DNA of 64,000 bases from assembly GCA_000002435.2 (NCBI GenBank), contig CM018791.1; one strand, given 5' to 3'. The notes below the pieces were generated by a model. That model was not told where the DNA came from. It saw nothing but the letters and a program-made list of their open reading frames with translations, and ran no database searches. Of this stretch, positions 1 to 64,000 are shown piece after piece; the stretch's first letter is position 1, and each line of letters starts with the position of its first letter. The position numbers were made by a program, and so were the translations under genes. This DNA is from Giardia intestinalis (lineage: Eukaryota).

Positions 1-1094
1 ACGTTACTGTCAAGGTCTTCACAGACGTCCTGCCGGACCCTGACCTTGGGACCTGCTATAGGAGCCTTGCAGAGGTCAGGGATTTCCAACCGGACATGAT
101 TATCGCTCTTGGCGGTGGCTCTGCGATGGATCTGGCGAAGATGGTTAGGCTTCTGTATGAGCATCCGAAGGTAGACTTTGCCGGGCTTGCGCAGCGCTTC
201 ATGGACATCCGCAAGCGCATCTACGAGTATCCCGAGTGCCTGGATCTTCGCACAGCGAAAACGTTCAGTGTCGCAATCCCGACGACTTCTGGAACAGGCT
301 CTGAGGTGACCCCGTTCTCTGTCATCACGGACGAGAAGGAGCACGTCAAGTATCCCCTTGCGGACTACCAGCTCATGACGCACATGGCTGTCATTGATCC
401 AGAGCTTGTCCTGACCGTTCCTGCATCACTTGCTTCCTGGACGGGCGTCGACGCCCTAACTCACGCTATTGAGTCGTACGTGTCCGTTATGGCGACTGAG
501 TACACCATGCCCCTCTCTCTCCAAGCAATCAAGACAGTCTTCGAGAACCTCGAGAAATCTGTCGTCAGCAGGTGCCCGACTGCTCGCGGAAATGTGCATC
601 AGGCTGCGACCATCGCCGGCATTGCGTTTGCCAACGCTTTCCTGGGTATCTGCCACTCCTGCGCCCACAAGCTCGGCCAAAAGTATCACATTCCGCACGG
701 GCTTGCTAACGCAATAATGCTCCCACACGTCATCAGGTACAACGCAGTCGACGATCCCGTCAAGATCGCCACGTTTCCGCAGTACCTCTACCCTGTTGCT
801 CTCGAGCGCTACGCTGAGATAGCCGACTACTGCGGGTTCACGAACAAGAATGACGGGAAGAGTGTCAAGGAGAAGACGGAGATCCTCATTAAGAAGATCT
901 ACGACCTCTATGAGAAGGTAGGGATTGACGCGAAGATCAGTGCGTGCAAGGAGGCTCCTGTTGAGGCAGACTTCTTCGCCGAGGAGAACCTGGACTATCT
1001 CGCATACCACGCCTTTGACGACCAGTGCACCGGTGCCAATCCGCGCTACCCGCTGATCGAGGACTTCAAGGAGCTCTTCCGTGCGGCCTGGTAA
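1..1094 (+). CDS. adhE: Bifunctional aldehyde/alcohol dehydrogenase (AdhE), C-terminal iron-containing alcohol dehydrogenase domain. It is truncated at the 5' window edge.
   Basis: The reading frame is open from position 3 (VTVKVFTDVLPDPDLG...), upstream of the ORF-track start at 96. The Fe-ADH signature is present: GGGSAMDLAKM, the metal-binding stretch GICHSCAHKLG, and HIPHGLANA. The stop is TAA at 1092-1094. Confidence 0.85.
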   Translation, partial: VTVKVFTDVLPDPDLGTCYRSLAEVRDFQPDMIIALGGGSAMDLAKMVRLLYEHPKVDFAGLAQRFMDIRKRIYEYPECLDLRTAKTFSVAIPTTSGTGSEVTPFSVITDEKEHVKYPLADYQLMTHMAVIDPELVLTVPASLASWTGVDALTHAIESYVSVMATEYTMPLSLQAIKTVFENLEKSVVSRCPTARGNVHQAATIAGIAFANAFLGICHSCAHKLGQKYHIPHGLANAIMLPHVIRYNAVDDPVKIATFPQYLYPVALERYAEIADYCGFTNKNDGKSVKEKTEILIKKIYDLYEKVGIDAKISACKEAPVEADFFAEENLDYLAYHAFDDQCTGANPRYPLIEDFKELFRAAW

Positions 1095-1137
1095 TTAGTA
1101 GGTAAATTGAGTGAGTTTGTCTACCGACCCCGCAAAA

Positions 1138-3264
1138 ATGGATAGCGAGCATGCCACTCGGCGGTGTCTCTCCGAGTGTCTAGGGACCAGTATCCACATG
1201 AGTCCTATCGCCACTTTGCTCTTCAGTAGCTCGTCATTGGTCAATTCTTTGATCGCAGGACTATTCACAGAGTGGGATGGAAAGGATCCTATGATGTTGA
1301 ATGAGGCTACCATGAAGCTTCTGGGCACGTTGACCACTAATCGTGAGCCGCTTTTCAGCTCAACGCCCAAGGGTGAGCTAGGTCTTCTTCTCTGTAAGGC
1401 GGCGCTCTTGATGGTGAAAGAAAGGGACTTCTATGTTGCCTATGCGCTCGTATCGGCTATTTGGCGATCGCTTCAATGCACACACGAGCAAGAGACTTCT
1501 GGCGTATCTGTTTGTAAAGGAAGACTTGCATACTATAGAACCCTGGAGGCATTTCTGAGCGCATTCTGTTATCTAGAACTAGACGAATATACTATTGTTC
1601 CTTACTCGCTTGGTCAATTAGCTCAAAGGCAGTGCCTACTGACGTTCACCCACTTCTTAGAGTACCTCACAGATGGACCAATTCAGCTCAACGAACTTAT
1701 TCAGCTGCTCCATGTGCAGCTATACTCAGCAGTTATGTTCGGTCATCTGGATATGTTACATGAGTGCTATATCGTCACATTGTGTTTGTACTGTTTAGTG
1801 CTGGATCTGTTATTGCAATTAAATCTATTGTCCATTTCAGACACGAGCCAATCTGACAGAAGTTGCAACAATTATACAAGTGCAAAACTTAAGCATCTGT
1901 ATTTACAGACAAACAAAGATAGAAGAGTGTTTGATGAAGAAACTGCTACAACAATAACAGCCTTGTTAAGCGACATTGATGAGACGTTACGAGGACAGTC
2001 GAAGGATAAAAGTGAGTGCTCCCAGGGGGAGACCCTTTTAAACCAAACTAGAGGGGACTGTGCAGTGAAAACCCGTGAGCTACTTGCTAACTATAAGTCA
2101 AGTCATGTAGCAGAAGCCATATATACGTTAGATCAATCGCTTGAGAATAGGCGCCCATATAACATATTTGGAACATCCGGAATTACTATAGCCCAATTAT
2201 ATATCGGAGTCGCACTTCTGCGAAGCCTTATTGAAAGTAGCTTCGGAATAAGCACTCATTTGGCAAACGCCACGTTGCGTGACAAACCTTGTAACAAGAT
2301 GTGTGAGCAAATCTCTGATCTCGCATCATTCTTTCTGCAGGTATCTGAAGAAATTCCTCTACACATTGGAACCGTCTGCTCCCTCAGGCCATGCCAATCC
2401 CTCGATCAACGGATTGACAGGCCAAAGCCTGAGAGCATACGGCCTTATCTTGCCATGCTCAATCGATGTAGCAAAGGGCTCGGCAAGGAACTACAAGTTC
2501 CTCCTCTGTTGAATGCCTCCATGATCAAGTCTCTTTGTGCAGTCATGTGCTCCTGTCTGATGCTGCTCTTGGTTCCTGCCAATGCGGAGTCGACAAGTAT
2601 CCAGTTGGAAAGCGTTATAGACTCACTTAGTATGCTCAGCACTCACTGTACGAATGAGCTCCTGGTAATCTACACGTCTTTGGAGATCTTAAACGCGTTT
2701 ATCGTGTCCAATTGCTCAACACTCCTACTGCATGACATTTCGGAGAGTGTAGGGGCACCAGACGATTTCCAGCTGTCTACTTTTAAAGACACAGCCAAGC
2801 TATCGATAAAACGAATATCATCGAGCCCAAACAGTCAGTACGATTCTCATCTGAATAAGATCTGCGACCAGGTGCCAAAGAAGAGCTTCTGTGACGACAT
2901 TGACGGGTGGGTAGAAGCCATCGTGGACATCATGTATACTATCTCCAGGCAATCTATATCGCTGACCGCGGAGCTTGTCTCTCTGCTACAACGACTCTGC
3001 AGGCGTGAAAGCCTCACGATCTTGCGTCTTCTATGCTCCAACGACGACAGGAGGCTCCAGATAATCAAATACTTGCGGTACTTATGGTTCTTAGCTCAGA
3101 GTTATCGAGATAAAGTCCTGTGCATGCATCAGCGTCTTCAGGGCTACAGCTACGCTGCGCACACGCTGCCACTCATAAGCAACTCCCTTCTGCAGCGCAC
3201 AAGGAGCTTTTTTCCTCTTCAGAGTGTGCTCCTCGATCTGTATGTGATAAGCCTAGAATGGTAG
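1138..3264 (+). CDS. Hypothetical protein (~708 aa), Leu/Cys-rich and largely alpha-helical. No recognisable domain.
   Basis: Long uninterrupted ORF. The ORF track starts at a GTG (1111). The first ATG at 1138 follows the A-rich stretch ccgcaaaaATG. Its 3' end overlaps the convergent downstream gene by 12 bp. Confidence 0.7.
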   Translation: MDSEHATRRCLSECLGTSIHMSPIATLLFSSSSLVNSLIAGLFTEWDGKDPMMLNEATMKLLGTLTTNREPLFSSTPKGELGLLLCKAALLMVKERDFYVAYALVSAIWRSLQCTHEQETSGVSVCKGRLAYYRTLEAFLSAFCYLELDEYTIVPYSLGQLAQRQCLLTFTHFLEYLTDGPIQLNELIQLLHVQLYSAVMFGHLDMLHECYIVTLCLYCLVLDLLLQLNLLSISDTSQSDRSCNNYTSAKLKHLYLQTNKDRRVFDEETATTITALLSDIDETLRGQSKDKSECSQGETLLNQTRGDCAVKTRELLANYKSSHVAEAIYTLDQSLENRRPYNIFGTSGITIAQLYIGVALLRSLIESSFGISTHLANATLRDKPCNKMCEQISDLASFFLQVSEEIPLHIGTVCSLRPCQSLDQRIDRPKPESIRPYLAMLNRCSKGLGKELQVPPLLNASMIKSLCAVMCSCLMLLLVPANAESTSIQLESVIDSLSMLSTHCTNELLVIYTSLEILNAFIVSNCSTLLLHDISESVGAPDDFQLSTFKDTAKLSIKRISSSPNSQYDSHLNKICDQVPKKSFCDDIDGWVEAIVDIMYTISRQSISLTAELVSLLQRLCRRESLTILRLLCSNDDRRLQIIKYLRYLWFLAQSYRDKVLCMHQRLQGYSYAAHTLPLISNSLLQRTRSFFPLQSVLLDLYVISLEW

Positions 3265-6200
3265 GTATATCTTAGACTCTTCTACACAGTCCAGTATGTC
3301 CAAGATCTCTGTAGATACGTTCCCACTGATGCTCATCTGGCCAGTGTCATTTAATTCGATAGTGTTCCGCTTTATGAGCAGTTTATTGCCATGCTCGACT
3401 TGTAGTATGGAGTTGCTGAACGCCTTTCGGAGGGCCTGTCTGCGCTCGTCGCTATTGTCATAGCGGTTCAGAAGTATCAGCTCTGCGGAGTCGTCATACG
3501 GATGTGTCGATTCCACATCTAAGGAGATATCATCATCAATTTTAACAGAAAAGTATCCTCGAGCGATGCTCATCTTGCGATCAATCTTGTTAAATACGAG
3601 GTTTCGACATACGGGAAACTTAACCTTTGGAACCTGATCATGTAGCGAAAAAGCGATGGTTTCTCCAGTTGTAAATAGTAGGCTGTTGCCAAAGTCTGCA
3701 AAGTGTCCGCTTGAGAGATGCACCTGATGTGACTTCTTGGAGGTTGTGACAATGTACTTTTTAAATCTGCCGCGTAGGATGTCTGCCATGTCCTGAAGCT
3801 GCATAATGGGCTCATCGAGAAGAAAGATAAGGTCACACGCGCATACGACTGAGTCAGATAGAGTAGTAGACGTCAGTATTCGGTATGCCTTCTCGCTCTT
3901 CTCCAACTTCATAGTTTCTTCGCAGTGCATCTCAGTGGAGTTGGCATCTGATAACTTGTTGATCGTGGCTGTCTCCTTCTTCTCGGCGATGATTGTCTTA
4001 ATGGATGCAGTGAACTCCTGAACCTGACGATGCCTTGCCATGCAGATGTTGTTGAGATGAGAAAGCGGTATGTCAAGGAATGGTAGGTTGGTTCCAGAGC
4101 GTGTCGAGATAGAACTGGGAAGTGGTGTATCGTCCTTTAAATGGAGGGTATTGGAGACGGGTATGTTGGGCTTAGAGACTTTAATCTCTGGTTCTTCTTT
4201 AACCGAGAGTATTGCCTTCTGTGACTTTTGGCACACAGATCCATAATTTTGTAGAAACAACAACCCATACTGATCTTGCTTACCCTCAAAGTTCTGGTCC
4301 TCATCCGTCTCTGTTAGTGTCCGATATGTTAGATGTAGCTCATCTGTCACTGAGTTATAGACTATGGCTACATCCTTTAAGAAAGCTGTTATCAAGAGTA
4401 TGAACAAGTCCTTTAGTCGTTGTTGGAACGCTATGCTCTGGGTCCCTATATCTTTTAAGGCATCAGGACTGGATCCAGGTGCCTTAGGGCCACTAGATGG
4501 TATCTGGGTAGCTTGCGCTGCAAAGGCGTTGGCATCAGCCAGGAATGTAAGGTAAGGGAGCATGCAGCCTTCTTGTTCTACAGCAGGAGATTCTATGCCG
4601 AAATAGAGATTAGGGGGGACCGCAATGCTATGTTTGGTAAGTACACTTGCTCGCAGGTCCATAGAGGATGGAGCCGGAATCTCTACGCCACCAACCTTGA
4701 CGATTGGACTGCGTCTGATATTCTTACTTCGATAGCCATTAGCATCGTATCCTATGGAGAGATAATGGACGAGAACAGATATGAACGTCATGTCAAAGCG
4801 GATATGGGGAGGTGACTCCAACGTAATGTCTTTGTAGGCATCTGTGGGAGGTATAAAGACATGAGTATCGGACATTCCTAAGATGGTGCGCAGTAGAGAG
4901 AGGCTGAATTCCAAATCTATCACAGGATCTAAGGTCTTAGTCACGGGATTGAAATATTTTGAAACTACTACGCCAAGAATCAAGCTTACGTTAGTTGTGA
5001 CATATCTTTCCTTTGCCTCTGGGGACAGAGCAGCTCCATCTGCTGCATCAGACTGATGAGACTTTTGGGGTCTTTGATCAGTAGTTGAGTCAGCGAGCTG
5101 TTTTTGATAAGCTTCTCTATCCATGATTGTTAATTGCGGGGTTGAAATTTTGGTTAGATGAGCGACCGATTTCCCCTGGCTTTTAAGAAGAATGAGGGAC
5201 AAGAGCTTGTAGCCTGGAGAGCCTCTGGCAATCTTTGGTAAGTACGGACGGATAGATGTCAGCACAATAATGTTTGCGGGGTTAGATGCAAAGCCTCCAG
5301 AGAATAAGAGCTGCCTTCCGGGACCAGACAGAAAGTAGGGGTCTGGAGTCAGTATGAATAATGGAAAGGGTAGGGGCACATCAAGTTGCTGTGCTCTCGA
5401 AGTAATATAAAATTCTGGGGTGATGATACCATCCATTCCAATGGTGCGTAGATAAGATACGTAGTAGAGAAAGACTTGCTCATCCATCAAGAGACAAATC
5501 TTGTAGCTGAGACGCTGCTCTTCTGCATCGGCTCGTTGATCGTTAGATTCAGCAACCGGCTTAGGTGTATATGTTTTTAGTGCAGTGCTAAGCAATGCTA
5601 AGACGTTAGTAAAGCCAGTGATACCATCGCAGACGAACATAGTCTTAGAATACCGCTGTATAGATTGCATAGATTGCGAACCGAAATCTGTTAACGGTGT
5701 GAAGGCACGTTCTAGAAGTTTAAGCATAGCGTGTGAGTCTAGCAGAGGAAAGTTTAGGATGCTCCTCGGAACATTCAAAGGGGTTGAAAAGCAAACCTCT
5801 CCTTTAAGATAGCGGCTGCTTAAGGGAAGATCCAGAGCGACTGAACGCTCCAAAGATTGATATGCGCCTCTATTCTGAAGTATGTCTAAGCTCTTATGGC
5901 GACATGTCGGCATGCAAACGATCTTATTTGTCGAAGGAGGCAGCTGGAGAGACCAGAAGTATTCATCTGCATTGATTCTGTGGTAACTTCCCAAGATAGA
6001 TTGCGTCACTGAGATGACGTTTATCTCCTCAGGTGATTGGATGAAGGAAGAATTGAATAGTCGCTCAAGCTTGAGGTAATCTAAGAGGATGAAGTCCAGA
6101 ACTGGCTGATGACCTTTCATATCAAGACATAAATTGAAGAAAACATTCAACACAGTAGCGTGGAGCGCGGGAACAAGATTGGTGGGTATAAATGTCTTGA

Positions 6201-6429
6201 TCTCCTTTCTGCTCAAAATATACAGGCAGGCACCTGCGTGTTCCAAGGCAGCCGATGTGAGGAGTATTGCGCTGATGTTATCGATGTGGTCATCATACAC
6301 TCGGAGATATGTCTCGTAGGGTGCAGCCAGGCCACAGTCGACAAGAAGAAGAGTGTCGTTTATGGTCAGCAGATACGCATGCACCCCAGTTTCTTCTACG
6401 TCGAAAAGCGGCTGCAGCTCGCATTCCAT
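3253..6429 (-). CDS. CPSF100/CPSF2-like protein, an inactive metallo-beta-lactamase-fold subunit of the mRNA 3'-processing complex (1058 aa).
   Basis: The N-terminus (HAYLLTINDTLLLVDCGL ... IDNISAILLTSAALEHAGACLYIL) parallels the CPSF100 pattern (CYLL..D...LLDCGW ... IDAVLLSHPDPLHLGALPY) and has lost the HxHxDH zinc motif. A long C-terminal region is as expected for CPSF100. The start codon is confirmed as ATG at 6427-6429. Confidence 0.5.
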   Translation of the reverse strand: MECELQPLFDVEETGVHAYLLTINDTLLLVDCGLAAPYETYLRVYDDHIDNISAILLTSAALEHAGACLYILSRKEIKTFIPTNLVPALHATVLNVFFNLCLDMKGHQPVLDFILLDYLKLERLFNSSFIQSPEEINVISVTQSILGSYHRINADEYFWSLQLPPSTNKIVCMPTCRHKSLDILQNRGAYQSLERSVALDLPLSSRYLKGEVCFSTPLNVPRSILNFPLLDSHAMLKLLERAFTPLTDFGSQSMQSIQRYSKTMFVCDGITGFTNVLALLSTALKTYTPKPVAESNDQRADAEEQRLSYKICLLMDEQVFLYYVSYLRTIGMDGIITPEFYITSRAQQLDVPLPFPLFILTPDPYFLSGPGRQLLFSGGFASNPANIIVLTSIRPYLPKIARGSPGYKLLSLILLKSQGKSVAHLTKISTPQLTIMDREAYQKQLADSTTDQRPQKSHQSDAADGAALSPEAKERYVTTNVSLILGVVVSKYFNPVTKTLDPVIDLEFSLSLLRTILGMSDTHVFIPPTDAYKDITLESPPHIRFDMTFISVLVHYLSIGYDANGYRSKNIRRSPIVKVGGVEIPAPSSMDLRASVLTKHSIAVPPNLYFGIESPAVEQEGCMLPYLTFLADANAFAAQATQIPSSGPKAPGSSPDALKDIGTQSIAFQQRLKDLFILLITAFLKDVAIVYNSVTDELHLTYRTLTETDEDQNFEGKQDQYGLLFLQNYGSVCQKSQKAILSVKEEPEIKVSKPNIPVSNTLHLKDDTPLPSSISTRSGTNLPFLDIPLSHLNNICMARHRQVQEFTASIKTIIAEKKETATINKLSDANSTEMHCEETMKLEKSEKAYRILTSTTLSDSVVCACDLIFLLDEPIMQLQDMADILRGRFKKYIVTTSKKSHQVHLSSGHFADFGNSLLFTTGETIAFSLHDQVPKVKFPVCRNLVFNKIDRKMSIARGYFSVKIDDDISLDVESTHPYDDSAELILLNRYDNSDERRQALRKAFSNSILQVEHGNKLLIKRNTIELNDTGQMSISGNVSTEILDILDCVEESKIYLPF

Positions 6430-6487
6430 CCCTGCTGAGTCCTTTTATAATTTTAGCTTCAACAGGAGTAGCTAAGAGAAACCTGCA

Positions 6488-6494
6488 TGTTTAC
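6488..6494 (-). promoter_or_regulatory. Candidate AGTAAAC poly(A) signal for the LRR gene (GTTTACT on the plus strand).
   Basis: An exact match to the diplomonad AGTRAAY poly(A) motif lies about 45 nt downstream of the minus-strand stop at 6538. Confidence 0.4.
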
Positions 6495-6537
6495 TTCTGG
6501 ATCAAAGCAGCAAACAGGATGAGCTTTGTCACATCGT

Positions 6538-7626
6538 TCACCTTCTGCGGACAATAGGCTTGTTCGTGCTGCGAGGCAGAGCTCTCACGGGTGCACGCTT
6601 CGATTGGGTCGGCTTGGTGATCGCACGAGCGGTGGGGCGGGCTACAGCAGAGCGGCTAGCATTGCCAGTCACAGAGCTCCTCGATTGGACCGTCTTCTTG
6701 GGAGCCGTCCTGGAGCGGGACGTTGAGGCCGTCTTGCTAGATGACCTAACCACTGTCCTGAGCGGTGTTTGGCTGCGGCTGTTTGGCATGTTGCATTTCC
6801 TCTGCGCATTGTGTGCACTGTTGTGCATGTTGCTCTTGGCCTTGCCACAGTTGGAGGCGCTACGAGCGTTGCAGCTTGTCTTTCGTCCCGACGCATTGCG
6901 GACTACTGTCTGCCTGTAGTACGTGCATCCATCTCTCTCGAGAGTTGTGGGGCAGTTTGTCGGCGGGAGAGCAGTGCAGTAATCGCAGTCTGTTGTTCCA
7001 CAGAGGTAGATTCCGGTGTAGGTGTCAGGCGCAGCTGTGCAAACGAGATCGGTGTTGCACTGGACATGAATCTCCATCATGTAAGGCAGGTCGAAGAGAT
7101 CTGCCGGAACGTCGCCAGTCAGCTCGTTGCAGTCAAGGTGGAGCTCCTTGAGGAATTGGAGTTCGTTGACGCAGGTGGGGATGGGACCAGTGAGAGCATT
7201 AATACTCATGTACCAAAACATCATGTGGGTTAAATCACAGATGCACTCGGGAATGTCACCCGTCAGCCCAGCGTTGTTAATTTGCAGGTACTGCATTGAG
7301 GTGAGGGCACAAAGATCCGTCGGGATCGGGCCCGCAAGGTCATTATTATTAAGGTACAGCGACCTCAAAAGTGGGAAGCAGCCTATGTCGGCAGGGAGGG
7401 CACCAGTGAGCCCCATGTCAGAGAGGTCGATCCCAATAACGTTATTGTTAGAGTCGCATGTGATGCCGGTCCAGCTACAGTAAGACACGTCGGGCGTAAG
7501 CCAGTTATTCGACTTCCAATTAGCACCATCCAGGGCATCGTACAAATTGGTCAGGGCCTCCTCCTCGGTGGCAGGGCAAGCGGCGCGAGCAAGACCAAGA
7601 AGTCCTAGAACAAGGGCTGCGATCAT
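6538..7626 (-). CDS. Secreted leucine-rich-repeat protein (plant-type LRR) with a Cys-rich cap and a highly basic Ser/Thr/Arg/Lys-rich C-terminal tail (362 aa).
   Basis: N-terminal signal peptide MIAALVLGLLGLARAA. Repeated LxxLxLxxNxLxGxIP units (LRSLYLNNNDLAGPIPTDL, LQINNAGLTGDIPECI, LHLDCNELTGDVPADL). Multi-Cys region (CGTTDCDYCTALPPTNCP). The last ~110 aa are about 35% R/K/S/T with no hydrophobic segment. Confidence 0.75.
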   Translation of the reverse strand: MIAALVLGLLGLARAACPATEEEALTNLYDALDGANWKSNNWLTPDVSYCSWTGITCDSNNNVIGIDLSDMGLTGALPADIGCFPLLRSLYLNNNDLAGPIPTDLCALTSMQYLQINNAGLTGDIPECICDLTHMMFWYMSINALTGPIPTCVNELQFLKELHLDCNELTGDVPADLFDLPYMMEIHVQCNTDLVCTAAPDTYTGIYLCGTTDCDYCTALPPTNCPTTLERDGCTYYRQTVVRNASGRKTSCNARSASNCGKAKSNMHNSAHNAQRKCNMPNSRSQTPLRTVVRSSSKTASTSRSRTAPKKTVQSRSSVTGNASRSAVARPTARAITKPTQSKRAPVRALPRSTNKPIVRRR

Positions 7627-7919
7627 TTTATTTTCCCAGCCACTGTTGAGCTGCTGTTATCTGTTGACCTCTACAGCATCAGTCTACTGTTTCTTTTTAG
7701 TTCATATCTTAAGTTAAGGTTTTCTCGTTCACAGTCACTATTTGTCAGAACCCATGCTCTCATCAAAGTGGGTTGTAGATGCTTTTGGCTCTGTGTTCCT
7801 CTTGTGACTCTGGTACTTAGAAACACCTTGTGGTTCTAAGGTTCACAGTTGTGCTTCAAGGCCCAAGGGGTATCCTTTATAGTGGACTAAGACATCTGTG
7901 GAGTAGTAAACCACCATCC

Positions 7920-7952
7920 TTTGAGACTTCTTTGAGATTTCTTTGAGACTTT
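7920..7952. repeat. Three tandem copies of a ~10-11 bp unit (TTTGAGAYTTC) in a divergent intergenic region.
   Basis: The sequence reads tttgagacttc / tttgagatttc / tttgagacttt directly. It lies between the divergent LRR (-) and SNF2 (+) genes. Confidence 0.5.
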
Positions 7953-8036
7953 TTCGTGTCACATCGATCACATCCCATGTTTGCCATAGAGCGCACAGCT
8001 GTGTGAATTGGCGGCCAAAAGAAAAATGGCTTTGCT

Positions 8037-8063
8037 TCTCTTTCTACTGCTTCTTTCTACTGC
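8037..8063. repeat. 13-bp direct repeat TCTTTCTACTGC x2 in the same divergent promoter region.
   Basis: tctctttctactgc followed immediately by ttctttctactgc, about 90 bp upstream of the SNF2 ATG. Confidence 0.4.
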
Positions 8064-8149
8064 CTTCGTCGCACTTGTATAGCCTCTGGAGATGACTTTT
8101 GAGAGGATCATTAATAAACTGTCATAAATCATAATTTATAAGGTCCCAT

Positions 8150-11100
8150 ATGAAAACTTCGCTTGCGGATCTTCTGCGAAAGCCACTTCTACGGCATGCA
8201 TTTGATCCCCACGAGCGAGGCAGCAATTTATCCGGAGACCGGGACAGGCAAGGAACGGTAGACCATGGTCAGAATCACGCTCATTGTGTGCAGACCCACC
8301 ATTCATCACCCAGCTCTGCAAGCGGGGAATGCATAAAAATGGAGCCCGCTCAGAGCCATAAAAATCAAGTGGATCCTGAGGACCGGCTGCAGCCGCGCTC
8401 AGATGGTCCAAAACCGCCACAGTCTCAAGAAGCCGGTGTATGCCTTACTTATCAATTGCCATACCTTTCATTTGGAAAAAGAATGATAAAGGTGTTTCCA
8501 AATCTCAACATTACTAACGCTCACCGTGAATTCATGGTTCTCTACGAATTTGACTATCGATTGACAGAATTTTCGCTCATAACGTACCTGACCCAAAAGA
8601 GACGAGCATTCCTCAGCGAAGTGGACCTTTATGCAGAAACAGACTTGGGATCTCCTGAGGATGTGGAGGCATCCCAGTATCTAATCCTTGCCAATCTGAT
8701 TTCTAGGCCAAGGTTGCGAGGGTTTTATCGACCGCTGAATTCTTACTATGCTGTTAACTGTCTCCTTTACCACGATCCACAGCCAGCTAAGACCCTCAAG
8801 ACGTCGTTTCTTCAAAGCCTACAGCAGCAGTCGTTACTTAACATGCGATTTGCTGCTGAGAAGCGGGAAATGGCTGCTACCCTTAAGCAGAAAATGCTTT
8901 CTTTGACAACCGGGAACTTCAAACTCTCGATTGTTTGTAGACATGAATCGCCCTTGATAGGGAAAATATTTGGCTCTGGCCTACAGAAATACATGCTTCC
9001 TAGATCCCAAATACTGACCACTACTGGAAAGCAAGGGTCCTCGGGAGTTAACAAATATTCAAATCTGCCAGACTTTGCCTTCAAAACGTATACTGATGAC
9101 ATGATCAATAGCCTAATTTACATGTACTTGCGCCAGTTTGAAAACGTGTATACATTAGAAGATGCCCGGCAAAAGCGGATTTTCCTGCCACCTGTCTTTT
9201 TGACGTTACTGTTGGAGATAACACGCTATGAGCTGCATGTCATGTCGCGATTGGGGGTGGATCCCACCGTGACCCTCGAGACTACAACAAATAGGAGTAC
9301 TGTGGAAGCCCATGAGATCTCAGCAATGCTGGACTCTATTCTCGCTCGAACTAACCCCTCAGACATAGACCCAGCATGCACTGTCAATTACAGCTACCTT
9401 TTCAAGACCGATTCTTTTGCCGAGTCCGGTTCAGCAGAAGCCCAGGAGGCACTAGAGACACTTATAGAGTCACATCCCGGCTTTACAGAGCGGCATAAGG
9501 CGCTGCTTTATCAAGCAGAGCTCGGGCTGAAGTTGATAGAGTATATCTTGAAGAATACTGGGTACGAGAACAATCTTCACTTTGAGCAGCGGCTGTACGA
9601 CCAAGTCCACATCCAATATCCCATAGAACTCACCACACAGCCTGTATCCATTCAGCATGGTCGATTAAAGAACTACCAGCTGGACGGTGTGAAATTCCTC
9701 GTGTCTTTGTACCGCTCGAGCAATGCCAATCTACAAGATCTTCAAACTGGGACAGGAAGCTCTGGCTGTCTTCTTGCAGATGACATGGGTTGTGGGAAAA
9801 CAGCGCAATCCATAGCCTTTCTGGCGTACTTATCAGACAATCGCATATCTACCGGGATGCACTTGATAATATCCCCACTGGCTGTGTCTGACAGTTGGGC
9901 CACTGAGTTTCAGACATGGTTCCCCAACTTCTCTATTCTTCTCTACAAAGGTGACCAGGAGCAAAGAGCAAAGTATCGGCGACATATCCTGACACTATCC
10001 AAAGGCAACATCAGCGTGTTAACGGATTACGGCGGGCCAGCAATCAAGGATAAGGATTCTCGAACAGCATCTGGCTCAGCTGGGTATTCTTCAGGCGATT
10101 CCGGCAAGTCCACAAATCAAATCCTCTCAAATATTAATGCAATCGTAACGACCTATGAGTACGCCATCAAAGATCGGAGCTTTTTCAGGCAGATTGACTT
10201 TGACGTCGTTATTGTTGATGAAGCGTCAAGAGTTAAGAATGCACGGGGAAAGCTCATAGACGTACTAAAGAAGAGTATCAATTGTAGGTTTAGAATCCTG
10301 CTCAGTGGAACACCTATACAGAATAACCTTCGGGAGTTATTCACCCTGTTAGGTCTGATTCATCCTGCCGTATTTTGCGATTATGATCGCTTTGAAAGCA
10401 TATTTGGCCAAGTGTTCTCACTGGCACATACTGGACGTAACTCAGACCTACACCATGCACACCATGGCTACCATGGCTTCAGAAGACGTGCAAGCACTGA
10501 TAGCGCGCAGCTGGAGGTATCCGACATGAGAACAGGTGCTTCTCCCTCTCTCAGCTCTGTCCAAATGCAAAGCATGCAAAGCATATCTACTACAACTTCT
10601 CAAGCTGTGGGGCGCCGAAGCAAGCGCCAATGCGGATCTACTGCAGTCACCTTTGCAGATGACCTTGGTGAAGATGAGCTAGACAGCAGCTACTCTTACT
10701 CAAACAAGGACAGCAGCGAAGACGAAAATGATAATGATTCAGAGCTGAGCCGGGTTTCTTCTGTGCCCACAGAGATGATGGTTCCGATAGGGTCCACTGC
10801 TAGCTTAATTGGTGCAAAAACAGCTTCTTCCTTACCAGAACTAACTCAGGATCTGCCCCAAAACGCTCCCATTACAAAGGACAACATTGCAGAGGTCGCC
10901 ATACAACTGGCTGAGAACATCGATAAGATATCTGGCCTGACAAACTCACAGAAGACATTCATCGTTGAGAGACTTCACGGTATTTTGAAACCATTTCTTC
11001 TGCGGCGTGTTAAGACTGAGGTTCTTGCACAACTGCCTCCAAAAGAAGAGATTATTATCCGTGTCCCGCTGTCCGCGTTTCAGCTATTTTTTTATAATTT

Positions 11101-14100
11101 GGCGATAGCGAACGGGCGAGCCATGACTAATCCAGACTTAGCATCCTCCCTGCCAGCAAACTTCATTCGCAACCTTGACATCTACTTACGATGTGTTTGT
11201 AATCATCCATTTACCGCACTCGAGCATGATAAGCTCCAGTTGCTTTATAACTTTTATCTGATGAAAGCCAAATCATTTAGTGCTAGGCACAAAGCAGAAA
11301 ATACTGACTTTTATAGGCAGTATGGGGGAGCAAAGGAGGAGGCATCGAAGGACGCTACTGCTTCAATGCCTCCTAATAACTTTAATGTTCTGGAAAATAT
11401 GTATGTTAACGACCAAATATGGCGTGTCTCAGGAAAGCTAGAGCTTCTAGATAACATTCTTGCAAAGTTGCACAAGACAAGCCATCGGGTGCTCATCTTC
11501 AGTCAATTTAAAAAGGTCCTCGACGTCCTTTCTAGTTATTTGCATTATCGCCAGTACAAGTTTGTGCGCTTTGATGGCAGTGTCAAAGACGTAGACCGTA
11601 ATAGCATGATTCGGGGGTACAATAGGGAAGATAGCAAAGACTTTGTCTTCCTCCTCAGTACACGTGCGGCATCTCACGGACTAAATCTCCAAACAGCAGA
11701 TACAGTCATTATCTTTGATTGTGACTACAATGGCACGTATGATCAGCAGGCTCAGGATCGGTGCTATAGGCTTGGACAGGTCAACCCCGTAAAAGTGTTC
11801 AAGCTCTATTCAAATACGGCGATTGAAAGTAAAATGTTGTCGGTGGCGACGTCAAAACTCAGCCTGGCCACGATTGTGATGGACGCGGGCACATACACCA
11901 CCAACGCAGGTGATAAGACCGACGGTACGGCTGGCGCAACAGTGACCGGGGGTGGAGCGCGCAAGAAAACAAAGATGTCAACGCAGGAGTATATCCTCGA
12001 GGTTCTTAGTGCCAACTCTGTCGTTCCAGATGACGTTCACATACCGACCTCCGAAGAAATCAATCGGTATCTGGCTAGAAACGATATGGAGTTTCAAGCC
12101 TTTCAAATGCATGACATTGAGACGTCCCTGTACTGGCGGAAAAGAAACTTTGACGAGGACGTCCCTCGGCTGGATCCAGAGATTCCATCTGTTTTTTCTG
12201 AGCAGAAGGACCAGATTTACGAAGAGATGCGAGAGATGAATCTCTTGGAAGATAAGCAGGAGGTTGTAATGCCTAACATGCAGATTCCTTCAGCAGAGAG
12301 CGGCGGTAAGAGAAGCCATTCTGCTGGTGCTGATTCTAACAGCACTACCAGCGATTATGACGAAGACGACAGCCTAGACGAGGGATTGCTTGCTTCAGAA
12401 ACAGATACCGGGGGGTCACAGCAGCGGAAGTTAGTGCCCAAGGTACTCAAGAAGACACAGTCTATTAAGAAATCCATGAGCCGGTCTCTCACGGCACAAG
12501 ACCTGTCTGAGTCTGCAGTTTTCAGTTTGTGCATGCAAGTGGACAAGTCTCTACGAGACGATCCCGCCTTCCGTAACTCGATAGTCCTCAGCTCTACAAT
12601 TATCCAGAAGACATCCGTTGTTCTGACTCCTGTCGTAGATACCCCTATAGCCTGCTTTTTAATCGACCATGGACACTCAAGTGGTGTCCTGTTTCTTGTC
12701 TCGACAATGGTCGGGATGGCAGATCTATTGCGCCGCGAGGATGCATATAACAACTTAGGGGCTTGCGTAACACAGTACGTATCGTCAAATCTTTCTAGTT
12801 TGTTTGCATGTTTCTCTCGACAGAGCTTGGTTAAGCAATCTGCTGAATCGGTAAGTCTTGCACAGCACCTTTCTTCGCTGGTCATGGCCCCGGGCTTTTC
12901 ATCACCAGGCAACGCTGGCTCTGGGAGCTGGGACTCATATTTGTTTTTGACCGGTAGCGAATCTATTTTGCAGACAGCATACACGTTTCCACTGGCACAG
13001 CAGGGCCATCCTCTCTCTACGTATCAACTACTTTTCACGAAAGCAGCACTATTCATCATGGCCCTGAAGCTTGAACGGGACGTGTTCCACAACGATCTAC
13101 TCTCCTATCTTACAACTGATCTAACTAATGCCAAAAAATACACCGGGATATCCTATTCCAGTCTGTTATTTTATTTCTCATCTGGATTGGCTGTTGCGGT
13201 GGAGGAGCAGTCTCTTTGTGCTCCAGATCTCCTGTATAGTAAGCCTTCATCTGAGAGTGCTGTTCTAAACGAATCAGCCGATACAACCTCTTTATTCTTG
13301 CGATCAGATCGAGCATACACGGATGTTTATATTAAGCTGGAGTCTCTGCCGCAGCTCTCTGGAGATATCGATGTAATAAGGAGAGGGTATGCCTGGTACA
13401 ATGGTCTATCACAGTCACAGAGAGACCAACAACCGTCCTATCTACAATACTTATGTAATGTCATAGACCATTGCCGTGTAGGCGCTGCTTCACAAGATCA
13501 ATTGGACCCCCTGCCAATTTATGTGCGAATAACGACTAATACAGAGAGGCTGCGCTACCTGTACTCTTCTGCACGCAGCAGTGGGGTAACCACAGATGTT
13601 CTTCGTTTACTTTATGCGACTGTCTCATTCCACCTGCGCATAATGGCCATCTTCAACTATCTGATTCATCTGATTGATCCTCTTTGTGCTCACCCCAGTG
13701 AGGACAGCGTTGACGTTTCTTCTACTGTCGCAGGTGACTCTGAACCCGAATCCGGAAAGGAAGACTCTAGTAAGGCGTTACTCACTTATCGGATTCTCTC
13801 CCAATTTTGGATACTACCAAGCAAAACAGAGCTACCATCTTATTACCACGCTATCCCTTATCCGCGATCACTTGCTTACATATACTACAAACTGATAACG
13901 CTGTCATATTTATCCCTGCATGAATTCGTAGCAGATATGCGTCAGAGTTTTAAAAACTGCCTGCAATTCAATGAGCGAAGCTCAGCTTTTTGTGAGCATG
14001 CTAAGGTGTGCAATGAGCTCACTTTCCAGCAAATCTCTCAGCACTTCCAGTACTGTAATGCAAGTAGTGTAATATCTTGGTTTACCGCCTATGAACGGCG

Positions 14101-14389
14101 TCTCAGCGTAGTGAAGAAGGGATACACTCTGTTATCTACCTTTGTAGGTTGCGGCATATATGAGTTGCTGAGCCTCCCGATCACAGAGGGCCCTGGGCCC
14201 TTCCATCTTGAGATGGATGGAGAAAAGTGCAAAGGGCTTATACTCTCCTACGGGTCTGGTGCAGATATGGCTGGGTTGTGTGCCTATGATATCTTACGGT
14301 ACGCCATAGCTGCAGCTAAGGAGGGTGAAAGCGGCACAGGAAGTACTGTTACATACCCAGACGCCTCTGTCCGTCACGTCAAGAAGTAG
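8150..14389 (+). CDS. SNF2/Brahma-type chromatin-remodelling ATPase with a C-terminal bromodomain (2079 aa).
   Basis: SNF2_N motifs: LKNYQLDGVKFL, ADDMGCGKT (Walker A), VVIVDEASRVKN (DEAx box), LLSGTPIQNNLRELFTLL. Helicase-C: VLIFSQFKKVLDVL...RFDGS, LLSTRAASHGLNLQTADTVIIFDCDYN, QAQDRCYRLGQ. Bromodomain-like segment at ~13780-14050 (LPSYYHAIPYPRSLAYIYYKL...LHEFVADMRQSFKNCLQFNERSSAF). A Ser/Asp/Glu-rich low-complexity insert at ~10400-10950 splits the ATPase lobes. Confidence 0.85.
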   Translation: MKTSLADLLRKPLLRHAFDPHERGSNLSGDRDRQGTVDHGQNHAHCVQTHHSSPSSASGECIKMEPAQSHKNQVDPEDRLQPRSDGPKPPQSQEAGVCLTYQLPYLSFGKRMIKVFPNLNITNAHREFMVLYEFDYRLTEFSLITYLTQKRRAFLSEVDLYAETDLGSPEDVEASQYLILANLISRPRLRGFYRPLNSYYAVNCLLYHDPQPAKTLKTSFLQSLQQQSLLNMRFAAEKREMAATLKQKMLSLTTGNFKLSIVCRHESPLIGKIFGSGLQKYMLPRSQILTTTGKQGSSGVNKYSNLPDFAFKTYTDDMINSLIYMYLRQFENVYTLEDARQKRIFLPPVFLTLLLEITRYELHVMSRLGVDPTVTLETTTNRSTVEAHEISAMLDSILARTNPSDIDPACTVNYSYLFKTDSFAESGSAEAQEALETLIESHPGFTERHKALLYQAELGLKLIEYILKNTGYENNLHFEQRLYDQVHIQYPIELTTQPVSIQHGRLKNYQLDGVKFLVSLYRSSNANLQDLQTGTGSSGCLLADDMGCGKTAQSIAFLAYLSDNRISTGMHLIISPLAVSDSWATEFQTWFPNFSILLYKGDQEQRAKYRRHILTLSKGNISVLTDYGGPAIKDKDSRTASGSAGYSSGDSGKSTNQILSNINAIVTTYEYAIKDRSFFRQIDFDVVIVDEASRVKNARGKLIDVLKKSINCRFRILLSGTPIQNNLRELFTLLGLIHPAVFCDYDRFESIFGQVFSLAHTGRNSDLHHAHHGYHGFRRRASTDSAQLEVSDMRTGASPSLSSVQMQSMQSISTTTSQAVGRRSKRQCGSTAVTFADDLGEDELDSSYSYSNKDSSEDENDNDSELSRVSSVPTEMMVPIGSTASLIGAKTASSLPELTQDLPQNAPITKDNIAEVAIQLAENIDKISGLTNSQKTFIVERLHGILKPFLLRRVKTEVLAQLPPKEEIIIRVPLSAFQLFFYNLAIANGRAMTNPDLASSLPANFIRNLDIYLRCVCNHPFTALEHDKLQLLYNFYLMKAKSFSARHKAENTDFYRQYGGAKEEASKDATASMPPNNFNVLENMYVNDQIWRVSGKLELLDNILAKLHKTSHRVLIFSQFKKVLDVLSSYLHYRQYKFVRFDGSVKDVDRNSMIRGYNREDSKDFVFLLSTRAASHGLNLQTADTVIIFDCDYNGTYDQQAQDRCYRLGQVNPVKVFKLYSNTAIESKMLSVATSKLSLATIVMDAGTYTTNAGDKTDGTAGATVTGGGARKKTKMSTQEYILEVLSANSVVPDDVHIPTSEEINRYLARNDMEFQAFQMHDIETSLYWRKRNFDEDVPRLDPEIPSVFSEQKDQIYEEMREMNLLEDKQEVVMPNMQIPSAESGGKRSHSAGADSNSTTSDYDEDDSLDEGLLASETDTGGSQQRKLVPKVLKKTQSIKKSMSRSLTAQDLSESAVFSLCMQVDKSLRDDPAFRNSIVLSSTIIQKTSVVLTPVVDTPIACFLIDHGHSSGVLFLVSTMVGMADLLRREDAYNNLGACVTQYVSSNLSSLFACFSRQSLVKQSAESVSLAQHLSSLVMAPGFSSPGNAGSGSWDSYLFLTGSESILQTAYTFPLAQQGHPLSTYQLLFTKAALFIMALKLERDVFHNDLLSYLTTDLTNAKKYTGISYSSLLFYFSSGLAVAVEEQSLCAPDLLYSKPSSESAVLNESADTTSLFLRSDRAYTDVYIKLESLPQLSGDIDVIRRGYAWYNGLSQSQRDQQPSYLQYLCNVIDHCRVGAASQDQLDPLPIYVRITTNTERLRYLYSSARSSGVTTDVLRLLYATVSFHLRIMAIFNYLIHLIDPLCAHPSEDSVDVSSTVAGDSEPESGKEDSSKALLTYRILSQFWILPSKTELPSYYHAIPYPRSLAYIYYKLITLSYLSLHEFVADMRQSFKNCLQFNERSSAFCEHAKVCNELTFQQISQHFQYCNASSVISWFTAYERRLSVVKKGYTLLSTFVGCGIYELLSLPITEGPGPFHLEMDGEKCKGLILSYGSGADMAGLCAYDILRYAIAAAKEGESGTGSTVTYPDASVRHVKK

Positions 14390-14440
14390 TGTTAGGTTTT
14401 GTTGTAGCCAAAATGCTGCAGCCAATGAAGCCGCTGATGG

Positions 14441-14980
14441 TCACGTTGCGGCCTCAGATGGCGTAAACTTCGTGACTTTCTTGGCGACCTCTGCCTTTAC
14501 CCATTCCAGCGCTTCAAAGGGAGATGCGATCTTTTTCTGGATCTTTGCGTACGAGTCCTGCAGTGGAGGACATATGAACACACGGTACAAGAGAAGCGCA
14601 CACGAAAAGTCATGTTGACCCAACCAGTAGAAGTATAGTGACTTAAACAGTTCATAGTAGGGAACCCATAAGAAAAACTGATCAAGGACATACTCCGCTG
14701 CCATAGAGAGAGCGAAGGCTATCCAGAAGGCACTTGCGTCCTGAATTCTCGCTGCCAGATCCGTGGGCATTTCATCGTCTTCCTGATATTCATTGCACAG
14801 CAGGCGGATGAGACAGTATGACTTGTACGCAGGAACTGCCAGAAAAATTAATCCTCGGACGGCTCTTACGACGGAAGGTAAATCCATTTTTGTGGTGGAT
14901 TTTAATTTTTCATGTCTACGTATACCATCTATGGAGTCCCCACGTGACCTGAGGCGGCTGTGGGACTGCATTTTGGCCAT
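14441..14980 (-). CDS. TB2/DP1/HVA22 (Yop1/REEP) family ER membrane-shaping protein. The start is uncertain.
   Basis: Two hydrophobic hairpins and the family-typical core WIAFALSMAAEYVLDQFFLWVPYYELFKSLYFYWLGQ. The ORF-track start at 14989 is a TTG. Candidate ATG starts are at 14980 (M4) or 14887 (M35). The latter gives the short N-terminus typical of the family and avoids overlap with the divergent gene. Confidence 0.55.
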   Translation of the reverse strand: MAKMQSHSRLRSRGDSIDGIRRHEKLKSTTKMDLPSVVRAVRGLIFLAVPAYKSYCLIRLLCNEYQEDDEMPTDLAARIQDASAFWIAFALSMAAEYVLDQFFLWVPYYELFKSLYFYWLGQHDFSCALLLYRVFICPPLQDSYAKIQKKIASPFEALEWVKAEVAKKVTKFTPSEAAT

Positions 14981-17003
14981 GGGGGACAATGATGTTTACT
15001 ATTCCGAGGCTTGCACAGGCCTTATTGTCACAAGTTTTTATGGAGAGAAGTTGCAGATGGTACTAAAATATCTACGAGACAAGTTCTTTTCTTACACCTG
15101 GTCTACCTTGGAGTCCTTCAGCCAGGATGACTCCGCCCATACCAGGATCACAGCCCTTAAAGGTATCATTAAGTATTCCCGAACCGTATGCTCATCAATG
15201 AGCTTTATTCATTCACATTATTGCAAGGAGCTCCTTGTTGATTTACTTACTCCTGAGGCCAAGGATGCCTCGTTTAGCTATAACAGCAAGGACCTTCTAA
15301 GTCCCATTTACAACCGTCTTTGCACCCTCCGTGAACTGTATTGTCCTAGTGCATTACGGGGAGCCAGTGTGCAAAGACCCAACCTTTATATTGAAGGCAT
15401 TCGTGTAGCAACAACGCCAATCAAGGAGGTTCTTCTTCTCTATAGCGAGCTCTCACCAAATCACAAAGAGGAAGTCCAGGAGATGGTAGAGGGAGCGCTC
15501 TTATTTGATGCGGACAGGTACTTATTGGACTTCACAGAGTTTGTATCTGTACAATTGAACGCACCCTTAGGTTGCCATGCAGTGGAGCTCTTTCATCGCT
15601 TGTCCATCTTTGAAGAGGAAATGCTATCTGCGCTGCATCAGATACTTCCAGTGGAATCCAAATTCGATCCAGCGCAGACCCTGGCTCGAGTGTGCAATGC
15701 CGCTATCTGTCTAGGCGTGAAAATGCATCCCGAAAGACACTGGGAAGGCATAAGAATTATTGTAGATAAACTAGTAAAAGAAGAGATTCCTGTATGCAGT
15801 ACAATGGTGTCATTTATGGATCATACCATCCTTGCCTTCATAATGAACAAACGACACAGAGAGTTTGTGGATATCATGACTAACATAGTATGCAGAGGAC
15901 TTACTGCCGCCAACGACGTACAGTGCCTCTTTAGATCTCTATTCAGAGTAGACACTTTGACCAATCATACGGGTGTACACTACGCAAAGCTCTTGGACAC
16001 AATCCATAATAGATTAAATAGTGTTATCAGCAATGGAAGCTGCTCCATCAAGGAACAAATAGGACTATATGCAGCAGCGTTTATCAACTTCCACCATGTG
16101 AGGGGAGAGATGGAAGCCCTGACAAAGATCATGCCTCACAAACCATTATTCTTTTGCAAACTGTTTGAAGAACGGATATTGTTGGATCTCTTTTCACGTA
16201 TGACTGCACTGCGACTGGGGTTAACCTTCATGGATCAACATCTTGACAAACTATCCTATATTCTGGCCGAGCTGGAGCTGTTCACGGTGCTAGCATCCAT
16301 ATTTACGCCATGCCTTACTCAGCTGTATGCATACGTGCTTACCATTTCAACAGGGTGTAGAGAGGCACGTCAGATTGAAGCGAAATCGAAAGCTTTGTAT
16401 GCTTTTGTCACGACATCAGGGTGGAAGAGCTCGATGCCAAAGATAGCTGGGCTAATAGCTACATTGGTCCAGCCAGTAACATCCAGTAATGTTGAGATAG
16501 GATTTTCGAATATTCGCTTGCCAGAGACAGTAAAGACAGCCCTCTGTGAGGCCAGATTTGCCGCCATAAATGTCGGAGCCGATGACAGGCTGAGAGTGGT
16601 CCGCGAAGATTGCCTTCGCAAACTAACAAGAAACAGTTGTGACACAGATTGCTTAAATCAATTGGTAAGTGCAGGTTACTTTTATGTATCAATATCTCCA
16701 GAAGATATGAACTTCCCATTGAAGCTCACAGATTCCTTAAGCAACAGAACCAGAAGCGATAACAATACCAATAGCAATAGCGGTAACAAGGAACCAAAGA
16801 AACTGGAGATCATGGCACGCCTGTCGCGGATGGTGAAGACATCAGGAAGGATCTCTGTTGAAGATCTGGTAAATGCTTGCCATGAACACTATAAAGCAAC
16901 CAGTACCATTACCAAAAGCGAAATATCAGACATAGTTCAGCGTCTCACTGAGTCTGACGTACTAGAGTGGACGGGAGAGAAGATGCTGCAATGGCATGAT
17001 TAA
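14931..17003 (+). CDS. Hypothetical protein (~690 aa, alpha-helical). No recognisable domain.
   Basis: Long ORF. The ORF-track start at 14793 would overlap the divergent Yop1-like gene. Internal ATGs at 14931 (MESPRDL...) or 14979 (MGDNDVYY...) are more plausible. The stop TAA at 17001-17003 overlaps the stop of the convergent gene (TTAA). Confidence 0.65.
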   Translation: MESPRDLRRLWDCILAMGDNDVYYSEACTGLIVTSFYGEKLQMVLKYLRDKFFSYTWSTLESFSQDDSAHTRITALKGIIKYSRTVCSSMSFIHSHYCKELLVDLLTPEAKDASFSYNSKDLLSPIYNRLCTLRELYCPSALRGASVQRPNLYIEGIRVATTPIKEVLLLYSELSPNHKEEVQEMVEGALLFDADRYLLDFTEFVSVQLNAPLGCHAVELFHRLSIFEEEMLSALHQILPVESKFDPAQTLARVCNAAICLGVKMHPERHWEGIRIIVDKLVKEEIPVCSTMVSFMDHTILAFIMNKRHREFVDIMTNIVCRGLTAANDVQCLFRSLFRVDTLTNHTGVHYAKLLDTIHNRLNSVISNGSCSIKEQIGLYAAAFINFHHVRGEMEALTKIMPHKPLFFCKLFEERILLDLFSRMTALRLGLTFMDQHLDKLSYILAELELFTVLASIFTPCLTQLYAYVLTISTGCREARQIEAKSKALYAFVTTSGWKSSMPKIAGLIATLVQPVTSSNVEIGFSNIRLPETVKTALCEARFAAINVGADDRLRVVREDCLRKLTRNSCDTDCLNQLVSAGYFYVSISPEDMNFPLKLTDSLSNRTRSDNNTNSNSGNKEPKKLEIMARLSRMVKTSGRISVEDLVNACHEHYKATSTITKSEISDIVQRLTESDVLEWTGEKMLQWHD

Positions 17004-18745
17004 GAATTTGAAAACTCTTGAGGCTCTTGTGGTTTGCTGACGCTGTTATGTCGCTCAACAGCGATGAGGCACACAAAAAGAAAAGTAATGGCCATAAAGA
17101 ACACCCCCAAAACAATCCCATACAGCTTGAAGTTGGGCCCGAATATATTGCTTATTATAATCTCGTCTATGGGATATACCTTTCCACAGGCTCTAGTGTT
17201 GTTCATGAGCTGGTAATATACCATGCTAGCCTGTGAGTTCAAATTACTTATTATAGTTTGACACAAATCACTGGTTGTGGCCGTGGTGGAAGAAGATGAA
17301 ATTAAACATCTCATGCTCGCAAAGAGTGACTCAGTTTGCTTCTGTAAAGGCATGAGAACTGTGATGTTTTCTTTTTCGATACTCTCAAAGAAAATATCCT
17401 GAAAAATCTTACGATTCGGGGCGAAGATTAGCCGGATGTGAGTGCAATCAGTACCTATGGCGCTGTTTTCACGCAGGATAGTGTTAGACGCGTTAAACAT
17501 CAACATGAAGGATGTCACAGTAACAGACGCTGTGTCCCAGTCGACCAGTTCAACAATGTTGACAAGGTACCTAGCTATATCTATGGAGCCGCCGCCTAGG
17601 TGCATTGCCAAAATAAAGTCAGAGATAAGTGATGACTGAAATAGTTCTTCGGCGACTCTCAGCGTCGTCTTTCCCTTGTGAATCATCGATATGCATGTCG
17701 AGCAGTTGTATACAAGCACCCCTTTGCCGTCTACCAAGTTTAGTGCAACTGGGGACACGAATCGCGCGGGCTCTAATGGGCTCTTAAAACCAAATATCAG
17801 AAGCTCTGGCGACAAGGAGTAAATGGGCACATTGTCATGAGTCTTAGTGAAGGGACAGGCTGCAGAGATGGTCCTAGATATGTAGACAGAGATAGTCTTT
17901 GTTGATATTACCACTCGAACATTGGAGAAGCAATCATAGTAGTTAACCGTGCGTAAGCCGAAAAGCCGATTAGTCAAGATTGCATACTTGTTTCCAAGAG
18001 AAATGTTGAAGGTCATGTACAGGAAAACAAACGGACTGCTAACAAGAGAGTAGTAGTTGGAGGTGCACTCATCTTCACAATGAAAAGTAACCAGCGCATC
18101 GGTCAGGATAGAAGACGTGGGCTTGATAGATTTCTGCAAGAACTTTCTGAGCTTGTTGGTGGAGCTGTCCAGATATATGAGGGTGAGGTGATGGTCTATG
18201 ATTGCACTCATAGGTATCATGGAGCACTTGTAAGACGGGTGCAGCTGGGCAAGAAACACAACTCGGGACTTCTCCATGAGGATATCGAGAGTTTGGTCGT
18301 TGGAAAAACAATCCCGATAATTATAACTGTCGACCTTCAACGTCATAATCTGTCGGGACGCAAGTAGCTGAGAAGTAGCGCTCGAGACAGATATATGAAC
18401 GCCTGACTTGTAGGAGACATCACACAAATTGCGGTGTGAGTCGTCATCGTGCCATGAGAAGAAATCAATAAGCATAGTATCGTTGTACGAATCCAGCATT
18501 ACCAAAATTTGATCACGATTCGACGTCAGGAAGTGGAGAAGGATCTCTCCCTGAAAGCTTGCACAAAGGGGATTTTCAAGATTAGGACTGAATCCTTGCA
18601 AAACGAAAAGACACGAACCATAGATCGCGGTTCCATTCATCAGACTTTGAAGACACACCCCCAGATCTTGCTTAAGGAAGTCATCAGGGTATGCTATCTC
18701 TGTGTCATAATTATGAAGGGAGACCAGCATGAGCAAGAAGAGCAT
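17000..18745 (-). CDS. Hypothetical type I membrane protein (581 aa): signal peptide, large lumenal/extracellular domain, C-terminal TM anchor.
   Basis: N-terminal MLFLLMLVSLHNY. C-terminal hydrophobic segment YGIVLGVFFMAITFLFVCLIAV followed by a short charged tail. ATG confirmed at 18743-18745. Confidence 0.7.
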   Translation of the reverse strand: MLFLLMLVSLHNYDTEIAYPDDFLKQDLGVCLQSLMNGTAIYGSCLFVLQGFSPNLENPLCASFQGEILLHFLTSNRDQILVMLDSYNDTMLIDFFSWHDDDSHRNLCDVSYKSGVHISVSSATSQLLASRQIMTLKVDSYNYRDCFSNDQTLDILMEKSRVVFLAQLHPSYKCSMIPMSAIIDHHLTLIYLDSSTNKLRKFLQKSIKPTSSILTDALVTFHCEDECTSNYYSLVSSPFVFLYMTFNISLGNKYAILTNRLFGLRTVNYYDCFSNVRVVISTKTISVYISRTISAACPFTKTHDNVPIYSLSPELLIFGFKSPLEPARFVSPVALNLVDGKGVLVYNCSTCISMIHKGKTTLRVAEELFQSSLISDFILAMHLGGGSIDIARYLVNIVELVDWDTASVTVTSFMLMFNASNTILRENSAIGTDCTHIRLIFAPNRKIFQDIFFESIEKENITVLMPLQKQTESLFASMRCLISSSSTTATTSDLCQTIISNLNSQASMVYYQLMNNTRACGKVYPIDEIIISNIFGPNFKLYGIVLGVFFMAITFLFVCLIAVERHNSVSKPQEPQEFSNS

Positions 18746-18816
18746 TTTTCATGCTAGGACAAGCTGGCTCTTACAGAAAAAGGAAAATCTGAACTTTAAA
18801 ATCTTAAAAATCGTGC

Positions 18817-19221
18817 ATGGAAAAAGAGATCGACTATGCAGCTCTTGAGCAGCGCGCTAAGGAGCTTTATGCTCAAATCCAGGACGTGAACGTTCCAGAT
18901 AGATTTAAAAACCCTTCCAATTTTTCCACACAAAAGGTCAGTCTCGACAACTCAGCACCACTGATTGCGAACGGATCCCAGAGCCTTTCGGCCACGGCGA
19001 CAGAATCTAGAAAGTCAAATGCATCCATGTTTTATACTACTTCTAACAGCGAGTATGGAGACTTCACACCCTCCATAGTTGAGATGCCCACGCAGTGGAA
19101 TGGGAACAAAATTATCGTGAGTCGTCAGCAAAATAATGTCGTCTATCGATACGACGGATTCAACACCGAGGTCGACAAGAATAGATACATGGACCCTTAC
19201 GTCACTATCCGCCGCAAGTAA
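18817..19221 (+). CDS. Small hypothetical protein (134 aa).
   Basis: ORF preceded by an A/T-rich stretch (ttaaaatcttaaaaatcgtgcATGG). It fills the gap between flanking genes with 48 bp to the next ATG. No recognisable motif. Confidence 0.45.
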   Translation: MEKEIDYAALEQRAKELYAQIQDVNVPDRFKNPSNFSTQKVSLDNSAPLIANGSQSLSATATESRKSNASMFYTTSNSEYGDFTPSIVEMPTQWNGNKIIVSRQQNNVVYRYDGFNTEVDKNRYMDPYVTIRRK

Positions 19222-19269
19222 TCAGTTTTAAAATAAACATTTCTTTGTCACGTTTTAAAGGCGCCACAG

Positions 19270-22200
19270 ATGATGACCTCTATGCGCCAGCTGGGCAAGA
19301 ATAGACACTATAGAACGCAATCTCCGGTCTCTGTGGGCTTCGACTTCGGAGACACTATCCCTGAGTTGACGTTCCGGGCGACAGATTGGCTCTTCGCTCA
19401 CCTTCCAGCTTGTGCAGGCCACTCTCAGATGGTGTGCCCCGGAGCCATGCTGGTTGGAAATATGACTGAAAAGCAACTCAGTAAGCTTCGACGGACCATT
19501 TTTGTCTTCCAGGCAGACGGGGTCCTGTTCTCGAGTATTGAGGTTGTGCTTGCAGATGAGCATTTAGATGTCTTGGGATTCTGGCACCTAGAAAGCACTA
19601 GTGATTTACTGGTTGTCTATAAACAAGGGCTTGCACGCGTTTTTACCCTTAAAGGCTGGAGGCTACGAGAATTGCGTCTCTTCAAGAACCCGAAGACACA
19701 GACGTCTGTTCTTGCGGCGAGCTTCGCCAAGGACTCCTTTATTGCTCTGTTTAATGAAGGCACTCTAGTGTTCTACGAGAACCTCGCTGGAGCCATATTT
19801 TCCTCCAAGCAACCGCGCTCCCGCTCCATACGGCCGCCAATCCTGTCAACCATATTTGCTGGCGGGGCCCCGCAAGCAAATGATGTAGCGTTTTTGCGCC
19901 TGGTCAATGGCTCTGAAGAGTCTATGGACACAAAGTTTGTTATTCTAGCTACTACCCCTGAAAGCGACCCTGATCCACGTTTGATATTCTTCCCTTTAAA
20001 TACACAATCTATTGAGTCGTATTGTTACACTAGTTCAGAGCTTTGTAAAGCCGTTCAGCTGAGCCCCGGTTCCGTTCTCTTCACGAATGCCGTATTACAC
20101 CACAGTTGCGACTGTGTTATAGTGATTGATGAGTACTCATTGTCTTTGGTCGTGATTAACATATTGTCTCTGCGCAAGGACTTTGCCACAGGTGCCCCAC
20201 GACTCCAGCTTTTCTTTTCGGTGCCATCCGCTGGAGAAAGGTCCATTCAGGTCAACCGAGCAGCAGGTCTTTCGGGGCTCCACAGCTCTGCTTTCCTCTG
20301 TTCTTTCTGTGATATTTTGCCTTGCTATTATGATAACTATGGCGGTGACGGTGAAATACGCATCATAATTCCGACCTCTGCTCGCGATCCGAAGGAGGTT
20401 CGCCTGGAGAGCTTGGAAGCTTCCAGTGTATTTTATATGGAAGGGTTATTGAGTGGGTTGCTCTACAAACAAGATGACCCCGATGAAGCTGCCACAATGC
20501 ACTTTGTTCGACTTAACCAAGATCTTTATAATATTGAGACTAGCGCCGAGAACCACCCTGGGGCACTTTTATATCAAATCTCTACGCAGCTACGCAATGC
20601 CAAACAACATGGTTCGAGCTATGATGTCAAGGAAGTCTCATCAAACATGTTACTCCAGATTCTTGAGCCCCAAATGAACGTGGCAGTCACAAGTGTCTTA
20701 CATGCTATTTCATCCATCGATGATTGCAAGCAACAAATGGAATACTTGAGTGCAGCAGCTTTAGGGAAGCTCTTCCTCAAGGCAGACGAGTTCCTGAGCA
20801 TAACGGAGCAGTATGATGACACGCGTCGCCGTCTGCGTGTGCTTGGGGACTTCAATCGACATACTGTTGGTGGAGCGCTGCCTGCCGAAGACTTTTTCGG
20901 CAGATATGCGGTCCACACCTTAGTGGGATACTACTCGTCCCGCGGAGATCATGAGCGTGCGCTACGGACTACTCTCTATTTCTATAATAATAGCGAGGAA
21001 GCCATCAATCTCACATTTACCGTTCTCATGCGCCTTGCGGTTGACTATTTTCTCAATCCTGCTTACTTAAAGCAAGACGAGAGGAACATCATTAAGGTGC
21101 TCGACATCAATCTGGGACGCTTCCCCACTGTGACCGGAATCTATAGAAAATTGATTGACTTTCTGGTCTCTTTAGAGTGTTATCCGCGAAACGAACTGAT
21201 ACTGACTCTGATCGATAAGGAGCCTGCGATCTACGATCGTATAGCATTACTCCTCACAACCAGGAACTATAGAAAGGCAGCAGAGCTTTGCCTACAATGT
21301 GGAGTTGCAAGCTCTTTGACACACCTCGGCTATATGCTCTGCAGAGACAAGGATATAGGGGGCTACGACATGAATGCAGCACTCACCGTATTTCTTAGGA
21401 TGTTCTCGCAACAGCAATCGCCTCAGGATCACTCAATTCAGACAAGCCTTTTCACCTGTCTCCTTCACATGATGATCACAGTCCTGGAAGCAGAACGGAA
21501 TCTACCACAATTGTCCACCTCTGAGCAGAGCACTGCCCTCACCCCTGCGTGGGTTAACTATGAGTTCTTTATTAAGCTATCCAAGTCACTGTCGCTGGAA
21601 ACGGAAACCACACTGGTAATGCTTACAGCACTGTTCCACAGCTCTGCCTTTGGTGGTGACTGCAATACTATTATAGATGCTTTGCACACCCACGCCACTC
21701 CGCCACGCGCATACCAAGTCACATGCGACAATCTATTGCGTGCCAAGAGGTTTATTACATGCTTTATGGATGACGATGTCGTGGAAGCTAAGGACAAAAG
21801 CAAGAAGTCTAAGGAGAGAGCGCGTGGTGGTGTAGATCCAAATAGCTCTAGCAGCCAACTAAAGTCCGTCACAGAGGTAATGAATGACACTGGAAGACAG
21901 ATTTTTAGGCATTCTTTTGCTATGCTTGCAGGTGATGTTGGAAGCGACTCTGCGAGCAAAAGTACTAAAAAGTTTTCTATTACTGATCTTCCTAAAGCCA
22001 GAGAGCTCAAAAAGCACATTACAGGTGACTTCAAGAAGGACGTCTCAGCCGAACTAGTGTATTTGTCTGTCTGTGAGGGCTTTGTTATGGCAGCGTCTAA
22101 AGAAAATGCACAGTCACCTATCAATGTAAAGACTATGAGGCTGCTTATGGATGCCTTGCACGAGTTCTGCACATCAATAATTCCCAGTAAGGTTCTTGCT

Positions 22201-22467
22201 GTCATTGCATACCCTCTTCTTACCGTAATAGAACAAACCCTTTCAACAGAAGTGCATATCACACAGTCTAATATCTACAGAGAGTTGTATGGATTGCTCG
22301 ATCCTGTCTCCAGAGCCAGGGCTGCATTGCGGTCTGGCAAGGCAGATGAGCTTGCTGCTGCGCTAGAGAGTGTTGGATTAGCAGACATGGAGCCCTTCAG
22401 CATAGCCTCCATGTCACTGTCAGCAGAGCTACAGGCAGTAATAATGAAGGCGCGCTCTCTTAAGTAG
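19270..22467 (+). CDS. Hypothetical protein (1065 aa).
   Basis: Long ORF with an A/T-rich leader (ttttaaaataaacatttctttgtcacgttttaaaggcgccacagATGATG). No domain recognised by eye. Confidence 0.8.
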   Translation: MMTSMRQLGKNRHYRTQSPVSVGFDFGDTIPELTFRATDWLFAHLPACAGHSQMVCPGAMLVGNMTEKQLSKLRRTIFVFQADGVLFSSIEVVLADEHLDVLGFWHLESTSDLLVVYKQGLARVFTLKGWRLRELRLFKNPKTQTSVLAASFAKDSFIALFNEGTLVFYENLAGAIFSSKQPRSRSIRPPILSTIFAGGAPQANDVAFLRLVNGSEESMDTKFVILATTPESDPDPRLIFFPLNTQSIESYCYTSSELCKAVQLSPGSVLFTNAVLHHSCDCVIVIDEYSLSLVVINILSLRKDFATGAPRLQLFFSVPSAGERSIQVNRAAGLSGLHSSAFLCSFCDILPCYYDNYGGDGEIRIIIPTSARDPKEVRLESLEASSVFYMEGLLSGLLYKQDDPDEAATMHFVRLNQDLYNIETSAENHPGALLYQISTQLRNAKQHGSSYDVKEVSSNMLLQILEPQMNVAVTSVLHAISSIDDCKQQMEYLSAAALGKLFLKADEFLSITEQYDDTRRRLRVLGDFNRHTVGGALPAEDFFGRYAVHTLVGYYSSRGDHERALRTTLYFYNNSEEAINLTFTVLMRLAVDYFLNPAYLKQDERNIIKVLDINLGRFPTVTGIYRKLIDFLVSLECYPRNELILTLIDKEPAIYDRIALLLTTRNYRKAAELCLQCGVASSLTHLGYMLCRDKDIGGYDMNAALTVFLRMFSQQQSPQDHSIQTSLFTCLLHMMITVLEAERNLPQLSTSEQSTALTPAWVNYEFFIKLSKSLSLETETTLVMLTALFHSSAFGGDCNTIIDALHTHATPPRAYQVTCDNLLRAKRFITCFMDDDVVEAKDKSKKSKERARGGVDPNSSSSQLKSVTEVMNDTGRQIFRHSFAMLAGDVGSDSASKSTKKFSITDLPKARELKKHITGDFKKDVSAELVYLSVCEGFVMAASKENAQSPINVKTMRLLMDALHEFCTSIIPSKVLAVIAYPLLTVIEQTLSTEVHITQSNIYRELYGLLDPVSRARAALRSGKADELAAALESVGLADMEPFSIASMSLSAELQAVIMKARSLK

Positions 22468-22470
22468 CCT

Positions 22471-22477
22471 AGTAAAC
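22471..22477 (+). promoter_or_regulatory. AGTAAAC poly(A) signal immediately 3' of the 1065-aa gene.
   Basis: tagcctAGTAAACtac begins 4 nt after the TAG stop at 22465-22467. This is an exact AGTRAAY match at the canonical distance. Confidence 0.5.
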
Positions 22478-22690
22478 TACTCTTTCCCCCAATCCGCCAT
22501 AAGCTGAGCTTCACGCAAAGCCATGGAGTGGCAAGAATCTTAAAAGCTATGGAGCACAGGACTTCACGGGAATCTAGAACCTTATCCTGGAGCTCTTGTC
22601 TTTCCCCGCCTGTAGCCGTACTGTCGGGTTCTACCTCTGGTAAATTTACCCACTATCAAAATTCTTTGTGGGCGCTGAGAATCCTGGTAG

Positions 22691-23392
22691 ATGCTGAGCC
22701 GCCTACAGAAGAATGGCCAGTTAGTCACTGATAGGCCAAATCAGACACATGACGCAGTTGTTCTGTTACAAAGGAAGGTGACTGATTTGTCGCAGATCCT
22801 TTCACAGGTCATGGGGCAGCTGGAAGTCCAAAGCGACGAGATCTCCCGCTTGAAAGAACGATGCTCAGTAATGGAAGGTTGCAACAAAGATCTCCAGGCA
22901 CGTGCAGATGTGTCGGAAAGAACTGCAGAGAAATTGCAAAAGGCTGTCTTGAGGGTAACAAAGGGCCTAACTGAGGTGGCCAACTCTACGTTTATTCCCT
23001 CTTCTGGCGCACCTGACCCAACAACGAATGGAGACCGCAGGCCACTGCTTCAGTCTAATCCATCAACAACGTTAGGTGCCGGCACCAAACGCGCTGCCTC
23101 CGGCAGATCATCTACTCAAAAATCACGAAGGTCTGTTTCAATAGATGAAGTTCCTAGCGTAGAAAACGAAAGAATGGGTCTAAACCATGGACCAGATGCT
23201 CCTGTACCCAGCAACCTACGGAGCCAGACCCTCAAGCTATCTCATCTAAACACAACCGCAGCACCACCTGCACAGGGAACCAATCAAAGCACCGCAAAAG
23301 GGCCGCCATCTTATGCCAGCGTCGTTCAGAATATCAATACGCGCCATGTAACAGCTGACGGCAGAGTCCTTGAGCGGATAAAGCTAATTTAG
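22691..23392 (+). CDS. Hypothetical coiled-coil / low-complexity protein (233 aa).
   Basis: The N-terminal ~90 aa have heptad-like charged/Leu periodicity. The rest is Ser/Thr/Pro/Asn-rich. There is no A/T-rich initiator before the first ATG, so the start is uncertain. Confidence 0.4.
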   Translation: MLSRLQKNGQLVTDRPNQTHDAVVLLQRKVTDLSQILSQVMGQLEVQSDEISRLKERCSVMEGCNKDLQARADVSERTAEKLQKAVLRVTKGLTEVANSTFIPSSGAPDPTTNGDRRPLLQSNPSTTLGAGTKRAASGRSSTQKSRRSVSIDEVPSVENERMGLNHGPDAPVPSNLRSQTLKLSHLNTTAAPPAQGTNQSTAKGPPSYASVVQNINTRHVTADGRVLERIKLI

Positions 23393-23559
23393 TTTGATAA
23401 TAATTTAATCTGGTAAGTTTCAGTGTTTGCCATATGCAGTCGATAGTAGCGGTCTATAAATATAGACACAGATGCCTTGCAGCTTACGCTTCCGTATCTC
23501 ATATAGCCGAACTGAGAACAAACTCTTTGAATCAAAGTTTTGGCCACAAATCTGTATTT

Positions 23560-24693
23560 CTATTCATATATGAAGCACCCTCGTGAGGCATTATCTGGTG
23601 CCGAGTCTCTGGTTAGGTCACTCTGCGTACCCTCGAGCTTTTCTGAAGAGCACTCCCACCTGTCTGCAAAGATAGAAACAGATTCGAAAGCATCGTCGTC
23701 ATATGGGCTGCAGGAGATCTTCCTGTCAGAGCACCTGTCATTGGCTTCTTCCCTCTTCTGTCTGGCAGACTTCAAATGGGCGTATCTGGATTGCCTACGG
23801 GATATGTGGAGCTCTAACGCTTCTTGTTCACACTTAAAGCAGCTCCATTTTAGAATTATAAACAGCAGCCTAAGTGGGCCCGGGGATTTGTAGAACGAGT
23901 GAACATTCCACAAAAGCATGCACTTATAAAGAGGAATTTCCCAAAGGAAGCAGTCGCCTATGCGCTTCTCATCTGATGTTCTAGCGAAGATGTCTGGTGG
24001 AGGAAGTGGGGTGGTCACACACTTTGTGAGGGATGGAGAAGGGACCAGTCCGACTGGTCCGGACATATAAATGTCCTCGGTGATACCTGGGTATGGTCTA
24101 ATTCCGTGGCAACTGAGTGCAAGGGCGATAGAAGACGGCTCTATTGTTGAGTTTATCACGCGCTCTGTACTGTTTTCTTGACATATCTTCACAGACACGT
24201 CATGCAAAGAAGACAGTGAGCTATAAGAAACAAAAATAGACAACCTGACTGTGTACCTCTGCTCTGGTTGCACTTCTGTGCCACGCTTTTCTGTGAGCTC
24301 GTTGATGCTCCCCATTAGCTCTAGACACTCTAAGAAGGTGCTATTCGGCCTGGAGTGATGGTACGATCCATAGACAGTAATGTATAGTAAGAAGTCCGCT
24401 GTCCTAAGATAATCTAAGAGGTCAGACAAGGCATCCTTCATGGTGGCGAGGTTCTTGGATCGTGAATCAGAAGATGTGTTGGGGGAAAACAGACCGTAGA
24501 GAACAAGTGAGAGGCACTGAATTCTAAACGAAACAAAGAGGCGGACGTGTTGGAGAAGACAACATGGGAATAAATCGTAATTGTGCTGAAAACTGGATCT
24601 TCCAGTGCCATCTGCCACAATGACAATGTGTTGGGGTAGCTCCGTGGGCAGTTGACGCCGGATAAACTCTGTTAGCATGGAACCAACCCCCAT
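23560..24693 (-). CDS. Hypothetical protein (377 aa).
   Basis: ORF with a confirmed ATG at 24691-24693. No recognisable motif. A short sense-strand ORF (23540-23893) overlaps its 3' part and is taken as spurious. Confidence 0.5.
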   Translation of the reverse strand: MGVGSMLTEFIRRQLPTELPQHIVIVADGTGRSSFQHNYDLFPCCLLQHVRLFVSFRIQCLSLVLYGLFSPNTSSDSRSKNLATMKDALSDLLDYLRTADFLLYITVYGSYHHSRPNSTFLECLELMGSINELTEKRGTEVQPEQRYTVRLSIFVSYSSLSSLHDVSVKICQENSTERVINSTIEPSSIALALSCHGIRPYPGITEDIYMSGPVGLVPSPSLTKCVTTPLPPPDIFARTSDEKRIGDCFLWEIPLYKCMLLWNVHSFYKSPGPLRLLFIILKWSCFKCEQEALELHISRRQSRYAHLKSARQKREEANDRCSDRKISCSPYDDDAFESVSIFADRWECSSEKLEGTQSDLTRDSAPDNASRGCFIYE

Positions 24694-24729
24694 TTCAGCA
24701 AGTCGCGTGTCCAGTCCAGAACGGGTTTT

Positions 24730-27700
24730 TCATAAATATTTCCCCATCATCTCCTGCAACATAGGGTCTGAAAATTTGCCATAGAGCAGTGAAAGCGCTC
24801 GGTTGAGCACACGGCTTGTTGATCTGTGACCCATGAGGTTTAGGTTTAAGGACTCACAGATAGATATAATTACATTAAGCTCTTCTATTGAAAAATTAGT
24901 ATCAATCCCAAGGCATGCTTCGCACATGGAGATGACATCTGCGTATACTTGGATAAAGAAGGGGTCGGCAATGTTAGGGTAGAAACGTTCTACAATTGCC
25001 ACAAACGCCTTGTAAATGGCTGAATCACGCCAGACGTGCCTACAGTCATTACAGCTATAGTTTGTAATCAAGTCAGCTGATGCATGAAGAATGGGGGTGT
25101 CTATGGACGCCTCTATCTCATCTTCAACAGATGGCTGGCCGTCTAAACGCTGCGTGATAAGTCCAGAGAAAGCAGATAGGCATGGAGCTACTGTGGTAAG
25201 CGCAGTGATGTCGGAGACATATGTATTTAGCTCCACAAGGCACTCTTGGGCATAGTTGTTAGTATATGTTGGACAAATGGAGTCCGTGCTCATATATTTG
25301 TAAAGTTCTATGGCTCTTCCAGCCCCGAATTTGATATTCTTCTCTACCGACTGATCATAGATGGGAATGTTCTGCTGAGGTATCCCAAATTGTTCCAACG
25401 AGTTCGTGGCGTCTGTTTTACTTGTGCATAATTGAGTAGCAGATGAAGGATGCTCTAGCGTATTGCTTATGTGAAGATAGGAGTGTGCTGCATACATAGT
25501 TGTACACTTAGACCAGGGGGAGCTAGTCAGTATTTTGTCCTGAGTGACAGAGTGAAGAAAAACATGAAGTGGATTAGAGTAGAGATTGATTGCTAAAGAA
25601 CATGGATAGCTAGTGTTTGCTTTCTGAGTGTTTAATAGGATTCCTTTGAGGGCCAAAAGGGAGAATTGAATTGCATTTGAATCACTAGGATTGCTTGTTT
25701 TCAAAGAAATGGAAACCTTTTCTAATAAACAACCAACAAGAGTAGAGTATTCGAGCATGCAGTGTGTCCTTAGCTTGCTCAGCAATCGCTTCCACCACTC
25801 CACATGTATGCTGTGGAGTTGTGAAGAGTCGGAGAACGAAGGTGTGTTGATATCTGACGCGATTGTAAGTAGATTGATGTGTAGTAGACGTGTATACCGA
25901 TGGTACAGAAGTACAAGCTTGTGGTTGAGGCGCAGGAGTCTGGCCTCATATAGACATGCACACATGTCTTTAGGGCGAGGGTGGCACAGATTGATGGCCA
26001 GCTGAGATAAATCAACCGTTAAGTCAAGTTGTCGTTGAAGTAGCATGTCAAAAGCCGCAAACGTTACCTTAGTAGACCATCCCTCAGCACTGGAACAATA
26101 TGAAGGAATGACGGAGTATCGCCAAGATCTGGACAGGTGGCAAATTTCGTCGATGTCTTTAAGGTAAAACGTATAGCTCGGCTGTGGGATGCACTTAAGA
26201 AGACCGGTAAGATCTATAGTGGACTGCATTGGAAAGTTAATAGATCCACTTATCGGGCGGCTCAAATAAGTTAGCTCAAGAGAGAGACTAGCACAGTCAC
26301 TTTCTAAAGACTTTTGCTCCAGGTCCTTTGCTTCAATCATGGGAGTAAACTGAGATGTGAGTTTAGAAGACATTGACTTTTTGCTTACCACAGAAGTCAC
26401 ACTACTATCAAGATCCGCTGCTTGCTTCTGTTTCTTCCTTTTTCTCTGGAATTGTGAAAGCAAGACCTTCCGCTGTGAGACGAGGGTGTCGATAGATAAT
26501 TCTTTGTGCCTAGGTCCTGAGCGTTTCTGAGGTGGCTGCTCGTCTAGTTCATCAAAGGCTGTTGTATCTGCCACGCTGGTGGTAACGGTACTTGTTAGGA
26601 AATTATCAGGAGAATCATTGACACTGTGCACTTCCGAGTGCAGTGCATTGAGATCGGTAAGTGTTGGCGGCGCAACGACAATAGGAGGAATGCTCGGCTC
26701 ACCAGGACTACGGGGTTCGTCTGTGTAGTCAGTCTGGCAAGTGTGCATAGCACTGGGAATGCGTGCAGGATTGGCAAGACGCCGAGAGGTGCTAAGGTTG
26801 GTAGCGGATACATCCTGGTGAGTATGGGGAGACGGGGTGCTATCTGTGGCCTTTGAAGTAGTTCTTGCAAGTGTGCTTGCCCCAGATTTCGGGTCGTTCA
26901 AAGCTAGCGTTATAAGTGACGAAAGAAGTGAAGTAGGGTGCAATGAATCCATACCCACGTCCGGGTAGTTTTCCTTATTAAGACCGGTCCACCCGCAAAG
27001 GGCCTCAACATCTAACTTTGGGGCTTCAGGTAGGCCTGCTATTTGTCTAACACGTGTATGCATATATACGCTAGCCAATTCAGCATATGAAATAAAGCCA
27101 AAGGGAGTATCTGCGTAGCCTCCAGACCCACTCATAGGAGATATAACATATTCCAACATACGATCTATCGTCGTTCGAGCCGCATGCATATCTGTTAGTA
27201 TTTGCTCCTTGCTTAGGTCAACTAATGACAAGGCCATGTAGTGAAGAAGATACTGTGCCTGCGACTGGTATTTAGAAATGTAGCTGGATACCGGAGGGAG
27301 CTTCGAAAACTGCTTTAGTGCATAGTAGGCTTGAAAATTACAGACCTGAAATGGTAACAGTGCAGAGTAGGCAATGTACATGGATCCATAAGATGGTAAT
27401 GCGACAATAACAAGTTGTGCTGTGCTTAGAGAGAAGGGCTGGATGAAGAGTAGATAGTTGGCGTGCACTAGAAGGATAAACTTATGTAAGGTAGCAGTGA
27501 CATACTCGTAGTTAAAGAGATAAGTAGAGTCGCGTTCTGCTGGTAAAGTCTTTTCATGTGGAGCATTAGCTTGAAACGCTGTCCTAGGTGCATCTTCCGT
27601 CACCTTTTGTAACGGAGTAGCAAGAGAAAATGTGAATATAGATGCAGTGAGGCACGCGCATATCTTAATCATGGTACAGCCTAGAGAGTGGCACGAAAAG

Positions 27701-28569
27701 ATCGCTATAGGCTGTGGGGTAGTCACCAGATCTATCAAGACACTCTTGCACTGTATGGACCCTCTGCTAGGGAACGGGTGCACCTTGTAGCGTGCTGGAA
27801 TGGTGACGGGAAGGCGCCTGATCTCGTTCAATTGATTATTGTACCAGCGATAGAGCCGAAGGACCAGCAGTTGGGTAGACCCTCGGGCATCGAGTTGTCC
27901 CAGCAACCGAGCGTACATGTGTCTCATGCCGTTTACGTCTATGTACTTATTTGCAGCAGTAGGTAGTTCAATAATAAGCACATAGGGTGGAGAACCTTGA
28001 ACATGCAGAGCCTCCCCAAAGATGTGGAGTGAATCAGCCACCGGCCGAATGATAAGTTGCTGAGTTTGCAAGCGGGTGCGCTTAATGAACAGCTTGGTAA
28101 GGACAGGAATATACGTCAATAGCAAAAGATATGAAGAGTCTCCCGGAAAGCATACGTCAGCAGGACTCCGAAGGCGAATGGAGGCGGTGAGTCCTTGCTG
28201 TTTAAGGTTAGTGACCGTTATGGTATACTGATATCGTGCACCCCAATCACGAGTAACAGTTGAAATGGCAAGAAGATGCCCATTGGGAGAAATAGCTGCT
28301 GAAAGTATGCGGCTCGTGGAAGGAAGAGAGGATAAAAGGGTAGCGCTCTTATTATGCTGGTGATCGTGTAATAAGATCTCTGAGAAAATACAGCGCTGAT
28401 TTTGCAGACGGCAAATAATTTCTCGAACCAAAAGAAATCTGGGTGAAGTCTCGGTGCCGACATCAAGAACACATGGTCCAGAGTGAACTCCAATCACCCG
28501 GAGATTTGCAGGACCCTCTGTGGTCCCTGAAGAACGAGGGAAGAGGCGTTCACGCGTTATCGTTAACAT
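24730..28569 (-). CDS. Large hypothetical protein (1279 aa). The N-terminal region is beta-rich (possible propeller). The central region is Ser/Thr/Pro-rich with basic stretches.
   Basis: Uninterrupted 3.8 kb ORF with a confirmed ATG at 28567-28569. The central low-complexity region includes a KRKKQKQ basic cluster. Confidence 0.8.
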   Translation of the reverse strand: MLTITRERLFPRSSGTTEGPANLRVIGVHSGPCVLDVGTETSPRFLLVREIICRLQNQRCIFSEILLHDHQHNKSATLLSSLPSTSRILSAAISPNGHLLAISTVTRDWGARYQYTITVTNLKQQGLTASIRLRSPADVCFPGDSSYLLLLTYIPVLTKLFIKRTRLQTQQLIIRPVADSLHIFGEALHVQGSPPYVLIIELPTAANKYIDVNGMRHMYARLLGQLDARGSTQLLVLRLYRWYNNQLNEIRRLPVTIPARYKVHPFPSRGSIQCKSVLIDLVTTPQPIAIFSCHSLGCTMIKICACLTASIFTFSLATPLQKVTEDAPRTAFQANAPHEKTLPAERDSTYLFNYEYVTATLHKFILLVHANYLLFIQPFSLSTAQLVIVALPSYGSMYIAYSALLPFQVCNFQAYYALKQFSKLPPVSSYISKYQSQAQYLLHYMALSLVDLSKEQILTDMHAARTTIDRMLEYVISPMSGSGGYADTPFGFISYAELASVYMHTRVRQIAGLPEAPKLDVEALCGWTGLNKENYPDVGMDSLHPTSLLSSLITLALNDPKSGASTLARTTSKATDSTPSPHTHQDVSATNLSTSRRLANPARIPSAMHTCQTDYTDEPRSPGEPSIPPIVVAPPTLTDLNALHSEVHSVNDSPDNFLTSTVTTSVADTTAFDELDEQPPQKRSGPRHKELSIDTLVSQRKVLLSQFQRKRKKQKQAADLDSSVTSVVSKKSMSSKLTSQFTPMIEAKDLEQKSLESDCASLSLELTYLSRPISGSINFPMQSTIDLTGLLKCIPQPSYTFYLKDIDEICHLSRSWRYSVIPSYCSSAEGWSTKVTFAAFDMLLQRQLDLTVDLSQLAINLCHPRPKDMCACLYEARLLRLNHKLVLLYHRYTRLLHINLLTIASDINTPSFSDSSQLHSIHVEWWKRLLSKLRTHCMLEYSTLVGCLLEKVSISLKTSNPSDSNAIQFSLLALKGILLNTQKANTSYPCSLAINLYSNPLHVFLHSVTQDKILTSSPWSKCTTMYAAHSYLHISNTLEHPSSATQLCTSKTDATNSLEQFGIPQQNIPIYDQSVEKNIKFGAGRAIELYKYMSTDSICPTYTNNYAQECLVELNTYVSDITALTTVAPCLSAFSGLITQRLDGQPSVEDEIEASIDTPILHASADLITNYSCNDCRHVWRDSAIYKAFVAIVERFYPNIADPFFIQVYADVISMCEACLGIDTNFSIEELNVIISICESLNLNLMGHRSTSRVLNRALSLLYGKFSDPMLQEMMGKYL

Positions 28570-28950
28570 CCTCTTCTTTAAAAATTTGTGCTACTCTACT
28601 CTACCCTATCGTTCTCAGGTAATTAATGATATCATAAAAAACAGAGAGACTTGTTAGTCGTGCACTCTACATAAGCTCAAGCCTAGAATTTAACAGATGT
28701 TTCACGGAGTAGAATGGAACTAATTATATTTGGGATTGATGTTTTATAGGTCTCCTGCTCTTTTTAGAGTTGCACTAAGCTGACGAGGTTTCCTCTTTCT
28801 TTGCTTATGGTTCATGCTTTTCTGACGCTGATTGGATTTGCTTGCAGGTTATTACTGAGCTCTACTACTGTTTCCGCTTCAAGTGAACTTTCTGCCGGCC
28901 GCGTTATACAGTATCATTGAAGATTTGTTATAACAACTATAACTCAAAAA

Positions 28951-31437
28951 ATGACGTCTGCGCCGCAGCCCTCGGGCCTCTTCGACCCGGCGCCCCGGCC
29001 CACGGCGGCGGGGGACGGACGCCCGCCCGCGGCAGCCGCGCCCTCGTTCGTCCTCGCCGGCGACCCCGAGGGCCTCGCAGGCGCGTTCCTCCGCGTCGTC
29101 CACCAGGCGCTCGTCCTCGGGCGGCTCGAGGCCCTCCTCGACGGCCCCCCGCCCGCCGGAGACGCCCCGCAGCTCTGGGCCGGGCTCCTCCGCGCCGCGC
29201 TCGCCGGGGCGGGGACGCTCGACCTGGGGCCTCTTGCCGCGCAGCTCGGGCCGCTCCCAGACCCCGGGGCGCTCCCGGCGCTCGTCCGCTCCCTCCCGGC
29301 CCCCGTCTGCGCCGCGCTCTTCGGGCTCCCCGGGCCCTGCCCCGCGTGCGGCGCGCCCTCCCAGCCCGGGGCGAGCGCCGTCCTCGCGCCCGGAGAGGCC
29401 CTCGCCGCAGGGGCCCGGCGGGTCGGCCTCCGCTGCGAGAGCTGCACCCGCCCAGACGCCCTCCCGCTCGCCCGGCCGCCCCTCCTCCGCGCCGTCGCCG
29501 TCCCCCCGGGCTTCGCGGGCCCCGTCCCCCTCCGGCTCCCCGGCGACCTCTTCCTCGGGGCCGTCGTCACCCGCGCCCGCGCCGGCCACGCGCTCTCGGT
29601 CTTCGTCAACCCCGCCTTCGCCCAGGGCCGGAGCGACCTCGTCCGGGACCGCCGCTTCGTCCTCTACGCGCCCCCGGCCGCCGAGCTCCGCGCCCAGCCC
29701 GGGAGCCGCGCCGCCGAGCTCACGTACCTCCGCTACCGGAAGGTCCAGGCGTACCTCGAGCGCCCCGCCGCCGCCCGCGAGGCCGCCTCCTTCGGGGCGC
29801 CCCGCTTCGTCTTCTACTTCGACGGAGACGTTCTGCACCCAGACATTAGGAAGCGCTTTAATGCGCTAGCCTCTGATACTGACCTGATTGCGATTAATCC
29901 ATCACTATCTGCTCCACATCAGCCTCCAACCCTTTCGCAGCCACACACGCTATCCTCCCCCAAGGAGCCAGAAACTGTTGATGTCACACTTAAAGTCGGT
30001 GGTGCTACCAAGCAAACTCTAGCTGAACAGCAGCACACTCTTGCCTCTCCGTCCCTAGATTCGAGACCGCCTTTGAGTACACTTTCTTTGCACAAATCTA
30101 GCCAACTAGTTGGTGAATCGACTCCTTGGAAAGAAACCAAGACGATCTTATTGCGCCCAGACTTTGTTCAGGAAAGGAAAACATCGTGTTCAGATGAATT
30201 TCGTGAGCACATGGGCATATACATTCTGATTATTGTTCTAGCAGTTATAGTTCTTGTTCTCTTCATCCTCGTGATTGTTCTCTATTCCAGATTGATTAAT
30301 TTGACTGTTCGCAATCTACTTGTCACAAATTTCACGGCAATAGGTGTCCAGTCACGCTTAGACATCCCCAACCCAGCGCAGTTCACGTGCCCAAGTGGGA
30401 TTCAAGACGTGAACGCAGTAAGATACTGTGAGCAGATGGCTCCTGATGCAACCGTTGGCCTCTATGCACCAACTGTTCGAACCGGTACATTCAATTCTAA
30501 GCAGTACAATGTGACCAACCTCTACTATTCTAATATCTTCCTTCTTAACTTTACTCAGATAGCCCCTCTGAATGTCTCCGAACTCATAGCACAGAATATT
30601 ATGACAAATGACGTCACATATAGTACAGAACTTGTCCAGGAAGGGACAGCAGAGTTCCGGACCGGCCAGGTTAGTGTCCAAGGCTTTAGAAGTGCAGATT
30701 TCACCAACACAACGCTGAATTTCAGTCTTACGAGCCTTTCTGCTCTTCATGTGCGTGGCATCTCCTCGCCAAGCTCTGTGACTCCGTCGACTATAGGAAC
30801 TGTCAATGCCGGCAAACTAGTGTTGGCTCAAAAAGATCCAATCACTCCAATCACCACCTTCAGTATAATAGGAGACGTCAATGTGTCACGCCTCGTTGGA
30901 GGCTCTACAACAATCGGACAGCAGGCACTAGAATGGGTGTTTCAGAACGTATCCGCTTCCAAGCTAGTTACCACACCCGTAACAACGACAGTCAAGACAA
31001 TCAATGGAATGGATACTCCTGTCACATTAGATATAAACCTCAATGATGCTTTGTCCGTGAAGACTCTCACTCTTCTTAAGTCGGGTACGTCGGCATCGAT
31101 CCAAATATCTGCTGCATTTACCATCAGTAAGGCTTCTGTATACAATTGCACTACAGCCTTGCTGACAATTCCTAGTGCCACAGCGACTCCGCCCAACACG
31201 GGAACTGGTTTGTATATCAAGAGCCTCTCTGATAAACCGTTTCCTCAGATATCTGCTCTGGTTGTGGGGAATATTCGGATTGACAATGGGGGGATATGCA
31301 ACGCCAATGACCCTCCGGCATCTACGACGCGGACATGCATGATATCAAGCGCAGGCAGCAGCAATATCGGGTCTATGTCTGCCACGACAGTCACTTCTAC
31401 TGGGCAGTTGAAGAGCTCTTTCTGCCAATGCACATGA
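28951..31437 (+). CDS. Compositionally chimeric ORF (828 aa): an Ala/Pro/Gly/Arg/Leu-rich N-terminal ~295 aa encoded by ~80% GC DNA, fused in frame to a single-pass membrane protein with a Thr/Ser/Asn-rich ectodomain.
   Basis: ATG at 28951 follows an A/T-rich initiator (aactataactcaaaaaATG). GC3 exceeds 90% through ~29836, then composition abruptly returns to ~45% GC. There is a TM segment MGIYILIIVLAVIVLVLFILVIVLY at ~30212-30290 and many NxS/T sequons downstream. An alternative internal start is the Met at 30211. Confidence 0.55.
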   Translation: MTSAPQPSGLFDPAPRPTAAGDGRPPAAAAPSFVLAGDPEGLAGAFLRVVHQALVLGRLEALLDGPPPAGDAPQLWAGLLRAALAGAGTLDLGPLAAQLGPLPDPGALPALVRSLPAPVCAALFGLPGPCPACGAPSQPGASAVLAPGEALAAGARRVGLRCESCTRPDALPLARPPLLRAVAVPPGFAGPVPLRLPGDLFLGAVVTRARAGHALSVFVNPAFAQGRSDLVRDRRFVLYAPPAAELRAQPGSRAAELTYLRYRKVQAYLERPAAAREAASFGAPRFVFYFDGDVLHPDIRKRFNALASDTDLIAINPSLSAPHQPPTLSQPHTLSSPKEPETVDVTLKVGGATKQTLAEQQHTLASPSLDSRPPLSTLSLHKSSQLVGESTPWKETKTILLRPDFVQERKTSCSDEFREHMGIYILIIVLAVIVLVLFILVIVLYSRLINLTVRNLLVTNFTAIGVQSRLDIPNPAQFTCPSGIQDVNAVRYCEQMAPDATVGLYAPTVRTGTFNSKQYNVTNLYYSNIFLLNFTQIAPLNVSELIAQNIMTNDVTYSTELVQEGTAEFRTGQVSVQGFRSADFTNTTLNFSLTSLSALHVRGISSPSSVTPSTIGTVNAGKLVLAQKDPITPITTFSIIGDVNVSRLVGGSTTIGQQALEWVFQNVSASKLVTTPVTTTVKTINGMDTPVTLDINLNDALSVKTLTLLKSGTSASIQISAAFTISKASVYNCTTALLTIPSATATPPNTGTGLYIKSLSDKPFPQISALVVGNIRIDNGGICNANDPPASTTRTCMISSAGSSNIGSMSATTVTSTGQLKSSFCQCT
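28956..29836 (+). other. Roughly 0.9 kb compositional island (~80% GC against a ~48% background) with strong 3-nt periodicity in the +1 frame of the 28951 ORF.
   Basis: Codon-by-codon reading shows third positions are almost exclusively G/C while second positions are mixed. All six frames are stop-free across the block: ORF-track entries 28879-29838(-), 28917-29849(+), 28944-29609(-) and 29234-29869(+) all terminate at the edges of the block. Confidence 0.9.
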
Positions 31438-31465
31438 GGGTTGAAAAGCATCATATGGTTTCCAT

Positions 31466-34153
31466 TTACATATCTTGTAACCTGTAGATTGCGGATACAA
31501 AGGCAACAAAAAGGGTGTGCGGGAGTCTGTGTTTTGACGTGAATTCAGGATGGTACTGGGTGGCCATGAAGAAGGGGTGTGCTTCTGTTGGTAACTCCAC
31601 AGCCATAGGAAGTTGGTTGGTGAAGTCCATACCACTTATTATCAGTCCGTGCTCAGTCAAGGTATCAATGTACTGGGTGTTGACGGCGAACGAGTGCCAG
31701 TGACGCTCCTTCACCTGAGGATACTTGTTGTAGCACTCGGATAGCATTGTGTTTGACTTAACTGACACCAGAAGGTCGCCCAGTCGCATAGTGCTATACT
31801 TTGCGGTGGTACCCGGATTGGCCGCGTTCTGCTGCTTGTGGAGAGGTTTGATTTGCCCGGTCTCAAGCATCTCACTAATGGGAATAATGAGTTTGTGCGG
31901 AGTGTCAGGGTCCATTTCCGTCGAGTTTGCATGGCTGAGACCACATACATTTCTCGCAAACTCGCACACCATCATCTGGAAGCCAAGACAGAGACCAAGT
32001 ATTGGCTTGTTGTGAGTTCTTGCATATTTAATCGATAACATAAGGCCGTTAACACCAATGTCTCCAAACCCACCAGGAAGAACAAACCCGTGGGCCTCTT
32101 GTAGAATGTCATCACAGTTCTTTTCATCAAGAGCTGTGGGATCTACCCACAGGAATGCGAATGGCTTATCATGGTAGTATTTGTGCATAGTAGCCCGCAG
32201 TGCTTCCAGGATAGAGAGGTAGGAGTCCTCTCTTGCAACAAACTTCCCGACAATTGCTATAATGCAGGGAAGATCCAAATGCTTAAGGGTCATTTCATGG
32301 CGAAGAGTTTTTGCTTGGGCTGCACTTGCAAGCATCTGCTGCAAACTCGTCTCGACTTCCTTTTTCTTCAGATTTTCAATGCGCAACTTTAAGTGTCCAT
32401 CAGCGTTCGAGGGGTGATGATGCTTTTTGAGCTTCAGTGTTACGTGGGTACTTCTATTACGTACAGATGCGGAGGACCCAGAATTATGAGCCAAGACGAT
32501 TTCTCCAGGAACTTCACTGGTAGACTCACTTGGGCCTTGCAATTCTGAGTGAGCTGTCGGTGTGTGCGCGCAGGAATCTGTGCAGTAACTATGGCCACTC
32601 TGGTAGCTCTGGTAGCTTTGATGGCTTGGTAGGTCTTTTGCCGTAGCTGTAATCAAGGACCCAAGGGGCATATTGGTGTCTTTCTCTGCAAGAAAGGCAT
32701 CTCCATAGTTCTTGACCATCTTTGCCACGCTTTTGGACCCAAAGTATTTCTTCTGTGAACTTAAGTGTGACTTATCAGCAATAGTACTAGTGTCAGACTC
32801 GGAATCATACAGTGCCATGTCCGAGATGACCTCTTCGGAGTGGTCCTCGTCATATATGTTGGACGCCAGGCGCATGTGCGTTAACTTCTGGCTTATAGAC
32901 TTGCAGCAGAGATCAGTTGGGGATGCCAAATATGTAAAAGTTGCCTCTGTGATGGCCTCATTGACATCCAGCAAGTGTGAATTAAGGGTACAAATGGGGC
33001 ACACTTCTGTATTCTTTGCGGTCCCACATATCATGCAGATGGCACCAAAAATGCCTTCAGCTGCGTGATCCTGCTCTTCAGTAATGTTCGCCAGAGCGTT
33101 ATCGAATCCTCTGAGCACCTCGTCCCCCAATTCCACCACCTCTTCGCGGTCCACCCTCATCTCCACGAGGACATTCCCAAGCGCCTCCATCTGACCCGTG
33201 CATTTGGCCATCTCAATAGCTTTCTTCATATCTGTTTCAGCTGTTAACGCGCTCTCATCAGTGAATGAAGGAAGAACCGCCATCGAGCTGACCAGCTCTG
33301 TTGCAGACTTGGCAGCAAAGGCCTTGAACGCCCAAGCTTTGTTCCATTTGGCAATGAGCTCTTTCAGCATTATTTTCTCGTCAGACATTCCTTTAGCGTC
33401 TACTCGCGTTGCATTGATGGTGTATTCATCGTCCAAAATGTCTGTGCTATTTAGGTTCTGAAGTTGTATGAGGTAGTCCGGGGCGTACCCGCAGAAAAGC
33501 TGCATTATCTCTGGCTTGATTGCATCAGGATTTGCTGTGGCCATCAAAATAATGATGCTGCCTCGCTGCGGAGCAGATGGAGGTGGATCTTCACTGCAAC
33601 TCAGAGACAGCAGCCTCTCGATGGTTCTAGTAAAAATTTGGGTTGAGGGTTGGCGCACACCGCCCCCAATCTCAACGATACGAATGGGGATTTCATAGGA
33701 ATTCATACCTGAAGAAGGTGGATGCTGCAGGGTGGGCTCCATCTGGATGTACGTAACAAGGTAATCCAATAGGTCCTCTTCGAAGGTAAGCCGTGTAAAC
33801 CCGGTTTCCTGTTGCTTCGCCTGTTGAATGTACAGCTGCTGAATGGCCTGTCCAAGGGTTAAACATGACGTTCGCGGCAGCTCTCCCGTTATACTTCTCT
33901 CAATGATCCCCACGTCATAATCCACCTCGCCACCGTCCCATGTGATGAAGGCCTCACCCTCCTTCTCTGGAGAAAGATTTCCAAAAGTTAAAGATAGGGT
34001 TGTGGAGAGCTTTAGGTACGAGAAAGGGATTCTTTTCTGGTCTAGATAAGAGGCCAGATAGGCCGACAGAGCTGTTGTCTTCGCATTGTAGTCATCTGTG
34101 AGAATGAAAATAAAGCGCTGGACGCCCTTCGTTACATCTGCAGAAAGAGGCAT
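31466..34153 (-). CDS. Divergent CTP synthase-like protein (895 aa) with a ~330-aa insertion between the synthetase and glutamine-amidotransferase domains.
   Basis: The N-terminus aligns to the CTPS synthetase domain ([27 protein letters not shown] vs [35 protein letters not shown] vs IVELGGTVGD). The C-terminal ~250 aa is a class-I GATase with the catalytic Cys in GLCLGFQ and His in YHPEF. The central region (residues ~290-620) has no CTPS counterpart. Confidence 0.7.
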   Translation of the reverse strand: [895 protein letters not shown]

Positions 34154-34582
34154 GGGAAGCTAAGTTTTAGGAGCTAAGTTTTAAGATGTAAATTTTCTAC
34201 AAAATTGAGACGGGCTTATAGACTAAGGCTAAGTCTTTCTATGACAAAGCGGGTCCACACTCTTTAGAACCTGAGCTATGGCAAAGTAGCACAACGCTGG
34301 CCATAAAATATCACTTGAGAAATTGAACGTTAGTTGTGTGGAAGGTTAGTATGTGAAAGCAGAGTGTATATTTTTTGAGGAACACACTACAGATTAGGTT
34401 TCGCCCAACTGTCCTCGTTCCTAGCACGAAGCCCACACCATAATTGCTAAAACGGAAACGACAATTCAATATTTCAACTCAATTTTTCGTTAATCAATAA
34501 TTTAGCATAATGAATTAAAATATGAAAAAGGTCAGCGGCGATAATCTAGAGTTAATCTAGGGTAATACAGGGAACTGCAAAC

Positions 34583-35167
34583 ATGTTCCTTTTATCCATT
34601 CTCTGGCTTCCTGCAGTGGTCTATTCCGTTGAAACGACGATAACTCAGGGAGAGAGGCTCTGCTTTGTAGAGGAGCTCCCGACTGGTGTGAAGCTTCAGG
34701 GCTCGTATGGAGCGAAGAGCCCAGTGGAGTTTCCTGTTTCAGTGACTATCTTGTCGCCAAACGGAACACTGTATCGATCCGACGATATCCCAGAAGAAGC
34801 CCGCTTCTCTTTTTCTGTGACAACGAGTGGCACATATCAACTCTGCTTTATAGGCCAAGTCCGGCGCGAAGGACAGAGGTCTCGGTATATATCGATTAAC
34901 CTTGACGTAGGGTCTGTCTTTGGATCATCTTCGACATCTGATGTTGATGCAAACAAGCTCCCCCTCATAGAGTCTATCGTTTCAGATATGAAGGAGGTCA
35001 AAGAGGACTTTTCTTACATGAAGCACCGAGAGTTGTTTCTCCGTGCTCGGATCAAGAGACTTGCCACATCCGTCATGATGGTGTCTACCCTTTGCGTTCT
35101 AGTTAGCTGGGCTGGTATGATTTTGATAGGTCAATGGACGCGTATAAGTGTCAGGAAGCACATGTGA
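34583..35167 (+). CDS. p24/emp24/gp25L (TMED) family cargo receptor with a GOLD domain (194 aa).
   Basis: Signal peptide MFLLSILWLPAVVYS, a beta-rich GOLD-like region with a conserved Cys pair (CFVEE...YQLCF), a short coiled-coil (MKEVKEDFSYMKHRELFLRARIKRL), a C-terminal TM and a short cytosolic tail. Confidence 0.65.
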   Translation: MFLLSILWLPAVVYSVETTITQGERLCFVEELPTGVKLQGSYGAKSPVEFPVSVTILSPNGTLYRSDDIPEEARFSFSVTTSGTYQLCFIGQVRREGQRSRYISINLDVGSVFGSSSTSDVDANKLPLIESIVSDMKEVKEDFSYMKHRELFLRARIKRLATSVMMVSTLCVLVSWAGMILIGQWTRISVRKHM

Positions 35168-35301
35168 GCGCATCAAGCTCTCCTCTCCCTGTTGAAGTGC
35201 TGTGAGATGGACATGTATGGTGGGGTAGTGTACGGTAGAGTAAATCCAAAATTCAAGATTTAAGAACAAGGAGGCCAAATTTTTAGATATTGCTGTTCCT
35301 A

Positions 35302-36621
35302 ATGGAGCCTGCTGTGGATTCTGTTGACCGCGATAAACGGGGTGAGTGGGGTGATCCCACGCAGGACGTTAGCCGTGTTGGCCATGTTGGCCTCTTAAAT
35401 CTAGGTAATACCTGTTTCATGAACAGTGGACTCCAGGTTCTTTTGTCAAGCAAACACCTTATAGGGGCGATTATGAAACTGAGAGAACGAGAACAGAGCG
35501 ATTTCAATGGGACCCGTGTCAACGGCAGGGAAATGCAAGATGCCTTTCAGAACCTTATTGATGCATCAAGAGGCAACATGACAGACATTTACAGGCCTGA
35601 TAAGATAAAAGACGCTGCATCAAGACTGAATAAATCCTTCAGGGGGTATGGACAGCAAGATTCATTTGAACTTATTCAAACAGTCCTGGATGGATTGGAG
35701 AAGGAGACAAATAAAGCAAAGGAGGTACCATACAAATTGCTAGACACAGATGGAATGGGGTACAGCAAGGCACAAGAGCTGTTTCGAGAGCACCACCACA
35801 TGAAGTACGACTCGCCAATCACGAAGGTCACATGCACGGAGCTTGCCAAGTGCGTCATGTGCACGAAGTGCCGCGCCAAATCATACTCCTTTTCCTACTG
35901 TCAAGCACTTCTCTTGGACCTGCCCATCAAGGAAAGTAGAACTGAAGTGAAGAAAACGAAAAAGGACGAAAAACAGGATCGGGGTAGTGGTAATAGATTG
36001 AGTCTCAGTGCACTCATCAATAACTCAGAAAAAGTATACACTGTGGACAACTACTACTGTGCAAAGTGCAAGACTCACCAGCGCGTACATGTACGGGAAT
36101 GGATATCCGAGCCAGCCAAGTGTCTTATCATTCAGCTCAAACGCTTCAGAAACGAGGGACACAGTGTGCTTCCTCGGTTTCTCTGGAGATACAGTAAGAA
36201 CGACTCGTCCGTCGAGTACGAGGACACGCTGGAGATACAATCCCTCGAGTTTGAGCAAGATGGTGTCGAAAAAGATGACATGCAGCCTGACAGGGCATAT
36301 TCAGGATCTGAGGTGGACTCCAGTGCAGATCCGACTGTCTGGGAGACCCCGTTGCATGACGATAGTAGTAGTGAGCACGTAGTGCAAGGAATGATAGCCA
36401 CGGCACTAGACGCTAAGGCACCGCATGTCAGAAGCTACAAATACCGGTACCGAGGGGCATCTTTGCACTCTGGAGGTCTGGGCGGCGGACACTACACAGC
36501 ACTCTGCTACGGCTGCAACGACAAGTACTACTACTGCAACGACTCGAGCGTCACAGTAGTGGACAGAGGAAAGTTGGACACCCGTGCATATGTGCTTCTG
36601 TTTGACAGGGTGGATTGCTAG
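35302..36621 (+). CDS. Ubiquitin carboxyl-terminal hydrolase (USP/UBP, peptidase C19), ~440 aa.
   Basis: Cys box GLLNLGNTCFMNSGLQVL and His box YRYRGASLHSGGLGGGHYTALCYGCNDKYYYCNDSSV. The ORF-track start at 35290 is TTG. The first ATG at 35302 (MEPAVDS...) follows an A/T-rich leader. Confidence 0.8.
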   Translation: MEPAVDSVDRDKRGEWGDPTQDVSRVGHVGLLNLGNTCFMNSGLQVLLSSKHLIGAIMKLREREQSDFNGTRVNGREMQDAFQNLIDASRGNMTDIYRPDKIKDAASRLNKSFRGYGQQDSFELIQTVLDGLEKETNKAKEVPYKLLDTDGMGYSKAQELFREHHHMKYDSPITKVTCTELAKCVMCTKCRAKSYSFSYCQALLLDLPIKESRTEVKKTKKDEKQDRGSGNRLSLSALINNSEKVYTVDNYYCAKCKTHQRVHVREWISEPAKCLIIQLKRFRNEGHSVLPRFLWRYSKNDSSVEYEDTLEIQSLEFEQDGVEKDDMQPDRAYSGSEVDSSADPTVWETPLHDDSSSEHVVQGMIATALDAKAPHVRSYKYRYRGASLHSGGLGGGHYTALCYGCNDKYYYCNDSSVTVVDRGKLDTRAYVLLFDRVDC

Positions 36622-36631
36622 AAAATCGAGG

Positions 36632-37876
36632 CTAGACCTCGCCGATGTATGGGATATTGTCATACTCTCGTGGAATCGGTAGATTGTAACGCATCAACAA
36701 TGCTTCCTCCAGTTTTCTGATGCTTATTCCGTCTATTAGCTGCGGGCGAACGTGCATTGGAAAGTTCTGCGGGGTGTATTCTTGCTCCTGTTGTGGCCTA
36801 TCTTTATTGCAGATTTCAAAGTCTGTGACGTGAAAGAAGAATGACATTCTGATCCAGTAATCTACCAAGAAATATATGCTGTATTCTATGCTGTCCGTTG
36901 GGATGATGCATTCGAGCTCTCCTATGCGCGACTCTGTGCTAGAATCTGCGTTATAGAAATCTAATACACCTCTTGGGTTGCTGCCTTGAGATGTGGACGC
37001 GGTATCTTGTAGCTTGATCCACCCCTCTGTGACGAGCCTCATAAGGTATCCGTTTCTAATGTGTGTCATCACCTCATATTTATATGGCAGATTGTAAACC
37101 AAAATCTGCACCCAGTTTATGCAAGGAATGATGGAGAGCTGGTGGACATCCAGCTGCTCTGTTGTGAGGCGCGGAGGCATCTGGGATAGCGCATATACTC
37201 GCGGCAGACGTAGAACATCTGCAAATCTGACATGTAAGCGCAGACCTTCGCGGATGTGAACCGTTGTAAGGCTCTTGGCATATCGTGAAAGGACAAGGGA
37301 CCGGCAACCACTCCCCAGCTCAGACTTGGAGACATAGTGGAGAAGAAGCTTAGACTTGAACTTTTCTACTTCATTGCTTTCGTCGTAGCTCCTAGAAACC
37401 CGCTCCCCGCCTCTCTCTTCCTTCATGGCAGAGGCCTTCAATGAGTAGAGAAGATTCTTCATAAGGGGGTAGTCGCGGGCAATGGTGGACTTGTTCAGGT
37501 ACGGATCCATTTCGAAGACCTCATCTGCTCCAATGCAAATGTCGCGGTTTATGGAGCGGAGAGTGCTAGAAGAATCATAGACAAAGATACTATTCAGAAT
37601 AATCCGTGCCAGGATCAGGTTCAGGCCTCGAGAGAAGAGAACCATGGCCGCTGGATGAATAACACACCTGTTGGCATACTTGCCGCCTGAGGAAATTCTC
37701 CGGAGCCTATCCATTGATACAATAGGAAGCGCCTGAACCAAGAAGCTGAAATACTTGGCTTCTGGGACTAGTTGATGGAACTTTGCAGGATATAATTTGA
37801 CCCCCTGGGTGCCCTGTTTTTCTTGTTGTGCTTCGCTAGAAGCCTTGGATTGCTCCATTGGTTGTGTTTCAGCCAT
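36632..37876 (-). CDS. Hypothetical protein (~414 aa).
   Basis: Long ORF. The ORF-track start codon at 37877-37879 is GTG. The adjacent ATG at 37874-37876 is the likely start. No recognised motif. Confidence 0.6.
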   Translation of the reverse strand: MAETQPMEQSKASSEAQQEKQGTQGVKLYPAKFHQLVPEAKYFSFLVQALPIVSMDRLRRISSGGKYANRCVIHPAAMVLFSRGLNLILARIILNSIFVYDSSSTLRSINRDICIGADEVFEMDPYLNKSTIARDYPLMKNLLYSLKASAMKEERGGERVSRSYDESNEVEKFKSKLLLHYVSKSELGSGCRSLVLSRYAKSLTTVHIREGLRLHVRFADVLRLPRVYALSQMPPRLTTEQLDVHQLSIIPCINWVQILVYNLPYKYEVMTHIRNGYLMRLVTEGWIKLQDTASTSQGSNPRGVLDFYNADSSTESRIGELECIIPTDSIEYSIYFLVDYWIRMSFFFHVTDFEICNKDRPQQEQEYTPQNFPMHVRPQLIDGISIRKLEEALLMRYNLPIPREYDNIPYIGEV

Positions 37877-38515
37877 CACTGATCAAAGGCACTCAAATCC
37901 GGAGACAGGATCCTTTCAATAAAGTAAAGGGATACTTTCTGAAAATGAAAACTCTGCAATTTATTAATAAAATGAGACTTTTAAGTTTAAAATAAATTCT
38001 ATTAGATTGAAAGGCAACGAAAAGTTAATCTAAAACAAAGTTTGTCTTTTAAGTTTATCTTTTGCGATCTTGTATTACTGTACATGAAAGATCGGCAAGA
38101 AATAAAGAGGGAAGAGCTACTGGTTCAAGACTGTTAAAAAAGCATGGTGAAGTTGGGAAACATTCAGGTCACACACCACCAAAGGAAATCATGGTCTTGG
38201 TGTTCTTTAGTAAAGAGTGCTATTACGCATGCAGCCTGTAACACTTCATAGTGCAAGTTGGAGGTGACTATGTCCACATCTGCAAATAGAGCTGGTAGAA
38301 GTCGAGCAAAACAGCATATTCTACATTATATCACAGTCTATTAGCTCAATCAAAGAAGATACCGTGCAGAATCTTTGTTTCCAGTGCTTAGAAGATAAAG
38401 ACAAGGCTCTTCTTAAACGCCTGACAATGGCAGACTTAGACCGCTTCACTAGGGTGTCACAGATTGCAACCTTATTGCAAATATATGGAACGAATCAACA
38501 AAAGCTGTCGAGTGT

Positions 38516-41500
38516 TCAGTACTTTGCACGCAATAGTCTCTGCTCGTTTCCCTCGACTTCTTTTGTCAATGCCTGGAGGTAATTCATTGTCCCTTGCGCT
38601 GCCGCAGTTAGCTGATCAATCTCCTCGATGTTCCTTGAAATGTCCATCCAGCGTATGTTGCTATGGGGCCTGTGCTTCGCTGGTACTTCTGGACGCTTAG
38701 GAGCTGCTGCATGGAGGTACTGTGCCATGTTTCTATAGTCTTGAGTCCCCAGATCTATCCCGGAAGTAGAGATACCTGAGCTAAAGATGGGCGGCGTGTT
38801 GTCTTCTAGCCCTATATTTGAACACATTTGGTGGTTAACAGGTTGCCGAGGAGGATACGGGTCATTTATGCTTAACGTGGAGCCATTCGCCATGGACGAG
38901 ATCTCGATGCTCTGTACCTGAGGCTGCATTCTCGTTTGCTTTTGAGGTGCTGGTTTAGAACTTGATGCTTGTGACGATGGCTGTTCTAGTTTTTCCATGT
39001 CCTGAGGCTTGGCCTGTGCATAGGGTTGTTGTTGAAAAGCTGGTGGTACCTGGGGAGTCGATATGACTTGAATGGCAGGGTAGTTTGGAAGATTAAGGTT
39101 TCCTCCATACGGTTGAAGCTGCGAAACAACATGCTGAGGTTCTAGAATGCGGGGTTGATGAATAGCTAAAGAACCGGCAGAGTGTCCTGGTACACCTGCG
39201 AAAGGCATATGAACAGGTAGGGTTATGGCATTTGGTCCTGGAGCTGTGGGGAGATATGCAGATTGCGGACGGATTTGAGAGGTAGTTAAAACTGAAAGTG
39301 GGCGCTGCGCCGAGCGACTCGATACTGGACGTGAAAGCTGAGGTCGAAAACTATACACAACAGGCCTGCTAACATTAGAAGTAAGGGAATACCCTGGGTT
39401 TGGAGGCAGATTATTGGCCCTGTTGTAGCCATAATGCATTGGCGGAGGAATCTTTACAGAAGGAGGCTGTGGATAGAATGGAAAAGGTGGTGCTGGTGCT
39501 GGCACCGAGGTAGGAGCTGGCGCTGGAGGTCCTGCAGATCGTGGCGGTGGGGGTAAGGGTGGAGGCTGTGACGGATGCTGGCTCAGAGGAATAGAGGATG
39601 GTGGCAGTGGCGGTGGCGGTGGTAGTGATTTGGCATGTTGCAGGGGATTGATTGAAATAGGGCTGCGCTGGTTCTTAGACGTTGGAGCAGTGATATCTAA
39701 CTCTGATGCTATATGCTTCTCAATAGCTACGTCATCTATCTTCACTGCAGATGTGCTCAAAACCTCACCAATCTCAGGACTTCTATTAATATGAAAATCG
39801 TCCATGTCAAGGACACGTTCTTTGCTTATGAGGGGAATCTTTGCCTCAAATGGAACATCGTGGCTCCTTGTGACGTCTTGCCTTGGTTGTTGATGCTTCG
39901 CCTGGGAAGTAGACCCAGAGGGCTTTGGCTGTAAGACCTCAGATGCCTGGTCAGGCATTATATAGTAGCTTATCTCCTTGATGGAGTCGCGCTGGGGACC
40001 ACACATTCTACTCAAAGCATTTTGATTGGTCTCCAACTCACTACAGAGTCTCTCAAGATTGGACATCTTGCAGACGTAAATATTCATAATTCTGCGCTTT
40101 TCATTCTCGTCCACTGGAGACTGATCTATAAGCGATGCACTCTTCGAGCAAGTGACAGTTTCAAGTGCTTTACTAGATATGGCAGAGAAGGAGGTAAGGA
40201 AACAACGAAGCAAGTGAATAGCCACTGAATAGTATCCCTCTCTGGCTAAGAGGAAAATCCCATCTTCTAGTCTACCTATTGCTAGGAGGAGAAGCGCCAC
40301 ACAAAGTGGTGTAAACAATGGCTGGATAGTAGGGGGCAGATTGTCAACATAAGTCGTATCAGGAAATGTAAATGAATAGCGTACTCGGCCTGCAATGCCG
40401 AACGAACTCAGAGGTGCAGCAGGCGGTGGTCCACAGTGGCATCGAGGCTCTGTATAAACATGTCTTTGAAACGTTAGGAGATAATTGAAATCAGGTAGTA
40501 CATTGTATGCTGTCACATAGAGCAAGAAGAAAATGAGTGAATCTAGGAGGGTGGTATCTGCCCTTGCACGCAGAGTTAAAAGAAAGTCAACGTCGGCATG
40601 CGCCAGTGGCGATCTGTCCTTCGCTATATCGCAAATAGCCAGCACCTTGGCGAGCACGCTGCACTGTACCTCTGTGAGGTGCGCCGTAGATGAGGCTGTC
40701 TGTATAGCGGTATCGGAAAAGCTTGGGCTCGGTCCGCAGTAATCAGAGTCTCCAGAAAGCCTCAGGAGATATGCAACAACTGCAAGAAAGCGGCCCGTTC
40801 TCCCAGCTACGTATGCTGCATACAAGACTTGCGCATGGGTAGGAGTAGAAGACTCCTGTGCAACTGCTAGAGATTTATGAGTTGTCATGCGGCAACCAAT
40901 ATCTTGGGGCCAAAAGGGGTTGTAATCCCTGATTACGTTGAGCACTGATTGAAGGTAGAAACGGTTGCAAGGGCCATTGGGGGCATCAAGTTTGCAGATA
41001 GATGTACCTGTGAACAGGTAGCCATATGAGTAAATAATAGACTCTGGAACAAAGCGCGATTGTCCTCCTTCAGACGCACCCACAAAGCGCTTCTCTAAAG
41101 TTAGGCTGGAACTCTGCAACACAGAAAAGGGTTCCAAGGATGGAAAGTATGCATTGATAATATAGAGTGGTAGAAGCGGAACTGCCACGTTTTTTGGCTT
41201 ATTAAAAGACCCAGAGGAGCTTGTATAATTCTGAGGTACCAGTATGGAGAGCATCTGCACAGCAGCACTGTCAAGAAAGTAGAACTGGAGTTGTTTTGCC
41301 AATGCATGAATACACAATAGAAAGAACGCCGCTTTTTGTACAAGTTCTCTGTGAGCAGGGTCCTTGGCTTCAAAGCAAAGTGCTTGGTATACACAATTAT
41401 CATATGTTAAACAGCAATACCCACAAGCTAGAAACAAGCATGTGGACGCGGGAATTGTATAGCCCACAGATCCAATACTCTTGTATGGAAGTTGGTGGGG

Positions 41501-44077
41501 CTGGCTTGGTGCAAGAAGGTGAGTACGAGCAGCGATGAGGGCATAGCTAGTACGGGCGAATAGCGCTGTAAGCTTTAGTAATGATGTGGTCATAAAACAC
41601 AACGTCTTGGTGTATTTAAACGCATCCTCAGTGGAGATGGTGGGCTTGGATGTGCTCTCTGCGCCGTCAGAGTCCCCCGTAAAGATGTCACTGCTCTCAC
41701 TAGAAGTGGTAAGAGAACCAGAGGCCCGAGAGGAAAATAGAACTGGGTAGCTGCCTAGCTGCTTATAGAAAAAGGAAAGGATGTTGTTGTCAAAGGATGA
41801 AGCAATTGATTCGGCAATGATCATATATGTCTGCTCAGCAGCCACTAAGGATATGGACGAAAGCTCTTTCGTATATCGGCGCCGAAGTATATTCAGCGGA
41901 ACAAGCACAGCTTCACACGCATGGCTTCCAATCGCTGAGTAGGCACCAGAAGCTATCTTAGCCAAGTGACAATCATAGTTTGTTGTCTCTTGGTAGTCAG
42001 CCGAGGTGGCAATCAGGTCAAACATCGTCTTTACAGTCATACCAACCTGCGCTCCCAAGGCCTGGAAGAATAGTAGCACCTCTGTTGCAACGCCTAGCTC
42101 ACGCACGCTGTCAGAGGATTGGTTGGGGTTGAGCTCATCACTGAGCCCTTCCTGGAGCTCCTTTGCCTCAAGAGGAGAGGAAGAAAGCAGGAGCTGCTTA
42201 AGCAATCTATAGCTTTCAAGAGTATAAGAGAGAAAAGATATTGTATTGATTTGTGGAGTAAACTTTGGATTGGCCATATAATTGTTACTTCTATCTAGAT
42301 TGATATGTGCCGATACAGGAGGAGTCTCACGTACCAGCTGGCAAGCAGAAATGGTGTGAGTGGACAGCGCCCATCGCTCTGGGTATTCAATCGTAAGCTT
42401 GTTGAATGGAAGAACTATCTGGAAGATGGTTAGCTTGTGTGCAAATCTGAATGCCAGGAAGCGTCCACCAAGGAACTCAAAGCTAATATCTTTGCCAGCG
42501 AGAGAGCTAGATGATGTTGCAAAAGATATCATGGGTCCGCTGGCGACAGCTGCGGAAGTGATATCCTTCAGGTCGACACGAAATAAAACCCCATAGATGG
42601 CACCGAAGATGAAGACTCCGGCGTATCTCATGCAGTAAATGGCTCCGTCAAGACTCCAGCTGATGCGGACAGGCTCCAACGAACAGGAGCGAAGTAGGTG
42701 AGGCATATAGGCCTGCATAATTGCGTGCAAATTGTGGGTCATCACATATGACCCGTTATCTGTTTCTAACCATTGTACGTAGCTGCTTAACAAATTGCTA
42801 AAGTGTGCATCAAACGATGGCATGAGTTGCAGGCAATTACACCGACACGGCATGGGGACTGGTTCATTAGAAGCCTTCTTCTCCATTACTGTGCCCAGAT
42901 TCGTGTTCGGAACAATGGACAGACTTGGCAAAGGTTCACCCTTAGAGTCCATTTCTAGACCAGCTGAGGAGCAGCCTCGACACCCATGTGAGGCACGAGT
43001 GTCCTGTCGCTGGCGCGCACCCATAAAATGGTTGGCTGGGGACCAGCTCCAGGCCAGCTGTCTGACACGCCTTACTGAATTGTTGACATGTAGCACAGGA
43101 ATGCTGAAATGTAGCCCGCTATACACCAAGACAGCAAAGGCTCCAAATGGGGAGATGGAGCAGCTAAGAGAAAGAGGCACTGTGGAATCAAAAGTCACTC
43201 GGAAGGTGATCGTTGGCATCTGACGGAGAGTCCAGGTCCTCCTCACACCGCCTCGCAATGCCAAATCGTCAATGGTGCAAGGAGAGCAGGAATAGATACA
43301 CCTCTCTAAGCTAAGCTCTGTGTGACTGCCAACCGCCCGAACCACGATTAGAGTAGAGTCACACTGCAGATAGTTATCGGAGTCAGGAGGAAAGCAGCAA
43401 TCGTATGCAACAACGTAAGGAGCCGCCTGCGCTTTTGATTCTCCGCAGTGCGATAGCATGCTAAAGGGGCTTGTGAAGAAGTAAGTGTAAGGCCTTCCAG
43501 GCAGAAACTCCACGTGGTCAAGAATGGCCACCTCCCCGCTTTCGTGGATGATGCAGATATCCCCATAATCACTAACAGAGCAGGCTATGATGTCGTCCTC
43601 TGGTGATAGTATAGGGCATCTAAAGCTCGCGGCATGTAGACGTGCGTTACGAGGGCGCATTTTGAGTAGCTTATGATAGAAGCGCTCTGTGTTAATGGTA
43701 GATATCGGAGTCTTTGTCTTCCAAGGCGGAATAATTAAGACCAAGTCTGAATGAAGAATGATGGAATGGTTGCAGAGGATAGAAATATTGACACTTTTGT
43801 TGGGTGAAATGGCAGTCATCTTGACCAAATTGTAGGGAACGCTGGACATTAGCAACGAGCTGATCAAGCGGATGGCTACTGGCTCCTGAGGGTCATAGCG
43901 GTCTTCAAGGCGGGCATCCCCAGGTGACCATGTCGTGATATGTGTCGAGAAGTAGGTGCCCAACAGGAACTGCGCCACTGCTTGGGGATCTGCGTCCTGG
44001 CACATGAGACTCCGGTCAGTGGGGGTCATGAGTTGCTCGAGAGCCCGGATGTAGAGCGGCTCTGCTTCTGAAGTCAT
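38516..44077 (-). CDS. Very large hypothetical protein (1853 aa) with an FH1-like polyproline tract near the C-terminus and an N-terminal beta-rich region.
   Basis: ATG confirmed at 44075-44077. Pro tract PPPPPLPPSSIPLSQHPSQPPPLPPPPRSAGPPAPAPTSVPAPAPPFPFYPQPP at ~39420-39650. The remaining C-terminal ~300 aa are too short for an FH2 domain. Confidence 0.8.
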   Translation of the reverse strand: MTSEAEPLYIRALEQLMTPTDRSLMCQDADPQAVAQFLLGTYFSTHITTWSPGDARLEDRYDPQEPVAIRLISSLLMSSVPYNLVKMTAISPNKSVNISILCNHSIILHSDLVLIIPPWKTKTPISTINTERFYHKLLKMRPRNARLHAASFRCPILSPEDDIIACSVSDYGDICIIHESGEVAILDHVEFLPGRPYTYFFTSPFSMLSHCGESKAQAAPYVVAYDCCFPPDSDNYLQCDSTLIVVRAVGSHTELSLERCIYSCSPCTIDDLALRGGVRRTWTLRQMPTITFRVTFDSTVPLSLSCSISPFGAFAVLVYSGLHFSIPVLHVNNSVRRVRQLAWSWSPANHFMGARQRQDTRASHGCRGCSSAGLEMDSKGEPLPSLSIVPNTNLGTVMEKKASNEPVPMPCRCNCLQLMPSFDAHFSNLLSSYVQWLETDNGSYVMTHNLHAIMQAYMPHLLRSCSLEPVRISWSLDGAIYCMRYAGVFIFGAIYGVLFRVDLKDITSAAVASGPMISFATSSSSLAGKDISFEFLGGRFLAFRFAHKLTIFQIVLPFNKLTIEYPERWALSTHTISACQLVRETPPVSAHINLDRSNNYMANPKFTPQINTISFLSYTLESYRLLKQLLLSSSPLEAKELQEGLSDELNPNQSSDSVRELGVATEVLLFFQALGAQVGMTVKTMFDLIATSADYQETTNYDCHLAKIASGAYSAIGSHACEAVLVPLNILRRRYTKELSSISLVAAEQTYMIIAESIASSFDNNILSFFYKQLGSYPVLFSSRASGSLTTSSESSDIFTGDSDGAESTSKPTISTEDAFKYTKTLCFMTTSLLKLTALFARTSYALIAARTHLLAPSQPHQLPYKSIGSVGYTIPASTCLFLACGYCCLTYDNCVYQALCFEAKDPAHRELVQKAAFFLLCIHALAKQLQFYFLDSAAVQMLSILVPQNYTSSSGSFNKPKNVAVPLLPLYIINAYFPSLEPFSVLQSSSLTLEKRFVGASEGGQSRFVPESIIYSYGYLFTGTSICKLDAPNGPCNRFYLQSVLNVIRDYNPFWPQDIGCRMTTHKSLAVAQESSTPTHAQVLYAAYVAGRTGRFLAVVAYLLRLSGDSDYCGPSPSFSDTAIQTASSTAHLTEVQCSVLAKVLAICDIAKDRSPLAHADVDFLLTLRARADTTLLDSLIFFLLYVTAYNVLPDFNYLLTFQRHVYTEPRCHCGPPPAAPLSSFGIAGRVRYSFTFPDTTYVDNLPPTIQPLFTPLCVALLLLAIGRLEDGIFLLAREGYYSVAIHLLRCFLTSFSAISSKALETVTCSKSASLIDQSPVDENEKRRIMNIYVCKMSNLERLCSELETNQNALSRMCGPQRDSIKEISYYIMPDQASEVLQPKPSGSTSQAKHQQPRQDVTRSHDVPFEAKIPLISKERVLDMDDFHINRSPEIGEVLSTSAVKIDDVAIEKHIASELDITAPTSKNQRSPISINPLQHAKSLPPPPPLPPSSIPLSQHPSQPPPLPPPPRSAGPPAPAPTSVPAPAPPFPFYPQPPSVKIPPPMHYGYNRANNLPPNPGYSLTSNVSRPVVYSFRPQLSRPVSSRSAQRPLSVLTTSQIRPQSAYLPTAPGPNAITLPVHMPFAGVPGHSAGSLAIHQPRILEPQHVVSQLQPYGGNLNLPNYPAIQVISTPQVPPAFQQQPYAQAKPQDMEKLEQPSSQASSSKPAPQKQTRMQPQVQSIEISSMANGSTLSINDPYPPRQPVNHQMCSNIGLEDNTPPIFSSGISTSGIDLGTQDYRNMAQYLHAAAPKRPEVPAKHRPHSNIRWMDISRNIEEIDQLTAAAQGTMNYLQALTKEVEGNEQRLLRAKY

Positions 44078-44245
44078 GTTTCAATGCAGCTGCCACTAGC
44101 GGAAGAAAGAAGCCTAGAAGTGCAGTCTCTCTGGTAGCTCGAACGCCTCGAAGGTGGCAGATATTTGATGGTGCTTTTGAGATATAGTCACATTTGAAAT
44201 GAAAAATTTACACAAATACTTGCAGGAGCTACGTCCTGCGTTGTC

Positions 44246-47200
44246 ATGCAGCCCTCGCTCAAACGATCCACCAACATAAGTAGTCTGGCATCACGGCAAC
44301 GTGTGTACGTGAAGATCTTTCAACGATTGCGACCGCACACGCTCATTCACCTCATAACGACATCCCAAACGTTTTATACGCTCGTTACCAACTATATAAA
44401 CAGTGGTTCATTAACCTATATTGCATCGGAAAGCCATCAAGCAGAAGATCTCCGAGCATGGCTTGGCCTGTTGAAAGTGCTCATGATATCTCCAAAGACT
44501 AGCCTAGTGCTCCCCAGATTCTTTTCCGTCACCAACATTTTAATGGAAAACCTAGATCGTCAGTACTACATCTCCTTGCTGCTCGAAGTAGTGACAGGAC
44601 TTTTATTGCGGTCGAAAACCTTTCTTTCAGAATTGCATTGCAATCTTGATTTAAGCTGCGACATTCTATTCAAGATCTTGCAAGAATTGAACCTCCGCGT
44701 GCTTGTCTTTCACCGACCCTACAAAGAGTTGTCTCGAGAATACTATCTAGAGTTCAATAGAATTTTACAATCCTTTACATTAAGCACCGATAGTTTCTGG
44801 AATAGCGAGTACAGCTCTAATCCGCAGATCAAGGCCCTGGATGACGTTGCCACAGAGGTGTTCCACGTCTGCCGCAATCTGACCTCTCTCACTATACCGG
44901 CACGTGTCATGGATTTCATTCTGCCAAACAGCCTAGAAATGCAAATTCTCGACGAGGACTACGAGATCAACCTGACTCATCTTTCAACGGTACTTGTTGT
45001 GCGGGCTGGAGACCTTGAGCACGAGCGTGTTCTTTCCCTGCAGTGCCACTTCTACAAGCATCTCCTCTCGCTGACACTCGACATGGAACAAATCCCAGGT
45101 GTTAATCACCTCTTCCTGACGCACAGACATCTCCAGCGACTCGCTTTATATTCCTCAACTGGATTGGTGGAATGTCCACTGCTGGTGTTCCCCTCGCTGC
45201 GGAAGGTTACCATAGAGCTCCGGCCTTTAGAGCAAGAGCATGCGGGTGTTGACAAATTCATAGGTGTATTCTTGACTATGGAGGCATTCATCTCCCTGTT
45301 TGCTAATTCTATCAACATATCATACATAAATGCAGTGTATTCGGACCAGATAACGAAAACGGACATCACAGAAAAGTTATATGGTTTACGATATGAATCT
45401 CTAACATTTCTGCGGTTACGGTTTTTCCCAGTCAAGTCGGAGGAGCTGGAAAGGCACGGGATAACATCTGCAGCTCTTGCACGTCTTGCACACAAGATGC
45501 CACGACTCCGAAAGCTGACCTTGTCTGGCTTCAGAGACATGCTTGGTGACACTCACGTGGCATGCATTCTGAAGAGCTGTCCTTTCTTGGAAGAACTATC
45601 TTTAACGGGTAGACATGACGTACTCCCTAACACCAAGCCATACATCTGCTCGTGCAACACACAGCTTCTGTGGCATTCGCAGTCGGAGACAGCTGAGTCC
45701 CTGGATGGGTCAAGTGAGCACTCGACTGTATACACTGCATATAACCGACACTTCCATCGAGAGGCGACATGTAAGTCTAGCATGTTGGTTGCCGCAGAAC
45801 ATCCCCCCTGCTGGACAGGACCTGCCGAAGAATCTCAGGAGCCGGCTAGCCCCTATCTCACATCCAAGCTCGCCGTTCTAAAATTGAAACAGATCTATAT
45901 CACCGACGTAACCTTTATCAATCTGTATTTGCTAGGGGCCGGAGACAGTTTGAAAGTACTATGGATTGATGCACTTCCACGCATATCTTCTATTGGTGTA
46001 GGTTTACTGATTAATCAGGTGCTGCTATATGGACCTCTGTTAACCACTCCTGTGCGCCAGATCCCCACCCAGCCAGCAGATTTCTCTGACCAAGTATACA
46101 CCTCTCTGACCAAACGTGCCCTCTCAGAACACAATGAGAGGTACGTAAGGGGGCTGTGTTCGGATTTGTGCTCGGATGCAGAGTCGATTGAGGAGTCTTC
46201 GCCAAGCTCACATTCAGAGTGTACAACGACGATCACTCCTACGCATGATAAAGCCAGTGAAGCACTCGACAACTTAACTGATTGTACGGCCAAAACCAGT
46301 ACCGCACTTAGCACCTCTTTTGATATAGATTCCCTATCAGCTATTTACAAAGAGACAGTCTTGACAGAAAGGGTTAGAGATTGGTGGGTCAAACGACTTC
46401 AAAGGCTGGACAAACACATCTGCAGATACCAAGAACTTTTGAAGGCACAGCGGGACAGGCAAACCCTACTTAAAATCACAAATCTATCCTTCAGCGACTC
46501 ATATCTACCGCTCTATCACGTCCCCAAATATGATATTGCATTTATAAGCGAGTCTGAACCTGTCATTGATAGCAGTCAGCCATATATAAACTATGTAAGT
46601 GGCCCATATGATCAATTAGAGTACGATGCTGTACTAACTATGTCCTCATTCTCATCGCTAGACAATGAAAAAGATAAACCTCAATCTGACTCTCTTCATG
46701 CCAATTTGTCGACGCATAGATTTAACGACTCCGTTAGTCATATAAACGTTGGACTCAAAGGTTCGTCAGAAGCGTACAGTCCACACATGGCCTTTGTCAT
46801 CTTCAGGACAAAGCATCAACCGTTTATCTCTATGCGCTATCCTCGGCTCAATGCCGATTCAATATACTCTCTATTTAGTGCGCATGGGGTATGTCGACGA
46901 ACCTTCAAGAAGATCGTGGGCCAGAACAATACAGGTACTCTCGGGGCCCAGTACCGCATCGTATATGATTCGGCCTTACAGACTGTAAGTACGATTGAGT
47001 GGACGTCATTCACCCCGCTACAATCAAGAGACATCTCCATTGCTGATGCGACGTTTTTTCCACTGGCGCATAAGCTAGCGAAAGATAAGACAATGCCTCT
47101 TCCTGCTACCCTGTTGTCATGGATCCTCTCGGAATACTTTGAGTCTAGTGCTCTTGAAAAGGTCAGCGTGGCAAACTGCGAGTTGGTAGATGGTAACTTA

Positions 47201-47449
47201 GTAACGTCACTGGCTACAACAAATACGCAGTCACTCCACTCTCTTCAACTGAAGCTCCTTTTCCCCGTTCATCACACAGCGTTCCATACCCTTGTCCTAC
47301 ACCACAGCCACAGCCTAAGGTACCTCTATCTACTTCCCTTCTCTTCCGAATCGGAAAATGAAAAATTTATTGATGCGGTGAAACAGATCTCTAATATACT
47401 CACGATAGATTTAGATTGGAAGACGGAGAGGAGCCTTCTATTTATTTAG
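44246..47449 (+). CDS. Hypothetical protein (1067 aa) with a probable RNI/F-box-like leucine-rich-repeat segment.
   Basis: ATG at 44246. The segment LRKLTLSGFRDMLGDTHVACILKSCPFLEELSLTGRHDV (~45510-45630) resembles cysteine-containing LRRs. The rest has no recognised motif. Confidence 0.75.
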   Translation: MQPSLKRSTNISSLASRQRVYVKIFQRLRPHTLIHLITTSQTFYTLVTNYINSGSLTYIASESHQAEDLRAWLGLLKVLMISPKTSLVLPRFFSVTNILMENLDRQYYISLLLEVVTGLLLRSKTFLSELHCNLDLSCDILFKILQELNLRVLVFHRPYKELSREYYLEFNRILQSFTLSTDSFWNSEYSSNPQIKALDDVATEVFHVCRNLTSLTIPARVMDFILPNSLEMQILDEDYEINLTHLSTVLVVRAGDLEHERVLSLQCHFYKHLLSLTLDMEQIPGVNHLFLTHRHLQRLALYSSTGLVECPLLVFPSLRKVTIELRPLEQEHAGVDKFIGVFLTMEAFISLFANSINISYINAVYSDQITKTDITEKLYGLRYESLTFLRLRFFPVKSEELERHGITSAALARLAHKMPRLRKLTLSGFRDMLGDTHVACILKSCPFLEELSLTGRHDVLPNTKPYICSCNTQLLWHSQSETAESLDGSSEHSTVYTAYNRHFHREATCKSSMLVAAEHPPCWTGPAEESQEPASPYLTSKLAVLKLKQIYITDVTFINLYLLGAGDSLKVLWIDALPRISSIGVGLLINQVLLYGPLLTTPVRQIPTQPADFSDQVYTSLTKRALSEHNERYVRGLCSDLCSDAESIEESSPSSHSECTTTITPTHDKASEALDNLTDCTAKTSTALSTSFDIDSLSAIYKETVLTERVRDWWVKRLQRLDKHICRYQELLKAQRDRQTLLKITNLSFSDSYLPLYHVPKYDIAFISESEPVIDSSQPYINYVSGPYDQLEYDAVLTMSSFSSLDNEKDKPQSDSLHANLSTHRFNDSVSHINVGLKGSSEAYSPHMAFVIFRTKHQPFISMRYPRLNADSIYSLFSAHGVCRRTFKKIVGQNNTGTLGAQYRIVYDSALQTVSTIEWTSFTPLQSRDISIADATFFPLAHKLAKDKTMPLPATLLSWILSEYFESSALEKVSVANCELVDGNLVTSLATTNTQSLHSLQLKLLFPVHHTAFHTLVLHHSHSLRYLYLLPFSSESENEKFIDAVKQISNILTIDLDWKTERSLLFI

Positions 47450-47815
47450 CGGGCTGCTATGCTGTGTACCCAGTACGCTGGTTTATAAAAATATCCTCTC
47501 TAGATCCCCGCAAAATTGATGTTAAGGCAATAAATGGTATGAAATATTAAAACTTTTAAGGTTTTTTTGCAATATTGAATTGTAATTTTGATTAGTAAAT
47601 TGAAGTGGATAGAATTGTATAAAGAGTGGAAGGCGAGTAGATTGCAGACCACTTTTTACAATCCTGTGTCTTTATCTTAGAAGATTTAATATGGCGCCAA
47701 GGCAATACATGGTTTAGCACTGAAGGCTATAAGTAAATGCTTAACGATAGTCATACTGTACTGTGAACCTGAACCGAAAAAACTAACTTGAGCCAAAAGA
47801 AGGGTGCAGGAGAAA

Positions 47816-50800
47816 ATGAGAGGCTCGTCTCCTTCACAATATAGGAAAACTGGGTTGAGTGCACAGCTTGCTGCACCCCCACAGCCACTCCAAAGACCTG
47901 AAGACTGGGCTTTACCAGACAGCCAGTCTGCCGCTCGCGTCAACGCGACTAGAATTCCAGAGCATTATTGGCGGGTTCCTAAGGATACTCTGACATACGT
48001 TAATGGTGTACCTATGCGACAAACAGATGCCGACACAATTTTTCCATCGAGTGAGCCGCGGACAGAGGCAGAGCGTTTATGGTTGTACAACTTTTCTTCC
48101 GACGTCCTGAGTCATGTGACAGGCCGTGCGTCATACTTAAATCTCAACAAAGAGGGAGACATTCGATTTGTACTGCACGGGATTAATCTTCTCCAAATCT
48201 TCTGCTTTGAAATATCGCGACATGTGGCCTGCATAACGCTTGACAAGCAGACGTATCCTTATGAGAAACTGGCTGAACTACTTGTTTCTATCTCCCACTC
48301 ACTCCAAGGCCTAAATGAGAATCTGACCCATTACGCAGCAAATGAGGCATCACATGCGCCATTACTATCGGATCTTTCTAACTTTTATCGATACACTAGT
48401 CCGGGAACAGATATCACTAACTTATATGCAGACGTCCGATCAACCACAGCCATAGACACAGAGACATCATTGGCCCTTATAACAGAGTTAGAGCGGCGTC
48501 TCAGCGAGGAAAAGGAGAGCGCGAAGAAGCGCGAGACTGAATTAGAACAACGAATCAAGTCCCTAGAATCAGAGCTTGCTGCCCAGAAGAAGAACTCCTC
48601 CCGGTTAGAGCTAGAGCTCAGTGCCACCAAGACTATCAGAACAAACATCACATCAACACACTCATTAGGGAAGGGCCTCAGTGCTAGCGCGAGCAATTTG
48701 GCCCAAGGCTCCTCTGCCCCAGGAATATCTGCAGAAGATTCTTTAACAGACCTGAAGCCCCATGCGGCAAGAAAGCCACATAGCCTGAACACTGATATGA
48801 TAACAACGAACATCTACTCCTCATTTGCCCCAGCTCCAGCTCCAATGACTCAAGCATCTTCCTCAATCAGACTTTTGCCCCAAAACGTCACAGATATATA
48901 TGGGAACATTAGCACAATGTCTATGCAGCGTAGCCAGCCTCGTGGAGAAGGAGCAGTCCTCCAGCGCATCAGCGAGATGCCGGTTTCACACAATCTCACC
49001 GGGCAGCAGACTCTTGGAGACGGTGCTGATTACACGGTGCTACGTAGCTGCACAGGTGGGTCTCAAAGGATGCTTGATCGCTTTGGAAAGCGAGAAGCTG
49101 ACCTGGATCACGTAGAGACTGTCCCAAGCACGCTTGAGGTGTCCAACTGTCGTGACTCCAGCAGGATTGAGCTCCATAGCGGAAGGACAGACCCGTCACA
49201 GAGGTCGTCAGCCATCTTTCAAACTATAGGCAACCTAATGTCTGCACAGCTAACGGCGTCACATCGCATTCCCAGTCGTCCCCAAACGGCCCCAGACCCA
49301 GAGTATCCTAGTCTTTCTTACAGGAGCACACAAGAAATCGGGCCGTCCGTCAATTCATCAATAGATATAACAAGGTTACAACGGAAAAACTGGGCTGATG
49401 TAACAATGAAAGACACCAGAGGGAGGGCATCTGAAAAGCTCATCAACAGCTCCGGACACCAAGACGTACCTGATCCCACCGCTACTCTTGTTCTTCCAAA
49501 GGGCTTAGCAAGCGCTGCATCCAAGTTTTTAGGGGCTATCATGAGCCTTGATGAAGATGACGCCTGGAGGCTGGAGGCCAACCTAACCCGTCAACTGACA
49601 AGGAATACATTAGACACGCCCTTAGCAGGAACTTACAATAAGGACCTTGGCCATGTACTGCTACGACAATCGAATGATACCCAAGCCTTTTCATTACTTA
49701 ATCCTATATGCATGTCACACGAAAAAGCTATCGGAGAAATAGATTTATCTGCAGATAATTTCAGAATTACGTTTCGAGCTATTCCAGAAGTAGCCTCGGG
49801 GCAGAAATCACTTTTTTCCGGCCAAGTCGCACAAGGTTGGACAGACGATTATTTACAGCAATATATGCGTGAAGTGGATCTTACCAATACTGGCACACAT
49901 TCGTCTCGACCGCTACTGCTCAGCGGCCATTCTAATTCCTTGCCGGCCGCGTCTTCATCCCTCGCTGTCTTCAACAACTCGATTGAATCAGGAATAGTAG
50001 AACCCCAACATACTCTTCCACAACCACTAAAGTCTGCTGTTGGACGTCATATTCCCATCCTGAGCAAAAATCGCTATATAAACCCTGAGGTGAGGCCCAA
50101 GACTAGTTTGAAGCCAGCAAGAATGTCCAAACGTTCCTCTACCAGTACATCACCAACAAGGCATAATATGTCTACTGACCCCGTGGCTGAGGTAGAGGCT
50201 GACAATCTTCCTCCCAACCAGTCAGCGCACGAGTTCATTACCGAGGCAGATGCGTTCCAGGGGATGATAGCTCTGGGAGAAAAAGATATGTCGCCAGCAC
50301 TTGCAGATCCCTCTGCACATACAGTTACATGCAGAACTCTTTATTCTAAGACGCGAGCAGAGCTACACACTATTTATCGACATATCTACTCCTTAAGGAG
50401 CACAGGAAGTGACACCTCAGTGGCTGATCGAGGCTCAGAAGAAAAGATCCTTTTGCAACCTCGCTACATAAGCCAGTATACAAAGATAGTTGATGCCCTG
50501 CTGCAAACAGAGAACGGATTGCAATCAATCCCCTTCATAAAGGGCCCATCTTATCTAGAGTCACAGTATGGACAGAGTGATCAGAAGAAGGAGTCTATCA
50601 TGCTTCTAACACGAAAGCTCTTTTGTAGTGACTCAATTTTCTCATTCACTACCAATGATAACATTTTTCAGGCTTTGAACGAGCGTATTGCTACTGTTTC
50701 TCAACAAGAGCTCCGAGACGTTTTATGGTGTGACTTTCTCACACAATGGAATTCACTGACCAACGGTATTACTGGACAAGAGACAAAGCAAGCTGCCCTA

Positions 50801-53200
50801 ATATCGAGATGCCTTGAGAACATGTGCCGAAAGTGGGACATACTGCCTCTTATCAAGCTCATTCTATGCTACAAGTTCGACTTACACACATCAATCCGTT
50901 TAGACGACCTAACACTCTTTAAAACCGGGAATAAAAATGGATCTAGTTCTGTGATGCAAATGTTTACACATCCAGGATTCTTTTCTGGGGCAAGCAAGAC
51001 ATATTTCATGGGTCTATCTAAGACCACGCATCTCTATAAGATCCTAAAGCCATCTATGCGGGTATTTTGTGCAAAGCTGGACTCAGCAGCTTCTAGAACA
51101 GCATCTCATGCTAGTATCAAGTCTACTACACAAGCTAGAATAAGTGTAGAGGAACAAAAGGGCCTTATGCATCTACGATCAATCGTTTCAAGTATTGGTT
51201 ATGTACTTCTCGATCTACGCGCAGTTTTGGGGATTATTCATGAGCTGATCATTCAAAGGCATGCATCTTGTGAGCTTTCTGCCAAAAAGGACGCTAGCTA
51301 CAATCCTATGGACAGGTTTGTTCTTGAGGTCTTCATGCACCACAATTCTATGGATATTGATAGAACACATCGCGCACTAATTTCTTTTCTTCTTAGCATT
51401 CAAGTCTATGTTCTCTGTGATCATCTATCAGAGGATTTTGGGGCAGAGTGTAAAGATGAGGACAACCAATTGGATAGTCTCTGGCCAGGTTCTAGGCACA
51501 GCCCGACACGTCCACTTTCTATAGCCTCGCATGCAGGTGCAATGTATAAACTGAATGAAGCTGGTGAATCCGATGAAGATGAGACATCTCTTTTCGATGA
51601 TCCTGTCCTGGATGACGCACCCGTGAAAGTCAGGCCAGCATCAGAGGCATTAGGCATCTTCCAATGTAACGAGTTTCTTCTCGTATTTCTGGAAATGCTT
51701 TCTTCGTCAGATCACGTCATCACTGAATACCTCTGTTATTCCTATATAATGCTCCATGAATGTAGTGGCGCCAAATATCCCTATCCATTTATCGGCTTAG
51801 ACTCGGTACTCTTGTTGATTAGAAAGCTGCTTCCAGAGCTTCCAGGGCCATATTTTGCATTACTGAATTCGTCGCTCAAACACATAGCTGTTACTGATAG
51901 GTGTGATGCGCCCGTATTAGATGTAGGCACTGTGCTCCGCATACTAGGCTCTCAAAAACGTATGGTGCGACTTATGCTTATGAATGCAGTCGCAGAGGAG
52001 TACGGCCGCTTGCTCACCAAGGAGACTATTCCGCAAGCAGGACCTTCTCTCGAAGACATCCCTAGAGCAATAGAATCTGGGGACAGATTGATACCAGATA
52101 CCACCTCTCCAATGACAGCTGGAGGTCGTCGTGATCCGACAAAGAAACCCAAGTCGTCGATCAAACAAAAGCGAGAGAACAAATCCATCGATGAGTTGAA
52201 GACGTCCTGCTACCTCGACGTCCCAATCACCTATGAGAACTTTGTCACGGTAATCTCTAAGACAGGAGGCGCTCTTTTCCCAGCAATGACTGCTAAATAC
52301 TATTATGCTGCAATGTGGAATGCAGCTGTCGACAAAGCTGAGTCTACTTCCACGCGTCCATCTACATTAGGATCGGGGTTGGAGCCTGGGTCCCACATCA
52401 GTTCAAGCATGCCATCCCTAAGACGTATCTTCTCTATACTTCCATATGTTGCATACGAGCCATTTCCTTGTCTGTTCAAGATCCTCTCTCGGAAAAGCAA
52501 ATTATTCTCTACGCAAAGACTTTACTATGGGCATGAGGTAAGCGCTCAGCATGATATCCAGGCCCTTGTGCTTCGGTATGCCCTGTGTGGAGATAGATAT
52601 GGGCATATTCAAGAGCTTCGAGGAACTCTCAAAACCATTGTCTATGAGCTGGAGGCTCCAGTCAAGCGGCTTGTTTCCATGTTGACATGTGAGGCTAATG
52701 GATTGGCATACAATATGGAGCCATTTTATATATCTGCGCGTTTGTCTGGCTCCATCACCACCACCACTACCAGTGTTTCAACTGTCTGCTCCCCTGAAGC
52801 TACTAAGTGCTCTATTAGCTCTCTATCTTATACAATGCCAGCTAGGAGACACCTCTCTGCAATGGCTATGCAGCTGACCGCACTTTATGCCTCAGCAAAG
52901 CTCACCATTGGAGACAACTCGCTTCCAGACGACGCTTTGGTGGATGTCATCAGCACAATAAGAGAACTTAGCATTCAGATGCACATATCTTACCAGTCCT
53001 TGCGTCCTTTCAACAGCAGCATCACTGGGCTCCTATATGAATTACAAGACCGATTACAAGGTGTTGTGCGCTGTGACTCTTACTTGTGCAAAAATGTTAC
53101 AGCTGAAGAGATGCTTCGGGAAACTTTGGGCGTTGACAACATCAGTGGGCCACTGGCACGGATACTGGGCATGGCACGCAACTCCATACATATCCAGTAG
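47816..53200 (+). CDS. Very large hypothetical protein (~1795 aa) with an N-proximal coiled-coil.
   Basis: The ORF-track start at 47804 is GTG. The first ATG at 47816 follows caggagaaaATG. Coiled-coil at ~48480-48640 (LITELERRLSEEKESAKKRETELEQRIKSLESELAAQKK). It is preceded by a ~360 bp A/T-rich intergenic region. Confidence 0.8.
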   Translation: MRGSSPSQYRKTGLSAQLAAPPQPLQRPEDWALPDSQSAARVNATRIPEHYWRVPKDTLTYVNGVPMRQTDADTIFPSSEPRTEAERLWLYNFSSDVLSHVTGRASYLNLNKEGDIRFVLHGINLLQIFCFEISRHVACITLDKQTYPYEKLAELLVSISHSLQGLNENLTHYAANEASHAPLLSDLSNFYRYTSPGTDITNLYADVRSTTAIDTETSLALITELERRLSEEKESAKKRETELEQRIKSLESELAAQKKNSSRLELELSATKTIRTNITSTHSLGKGLSASASNLAQGSSAPGISAEDSLTDLKPHAARKPHSLNTDMITTNIYSSFAPAPAPMTQASSSIRLLPQNVTDIYGNISTMSMQRSQPRGEGAVLQRISEMPVSHNLTGQQTLGDGADYTVLRSCTGGSQRMLDRFGKREADLDHVETVPSTLEVSNCRDSSRIELHSGRTDPSQRSSAIFQTIGNLMSAQLTASHRIPSRPQTAPDPEYPSLSYRSTQEIGPSVNSSIDITRLQRKNWADVTMKDTRGRASEKLINSSGHQDVPDPTATLVLPKGLASAASKFLGAIMSLDEDDAWRLEANLTRQLTRNTLDTPLAGTYNKDLGHVLLRQSNDTQAFSLLNPICMSHEKAIGEIDLSADNFRITFRAIPEVASGQKSLFSGQVAQGWTDDYLQQYMREVDLTNTGTHSSRPLLLSGHSNSLPAASSSLAVFNNSIESGIVEPQHTLPQPLKSAVGRHIPILSKNRYINPEVRPKTSLKPARMSKRSSTSTSPTRHNMSTDPVAEVEADNLPPNQSAHEFITEADAFQGMIALGEKDMSPALADPSAHTVTCRTLYSKTRAELHTIYRHIYSLRSTGSDTSVADRGSEEKILLQPRYISQYTKIVDALLQTENGLQSIPFIKGPSYLESQYGQSDQKKESIMLLTRKLFCSDSIFSFTTNDNIFQALNERIATVSQQELRDVLWCDFLTQWNSLTNGITGQETKQAALISRCLENMCRKWDILPLIKLILCYKFDLHTSIRLDDLTLFKTGNKNGSSSVMQMFTHPGFFSGASKTYFMGLSKTTHLYKILKPSMRVFCAKLDSAASRTASHASIKSTTQARISVEEQKGLMHLRSIVSSIGYVLLDLRAVLGIIHELIIQRHASCELSAKKDASYNPMDRFVLEVFMHHNSMDIDRTHRALISFLLSIQVYVLCDHLSEDFGAECKDEDNQLDSLWPGSRHSPTRPLSIASHAGAMYKLNEAGESDEDETSLFDDPVLDDAPVKVRPASEALGIFQCNEFLLVFLEMLSSSDHVITEYLCYSYIMLHECSGAKYPYPFIGLDSVLLLIRKLLPELPGPYFALLNSSLKHIAVTDRCDAPVLDVGTVLRILGSQKRMVRLMLMNAVAEEYGRLLTKETIPQAGPSLEDIPRAIESGDRLIPDTTSPMTAGGRRDPTKKPKSSIKQKRENKSIDELKTSCYLDVPITYENFVTVISKTGGALFPAMTAKYYYAAMWNAAVDKAESTSTRPSTLGSGLEPGSHISSSMPSLRRIFSILPYVAYEPFPCLFKILSRKSKLFSTQRLYYGHEVSAQHDIQALVLRYALCGDRYGHIQELRGTLKTIVYELEAPVKRLVSMLTCEANGLAYNMEPFYISARLSGSITTTTTSVSTVCSPEATKCSISSLSYTMPARRHLSAMAMQLTALYASAKLTIGDNSLPDDALVDVISTIRELSIQMHISYQSLRPFNSSITGLLYELQDRLQGVVRCDSYLCKNVTAEEMLRETLGVDNISGPLARILGMARNSIHIQ

Positions 53201-53310
53201 CTTTTCTTTCTCTGCGCTATCTCTGCCATAGTATATTGTTTTATCTTTTTGTGCACATTAGTTTACACCGGTTCTGTAAGTTCAATTAGGTCATGTTGTA
53301 TACTAGCGGA

Positions 53311-54009
53311 CTACTCTGGGAAATCAAACTCACTATCTCTCGGGGAGCTTTCTGTTACGCTCAACCCTGCAGTGGCTTGTGACATGTAAGAAAGGCTCTC
53401 TTCCCTTCTAATCTTTATGCGGATTTTCTGAAGGTAGGACTCCACGTTTTGGCGGGTAAGATTGGGAAATTCGTCCTGAATTAGGTTCAGAATGCGGGAA
53501 GGGGTAGCCCTTGTGACTCCGAGTTGGTATATGGCTGCGTCTGCCTTCTTCCTGAACGCCTCTGTCCATGAGAATTTGGTCTTAGCTGGAGCGAGAGACA
53601 TTTGCGGCACTATTCTGTTATATATGTTTAATAACTCCATTAGGACGCTTTGGTTCATCATGTCACTATAGGTTATCATGCTTTCCTCAGTGTGCGTGAC
53701 TATTGCCACAATCTTTCGTAGTGAGTGCAGTAACTGGGCCACTTGTTCGACAGTTACGCCATTTCGTGCAAACTGGGTACACAATGGACAACAGGAGGTT
53801 ACGGCGATACTTGAATCGTGGCTGTTGATGGATAGCTCTTGGGAGACTACCTCTGTTTTGGATGGAATGATACTGCTGTTCTCTAGTCTATCAGTCTTTG
53901 CTTTTTGTGCTTTCATGTGATAGTACGCCATACGCACCGCGACGTTCTTGCTGGTAAGGCTAGTGCTCTTCCTAATTCTATTGTCCTTTTTTGCACTTGA
54001 CTCGGGCAT
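53311..54009 (-). CDS. Myb/SANT-like DNA-binding protein of the SHAQKYF (GARP-like) class (232 aa).
   Basis: The single Myb-like repeat WTEAFRKKADAAIYQLGVTRATPSRILNLIQDEFPNLTRQNVESYLQKIR (~53410-53570) matches the W..E.H..F..A...LG...A.PK.I......LT...V.SHLQKYR pattern. ATG confirmed at 54007-54009. Confidence 0.6.
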   Translation of the reverse strand: MPESSAKKDNRIRKSTSLTSKNVAVRMAYYHMKAQKAKTDRLENSSIIPSKTEVVSQELSINSHDSSIAVTSCCPLCTQFARNGVTVEQVAQLLHSLRKIVAIVTHTEESMITYSDMMNQSVLMELLNIYNRIVPQMSLAPAKTKFSWTEAFRKKADAAIYQLGVTRATPSRILNLIQDEFPNLTRQNVESYLQKIRIKIRREESLSYMSQATAGLSVTESSPRDSEFDFPE

Positions 54010-54407
54010 CTAATAATTGAAGTGTTTTTTCTCGCTAGTCAAGTACCATCCAAGCCTATCGATTGGATTGTTTATTTTTAAAAAGGATCAATCATAGACA
54101 ATCTCGGTTTTAGTGTAAACAGAAAAGCGAAGGAACAGGTCCGAGTGACAGGTAGGTAACTCCTCTATGTCTCTTGGTGTCAATCTATCATCTACAGACC
54201 TCTTTTCTGCAAAGAGTTCGTAACAGTTAAGACTGACAAGTAAGAATACTTAGACCGACAAAATCGATTGAATCGACAAATGCACTCAGCCCAAGTGTGC
54301 TCTCTGGCTCTTATGTTTACTGATGGTACAGATGCATGCCATATGTACACACTAGGATGGGCTCTGCTTAGAGTAATGGTAACTATATTGGTGCTACACT
54401 ACTAGAT

Positions 54408-56558
54408 TCACCCTACCAGACTCATGATGTCATCTTCTAGGACGTGGCGGTAGTATTGTGTCTTCGGCATGTGCATACTTGCTAACTTGGATTTGTGGTC
54501 GCGAATTGCACGCACCAGTGCGTCTCCAGATGGAATCGGCAACGCCAGGCGGCAATTGATGCCGGGAAGAACAAGCGTATCCTCAGAACCATCCGCTTTT
54601 CTAGCTACTCCACAAAATGAGATCATATCTTTAATTATCCCTGGTATGAACTGAGCGCCTTGATCAGATGTTTCAAATATCCAATGTGCGTCTCTCGAGA
54701 AGATCGTGAGGACTTTGTAACGATTTTGGATCTGGTAAATGTCATCCAATGGAACCGCACTGGCACCATCTAGCTCGTAGTAGTCTATGTGGATGGGGTA
54801 CGTGCTCAGCAATTTGTTCTGGTAGTAAACTGCTAGGCGACAATACCGGATACAGGCCAACTCTAGAGACGAAGGAGAAAATCGTGCCTCATCATCCTTT
54901 TCTACCAAGTAGTCTGGGTCCTCGAATCGCCCAATCTTCTCTGTGCACTGTTCAACGCTTATTCCAAGCAAAGTGGTGTAAAACCAGATGATCCTGGCTA
55001 TTATAAAATACATTACATAGTAATAAAACGGCACCTCGGTCTTGTAGAGATAGCCTGCGGGCTCGAAGAGACGATAGTACGGAAGTAAGCCAAACTCGAG
55101 AGCCCAGCATCCTAGGAGACAGCGAAGCCTTTCGTATGCTTTCCTCGTTTTATCATTCACTGAGAAAGCACTCTTGATTGTGTCTAACTCTGTAAACCAG
55201 ACCATGAAATGACTATAACAGAACTTTCTATAAATTCTGTCCAAATTGAGGACATTTCCCAGTGAGGTGGCCATGGCCAACCTGGATAGTGTGTCAGATG
55301 CCATATTAACTACATCGTTAATAGACCTGGATAGAGACTTGCAGAGCAAACTATCTATCCGGCGAACATATTCTATTGCTTGCAGAGTAACAATAGAGCG
55401 ATTAACACTATAGAACGTGGATAGCTTCTCCACAATGGTAAAGGGCCGCTTTTGAATGCACAACTGATAGACTGATAGGTATGCATCTTTAAAGAAATCT
55501 ACACCGTTCCCCAGTTCGGTTAACATTGCAAAAAAGAATTTTCGAGACGAGTCCATGTACCTATAGATACCCTCAGGTGAGAACTGTGTAGAAAGAGGCT
55601 TTTCTTTTTCAGGGAGAGTCCTGGAGTCCAAGCGTGCGATAGTGTAGACGGCGTAAACCTTAGAGTGGTACATATTATTATGATAGTAGTTGGACAAGTA
55701 CTTTGAATAGTTCAGCTCATGCAACCAGGAAAAGGATAGGTCAAGGGCCTGAGTAAGGTGCATAATATCTTCAAGGAGCTGAGAGGAACGCTTGGGAGTG
55801 ACACCGTTGGCCACGCCCGCGGTAACTATCTGAATCAGAACAAAAAGACTGGTCTGGTAGTATGCTGGAACATCTTTCCGGGACTTTTCTTCCAGATTTA
55901 GGACTTTTATAAACACTCCGTAGGGGAAAACCGCACTATATCCATCATAAAAGATCGACTCTATCTCTGAAAGACTGAGGTACATGGCGTAGTGCAGTAG
56001 ATCAAGATTATAATCATCGTTGTGCTTGCATTTTGCGGCAGAAAAGGCATTCCTGTGGATTGAACCTAATAAGACAGCAGATAGAAGGATTGCATAGACG
56101 GAGAATAAAATATAAAGTTGAGTATTTGTTATGCCTGGTATGGATGAGCGTACGTATGCCAAGAGGGTACTTTCTGTTTCCTGCGCCGCCTTCTGCACCG
56201 TCTCGCTGGAGGCCCTTGCTTTAAGATAACTTCTTAGCAGGTCAATAGCTTGCGCAACAATGCCATGATATGAGAGGGACACGGGGACCATGGACTCCGT
56301 GAGGCAGAAGAAGTCACAAAGCACCCCATAGACTGCCTCTTCAGGCGTCAAGGCGCTGATCAGCTGCGTCAGGGAGAGGCGAGTGTCCTCGTCTTTCAGG
56401 CAGGAAATGGCATCAAGCGCCGGGTTTCCATACTCTGGCACTCTGAGGGCTTCTGAGAAAGACAGTGATGGGCTCATAAAATAAGTCTTGGGGGTGAGAT
56501 TGGCAGCAGAAGTGAAGAAGTCGGTAGTGACATCAATAAGCTTTTCCGGCTCGGGCAT
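54408..56558 (-). CDS. Hypothetical protein (716 aa) with at least two hydrophobic (possible TM) segments.
   Basis: ATG confirmed at 56556-56558. Hydrophobic stretches LYILFSVYAILLSAVLLGSI and YYYVMYFIIARIIWFYTTLLGI. No recognised domain. Confidence 0.7.
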   Translation of the reverse strand: MPEPEKLIDVTTDFFTSAANLTPKTYFMSPSLSFSEALRVPEYGNPALDAISCLKDEDTRLSLTQLISALTPEEAVYGVLCDFFCLTESMVPVSLSYHGIVAQAIDLLRSYLKARASSETVQKAAQETESTLLAYVRSSIPGITNTQLYILFSVYAILLSAVLLGSIHRNAFSAAKCKHNDDYNLDLLHYAMYLSLSEIESIFYDGYSAVFPYGVFIKVLNLEEKSRKDVPAYYQTSLFVLIQIVTAGVANGVTPKRSSQLLEDIMHLTQALDLSFSWLHELNYSKYLSNYYHNNMYHSKVYAVYTIARLDSRTLPEKEKPLSTQFSPEGIYRYMDSSRKFFFAMLTELGNGVDFFKDAYLSVYQLCIQKRPFTIVEKLSTFYSVNRSIVTLQAIEYVRRIDSLLCKSLSRSINDVVNMASDTLSRLAMATSLGNVLNLDRIYRKFCYSHFMVWFTELDTIKSAFSVNDKTRKAYERLRCLLGCWALEFGLLPYYRLFEPAGYLYKTEVPFYYYVMYFIIARIIWFYTTLLGISVEQCTEKIGRFEDPDYLVEKDDEARFSPSSLELACIRYCRLAVYYQNKLLSTYPIHIDYYELDGASAVPLDDIYQIQNRYKVLTIFSRDAHWIFETSDQGAQFIPGIIKDMISFCGVARKADGSEDTLVLPGINCRLALPIPSGDALVRAIRDHKSKLASMHMPKTQYYRHVLEDDIMSLVG

Positions 56559-56699
56559 CCTCTTCTGTCAACGCAAGTTAGTGAATCCTAATCAATAATT
56601 TGCAAAACAAATACAAAATATTTTGCAATTTTAATTGCTTGCAAATGACCAGTAATCTAGGTCTTACGCACTTGGGGGGTCTGGCAACTTCTTGCCGGG

Positions 56700-57902
56700 A
56701 TGAATTGCTGCGGCGGGAAGCGGGGCTCCAGGATCTTTGTTAATCGGTCTGTATCCCCTATGCTGTCGTCCTCTTTAGATGAATCAGCTGTCATCGAAGA
56801 GAAGTGTCAGTACACATTAGTCCCTCTAGAGGATCTCGAGGTGGAGCGGTGCTCCTCAGATCTCTTCCCACAGTCGTCCACTTTATTATCATCCTCATCA
56901 GTAAGCGCAACTCCTCCTTGTGGGCCTCCTTTACTTGAATTCGACAACAGTAGGCAACCGAGCACCTCTGCAAGTACGCAGTGCTATATACCATCCCAGA
57001 ACTCTGATTTCCCTGCACAAGGTAGCGTTCTTCATAATCCTGATCACTCCATCGGCGAGGTTTCTTCTAAAGAACCATACTCGGTGGATGAACACGGAAA
57101 TCAGCTCTATCCCACGGACTCCAAGGGCCGTGAATACTATGCCTCTGCTGATGGTAACGAAATCTATGCCCTGGATAACTGTGGTTGCGAATATTATGCA
57201 AAGAGAGCAGATTCTCAGGAATATTACGCTAAACTTGCCAACGGAGACGAAAGGCTGGCCAAGAATAGTTTGGGAGATGAGATGTACGTGACAGATTTGA
57301 ATCATATGGAGTTATATCCTCACACGGCGTGCGGAGACCCTATTTTCGCTAAAGATGCTGACGGGAATGAAATGTACGCTTATTCTGGAGAGCTTAGGCA
57401 AGAGATATATCCGTGTGATCAGCGACGCTGGCAGGTCTATGCACGCCTTGCCACTGGCGCCCAGGTCTATGCCAGAGCTGCAACGGGAAGCGACTATTAC
57501 GCACAGGATCCATTTGGAAGCGAAATCTTGGCTAAGGATGACAATGGGTCAGAGTATTATGCATGCGACGGTGCTAACAATGAGTTCTATCCATTAGATG
57601 CAATTGGGAACACGATTTATCGTCGTGCGCTAGAGAATGGGAGGGAGTTCTACGCCCGTGCTAAAAATGGCGACGAGCATTATGGAAGCAACGCATTGGG
57701 TGATGAGATCTATGCGACTGATGAGTCTGGGAACCAGTACTATTCATCAGACTTCACAGGTAGACGCATATATGCCAAAGACCGTCACGGCCTTTATTAT
57801 TCTGCACATTCCATTACAACACAGAGCACCCACACTGTTGCAGATGACAGACAGGCAGCAGTGGACGAGGACCCAGTACAACTTCTCTCTGCAAGTAATT
57901 AG
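56700..57902 (+). CDS. Tandem-repeat protein (400 aa): about 24 consecutive copies of a 10-residue unit D-x-x-G-x-E-x-Y-A-x.
   Basis: Residues ~120-360 can be parsed into successive decamers (DSKGREYYAS / ADGNEIYAL / DNCGCEYYAK / RADSQEYYAK / ... / DESGNQYYSS / DFTGRRIYAK). The Gly at position 4 and Tyr/Ala at positions 8-9 are nearly invariant. The DNA copies are diverged (not a recent expansion). Confidence 0.7.
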   Translation: MNCCGGKRGSRIFVNRSVSPMLSSSLDESAVIEEKCQYTLVPLEDLEVERCSSDLFPQSSTLLSSSSVSATPPCGPPLLEFDNSRQPSTSASTQCYIPSQNSDFPAQGSVLHNPDHSIGEVSSKEPYSVDEHGNQLYPTDSKGREYYASADGNEIYALDNCGCEYYAKRADSQEYYAKLANGDERLAKNSLGDEMYVTDLNHMELYPHTACGDPIFAKDADGNEMYAYSGELRQEIYPCDQRRWQVYARLATGAQVYARAATGSDYYAQDPFGSEILAKDDNGSEYYACDGANNEFYPLDAIGNTIYRRALENGREFYARAKNGDEHYGSNALGDEIYATDESGNQYYSSDFTGRRIYAKDRHGLYYSAHSITTQSTHTVADDRQAAVDEDPVQLLSASN

Positions 57903-57958
57903 CCAGTCGTCAAGTGCATTTACACCTTAAATTGTGTTTTCAATGACTTGTCACCGTT

Positions 57959-60900
57959 TCATGTTTTCGAGAAGCTTCGGGGGGACTTCATGCTCTTAGA
58001 GAATGAGAAAGAAAAGGTCCCACTCTTGGAGTTGTTATTAATCCTGGAATATGTAGTTTTAGGCGTCATAGTCACTGCACACTCTTCATGCCCTGCAGTG
58101 GACGCCCAGTCCTGCGCCGTTCTTCCGTTTGTATCAGTAATGTTTCCTTCAATCTTATTAAGAAGCGCGCAAATAGATTTGTGCCCATTCATTGCGGCGT
58201 ACATCATGGCGGTATATCCATCGTTGTCCTGCATGCCACCCTCGACCTTCATGAGGGCTTTCACCAGAGGCAAGTTACCCTGCTCTGCGGCCATCATCAT
58301 TGCGGTTTTATTGTCGATGTTTTTCAGGCCGGCCTCTAGTTTCACAAGGGGCTTCGCCAAAGGTATCTGGCCGCTTTCCGCTGCATACATCAAGGCCGAC
58401 GCCTGAGTATCAGGTGTTTGAATAGCGCATTCGGCTTTAGCTAACAGTTTCACCAGTGCTGGCCTATTGTTCAGAACAGCGTGCATCAACGCCGTGTGAC
58501 CATCTTTGCTCTGCATTTTGGCCTCATGTGGAAGCAGTAACTTTAAGGCCTTGCCTTGGCCATATCTAACAGCGGATATAAGGGCGGTCTCGCCGTTTTT
58601 CATCGTCATCTTATTCTCCATTAAGAGAAGTTCTTTGGTAATCTTCACGTTGCCATTTCGTGCTGCATACATGAGTGCGGTGTCACCGTTAGCGGTCTGT
58701 TGCTTTGCATACTCCTTCAGTAAATCTTTGACCAGCTTGACGTCATTGTTCTTGGCGGCCTTCATCAACGGAGTCATTGTCATGCTGACTGCATCAGCGG
58801 TCTCTAGGGCTTCGTCAGCCTTATCAATAAGTTGCGCAGCAAGCTCACACATGCTCTCACCTTGGATAGTTGGGTCCCCCTTGCTAACGTACACGTGATG
58901 TAAGTAACCCCCAGATGCCTTGATTCTTTCGCCTTCTGCAAAGAATGGCCCATTTGCATATGAATATCTCGATCGGAGAGACGTGGCAGTTGAGTCAGTA
59001 GAGTCCTCACACGTACTGGAATCCTGCACTCTTGTCGCTGCCTTGCAGAGCTCTTCATCAAGAGTAGGGCTGCAGGGCGCAGAGGGATTCAGGTTTTCTA
59101 CAATCACCTCATAAAGAAGGGTGCCATCCTGTACCTCTTGCTCAGTCGCAGTGGGAAGCCGGGGAAGGGCGTTCATGAGCTTTTCTGCTGTCTTCTTGTC
59201 CTTGCATATCACCTCAACTACAGATGGATCAGCGGCTACTTGGTCGACAAGCATGGGATCTGCGACAATCTCTTTCAGCACCGAGTCGTCTTGAGATAGA
59301 ACTGCCACTACGTCCGGATACAAGCAGGTCTTGCGGAGCAGCTCAGGATTCATTGTCAGGGCAGACACTAACTCTGGATTGCCTACCAGCGCATCAAAAA
59401 GCTTGTCTGACGACAGAAGCGCCTCTAGCAGATTCTCGTTGTCAGATAGCAGCCTCCCCAAGGAAGGATTAGACTGAACAGCCATAGACAGTCTTTTGTT
59501 CTTAGCCATAGCATTCTGAAGCGCAATAGAGTATGGAGGCTCCTCCATGATAGACGGAGAAGGCTCTGGTGAAACATTTCTGTCAATATGAGACGAGGCA
59601 ACAGGCGTGGACACTATCCGCTTAAACCTTTCCTCATCCTCACCATCTATGAGGTGACCATCATCTCCATCGTCTGTTCTACTTATGTACTCTATAAGCT
59701 CCTCAACACTCTGCCCAATATCCCCGACCTCACTGAAGTACGAATTCTGAGATATCACAGAGGTGGTGCTGGACGACAGGACCCGGAGCTCATCGGTCAG
59801 GCGTTCTATTCGCGCATCAATAGCACGCTCCCAGTTGACGTTTAGCTTTCTCAGTTCTTCATCATCGTTGATTATAGTTTGAAGCTCGCGCATAGCACGC
59901 ACAAGGTTATCAGTCTTCTTGTTGAGCCTCAAAAGCCCTGGTCGATTCTCTATGAGAGTTTGGTGGATTGCTTGAATCTTATCTGTCAACTTCCTTTGAT
60001 AGATTTCTGCTAGCTTACTTCTTGTGCTAGCAGACATCAGCAAGTGGGCGCCAGAGTCAGACTCACGATTACTTGACTTATAACCACCGGTAGGAGAAAA
60101 GTCCGGTTGTGGAATCCGGCTTCTGTGAAGACCGGACTGGCTATCCATCATGCTTCCGCGAAGATTGGCGCCCGGTGTGCCAGCCATCCGCGGAGTCGCG
60201 CCCGAGACACTGCTTCTGAGGGCGTTGCCGCTTGTGCTTCCAGCGCGGCCTGACTTCGGCGTTGGATATCGAATGTTGGATCCATTGTTTGTTGGATAAT
60301 GCTGCTTTTGCGTTTCTGCTGCGATTTCGTCAAAGGTCTTGCCACCACGACCGCCGAGAGGCTTCCACGGACTGGGTTCTTCTTGCCTACGCCCAGATCG
60401 GGATGTGGACCCTTTACCTACGCCTCGAGGCGAAAAGGCTTCTTGCTCATGACCGGCAAATCCTGTTGGAGGCCTCTTCGTGCTTCCAGCTCGTGCCGAG
60501 GACACAGTTGATCCGGAACGCTGTGGGGCGCTTTTCATCTGTGACACAGAGCTCTTACGTCTATTTGCAGAAGAGCCCTTCGCCATTTGTGCCTCAAGCT
60601 TGTCTCTGTGCTGGTTCATCAAGACTATATCATTATTAAGAGTATCGATTTGGTCTTCCAGGGCCTTCTTTTGGGCAATGTTACCTGGCGCACAATCTCT
60701 TGCCTCCATGATCCGGCGCTCGAGGATGGCAAGCTTGTTGTCTATCTCCTGGTCTAGGACCTGTTTGAGAGTATCTGGCGAGATTCCTGGGGACTGCGGA
60801 CCCTGCTGACTTACGGCCGACGGTATCTTACTAGAATAGGTTGGGGCCTTGGTTGTCGACAAGCGCAGCGACTCCCCGCTCTCCTTTATGAACTCCGACA

Positions 60901-61429
60901 AGTAAGACAGAGCCTCGGGATTATCCCGTATAGTAGCGTATATAAGTGCAGATTGACTGTCCATGTCGTAAATCATGTTTGTGTGGGTGGTGAGCGCGCG
61001 CATAGCCTCGACAGCATTTGCTTCGGCTGCAAGAGCCAGTGCGGTGCGCCCGAGGGAATCCACGTCGTAGCGCGTTTCGGGCATCAGTCTCCGAATCACG
61101 GAGGAGCAGTCATTCATAGCGGCGATCATCAAGGCCGTCTGGCCATCCTTGTTGTGGAGATGTCCCTCTAAGGCGTGCAGGTGCTTGGCTCCGTCTGCAA
61201 AGTCTATTTTCGAGGCAATCATTAGGGCAGTCTCTCCATCGTTGTTGAATATGCCTGACTCGAGAGGGGCAAGGAGTTTTACCATTTGGATATCCCGGGA
61301 TCGCACTGCCAGCATAAGCGCGGTCTCCCCCTGTGCATTTTTAGTTCCCTGAAACGTTTTCATGTTTTTAGATACGGCGTTATGACTCCGATCCTTTATG
61401 GCCTTGAACCAGTCGCTCGCGGTTTGCAT
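57959..61429 (-). CDS. Ankyrin-repeat / coiled-coil protein ('protein 21.1'-type), 1156 aa.
   Basis: N-terminal ANK repeats (GETALMLAVRSRDIQMVKLL, DGETALMIASKIDFADGAKHL, DGQTALMIAAMNDCSSVIRRL, GRTALALAAEANAVEAMRAL; ~60830-61340). A central Ser/Arg-rich region with a coiled-coil. Eight or more C-terminal ANK repeats (TALMYAARNGNVKITKELL ... GYTAMMYAAMNGHKSICALL; ~58040-58880). Confidence 0.85.
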   Translation of the reverse strand: MQTASDWFKAIKDRSHNAVSKNMKTFQGTKNAQGETALMLAVRSRDIQMVKLLAPLESGIFNNDGETALMIASKIDFADGAKHLHALEGHLHNKDGQTALMIAAMNDCSSVIRRLMPETRYDVDSLGRTALALAAEANAVEAMRALTTHTNMIYDMDSQSALIYATIRDNPEALSYLSEFIKESGESLRLSTTKAPTYSSKIPSAVSQQGPQSPGISPDTLKQVLDQEIDNKLAILERRIMEARDCAPGNIAQKKALEDQIDTLNNDIVLMNQHRDKLEAQMAKGSSANRRKSSVSQMKSAPQRSGSTVSSARAGSTKRPPTGFAGHEQEAFSPRGVGKGSTSRSGRRQEEPSPWKPLGGRGGKTFDEIAAETQKQHYPTNNGSNIRYPTPKSGRAGSTSGNALRSSVSGATPRMAGTPGANLRGSMMDSQSGLHRSRIPQPDFSPTGGYKSSNRESDSGAHLLMSASTRSKLAEIYQRKLTDKIQAIHQTLIENRPGLLRLNKKTDNLVRAMRELQTIINDDEELRKLNVNWERAIDARIERLTDELRVLSSSTTSVISQNSYFSEVGDIGQSVEELIEYISRTDDGDDGHLIDGEDEERFKRIVSTPVASSHIDRNVSPEPSPSIMEEPPYSIALQNAMAKNKRLSMAVQSNPSLGRLLSDNENLLEALLSSDKLFDALVGNPELVSALTMNPELLRKTCLYPDVVAVLSQDDSVLKEIVADPMLVDQVAADPSVVEVICKDKKTAEKLMNALPRLPTATEQEVQDGTLLYEVIVENLNPSAPCSPTLDEELCKAATRVQDSSTCEDSTDSTATSLRSRYSYANGPFFAEGERIKASGGYLHHVYVSKGDPTIQGESMCELAAQLIDKADEALETADAVSMTMTPLMKAAKNNDVKLVKDLLKEYAKQQTANGDTALMYAARNGNVKITKELLLMENKMTMKNGETALISAVRYGQGKALKLLLPHEAKMQSKDGHTALMHAVLNNRPALVKLLAKAECAIQTPDTQASALMYAAESGQIPLAKPLVKLEAGLKNIDNKTAMMMAAEQGNLPLVKALMKVEGGMQDNDGYTAMMYAAMNGHKSICALLNKIEGNITDTNGRTAQDWASTAGHEECAVTMTPKTTYSRINNNSKSGTFSFSFSKSMKSPRSFSKT

Positions 61430-61564
61430 GACTTTTTATTCAATATTTCAAATTTTCGCTTCTGAGCAAGCAAATTTGCGCGGACTCCGTGTAGCACGCC
61501 AGGATTCGACCGTGTGACATGTGCATGGAAAACCAGCCATTCTAATTGGCCTTTTATTGACCTT

Positions 61565-62887
61565 TTATTCCAATATATTGTATCCGGATGCAATCTGAAG
61601 CAGAGATTGAATCAGGTGTATTGCCACTGAGAGGGCATCAACCGCAGGGGACTCTATCGTGAGGGGTGGCTTGCCAACAGAAAGACCACTTTTCTCTAAA
61701 ATGTTTTTCAATTCTATCAAGTTTTTAATTTCCCTGAACGGGCTGCTGGCAGAGTAATCACTCATGCACAGATGAATCGCACTAATGCAGTGCATGCAAA
61801 GCTCTGTAGTTGTCTTTTCAGTAAGGGGATTTAGAGGATCATCCCCTAGCGTCTGTTTGATAAATGAGAGCAATCCTGATCTTAGTTCCTCTTGGAACGT
61901 ACAGTCTGATTGCTCGGCATAGGAAGACATGTCATTGGAATAAACTGATCTGCGACCCTCCATCTGGAATTCTGACGGCTCCGGGGTTATAGGAGTCGTA
62001 GTTACACTGGGGGTACTACAGATATTATTACAGGTATAACTGTAAGGGCAATGCAATCGCAAAATCAGCGACTCAGAAGCGGGATTACCGTACGTTAGTA
62101 TTTTCAGTTGAGGTGAAAACGTATCACGGGCATCCAATAGTTGCCTGCAACCTTTTGTTCCTATGTCGTTGTGGTTTAGATGCAGCTCACGCAACGGTCT
62201 ATTTGATCTGGAGGCAAGCTCTATGAACTTTCGGAAGTGCTCCATGTGTTCGTCGCACAAATTGCAATTACTCAACTGCAGTATTTCTAATGCAATGCAG
62301 CGATCAAAGATGGCGAGCAGAAGATCATGAATGGACTTAGAAGTAAACCTGAAAGAACCGGAGCAGGATAATTTGCTGAGCTGGAGAAACGATACGGGAG
62401 ATTGTGTAAACCAATCTATCATAAGGTAAACCTCATCCTGCAGCAAGCGATTCCCAGCCAGATTTAAACACTTCAGGTTTCTAGACTCCTTGATGCCTTC
62501 AAAGATTATTGCCAAAAGGGTCCTTGTGAGTTTGCATCCTTCAAGGTCCAGGCTATGAATAGGGGTATACAGCCGGCGGACCTTACGAGCCTTACTTCCC
62601 GCTACTGGATTTTCAGCTATCGATTCATGGGATAGCCGCTGTCTGATTGCAACGGCCATTTCCTTTGTTAGATCAACTGATTGCATGCTAATCTTCCCGT
62701 CTTCATCGCTAATAAGCAGATTCTGAGAAGATGCACGTTCCAGTGTACAGGATGTAGAACTAAGACCTGAAAACTCTGAAGAAGCAGCTTTAGGCCTCTT
62801 ATTGGACTTAGACTGAGCAGGGTAATTGGCGTAAAAGAGCGGGATAATGCTGTCTCGGATGGTATCAACTGGTTTCCATGGCTGCAT
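61565..62887 (-). CDS. RNI-like leucine-rich-repeat protein (~440 aa).
   Basis: Ribonuclease-inhibitor-type repeats (LKCLNLAGNRLLQDEV, LEILQLSNCNLCDEHMEHF, LRELHLNHNDIGTKGCRQL). The ORF-track start at 62905 is TTG. The first ATG is at 62885-62887. Confidence 0.6.
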   Translation of the reverse strand: MQPWKPVDTIRDSIIPLFYANYPAQSKSNKRPKAASSEFSGLSSTSCTLERASSQNLLISDEDGKISMQSVDLTKEMAVAIRQRLSHESIAENPVAGSKARKVRRLYTPIHSLDLEGCKLTRTLLAIIFEGIKESRNLKCLNLAGNRLLQDEVYLMIDWFTQSPVSFLQLSKLSCSGSFRFTSKSIHDLLLAIFDRCIALEILQLSNCNLCDEHMEHFRKFIELASRSNRPLRELHLNHNDIGTKGCRQLLDARDTFSPQLKILTYGNPASESLILRLHCPYSYTCNNICSTPSVTTTPITPEPSEFQMEGRRSVYSNDMSSYAEQSDCTFQEELRSGLLSFIKQTLGDDPLNPLTEKTTTELCMHCISAIHLCMSDYSASSPFREIKNLIELKNILEKSGLSVGKPPLTIESPAVDALSVAIHLIQSLLQIASGYNILE

Positions 62888-63908
62888 GGCACAAGTAAGA
62901 AGCAAAATGGCTTCTCGGCTGATCGCTTTAAAAATGACAGTAGAAGCGGAGATCTTAGAAAGGCACCCTGCGCGGGAATGGCTTCCAAAGGGACACTCCT
63001 ATGACCACAAGAAGATACTACCAAGCCTTTCAGCCGAGATTTGCGGATATCTACAGTACAAGGCACCACCGCCGGATCGACAAAGGCAGGTACAAAGGCT
63101 CTTACAGAAGCTAGAGGGAAGGATTCGGGCTTCTGAGATATTTAGGGGCTATATTTCTACGTCTGGGCCGTTGCTGCGCGTCGTAGGCAGCTATGCCAAC
63201 GGAACAGCATCATGCACGTCCCCCATCGATGTTTGTGTGCTGATCATTACACCAAACTCTATGGAAACGGTTGCCGATCCCAAGCTTTGGTTTGCATTTT
63301 CTAAGATACTCTTAAACACAGGGTATACCCTTGTCTCAACACAGTTTTATCAGTCTATTGTCAGAACTGTTGTGGTGCATACTGAACTGCCCGTGGCACT
63401 TCACTTTTATTATCATGGGAAGGAGCTCATGAACAATACAGAGCGTGCCATCCAACTGTTCAAGGAAAGCCCATCTCTTCAGCAACTGCATTGTCTCATA
63501 AAGGCCATTTGTAGACACAAGTGCATACATGGGTTCACTCATGGAAACATTTCTTCTCACTATATTTTTCTTTTGATTCAAGCCTTCGCACTAACCCTCC
63601 TCCCCAAGCAACTCACGGAGACTGTCGGCAGCTTGCTTATCCTCTTCACCAATTTTATCTCTAACTACGATGAATCTATCTATTATGCAGACGTGCACAG
63701 CGGCAACATCTTGTGTGAACAAAAGATACACCGAACAGAGCCGTACTTTGAGGTACGTTCTGCTTCTTTTTATGACATGCACGATGTTCCATACAAATAT
63801 TGTGTGTTTAAGGATACAATGATGGAGATATCCCGGCTCCTGCGGCATTACGAGTCGCCAGGTGTGGCAGCACCAATCAGCATAGTATTTGAGCTTTGTG
63901 GATTCTAG
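62886..63908 (+). CDS. Non-canonical nucleotidyltransferase (Cid1/GLD-2/TUTase-like poly(A) or poly(U) polymerase).
   Basis: Pol-beta-type NTase motif GSYANGTASCTSPIDVCV (~63153-63207), i.e. [GS]x9-13Dh[DE]h, followed by a helical PAP/25A-associated-like region. The start is uncertain (ATGs at 62847, 62859, 62886, 62907). The 62886 ATG shares the CATG with the divergent gene's start. Confidence 0.55.
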   Translation: MAQVRSKMASRLIALKMTVEAEILERHPAREWLPKGHSYDHKKILPSLSAEICGYLQYKAPPPDRQRQVQRLLQKLEGRIRASEIFRGYISTSGPLLRVVGSYANGTASCTSPIDVCVLIITPNSMETVADPKLWFAFSKILLNTGYTLVSTQFYQSIVRTVVVHTELPVALHFYYHGKELMNNTERAIQLFKESPSLQQLHCLIKAICRHKCIHGFTHGNISSHYIFLLIQAFALTLLPKQLTETVGSLLILFTNFISNYDESIYYADVHSGNILCEQKIHRTEPYFEVRSASFYDMHDVPYKYCVFKDTMMEISRLLRHYESPGVAAPISIVFELCGF

Positions 63909-64000
63909 CTGCAGAAGTATATCCCAGCATCATAGACAGCTACCACCATTGTTTTGTCTAATAGACAAGCGAACAGTGGGCGTCCCTCTGGACACTCCAC

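Follow-up and report, generated by a model that had tools for sequence, protein, structure and literature searches.

A tandem decamer repeat in a putatively membrane-tethered protein of Giardia intestinalis, with relatives in spider assemblies and virus-like contigs

The window analysed is a stretch of 64,000 nucleotides from contig CM018791.1 of the Giardia intestinalis assembly GCA_000002435.2. Towards its end lies a complete open reading frame (ORF), the only long one here with a repeat conserved at the protein level, and no other ORF of the window carries the decamer motif. The protein begins MNCCGG, as the initial annotation recorded, and its features are as follows.

56700..57902, plus strand: complete ORF of 400 amino acids and a stop codon, with an N-terminus reading MNCCGGKRGSR
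56700..56738, plus strand: N-terminus MNCCGGKRGSRIF, with Cys3-Cys4 preceding basic residues; candidate membrane anchor by dual S-palmitoylation
56739..57083, plus strand: Ser/Pro-rich region without the repeat, residues 14-128; probably a disordered linker
57084..57803, plus strand: tandem array of 24 units, each of about 10 residues, residues 129-368, segmented by hand and checked against the DNA
57090..57329, plus strand: the first eight or so units, residues 131-210, confidently predicted as strand-turn units by AlphaFold2 with a 33-row alignment
57381..57473, plus strand: degenerate units 11-13 (YSGELRQEIYP, CDQRRWQVYA, RLATGAQVYA), in which the turn Asp and/or Gly is missing
57804..57899, plus strand: C-terminal tail AHSITTQSTHTVADDRQAAVDEDPVQLLSASN of 32 residues, without repeat or hydrophobic anchor, pLDDT 31-38

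The N-terminus cannot extend further, as the frame is closed by a TAG at 56658-56660. In Giardia an initiator is normally AT-rich and directly adjoins the ATG; the 40 nucleotides 5′ of this ATG are GC-rich, and an AT-rich stretch further upstream contains an out-of-frame ATG at 56645. Were translation to start at Met21 the Cys-Cys motif would be lost. The GC content of the gene does not depart from that of the window. Read assemblies of Giardia duodenalis, among them that of SRR3177751, an assemblage A genome (PMC9618722), contain the same gene call with an identical protein, which is indexed in 124 blocks. A homologue search by word index found no match to the protein in a collection from which its exact sequence and those of its two neighbouring genes are absent, and no orthologue from other Giardia lineages or diplomonads was retrieved by that search or from JGI metagenomes. 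Literature searches on the N-terminal peptide and on a palmitoylated Giardia repeat protein found nothing specific, and none gave expression, localisation or interaction data. The same window encodes a cyst-wall-protein-like leucine-rich repeat ORF of 362 residues and an ankyrin protein; most of its Giardia genes, that described here included, lack a recognisable domain.

The array has the consensus [KR]-D-x-x-G-x-E-[YI]-Y-A, where position 2 is the D1 of the initial annotation. Tyrosine occupies position 9 in 21 of the 24 units, with phenylalanine in one, and glycine position 5 in 19. Glutamate is found at position 7 in 15 units and glutamine in four more, alanine at position 10 in 15 and proline in four, aspartate at position 2 in 13, and lysine or arginine at position 1 in ten. 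Position 8 is hydrophobic or aromatic, with tyrosine and isoleucine in seven units each. The array as a whole contains 29 tyrosines in 240 residues. Autocorrelation, scored with BLOSUM62 against 500 shuffles, gives z values of 13.4, 9.7 and 6.9 at lags of 10, 20 and 30 residues, respectively, and is near zero or negative at most other lags; the value at lag 10 places the decamer periodicity far beyond chance. Apart from the harmonic of 10 no super-period of 20 residues is present, and alanine and proline at position 10 do not alternate. The degenerate units 11-13 may be a break that separates two sub-arrays. These data bear out the earlier description of about 24 copies over some 240 residues with a conserved glycine and an aromatic-alanine pair, and the coordinates proposed for it, 57060-57800, were right to within about 24 nucleotides. 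The period, described as strict, is so in 20 units of ten residues, but two others have nine and two have 11.

The repeat is visible at the protein level only, as Tandem Repeats Finder reported nothing on the DNA at a score of 30 or more. Compared in pairs, the units are on average 31% identical in amino acids and 43% in nucleotides. Third codon positions are 32% identical between units against 26% expected from composition, and at the conserved columns Gly is encoded by all four of its codons and Glu by both of its own. This near-random, near-saturated state of the third positions supports an old repeat under selection with diverged DNA copies, much as was first suggested.

The initial annotation could assign the decamer to no familiar repeat class, and this is confirmed by sequence searches. 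At E ≤ 10 there is no match of the Giardia protein to Pfam-A, including MORN, MORN_2, RTX/HemolysinCabind, Pentapeptide, RHS_repeat, Kelch, WD40, CW_binding_1, Tcp10_C and WG_beta_rep, nor to any PDB sequence, whether the protein or a repeat profile was the query, and an NCBIfam search gave nothing meaningful. The units of known families differ as well. MORN, as in junctophilins, TbMORN1 and axonemal MORN proteins, has a 23-residue YxGxWxxGKxHGxG unit and the RTX nonapeptide β-roll is built of Ca2+-binding, nine-residue GGxGxDxUx units, as against the Giardia period of 10. The choline-binding CW_binding_1 unit is a 20-residue hairpin with GW...YY. The WG repeat has a D-x-x-G-x-x-hydrophobic core in a unit of about 35 residues; the spider relatives described below contain a single ...INWGxDxxGNQRYA... 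string, and four of them (P0151, P0152, P0155 and P0162) carry the UniRef label ‘WG repeat-containing protein’, but hmmscan against Pfam-A at E ≤ 10 found no WG_beta_rep in these four. An orthologue of CPAP is ruled out, there being no Tcp10_C match and none of the other CPAP regions, and a SAXO/MAP6 assignment was rejected since the decamer is unlike the Mn modules of those proteins.

The motif does recur elsewhere, in about 130 other protein clusters, of which the initial annotation was unaware. An exhaustive phmmer search of 1.84 billion proteins returned 138 relatives at E ≤ 1e-3, including 38 at E ≤ 1e-10, with a best value of 1.3e-21; the array region alone gave 136 matches, the best at 1.2e-23, and an HMM built only from the Giardia units scores relatives up to 1.4e-50. 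Best identities between the Giardia protein and its relatives are 32-38%. The relatives repeat at the same interval, since their [YF][AP] pairs are spaced by 10 residues 712 times and by any other distance at most 140 times, and autocorrelation is strongest at lag 10 in 107 of the 138. In columns that were not forced the preferences are those seen in Giardia (K1, D/N2, G5, E/Q7 and Y/I8). The similarity is specific to the motif, for no match at all was obtained after shuffling the residues (five times), permuting the columns with period and composition preserved (six times) or reversing the units.

All the named relatives are unannotated proteins of spider assemblies, for example Trichonephila clavata GFR12918.1, Caerostris darwini GIY41341.1, Argiope bruennichi KAF8796701.1, Araneus ventricosus GBN47546.1 and Oedothorax gibbosus KAG8179052.1. 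They have in common with the Giardia array the consensus Y-[AP]-K-D-x-x-G-N-E-[IY]-Y and its decamer spacing, which no Pfam model matches. Their arrays are less regular than that of Giardia, with at least four exact decamers in a run in only nine. The relatives are multi-copy. Some carry a fused Baculo_p74_N, Bro-N or dUTPase and some lie on compact virus-like contigs, and the proteins are apparently virus-derived. A C-terminal hydrophobic anchor is present in 66 of 131 relatives, so a repeat domain with a membrane anchor attached is common among them. Many have a conserved C-terminal module, RYA...YPLDEYGNEY...GYPxTxD...TNVKSTR, followed by a transmembrane anchor, and the GYPxTxD motif itself occurs in 33; both are absent from the Giardia protein, which is distinguished by its N-terminal Cys-Cys motif, its Ser/Pro linker and the lack of a transmembrane segment. 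Judged by sequence comparison, this is an unnamed decamer family, present not only in Giardia but also among the membrane-anchored proteins of elements in spider assemblies that resemble large DNA viruses.

Other searches were less productive. A 104-sequence alignment used as query returned only the Trichonephila-type relatives of its first row, and among the BFVD viral structures no match fell below E = 0.017. In IMG/VR the degenerate pattern YAKDxxGNExYP had 0 matches and the query P0001 no confirmed relative. JGI metagenomes yielded no relative of the Giardia protein; 120 single matches to the pattern GNExYAKD there were dismissed as chance, as a scan with the Giardia HMM found no array at any of these loci. 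P0103 and P0056, with KRxMGSEFLG decamers, were rejected as relatives because they resemble neuropeptide-precursor repeats with KR cleavage sites.

Prediction of the fold by AlphaFold2 from the single sequence was uninformative (pLDDT 36). With relatives included, in a 33-row alignment, the first nine of the 26 ten-residue blocks modelled reach pLDDT values of 70-95; the blocks between model residues 11 and 90 score 95, 93, 93, 94, 91, 88, 81 and 70, with five consecutive units above 90. Over the whole model the mean pLDDT is 59.8 and the pTM 0.47, with approximately the first third of the array confident, low confidence from about model residue 100 onwards and the last 15 or so units below about 60. 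DSSP assigns a strictly periodic, β-rich pattern, EE-EE----- every 10 residues, with strand at positions 7-8 and 10-1 and a loop at positions 2-6, the D-x-x-G-x segment. Each modelled unit is a single kinked short strand and a five-residue D-x-x-G turn. On the basis of this model the array probably folds as a long ribbon of short β-strands. Hydrophobic residues lie on both predicted strand faces (positions 8 and 10 on one, 9 on the other), which may make a closed or superhelical arrangement likelier than a flat ribbon.

The structural neighbours of the model, all with weak scores, are Rhs/YD proteins, teneurin, glucansucrase, choline-binding repeats, the CROPs of TcdB, MORN and the CPAP G-box. 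These are antiparallel hairpin-repeat proteins, and no parallel β-roll or RTX protein is among them. The β-solenoid or β-roll first proposed thus stands as regards a regular, β-rich periodic model, confident for the first nine blocks or so and less so beyond, but not as regards a parallel roll. Rhs/YD-type proteins have the best Foldseek E-values, 9e-5 to 1e-3, and the top matches (7q97_A, 8uy4_A and 8qja) have E of 9e-5 to 7e-4, with TM scores of only 0.10-0.15. The Rhs/YD proteins (T6SS Rhs effectors, the BC component of Tc toxins and teneurins) share with the Giardia unit a D-x-x-G hairpin turn and flanking Tyr, and they form a long strip of antiparallel strands such as is proposed for the array. 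Unlike the Giardia array they have a period of about 20 residues, the motif YDxxGRL(I/T) and no strict tandem regularity, and their strip wraps into a closed cocoon exceeding 600 residues. A different precedent is the TCP domain or G-box of CPAP/SAS-4, whose PDG-turn repeats form a free-standing single-layer β-meander of about 20 strands with some 9-10 residues per strand-turn. To our knowledge a long β-meander of strand-turn units has so far been described essentially only for this G-box.

Outside the array, residues 1-128 include 27 Ser and 12 Pro, residues 1-120 have pLDDT values of 26-36 in the single-sequence AlphaFold2 model, and no relative aligns to residues 14-128 apart from one low-complexity match (P0068). 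The Giardia protein has neither a signal peptide nor a transmembrane segment, the maximum 19-residue Kyte-Doolittle mean being 0.6, and since MNCCGG is present a lipid anchor can reasonably be proposed. The combination of Cys-Cys within the first five residues, basic neighbours, and no transmembrane segment or signal peptide is that of GAP-43-type proteins. The Met-x-Cys-Cys followed by basic residues resembles the MLCCMRR of GAP-43, a likeness confined to the N-terminal motif and the lack of a transmembrane segment as the remainder of the two proteins is unrelated. Palmitoylation of Cys3 and Cys4 is a prediction drawn from only five residues. Nine DHHC palmitoyl transferases are present in Giardia (PMC4109852).

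What might such a protein do? Our best reading, to which we assign a probability of roughly 0.4, is of an undescribed strand-turn repeat forming an elongated β-meander that is tethered to a membrane through N-terminal palmitoylation of Cys3 and Cys4, with any function proposed on indirect grounds. Cys3-Cys4, next to Lys and Arg, would be S-acylated by DHHC palmitoyl transferases, pinning the protein to the cytosolic face of the membrane, and the flexible Ser/Pro-rich linker of about 115 residues would separate anchor from array. Within each unit E-[YI]-Y-A-[KR] would form the short kinked β-strand and D-x-x-G-x the reversal, so that successive units pair antiparallel and build one long meandering ribbon. 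The overall shape of that ribbon is conjectural; if flat, 24 strands at about 4.8 Å would extend over roughly 115 Å, with the invariant Tyr of each unit forming a ladder along it. The protein would not be an enzyme. By analogy with the three hairpin arrays known to be free-standing or stacked, the CPAP G-box, MORN arrays and Rhs/YD strips, we suggest that the array is a rigid and elongated structure that would serve for binding, or as a spacer, between the membrane and a partner, be it the cytoskeleton, a protein motif or the head groups of lipids.

Other arrangements of the same units have to be considered. The strands might be wound into a hairpin superhelix, or ‘β-β solenoid’, like the choline- or glucan-binding repeats of cell walls and the clostridial CROPs, with two decamers per hairpin, stacking about a screw axis and aromatic cages that bind phosphocholine or sugar head groups; the protein would then be a multivalent binder of ligands or lipid head groups at the membrane. 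Foldseek does return glucansucrase glucan-binding domains (5ngy, 6syq, 6t18), pneumococcal Pce/CbpE and CbpF (2bib, 2v04) and TcdB/TcsL (8jb5, 8qen, 6oq5). Choline-binding repeats also have YY-x-D-x-x-G-like strings, and an invariant Tyr with a second aromatic or aliphatic residue per unit, giving two hydrophobic faces, suits a packed superhelix better than a doubly exposed sheet. These matches, however, have E-values of 0.02-0.8 and TM scores of about 0.1, poorer than those of the Rhs/YD strips. Together with the lack of a CW_binding_1 match, of a 20-residue super-period (lag 20 is weaker than lag 10 and position 10 does not alternate) and of a signal peptide, which puts the known extracellular ligands of such repeats out of reach, this makes a superhelix unlikely. 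An RTX-type parallel β-roll, with two units per coil, turns in which Asp and Glu chelate Ca2+, and Ca2+-dependent folding, was among the initial proposals and would fit the short unit, its conserved Gly, Asp and Glu and the short hydrophobic strand. We consider it very improbable indeed, as the period is 10 rather than nine, GGxGxD is absent, HemolysinCabind is not matched, and the RTX folding switch is ill-suited to the cytosol, where free Ca2+ is low and where the protein is predicted to lie. It is also quite improbable that the array has no stable fold and acts as a low-complexity segment rich in Tyr, Asp, Gly and Glu, either making multivalent weak contacts, as in condensates, or serving as a substrate for Tyr modification or cross-linking. 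The pLDDT of 36 for the single sequence, the values below about 60 for the last 15 or so units with the alignment, and the abundance of Tyr are in keeping with such disorder. Gly (19 of 24) and Asp are nevertheless fixed at the turns while third codon positions are randomised, which indicates structural constraint at individual positions beyond composition; arrays with permuted columns no longer resemble the relatives at all, although their composition and period are unchanged, and pLDDT exceeds 90 over five consecutive units.

The likeness between Giardia and the spider or virus-like proteins could itself be convergence on a simple strand-turn motif, the Giardia array being a lineage-specific invention. 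The units are just 10 residues long, best identities reach no more than 32-38%, the similarity is limited to the repeat, with neither the GYPxTxD module of 33 relatives nor the transmembrane anchor in Giardia, the donor and recipient lineages would be very distant, and the gene has a GC content ordinary for the window. On the other hand the first preference is common to seven of the 10 positions, several second preferences also agree (Q7 after E, P10 after A, N2 after D, and I/Y at position 8), E-values are as low as 1e-21 with the protein and 1e-50 with the profile, and the permutation controls give nothing. On this evidence we judge convergence, as against common descent, rather unlikely. 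A more ambitious form of our preferred reading, a new minimal class of strand-turn repeat with a free-standing or superhelical β-meander that is homologous in the membrane-tethered Giardia protein and the membrane-anchored proteins of arachnid large DNA viruses, is a possibility that we regard as doubtful.

As recognisable domains are absent from most genes of the window, each repeat class that can be defined adds to their annotation. Within the libraries searched, the distribution of the decamer motif in virus-like elements of spider assemblies is undescribed. If the fold prediction holds, the array would be a second natural, very long β-meander of approximately 10-residue units and would provide a sequence signature with which to label about 130 uncharacterised protein clusters. 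Homology with the arachnid-virus proteins, if true, would point to an ancient unrecognised fold or to gene transfer between very distant lineages. The Giardia copy may prove to be a structural protein specific to its lineage and of modest interest more generally. For the biology of the parasite, a putatively dually acylated protein bearing a rigid array of 24 strands would be a plausible candidate for linking Giardia membranes to the unusual cytoskeleton of the organism.

The 400-residue protein containing the decamer array is encoded on the plus strand, and codon-by-codon segmentation delimits 24 consecutive units.

Repeat gene, upstream region and protein segments
56700..57902, + strand: repeat gene ORF, 400 aa, N-terminus MNCCGGKRGSR
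57084-57803, + strand: repeat array, 24 units
56559-56699: divergent intergenic region, 141 bp, between a 716-aa ORF (- strand) and the repeat gene
Residues 1-13: N-terminal motif, Cys3-Cys4 followed by Lys7, Arg8 and Arg11
Residues 14-128: Ser/Pro-rich region (27 Ser and 12 Pro within the first 128 residues; modelled pLDDT about 30)
Residues 129-368: array
Residues 369-400: tail, short and polar

Twenty of the 24 units are 10 residues long, two have nine and two have 11. The consensus is [KR]1-D2-x3-x4-G5-x6-E7-[YI]8-Y9-A10, with glycine present in 19 units, Tyr9 in 21 (plus one Phe), Glu7 in 15 (plus four Gln), Ala10 in 15 (plus four Pro) and Asp2 in 13. The initial annotation described about 24 copies of DxxGxExYAx; the count stands and the motif is the same, shifted by one position. 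BLOSUM62 autocorrelation of the protein against 500 shuffles gives z values of 13.4, 9.7 and 6.9 at lags of 10, 20 and 30, with no separate 20-residue super-period. Tandem Repeats Finder detected no repeat at the array in the DNA. Units share 43% of nucleotides, and 32% at third codon positions compared to 26% expected from composition; the conserved columns use all four glycine codons and both glutamate codons. Such near-random third positions and mixed codon usage indicate that the repeat is real, old and kept by selection at the protein level, as had been proposed from the divergence of the DNA copies, and the ORF is thus a genuine gene. Read assemblies SRR10368407 and SRR3177751, the latter a Giardia duodenalis assemblage A genome (PMC9618722), carry an identical protein with both the same neighbours.

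An in-frame TAG at 56658-56660, upstream of the ATG, excludes an N-terminal extension beyond the MNCC start. The AT-rich core of the intergenic region, at about 56590-56650, lies at least 50 nt from this ATG, which is unusual since Giardia leaders are normally very short. The final 40 nt ahead of the ATG are GC-rich, the start context is atypical, and an out-of-frame ATG at 56645 within the AT-rich stretch opens a 31-codon ORF. This layout bears on the choice of start codon. A Kyte-Doolittle scan revealed no hydrophobic segment, signal peptide or transmembrane helix, since the highest 19-residue mean is only 0.6.

The window consists of long, closely packed, intronless ORFs, mostly without a Pfam match, and also encodes an Fe-alcohol dehydrogenase. 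The immediate neighbourhood of the repeat gene resists annotation almost entirely.

Other ORFs in the window (unmatched: no Pfam match at E<=1e-3)
Adjoining the repeat gene: ankyrin protein, 1156 aa
54408-56558, - strand: unmatched, 716 aa
53311-54009, - strand: unmatched, 232 aa
47804-53200, + strand: unmatched, 1798 aa
44246-47449, + strand: unmatched, 1067 aa
6538-7626, - strand: LRR protein with LRRNT_2 domain and leucine-rich repeats, 362 aa

The LRR protein we take, from its size and architecture, to fit a Giardia cyst wall protein (CWP2-like); the repeat gene lies some 50 kb away, and nothing suggests a link. At 28900-29900 about 1 kb has 61% G+C, compared to 44-51% elsewhere in the window, with ORFs open on both strands. 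It codes for the first 300 or so residues, rich in Ala, Pro, Gly, Leu and Arg, of an 828-aa ORF (28951..31437, + strand), the remainder of which has a transmembrane segment and many N-x-[ST] sequons. Neither tandem repeat nor Pfam match was found in this segment or ORF.

Searches of Pfam-A with the repeat protein identified no family at E<=10, and NCBIfam a single meaningless match of 10.7 bits. Against all PDB chain sequences phmmer gave nothing below E=0.058, and a 40-position repeat profile nothing below E=0.9. The misfit to MORN, RTX, pentapeptide, YD, Kelch and WD patterns, previously judged by reading the sequence, is therefore confirmed by test.

Relatives do exist. Scanning 1.84 billion representative proteins exhaustively with HMMER yielded 138 matches at E<=1e-3, 38 of them reaching 1e-10 (best E=1.3e-21), all within the Giardia array save one low-complexity match. 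In the matched proteins a distance of exactly 10 residues separates [YF][AP] pairs in 712 cases, no other distance occurs more than 140 times, and lag 10 is the strongest autocorrelation in 107 of the 138. A profile of the Giardia units only scores these proteins at up to 1.4e-50, and columns outside the unit selection have the Giardia preferences: Lys at position 1, Asp then Asn at 2, Gly at 5, Glu then Gln at 7, and Tyr or Ile at 8. Five residue shuffles, reversed units and six column permutations that keep period and composition all gave zero matches to the same proteins, so the similarity rests on residue order inside the unit. Convergence on this pattern, rather than homology with the spider and virus-like family, seems doubtful to us, and concerns origin, not mechanism. 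Two matches, P0103 and P0056, were rejected as false positives; they are exact tandem decamers (KRAMGSEFLG or KRRMGSEFLG, i.e. KRxMGSEFLG) and resemble neuropeptide precursors, dibasic cleavage sites included.

All named relatives come from spider genome assemblies (Trichonephila clavata, T. clavipes, T. inaurata, Caerostris darwini, Argiope bruennichi, Araneus ventricosus and Oedothorax gibbosus). Their annotations read hypothetical or uncharacterised, and multiple copies are common. The repeat is fused to dUTPase in P0003, to Baculo_p74_N in P0013 (E=4e-13) and, by a weak match, to a Bro-N domain in P0009. Unnamed relatives sit on short, densely packed contigs, among them three from Logan and ENA.

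Contigs carrying relatives
L003, 180-2407: decamer-repeat gene 6 bp downstream of an Rpb6-like gene
L005, 42-4647: decamer-repeat gene adjoining a 520-aa Rpb1 domain-2 protein (possibly LEF-9-like), a Sushi protein and an innexin
L007, 2-3943: three decamer-repeat genes in tandem

The fusions, and the compact contigs with Rpb6-like and Rpb1 genes, lead us to infer that the relatives are probably genes of large arachnid DNA viruses or endogenous copies of these, and suggest that the decamer-repeat genes outside Giardia constitute an undescribed gene family of such viruses or of their endogenous copies. A C-terminal hydrophobic segment is present in 66 of 131 relatives, and 33 relatives have a GYPxTxD module upstream of it; the Giardia protein has neither. 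Where the relatives have a membrane anchor it is thus usually at the end opposite to the Cys3-Cys4 motif of the Giardia protein. Many spider relatives share a conserved C-terminal module, RYA...YPLDEYGNEYTL...GYPITNDxxVIVPEVxGK...IGKLYR...DYVTNVKSTRLSR, then a transmembrane segment, as read from P0008, P0148-P0156, P0019 and P0025 (columns about 1200-1474 of A4, which aligns Giardia aa 121-380 with relatives in 33 rows). Pfam has no model for this module. Several T. clavata copies carry long N-terminal (ENKPTAVDPPL)n proline-rich repeats. UniRef labels P0151, P0152, P0155 and P0162 'WG repeat-containing protein', but hmmscan against Pfam-A (E<=10) found no WG_beta_rep in them; one INWGxDxxGNQRYA string may have set off the label, in an automatic annotation stretched too far.

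AlphaFold2 with the single sequence gave a mean pLDDT of 35.9, and with A4 59.8. In the latter model, taken in blocks of ten residues, pLDDT over blocks one to nine is 73, 95, 93, 93, 94, 91, 88, 81 and 70, and the remainder lies near 30-60, leaving roughly two-thirds of the array at low confidence. That the array is an unfolded Tyr-rich low-complexity region is, we consider, improbable. Over the confident part DSSP assigns EE-EE----- every 10 residues; E7-[YI]8 and A10-[KR]1 are strand, Y9 kinks or bulges, and the chain reverses over the five residues D2-x-x-G5-x6. In a Foldseek search of the PDB, Rhs/YD proteins are at the top (7q97, 8uy4, 8qja; E=9e-5 to 7e-4), followed by teneurins, Tc-toxin BC, glucansucrase glucan-binding domains, pneumococcal choline-binding proteins and TcdB/TcsL. 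All are hairpin-repeat architectures, with TM values of only 0.10-0.15 throughout. A BFVD search gave nothing significant. The TCP domain, the G-box of CPAP/SAS-4 (Pfam Tcp10_C), is described as a one-layer sheet in which about 20 antiparallel strands follow one another, often through PDG turns, with solvent on both faces and a proline-rich peptide as ligand (PMC3776556). It uses about 9-10 residues per strand and turn, and the Giardia array follows the same arithmetic.

DSSP periodicity, hairpin-repeat neighbours and the TCP arithmetic together make an antiparallel strand-turn meander the most likely predicted fold; a flat, twisted or hairpin-superhelical form would be compatible. The initial suggestion of a beta-solenoid or beta-roll is thus borne out in that the model is beta-rich and regular, but a hairpin meander is more probable than a roll. 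The absence of parallel RTX-type rolls from the structural neighbours makes that fold unlikely, and a Ca2+-binding beta-roll is scarcely credible. A hairpin superhelix binding head groups, like the choline-binding repeats recovered by Foldseek, appears unlikely.

We tentatively favour, with a probability of about 0.4 and by analogy, an acylated, tethered ribbon acting as a membrane-attached scaffold or spacer. The N-terminus of GAP-43 is MLCCMRR, which Cys3-Cys4 and the basic motif of the Giardia protein resemble. This likeness, and the nine DHHC proteins of Giardia (PMC4109852), point to putative S-acylation of Cys3 and Cys4. The Ser/Pro region would form a flexible tether and the array a rigid ribbon, about 115 Å long if flat, with a tyrosine ladder as putative binding surface. 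The protein might then work as MORN arrays or the G-box do. A literature search found no experimental data on it.

The repeat is an undescribed variant within the known beta-hairpin repeat class. By sequence similarity it belongs to an unnamed family of odd distribution, which spans Giardia and the virus-like elements of spider assemblies. The decamer provides a new repeat signature that is clean and testable, and the Giardia protein is a candidate membrane-cytoskeleton linker.
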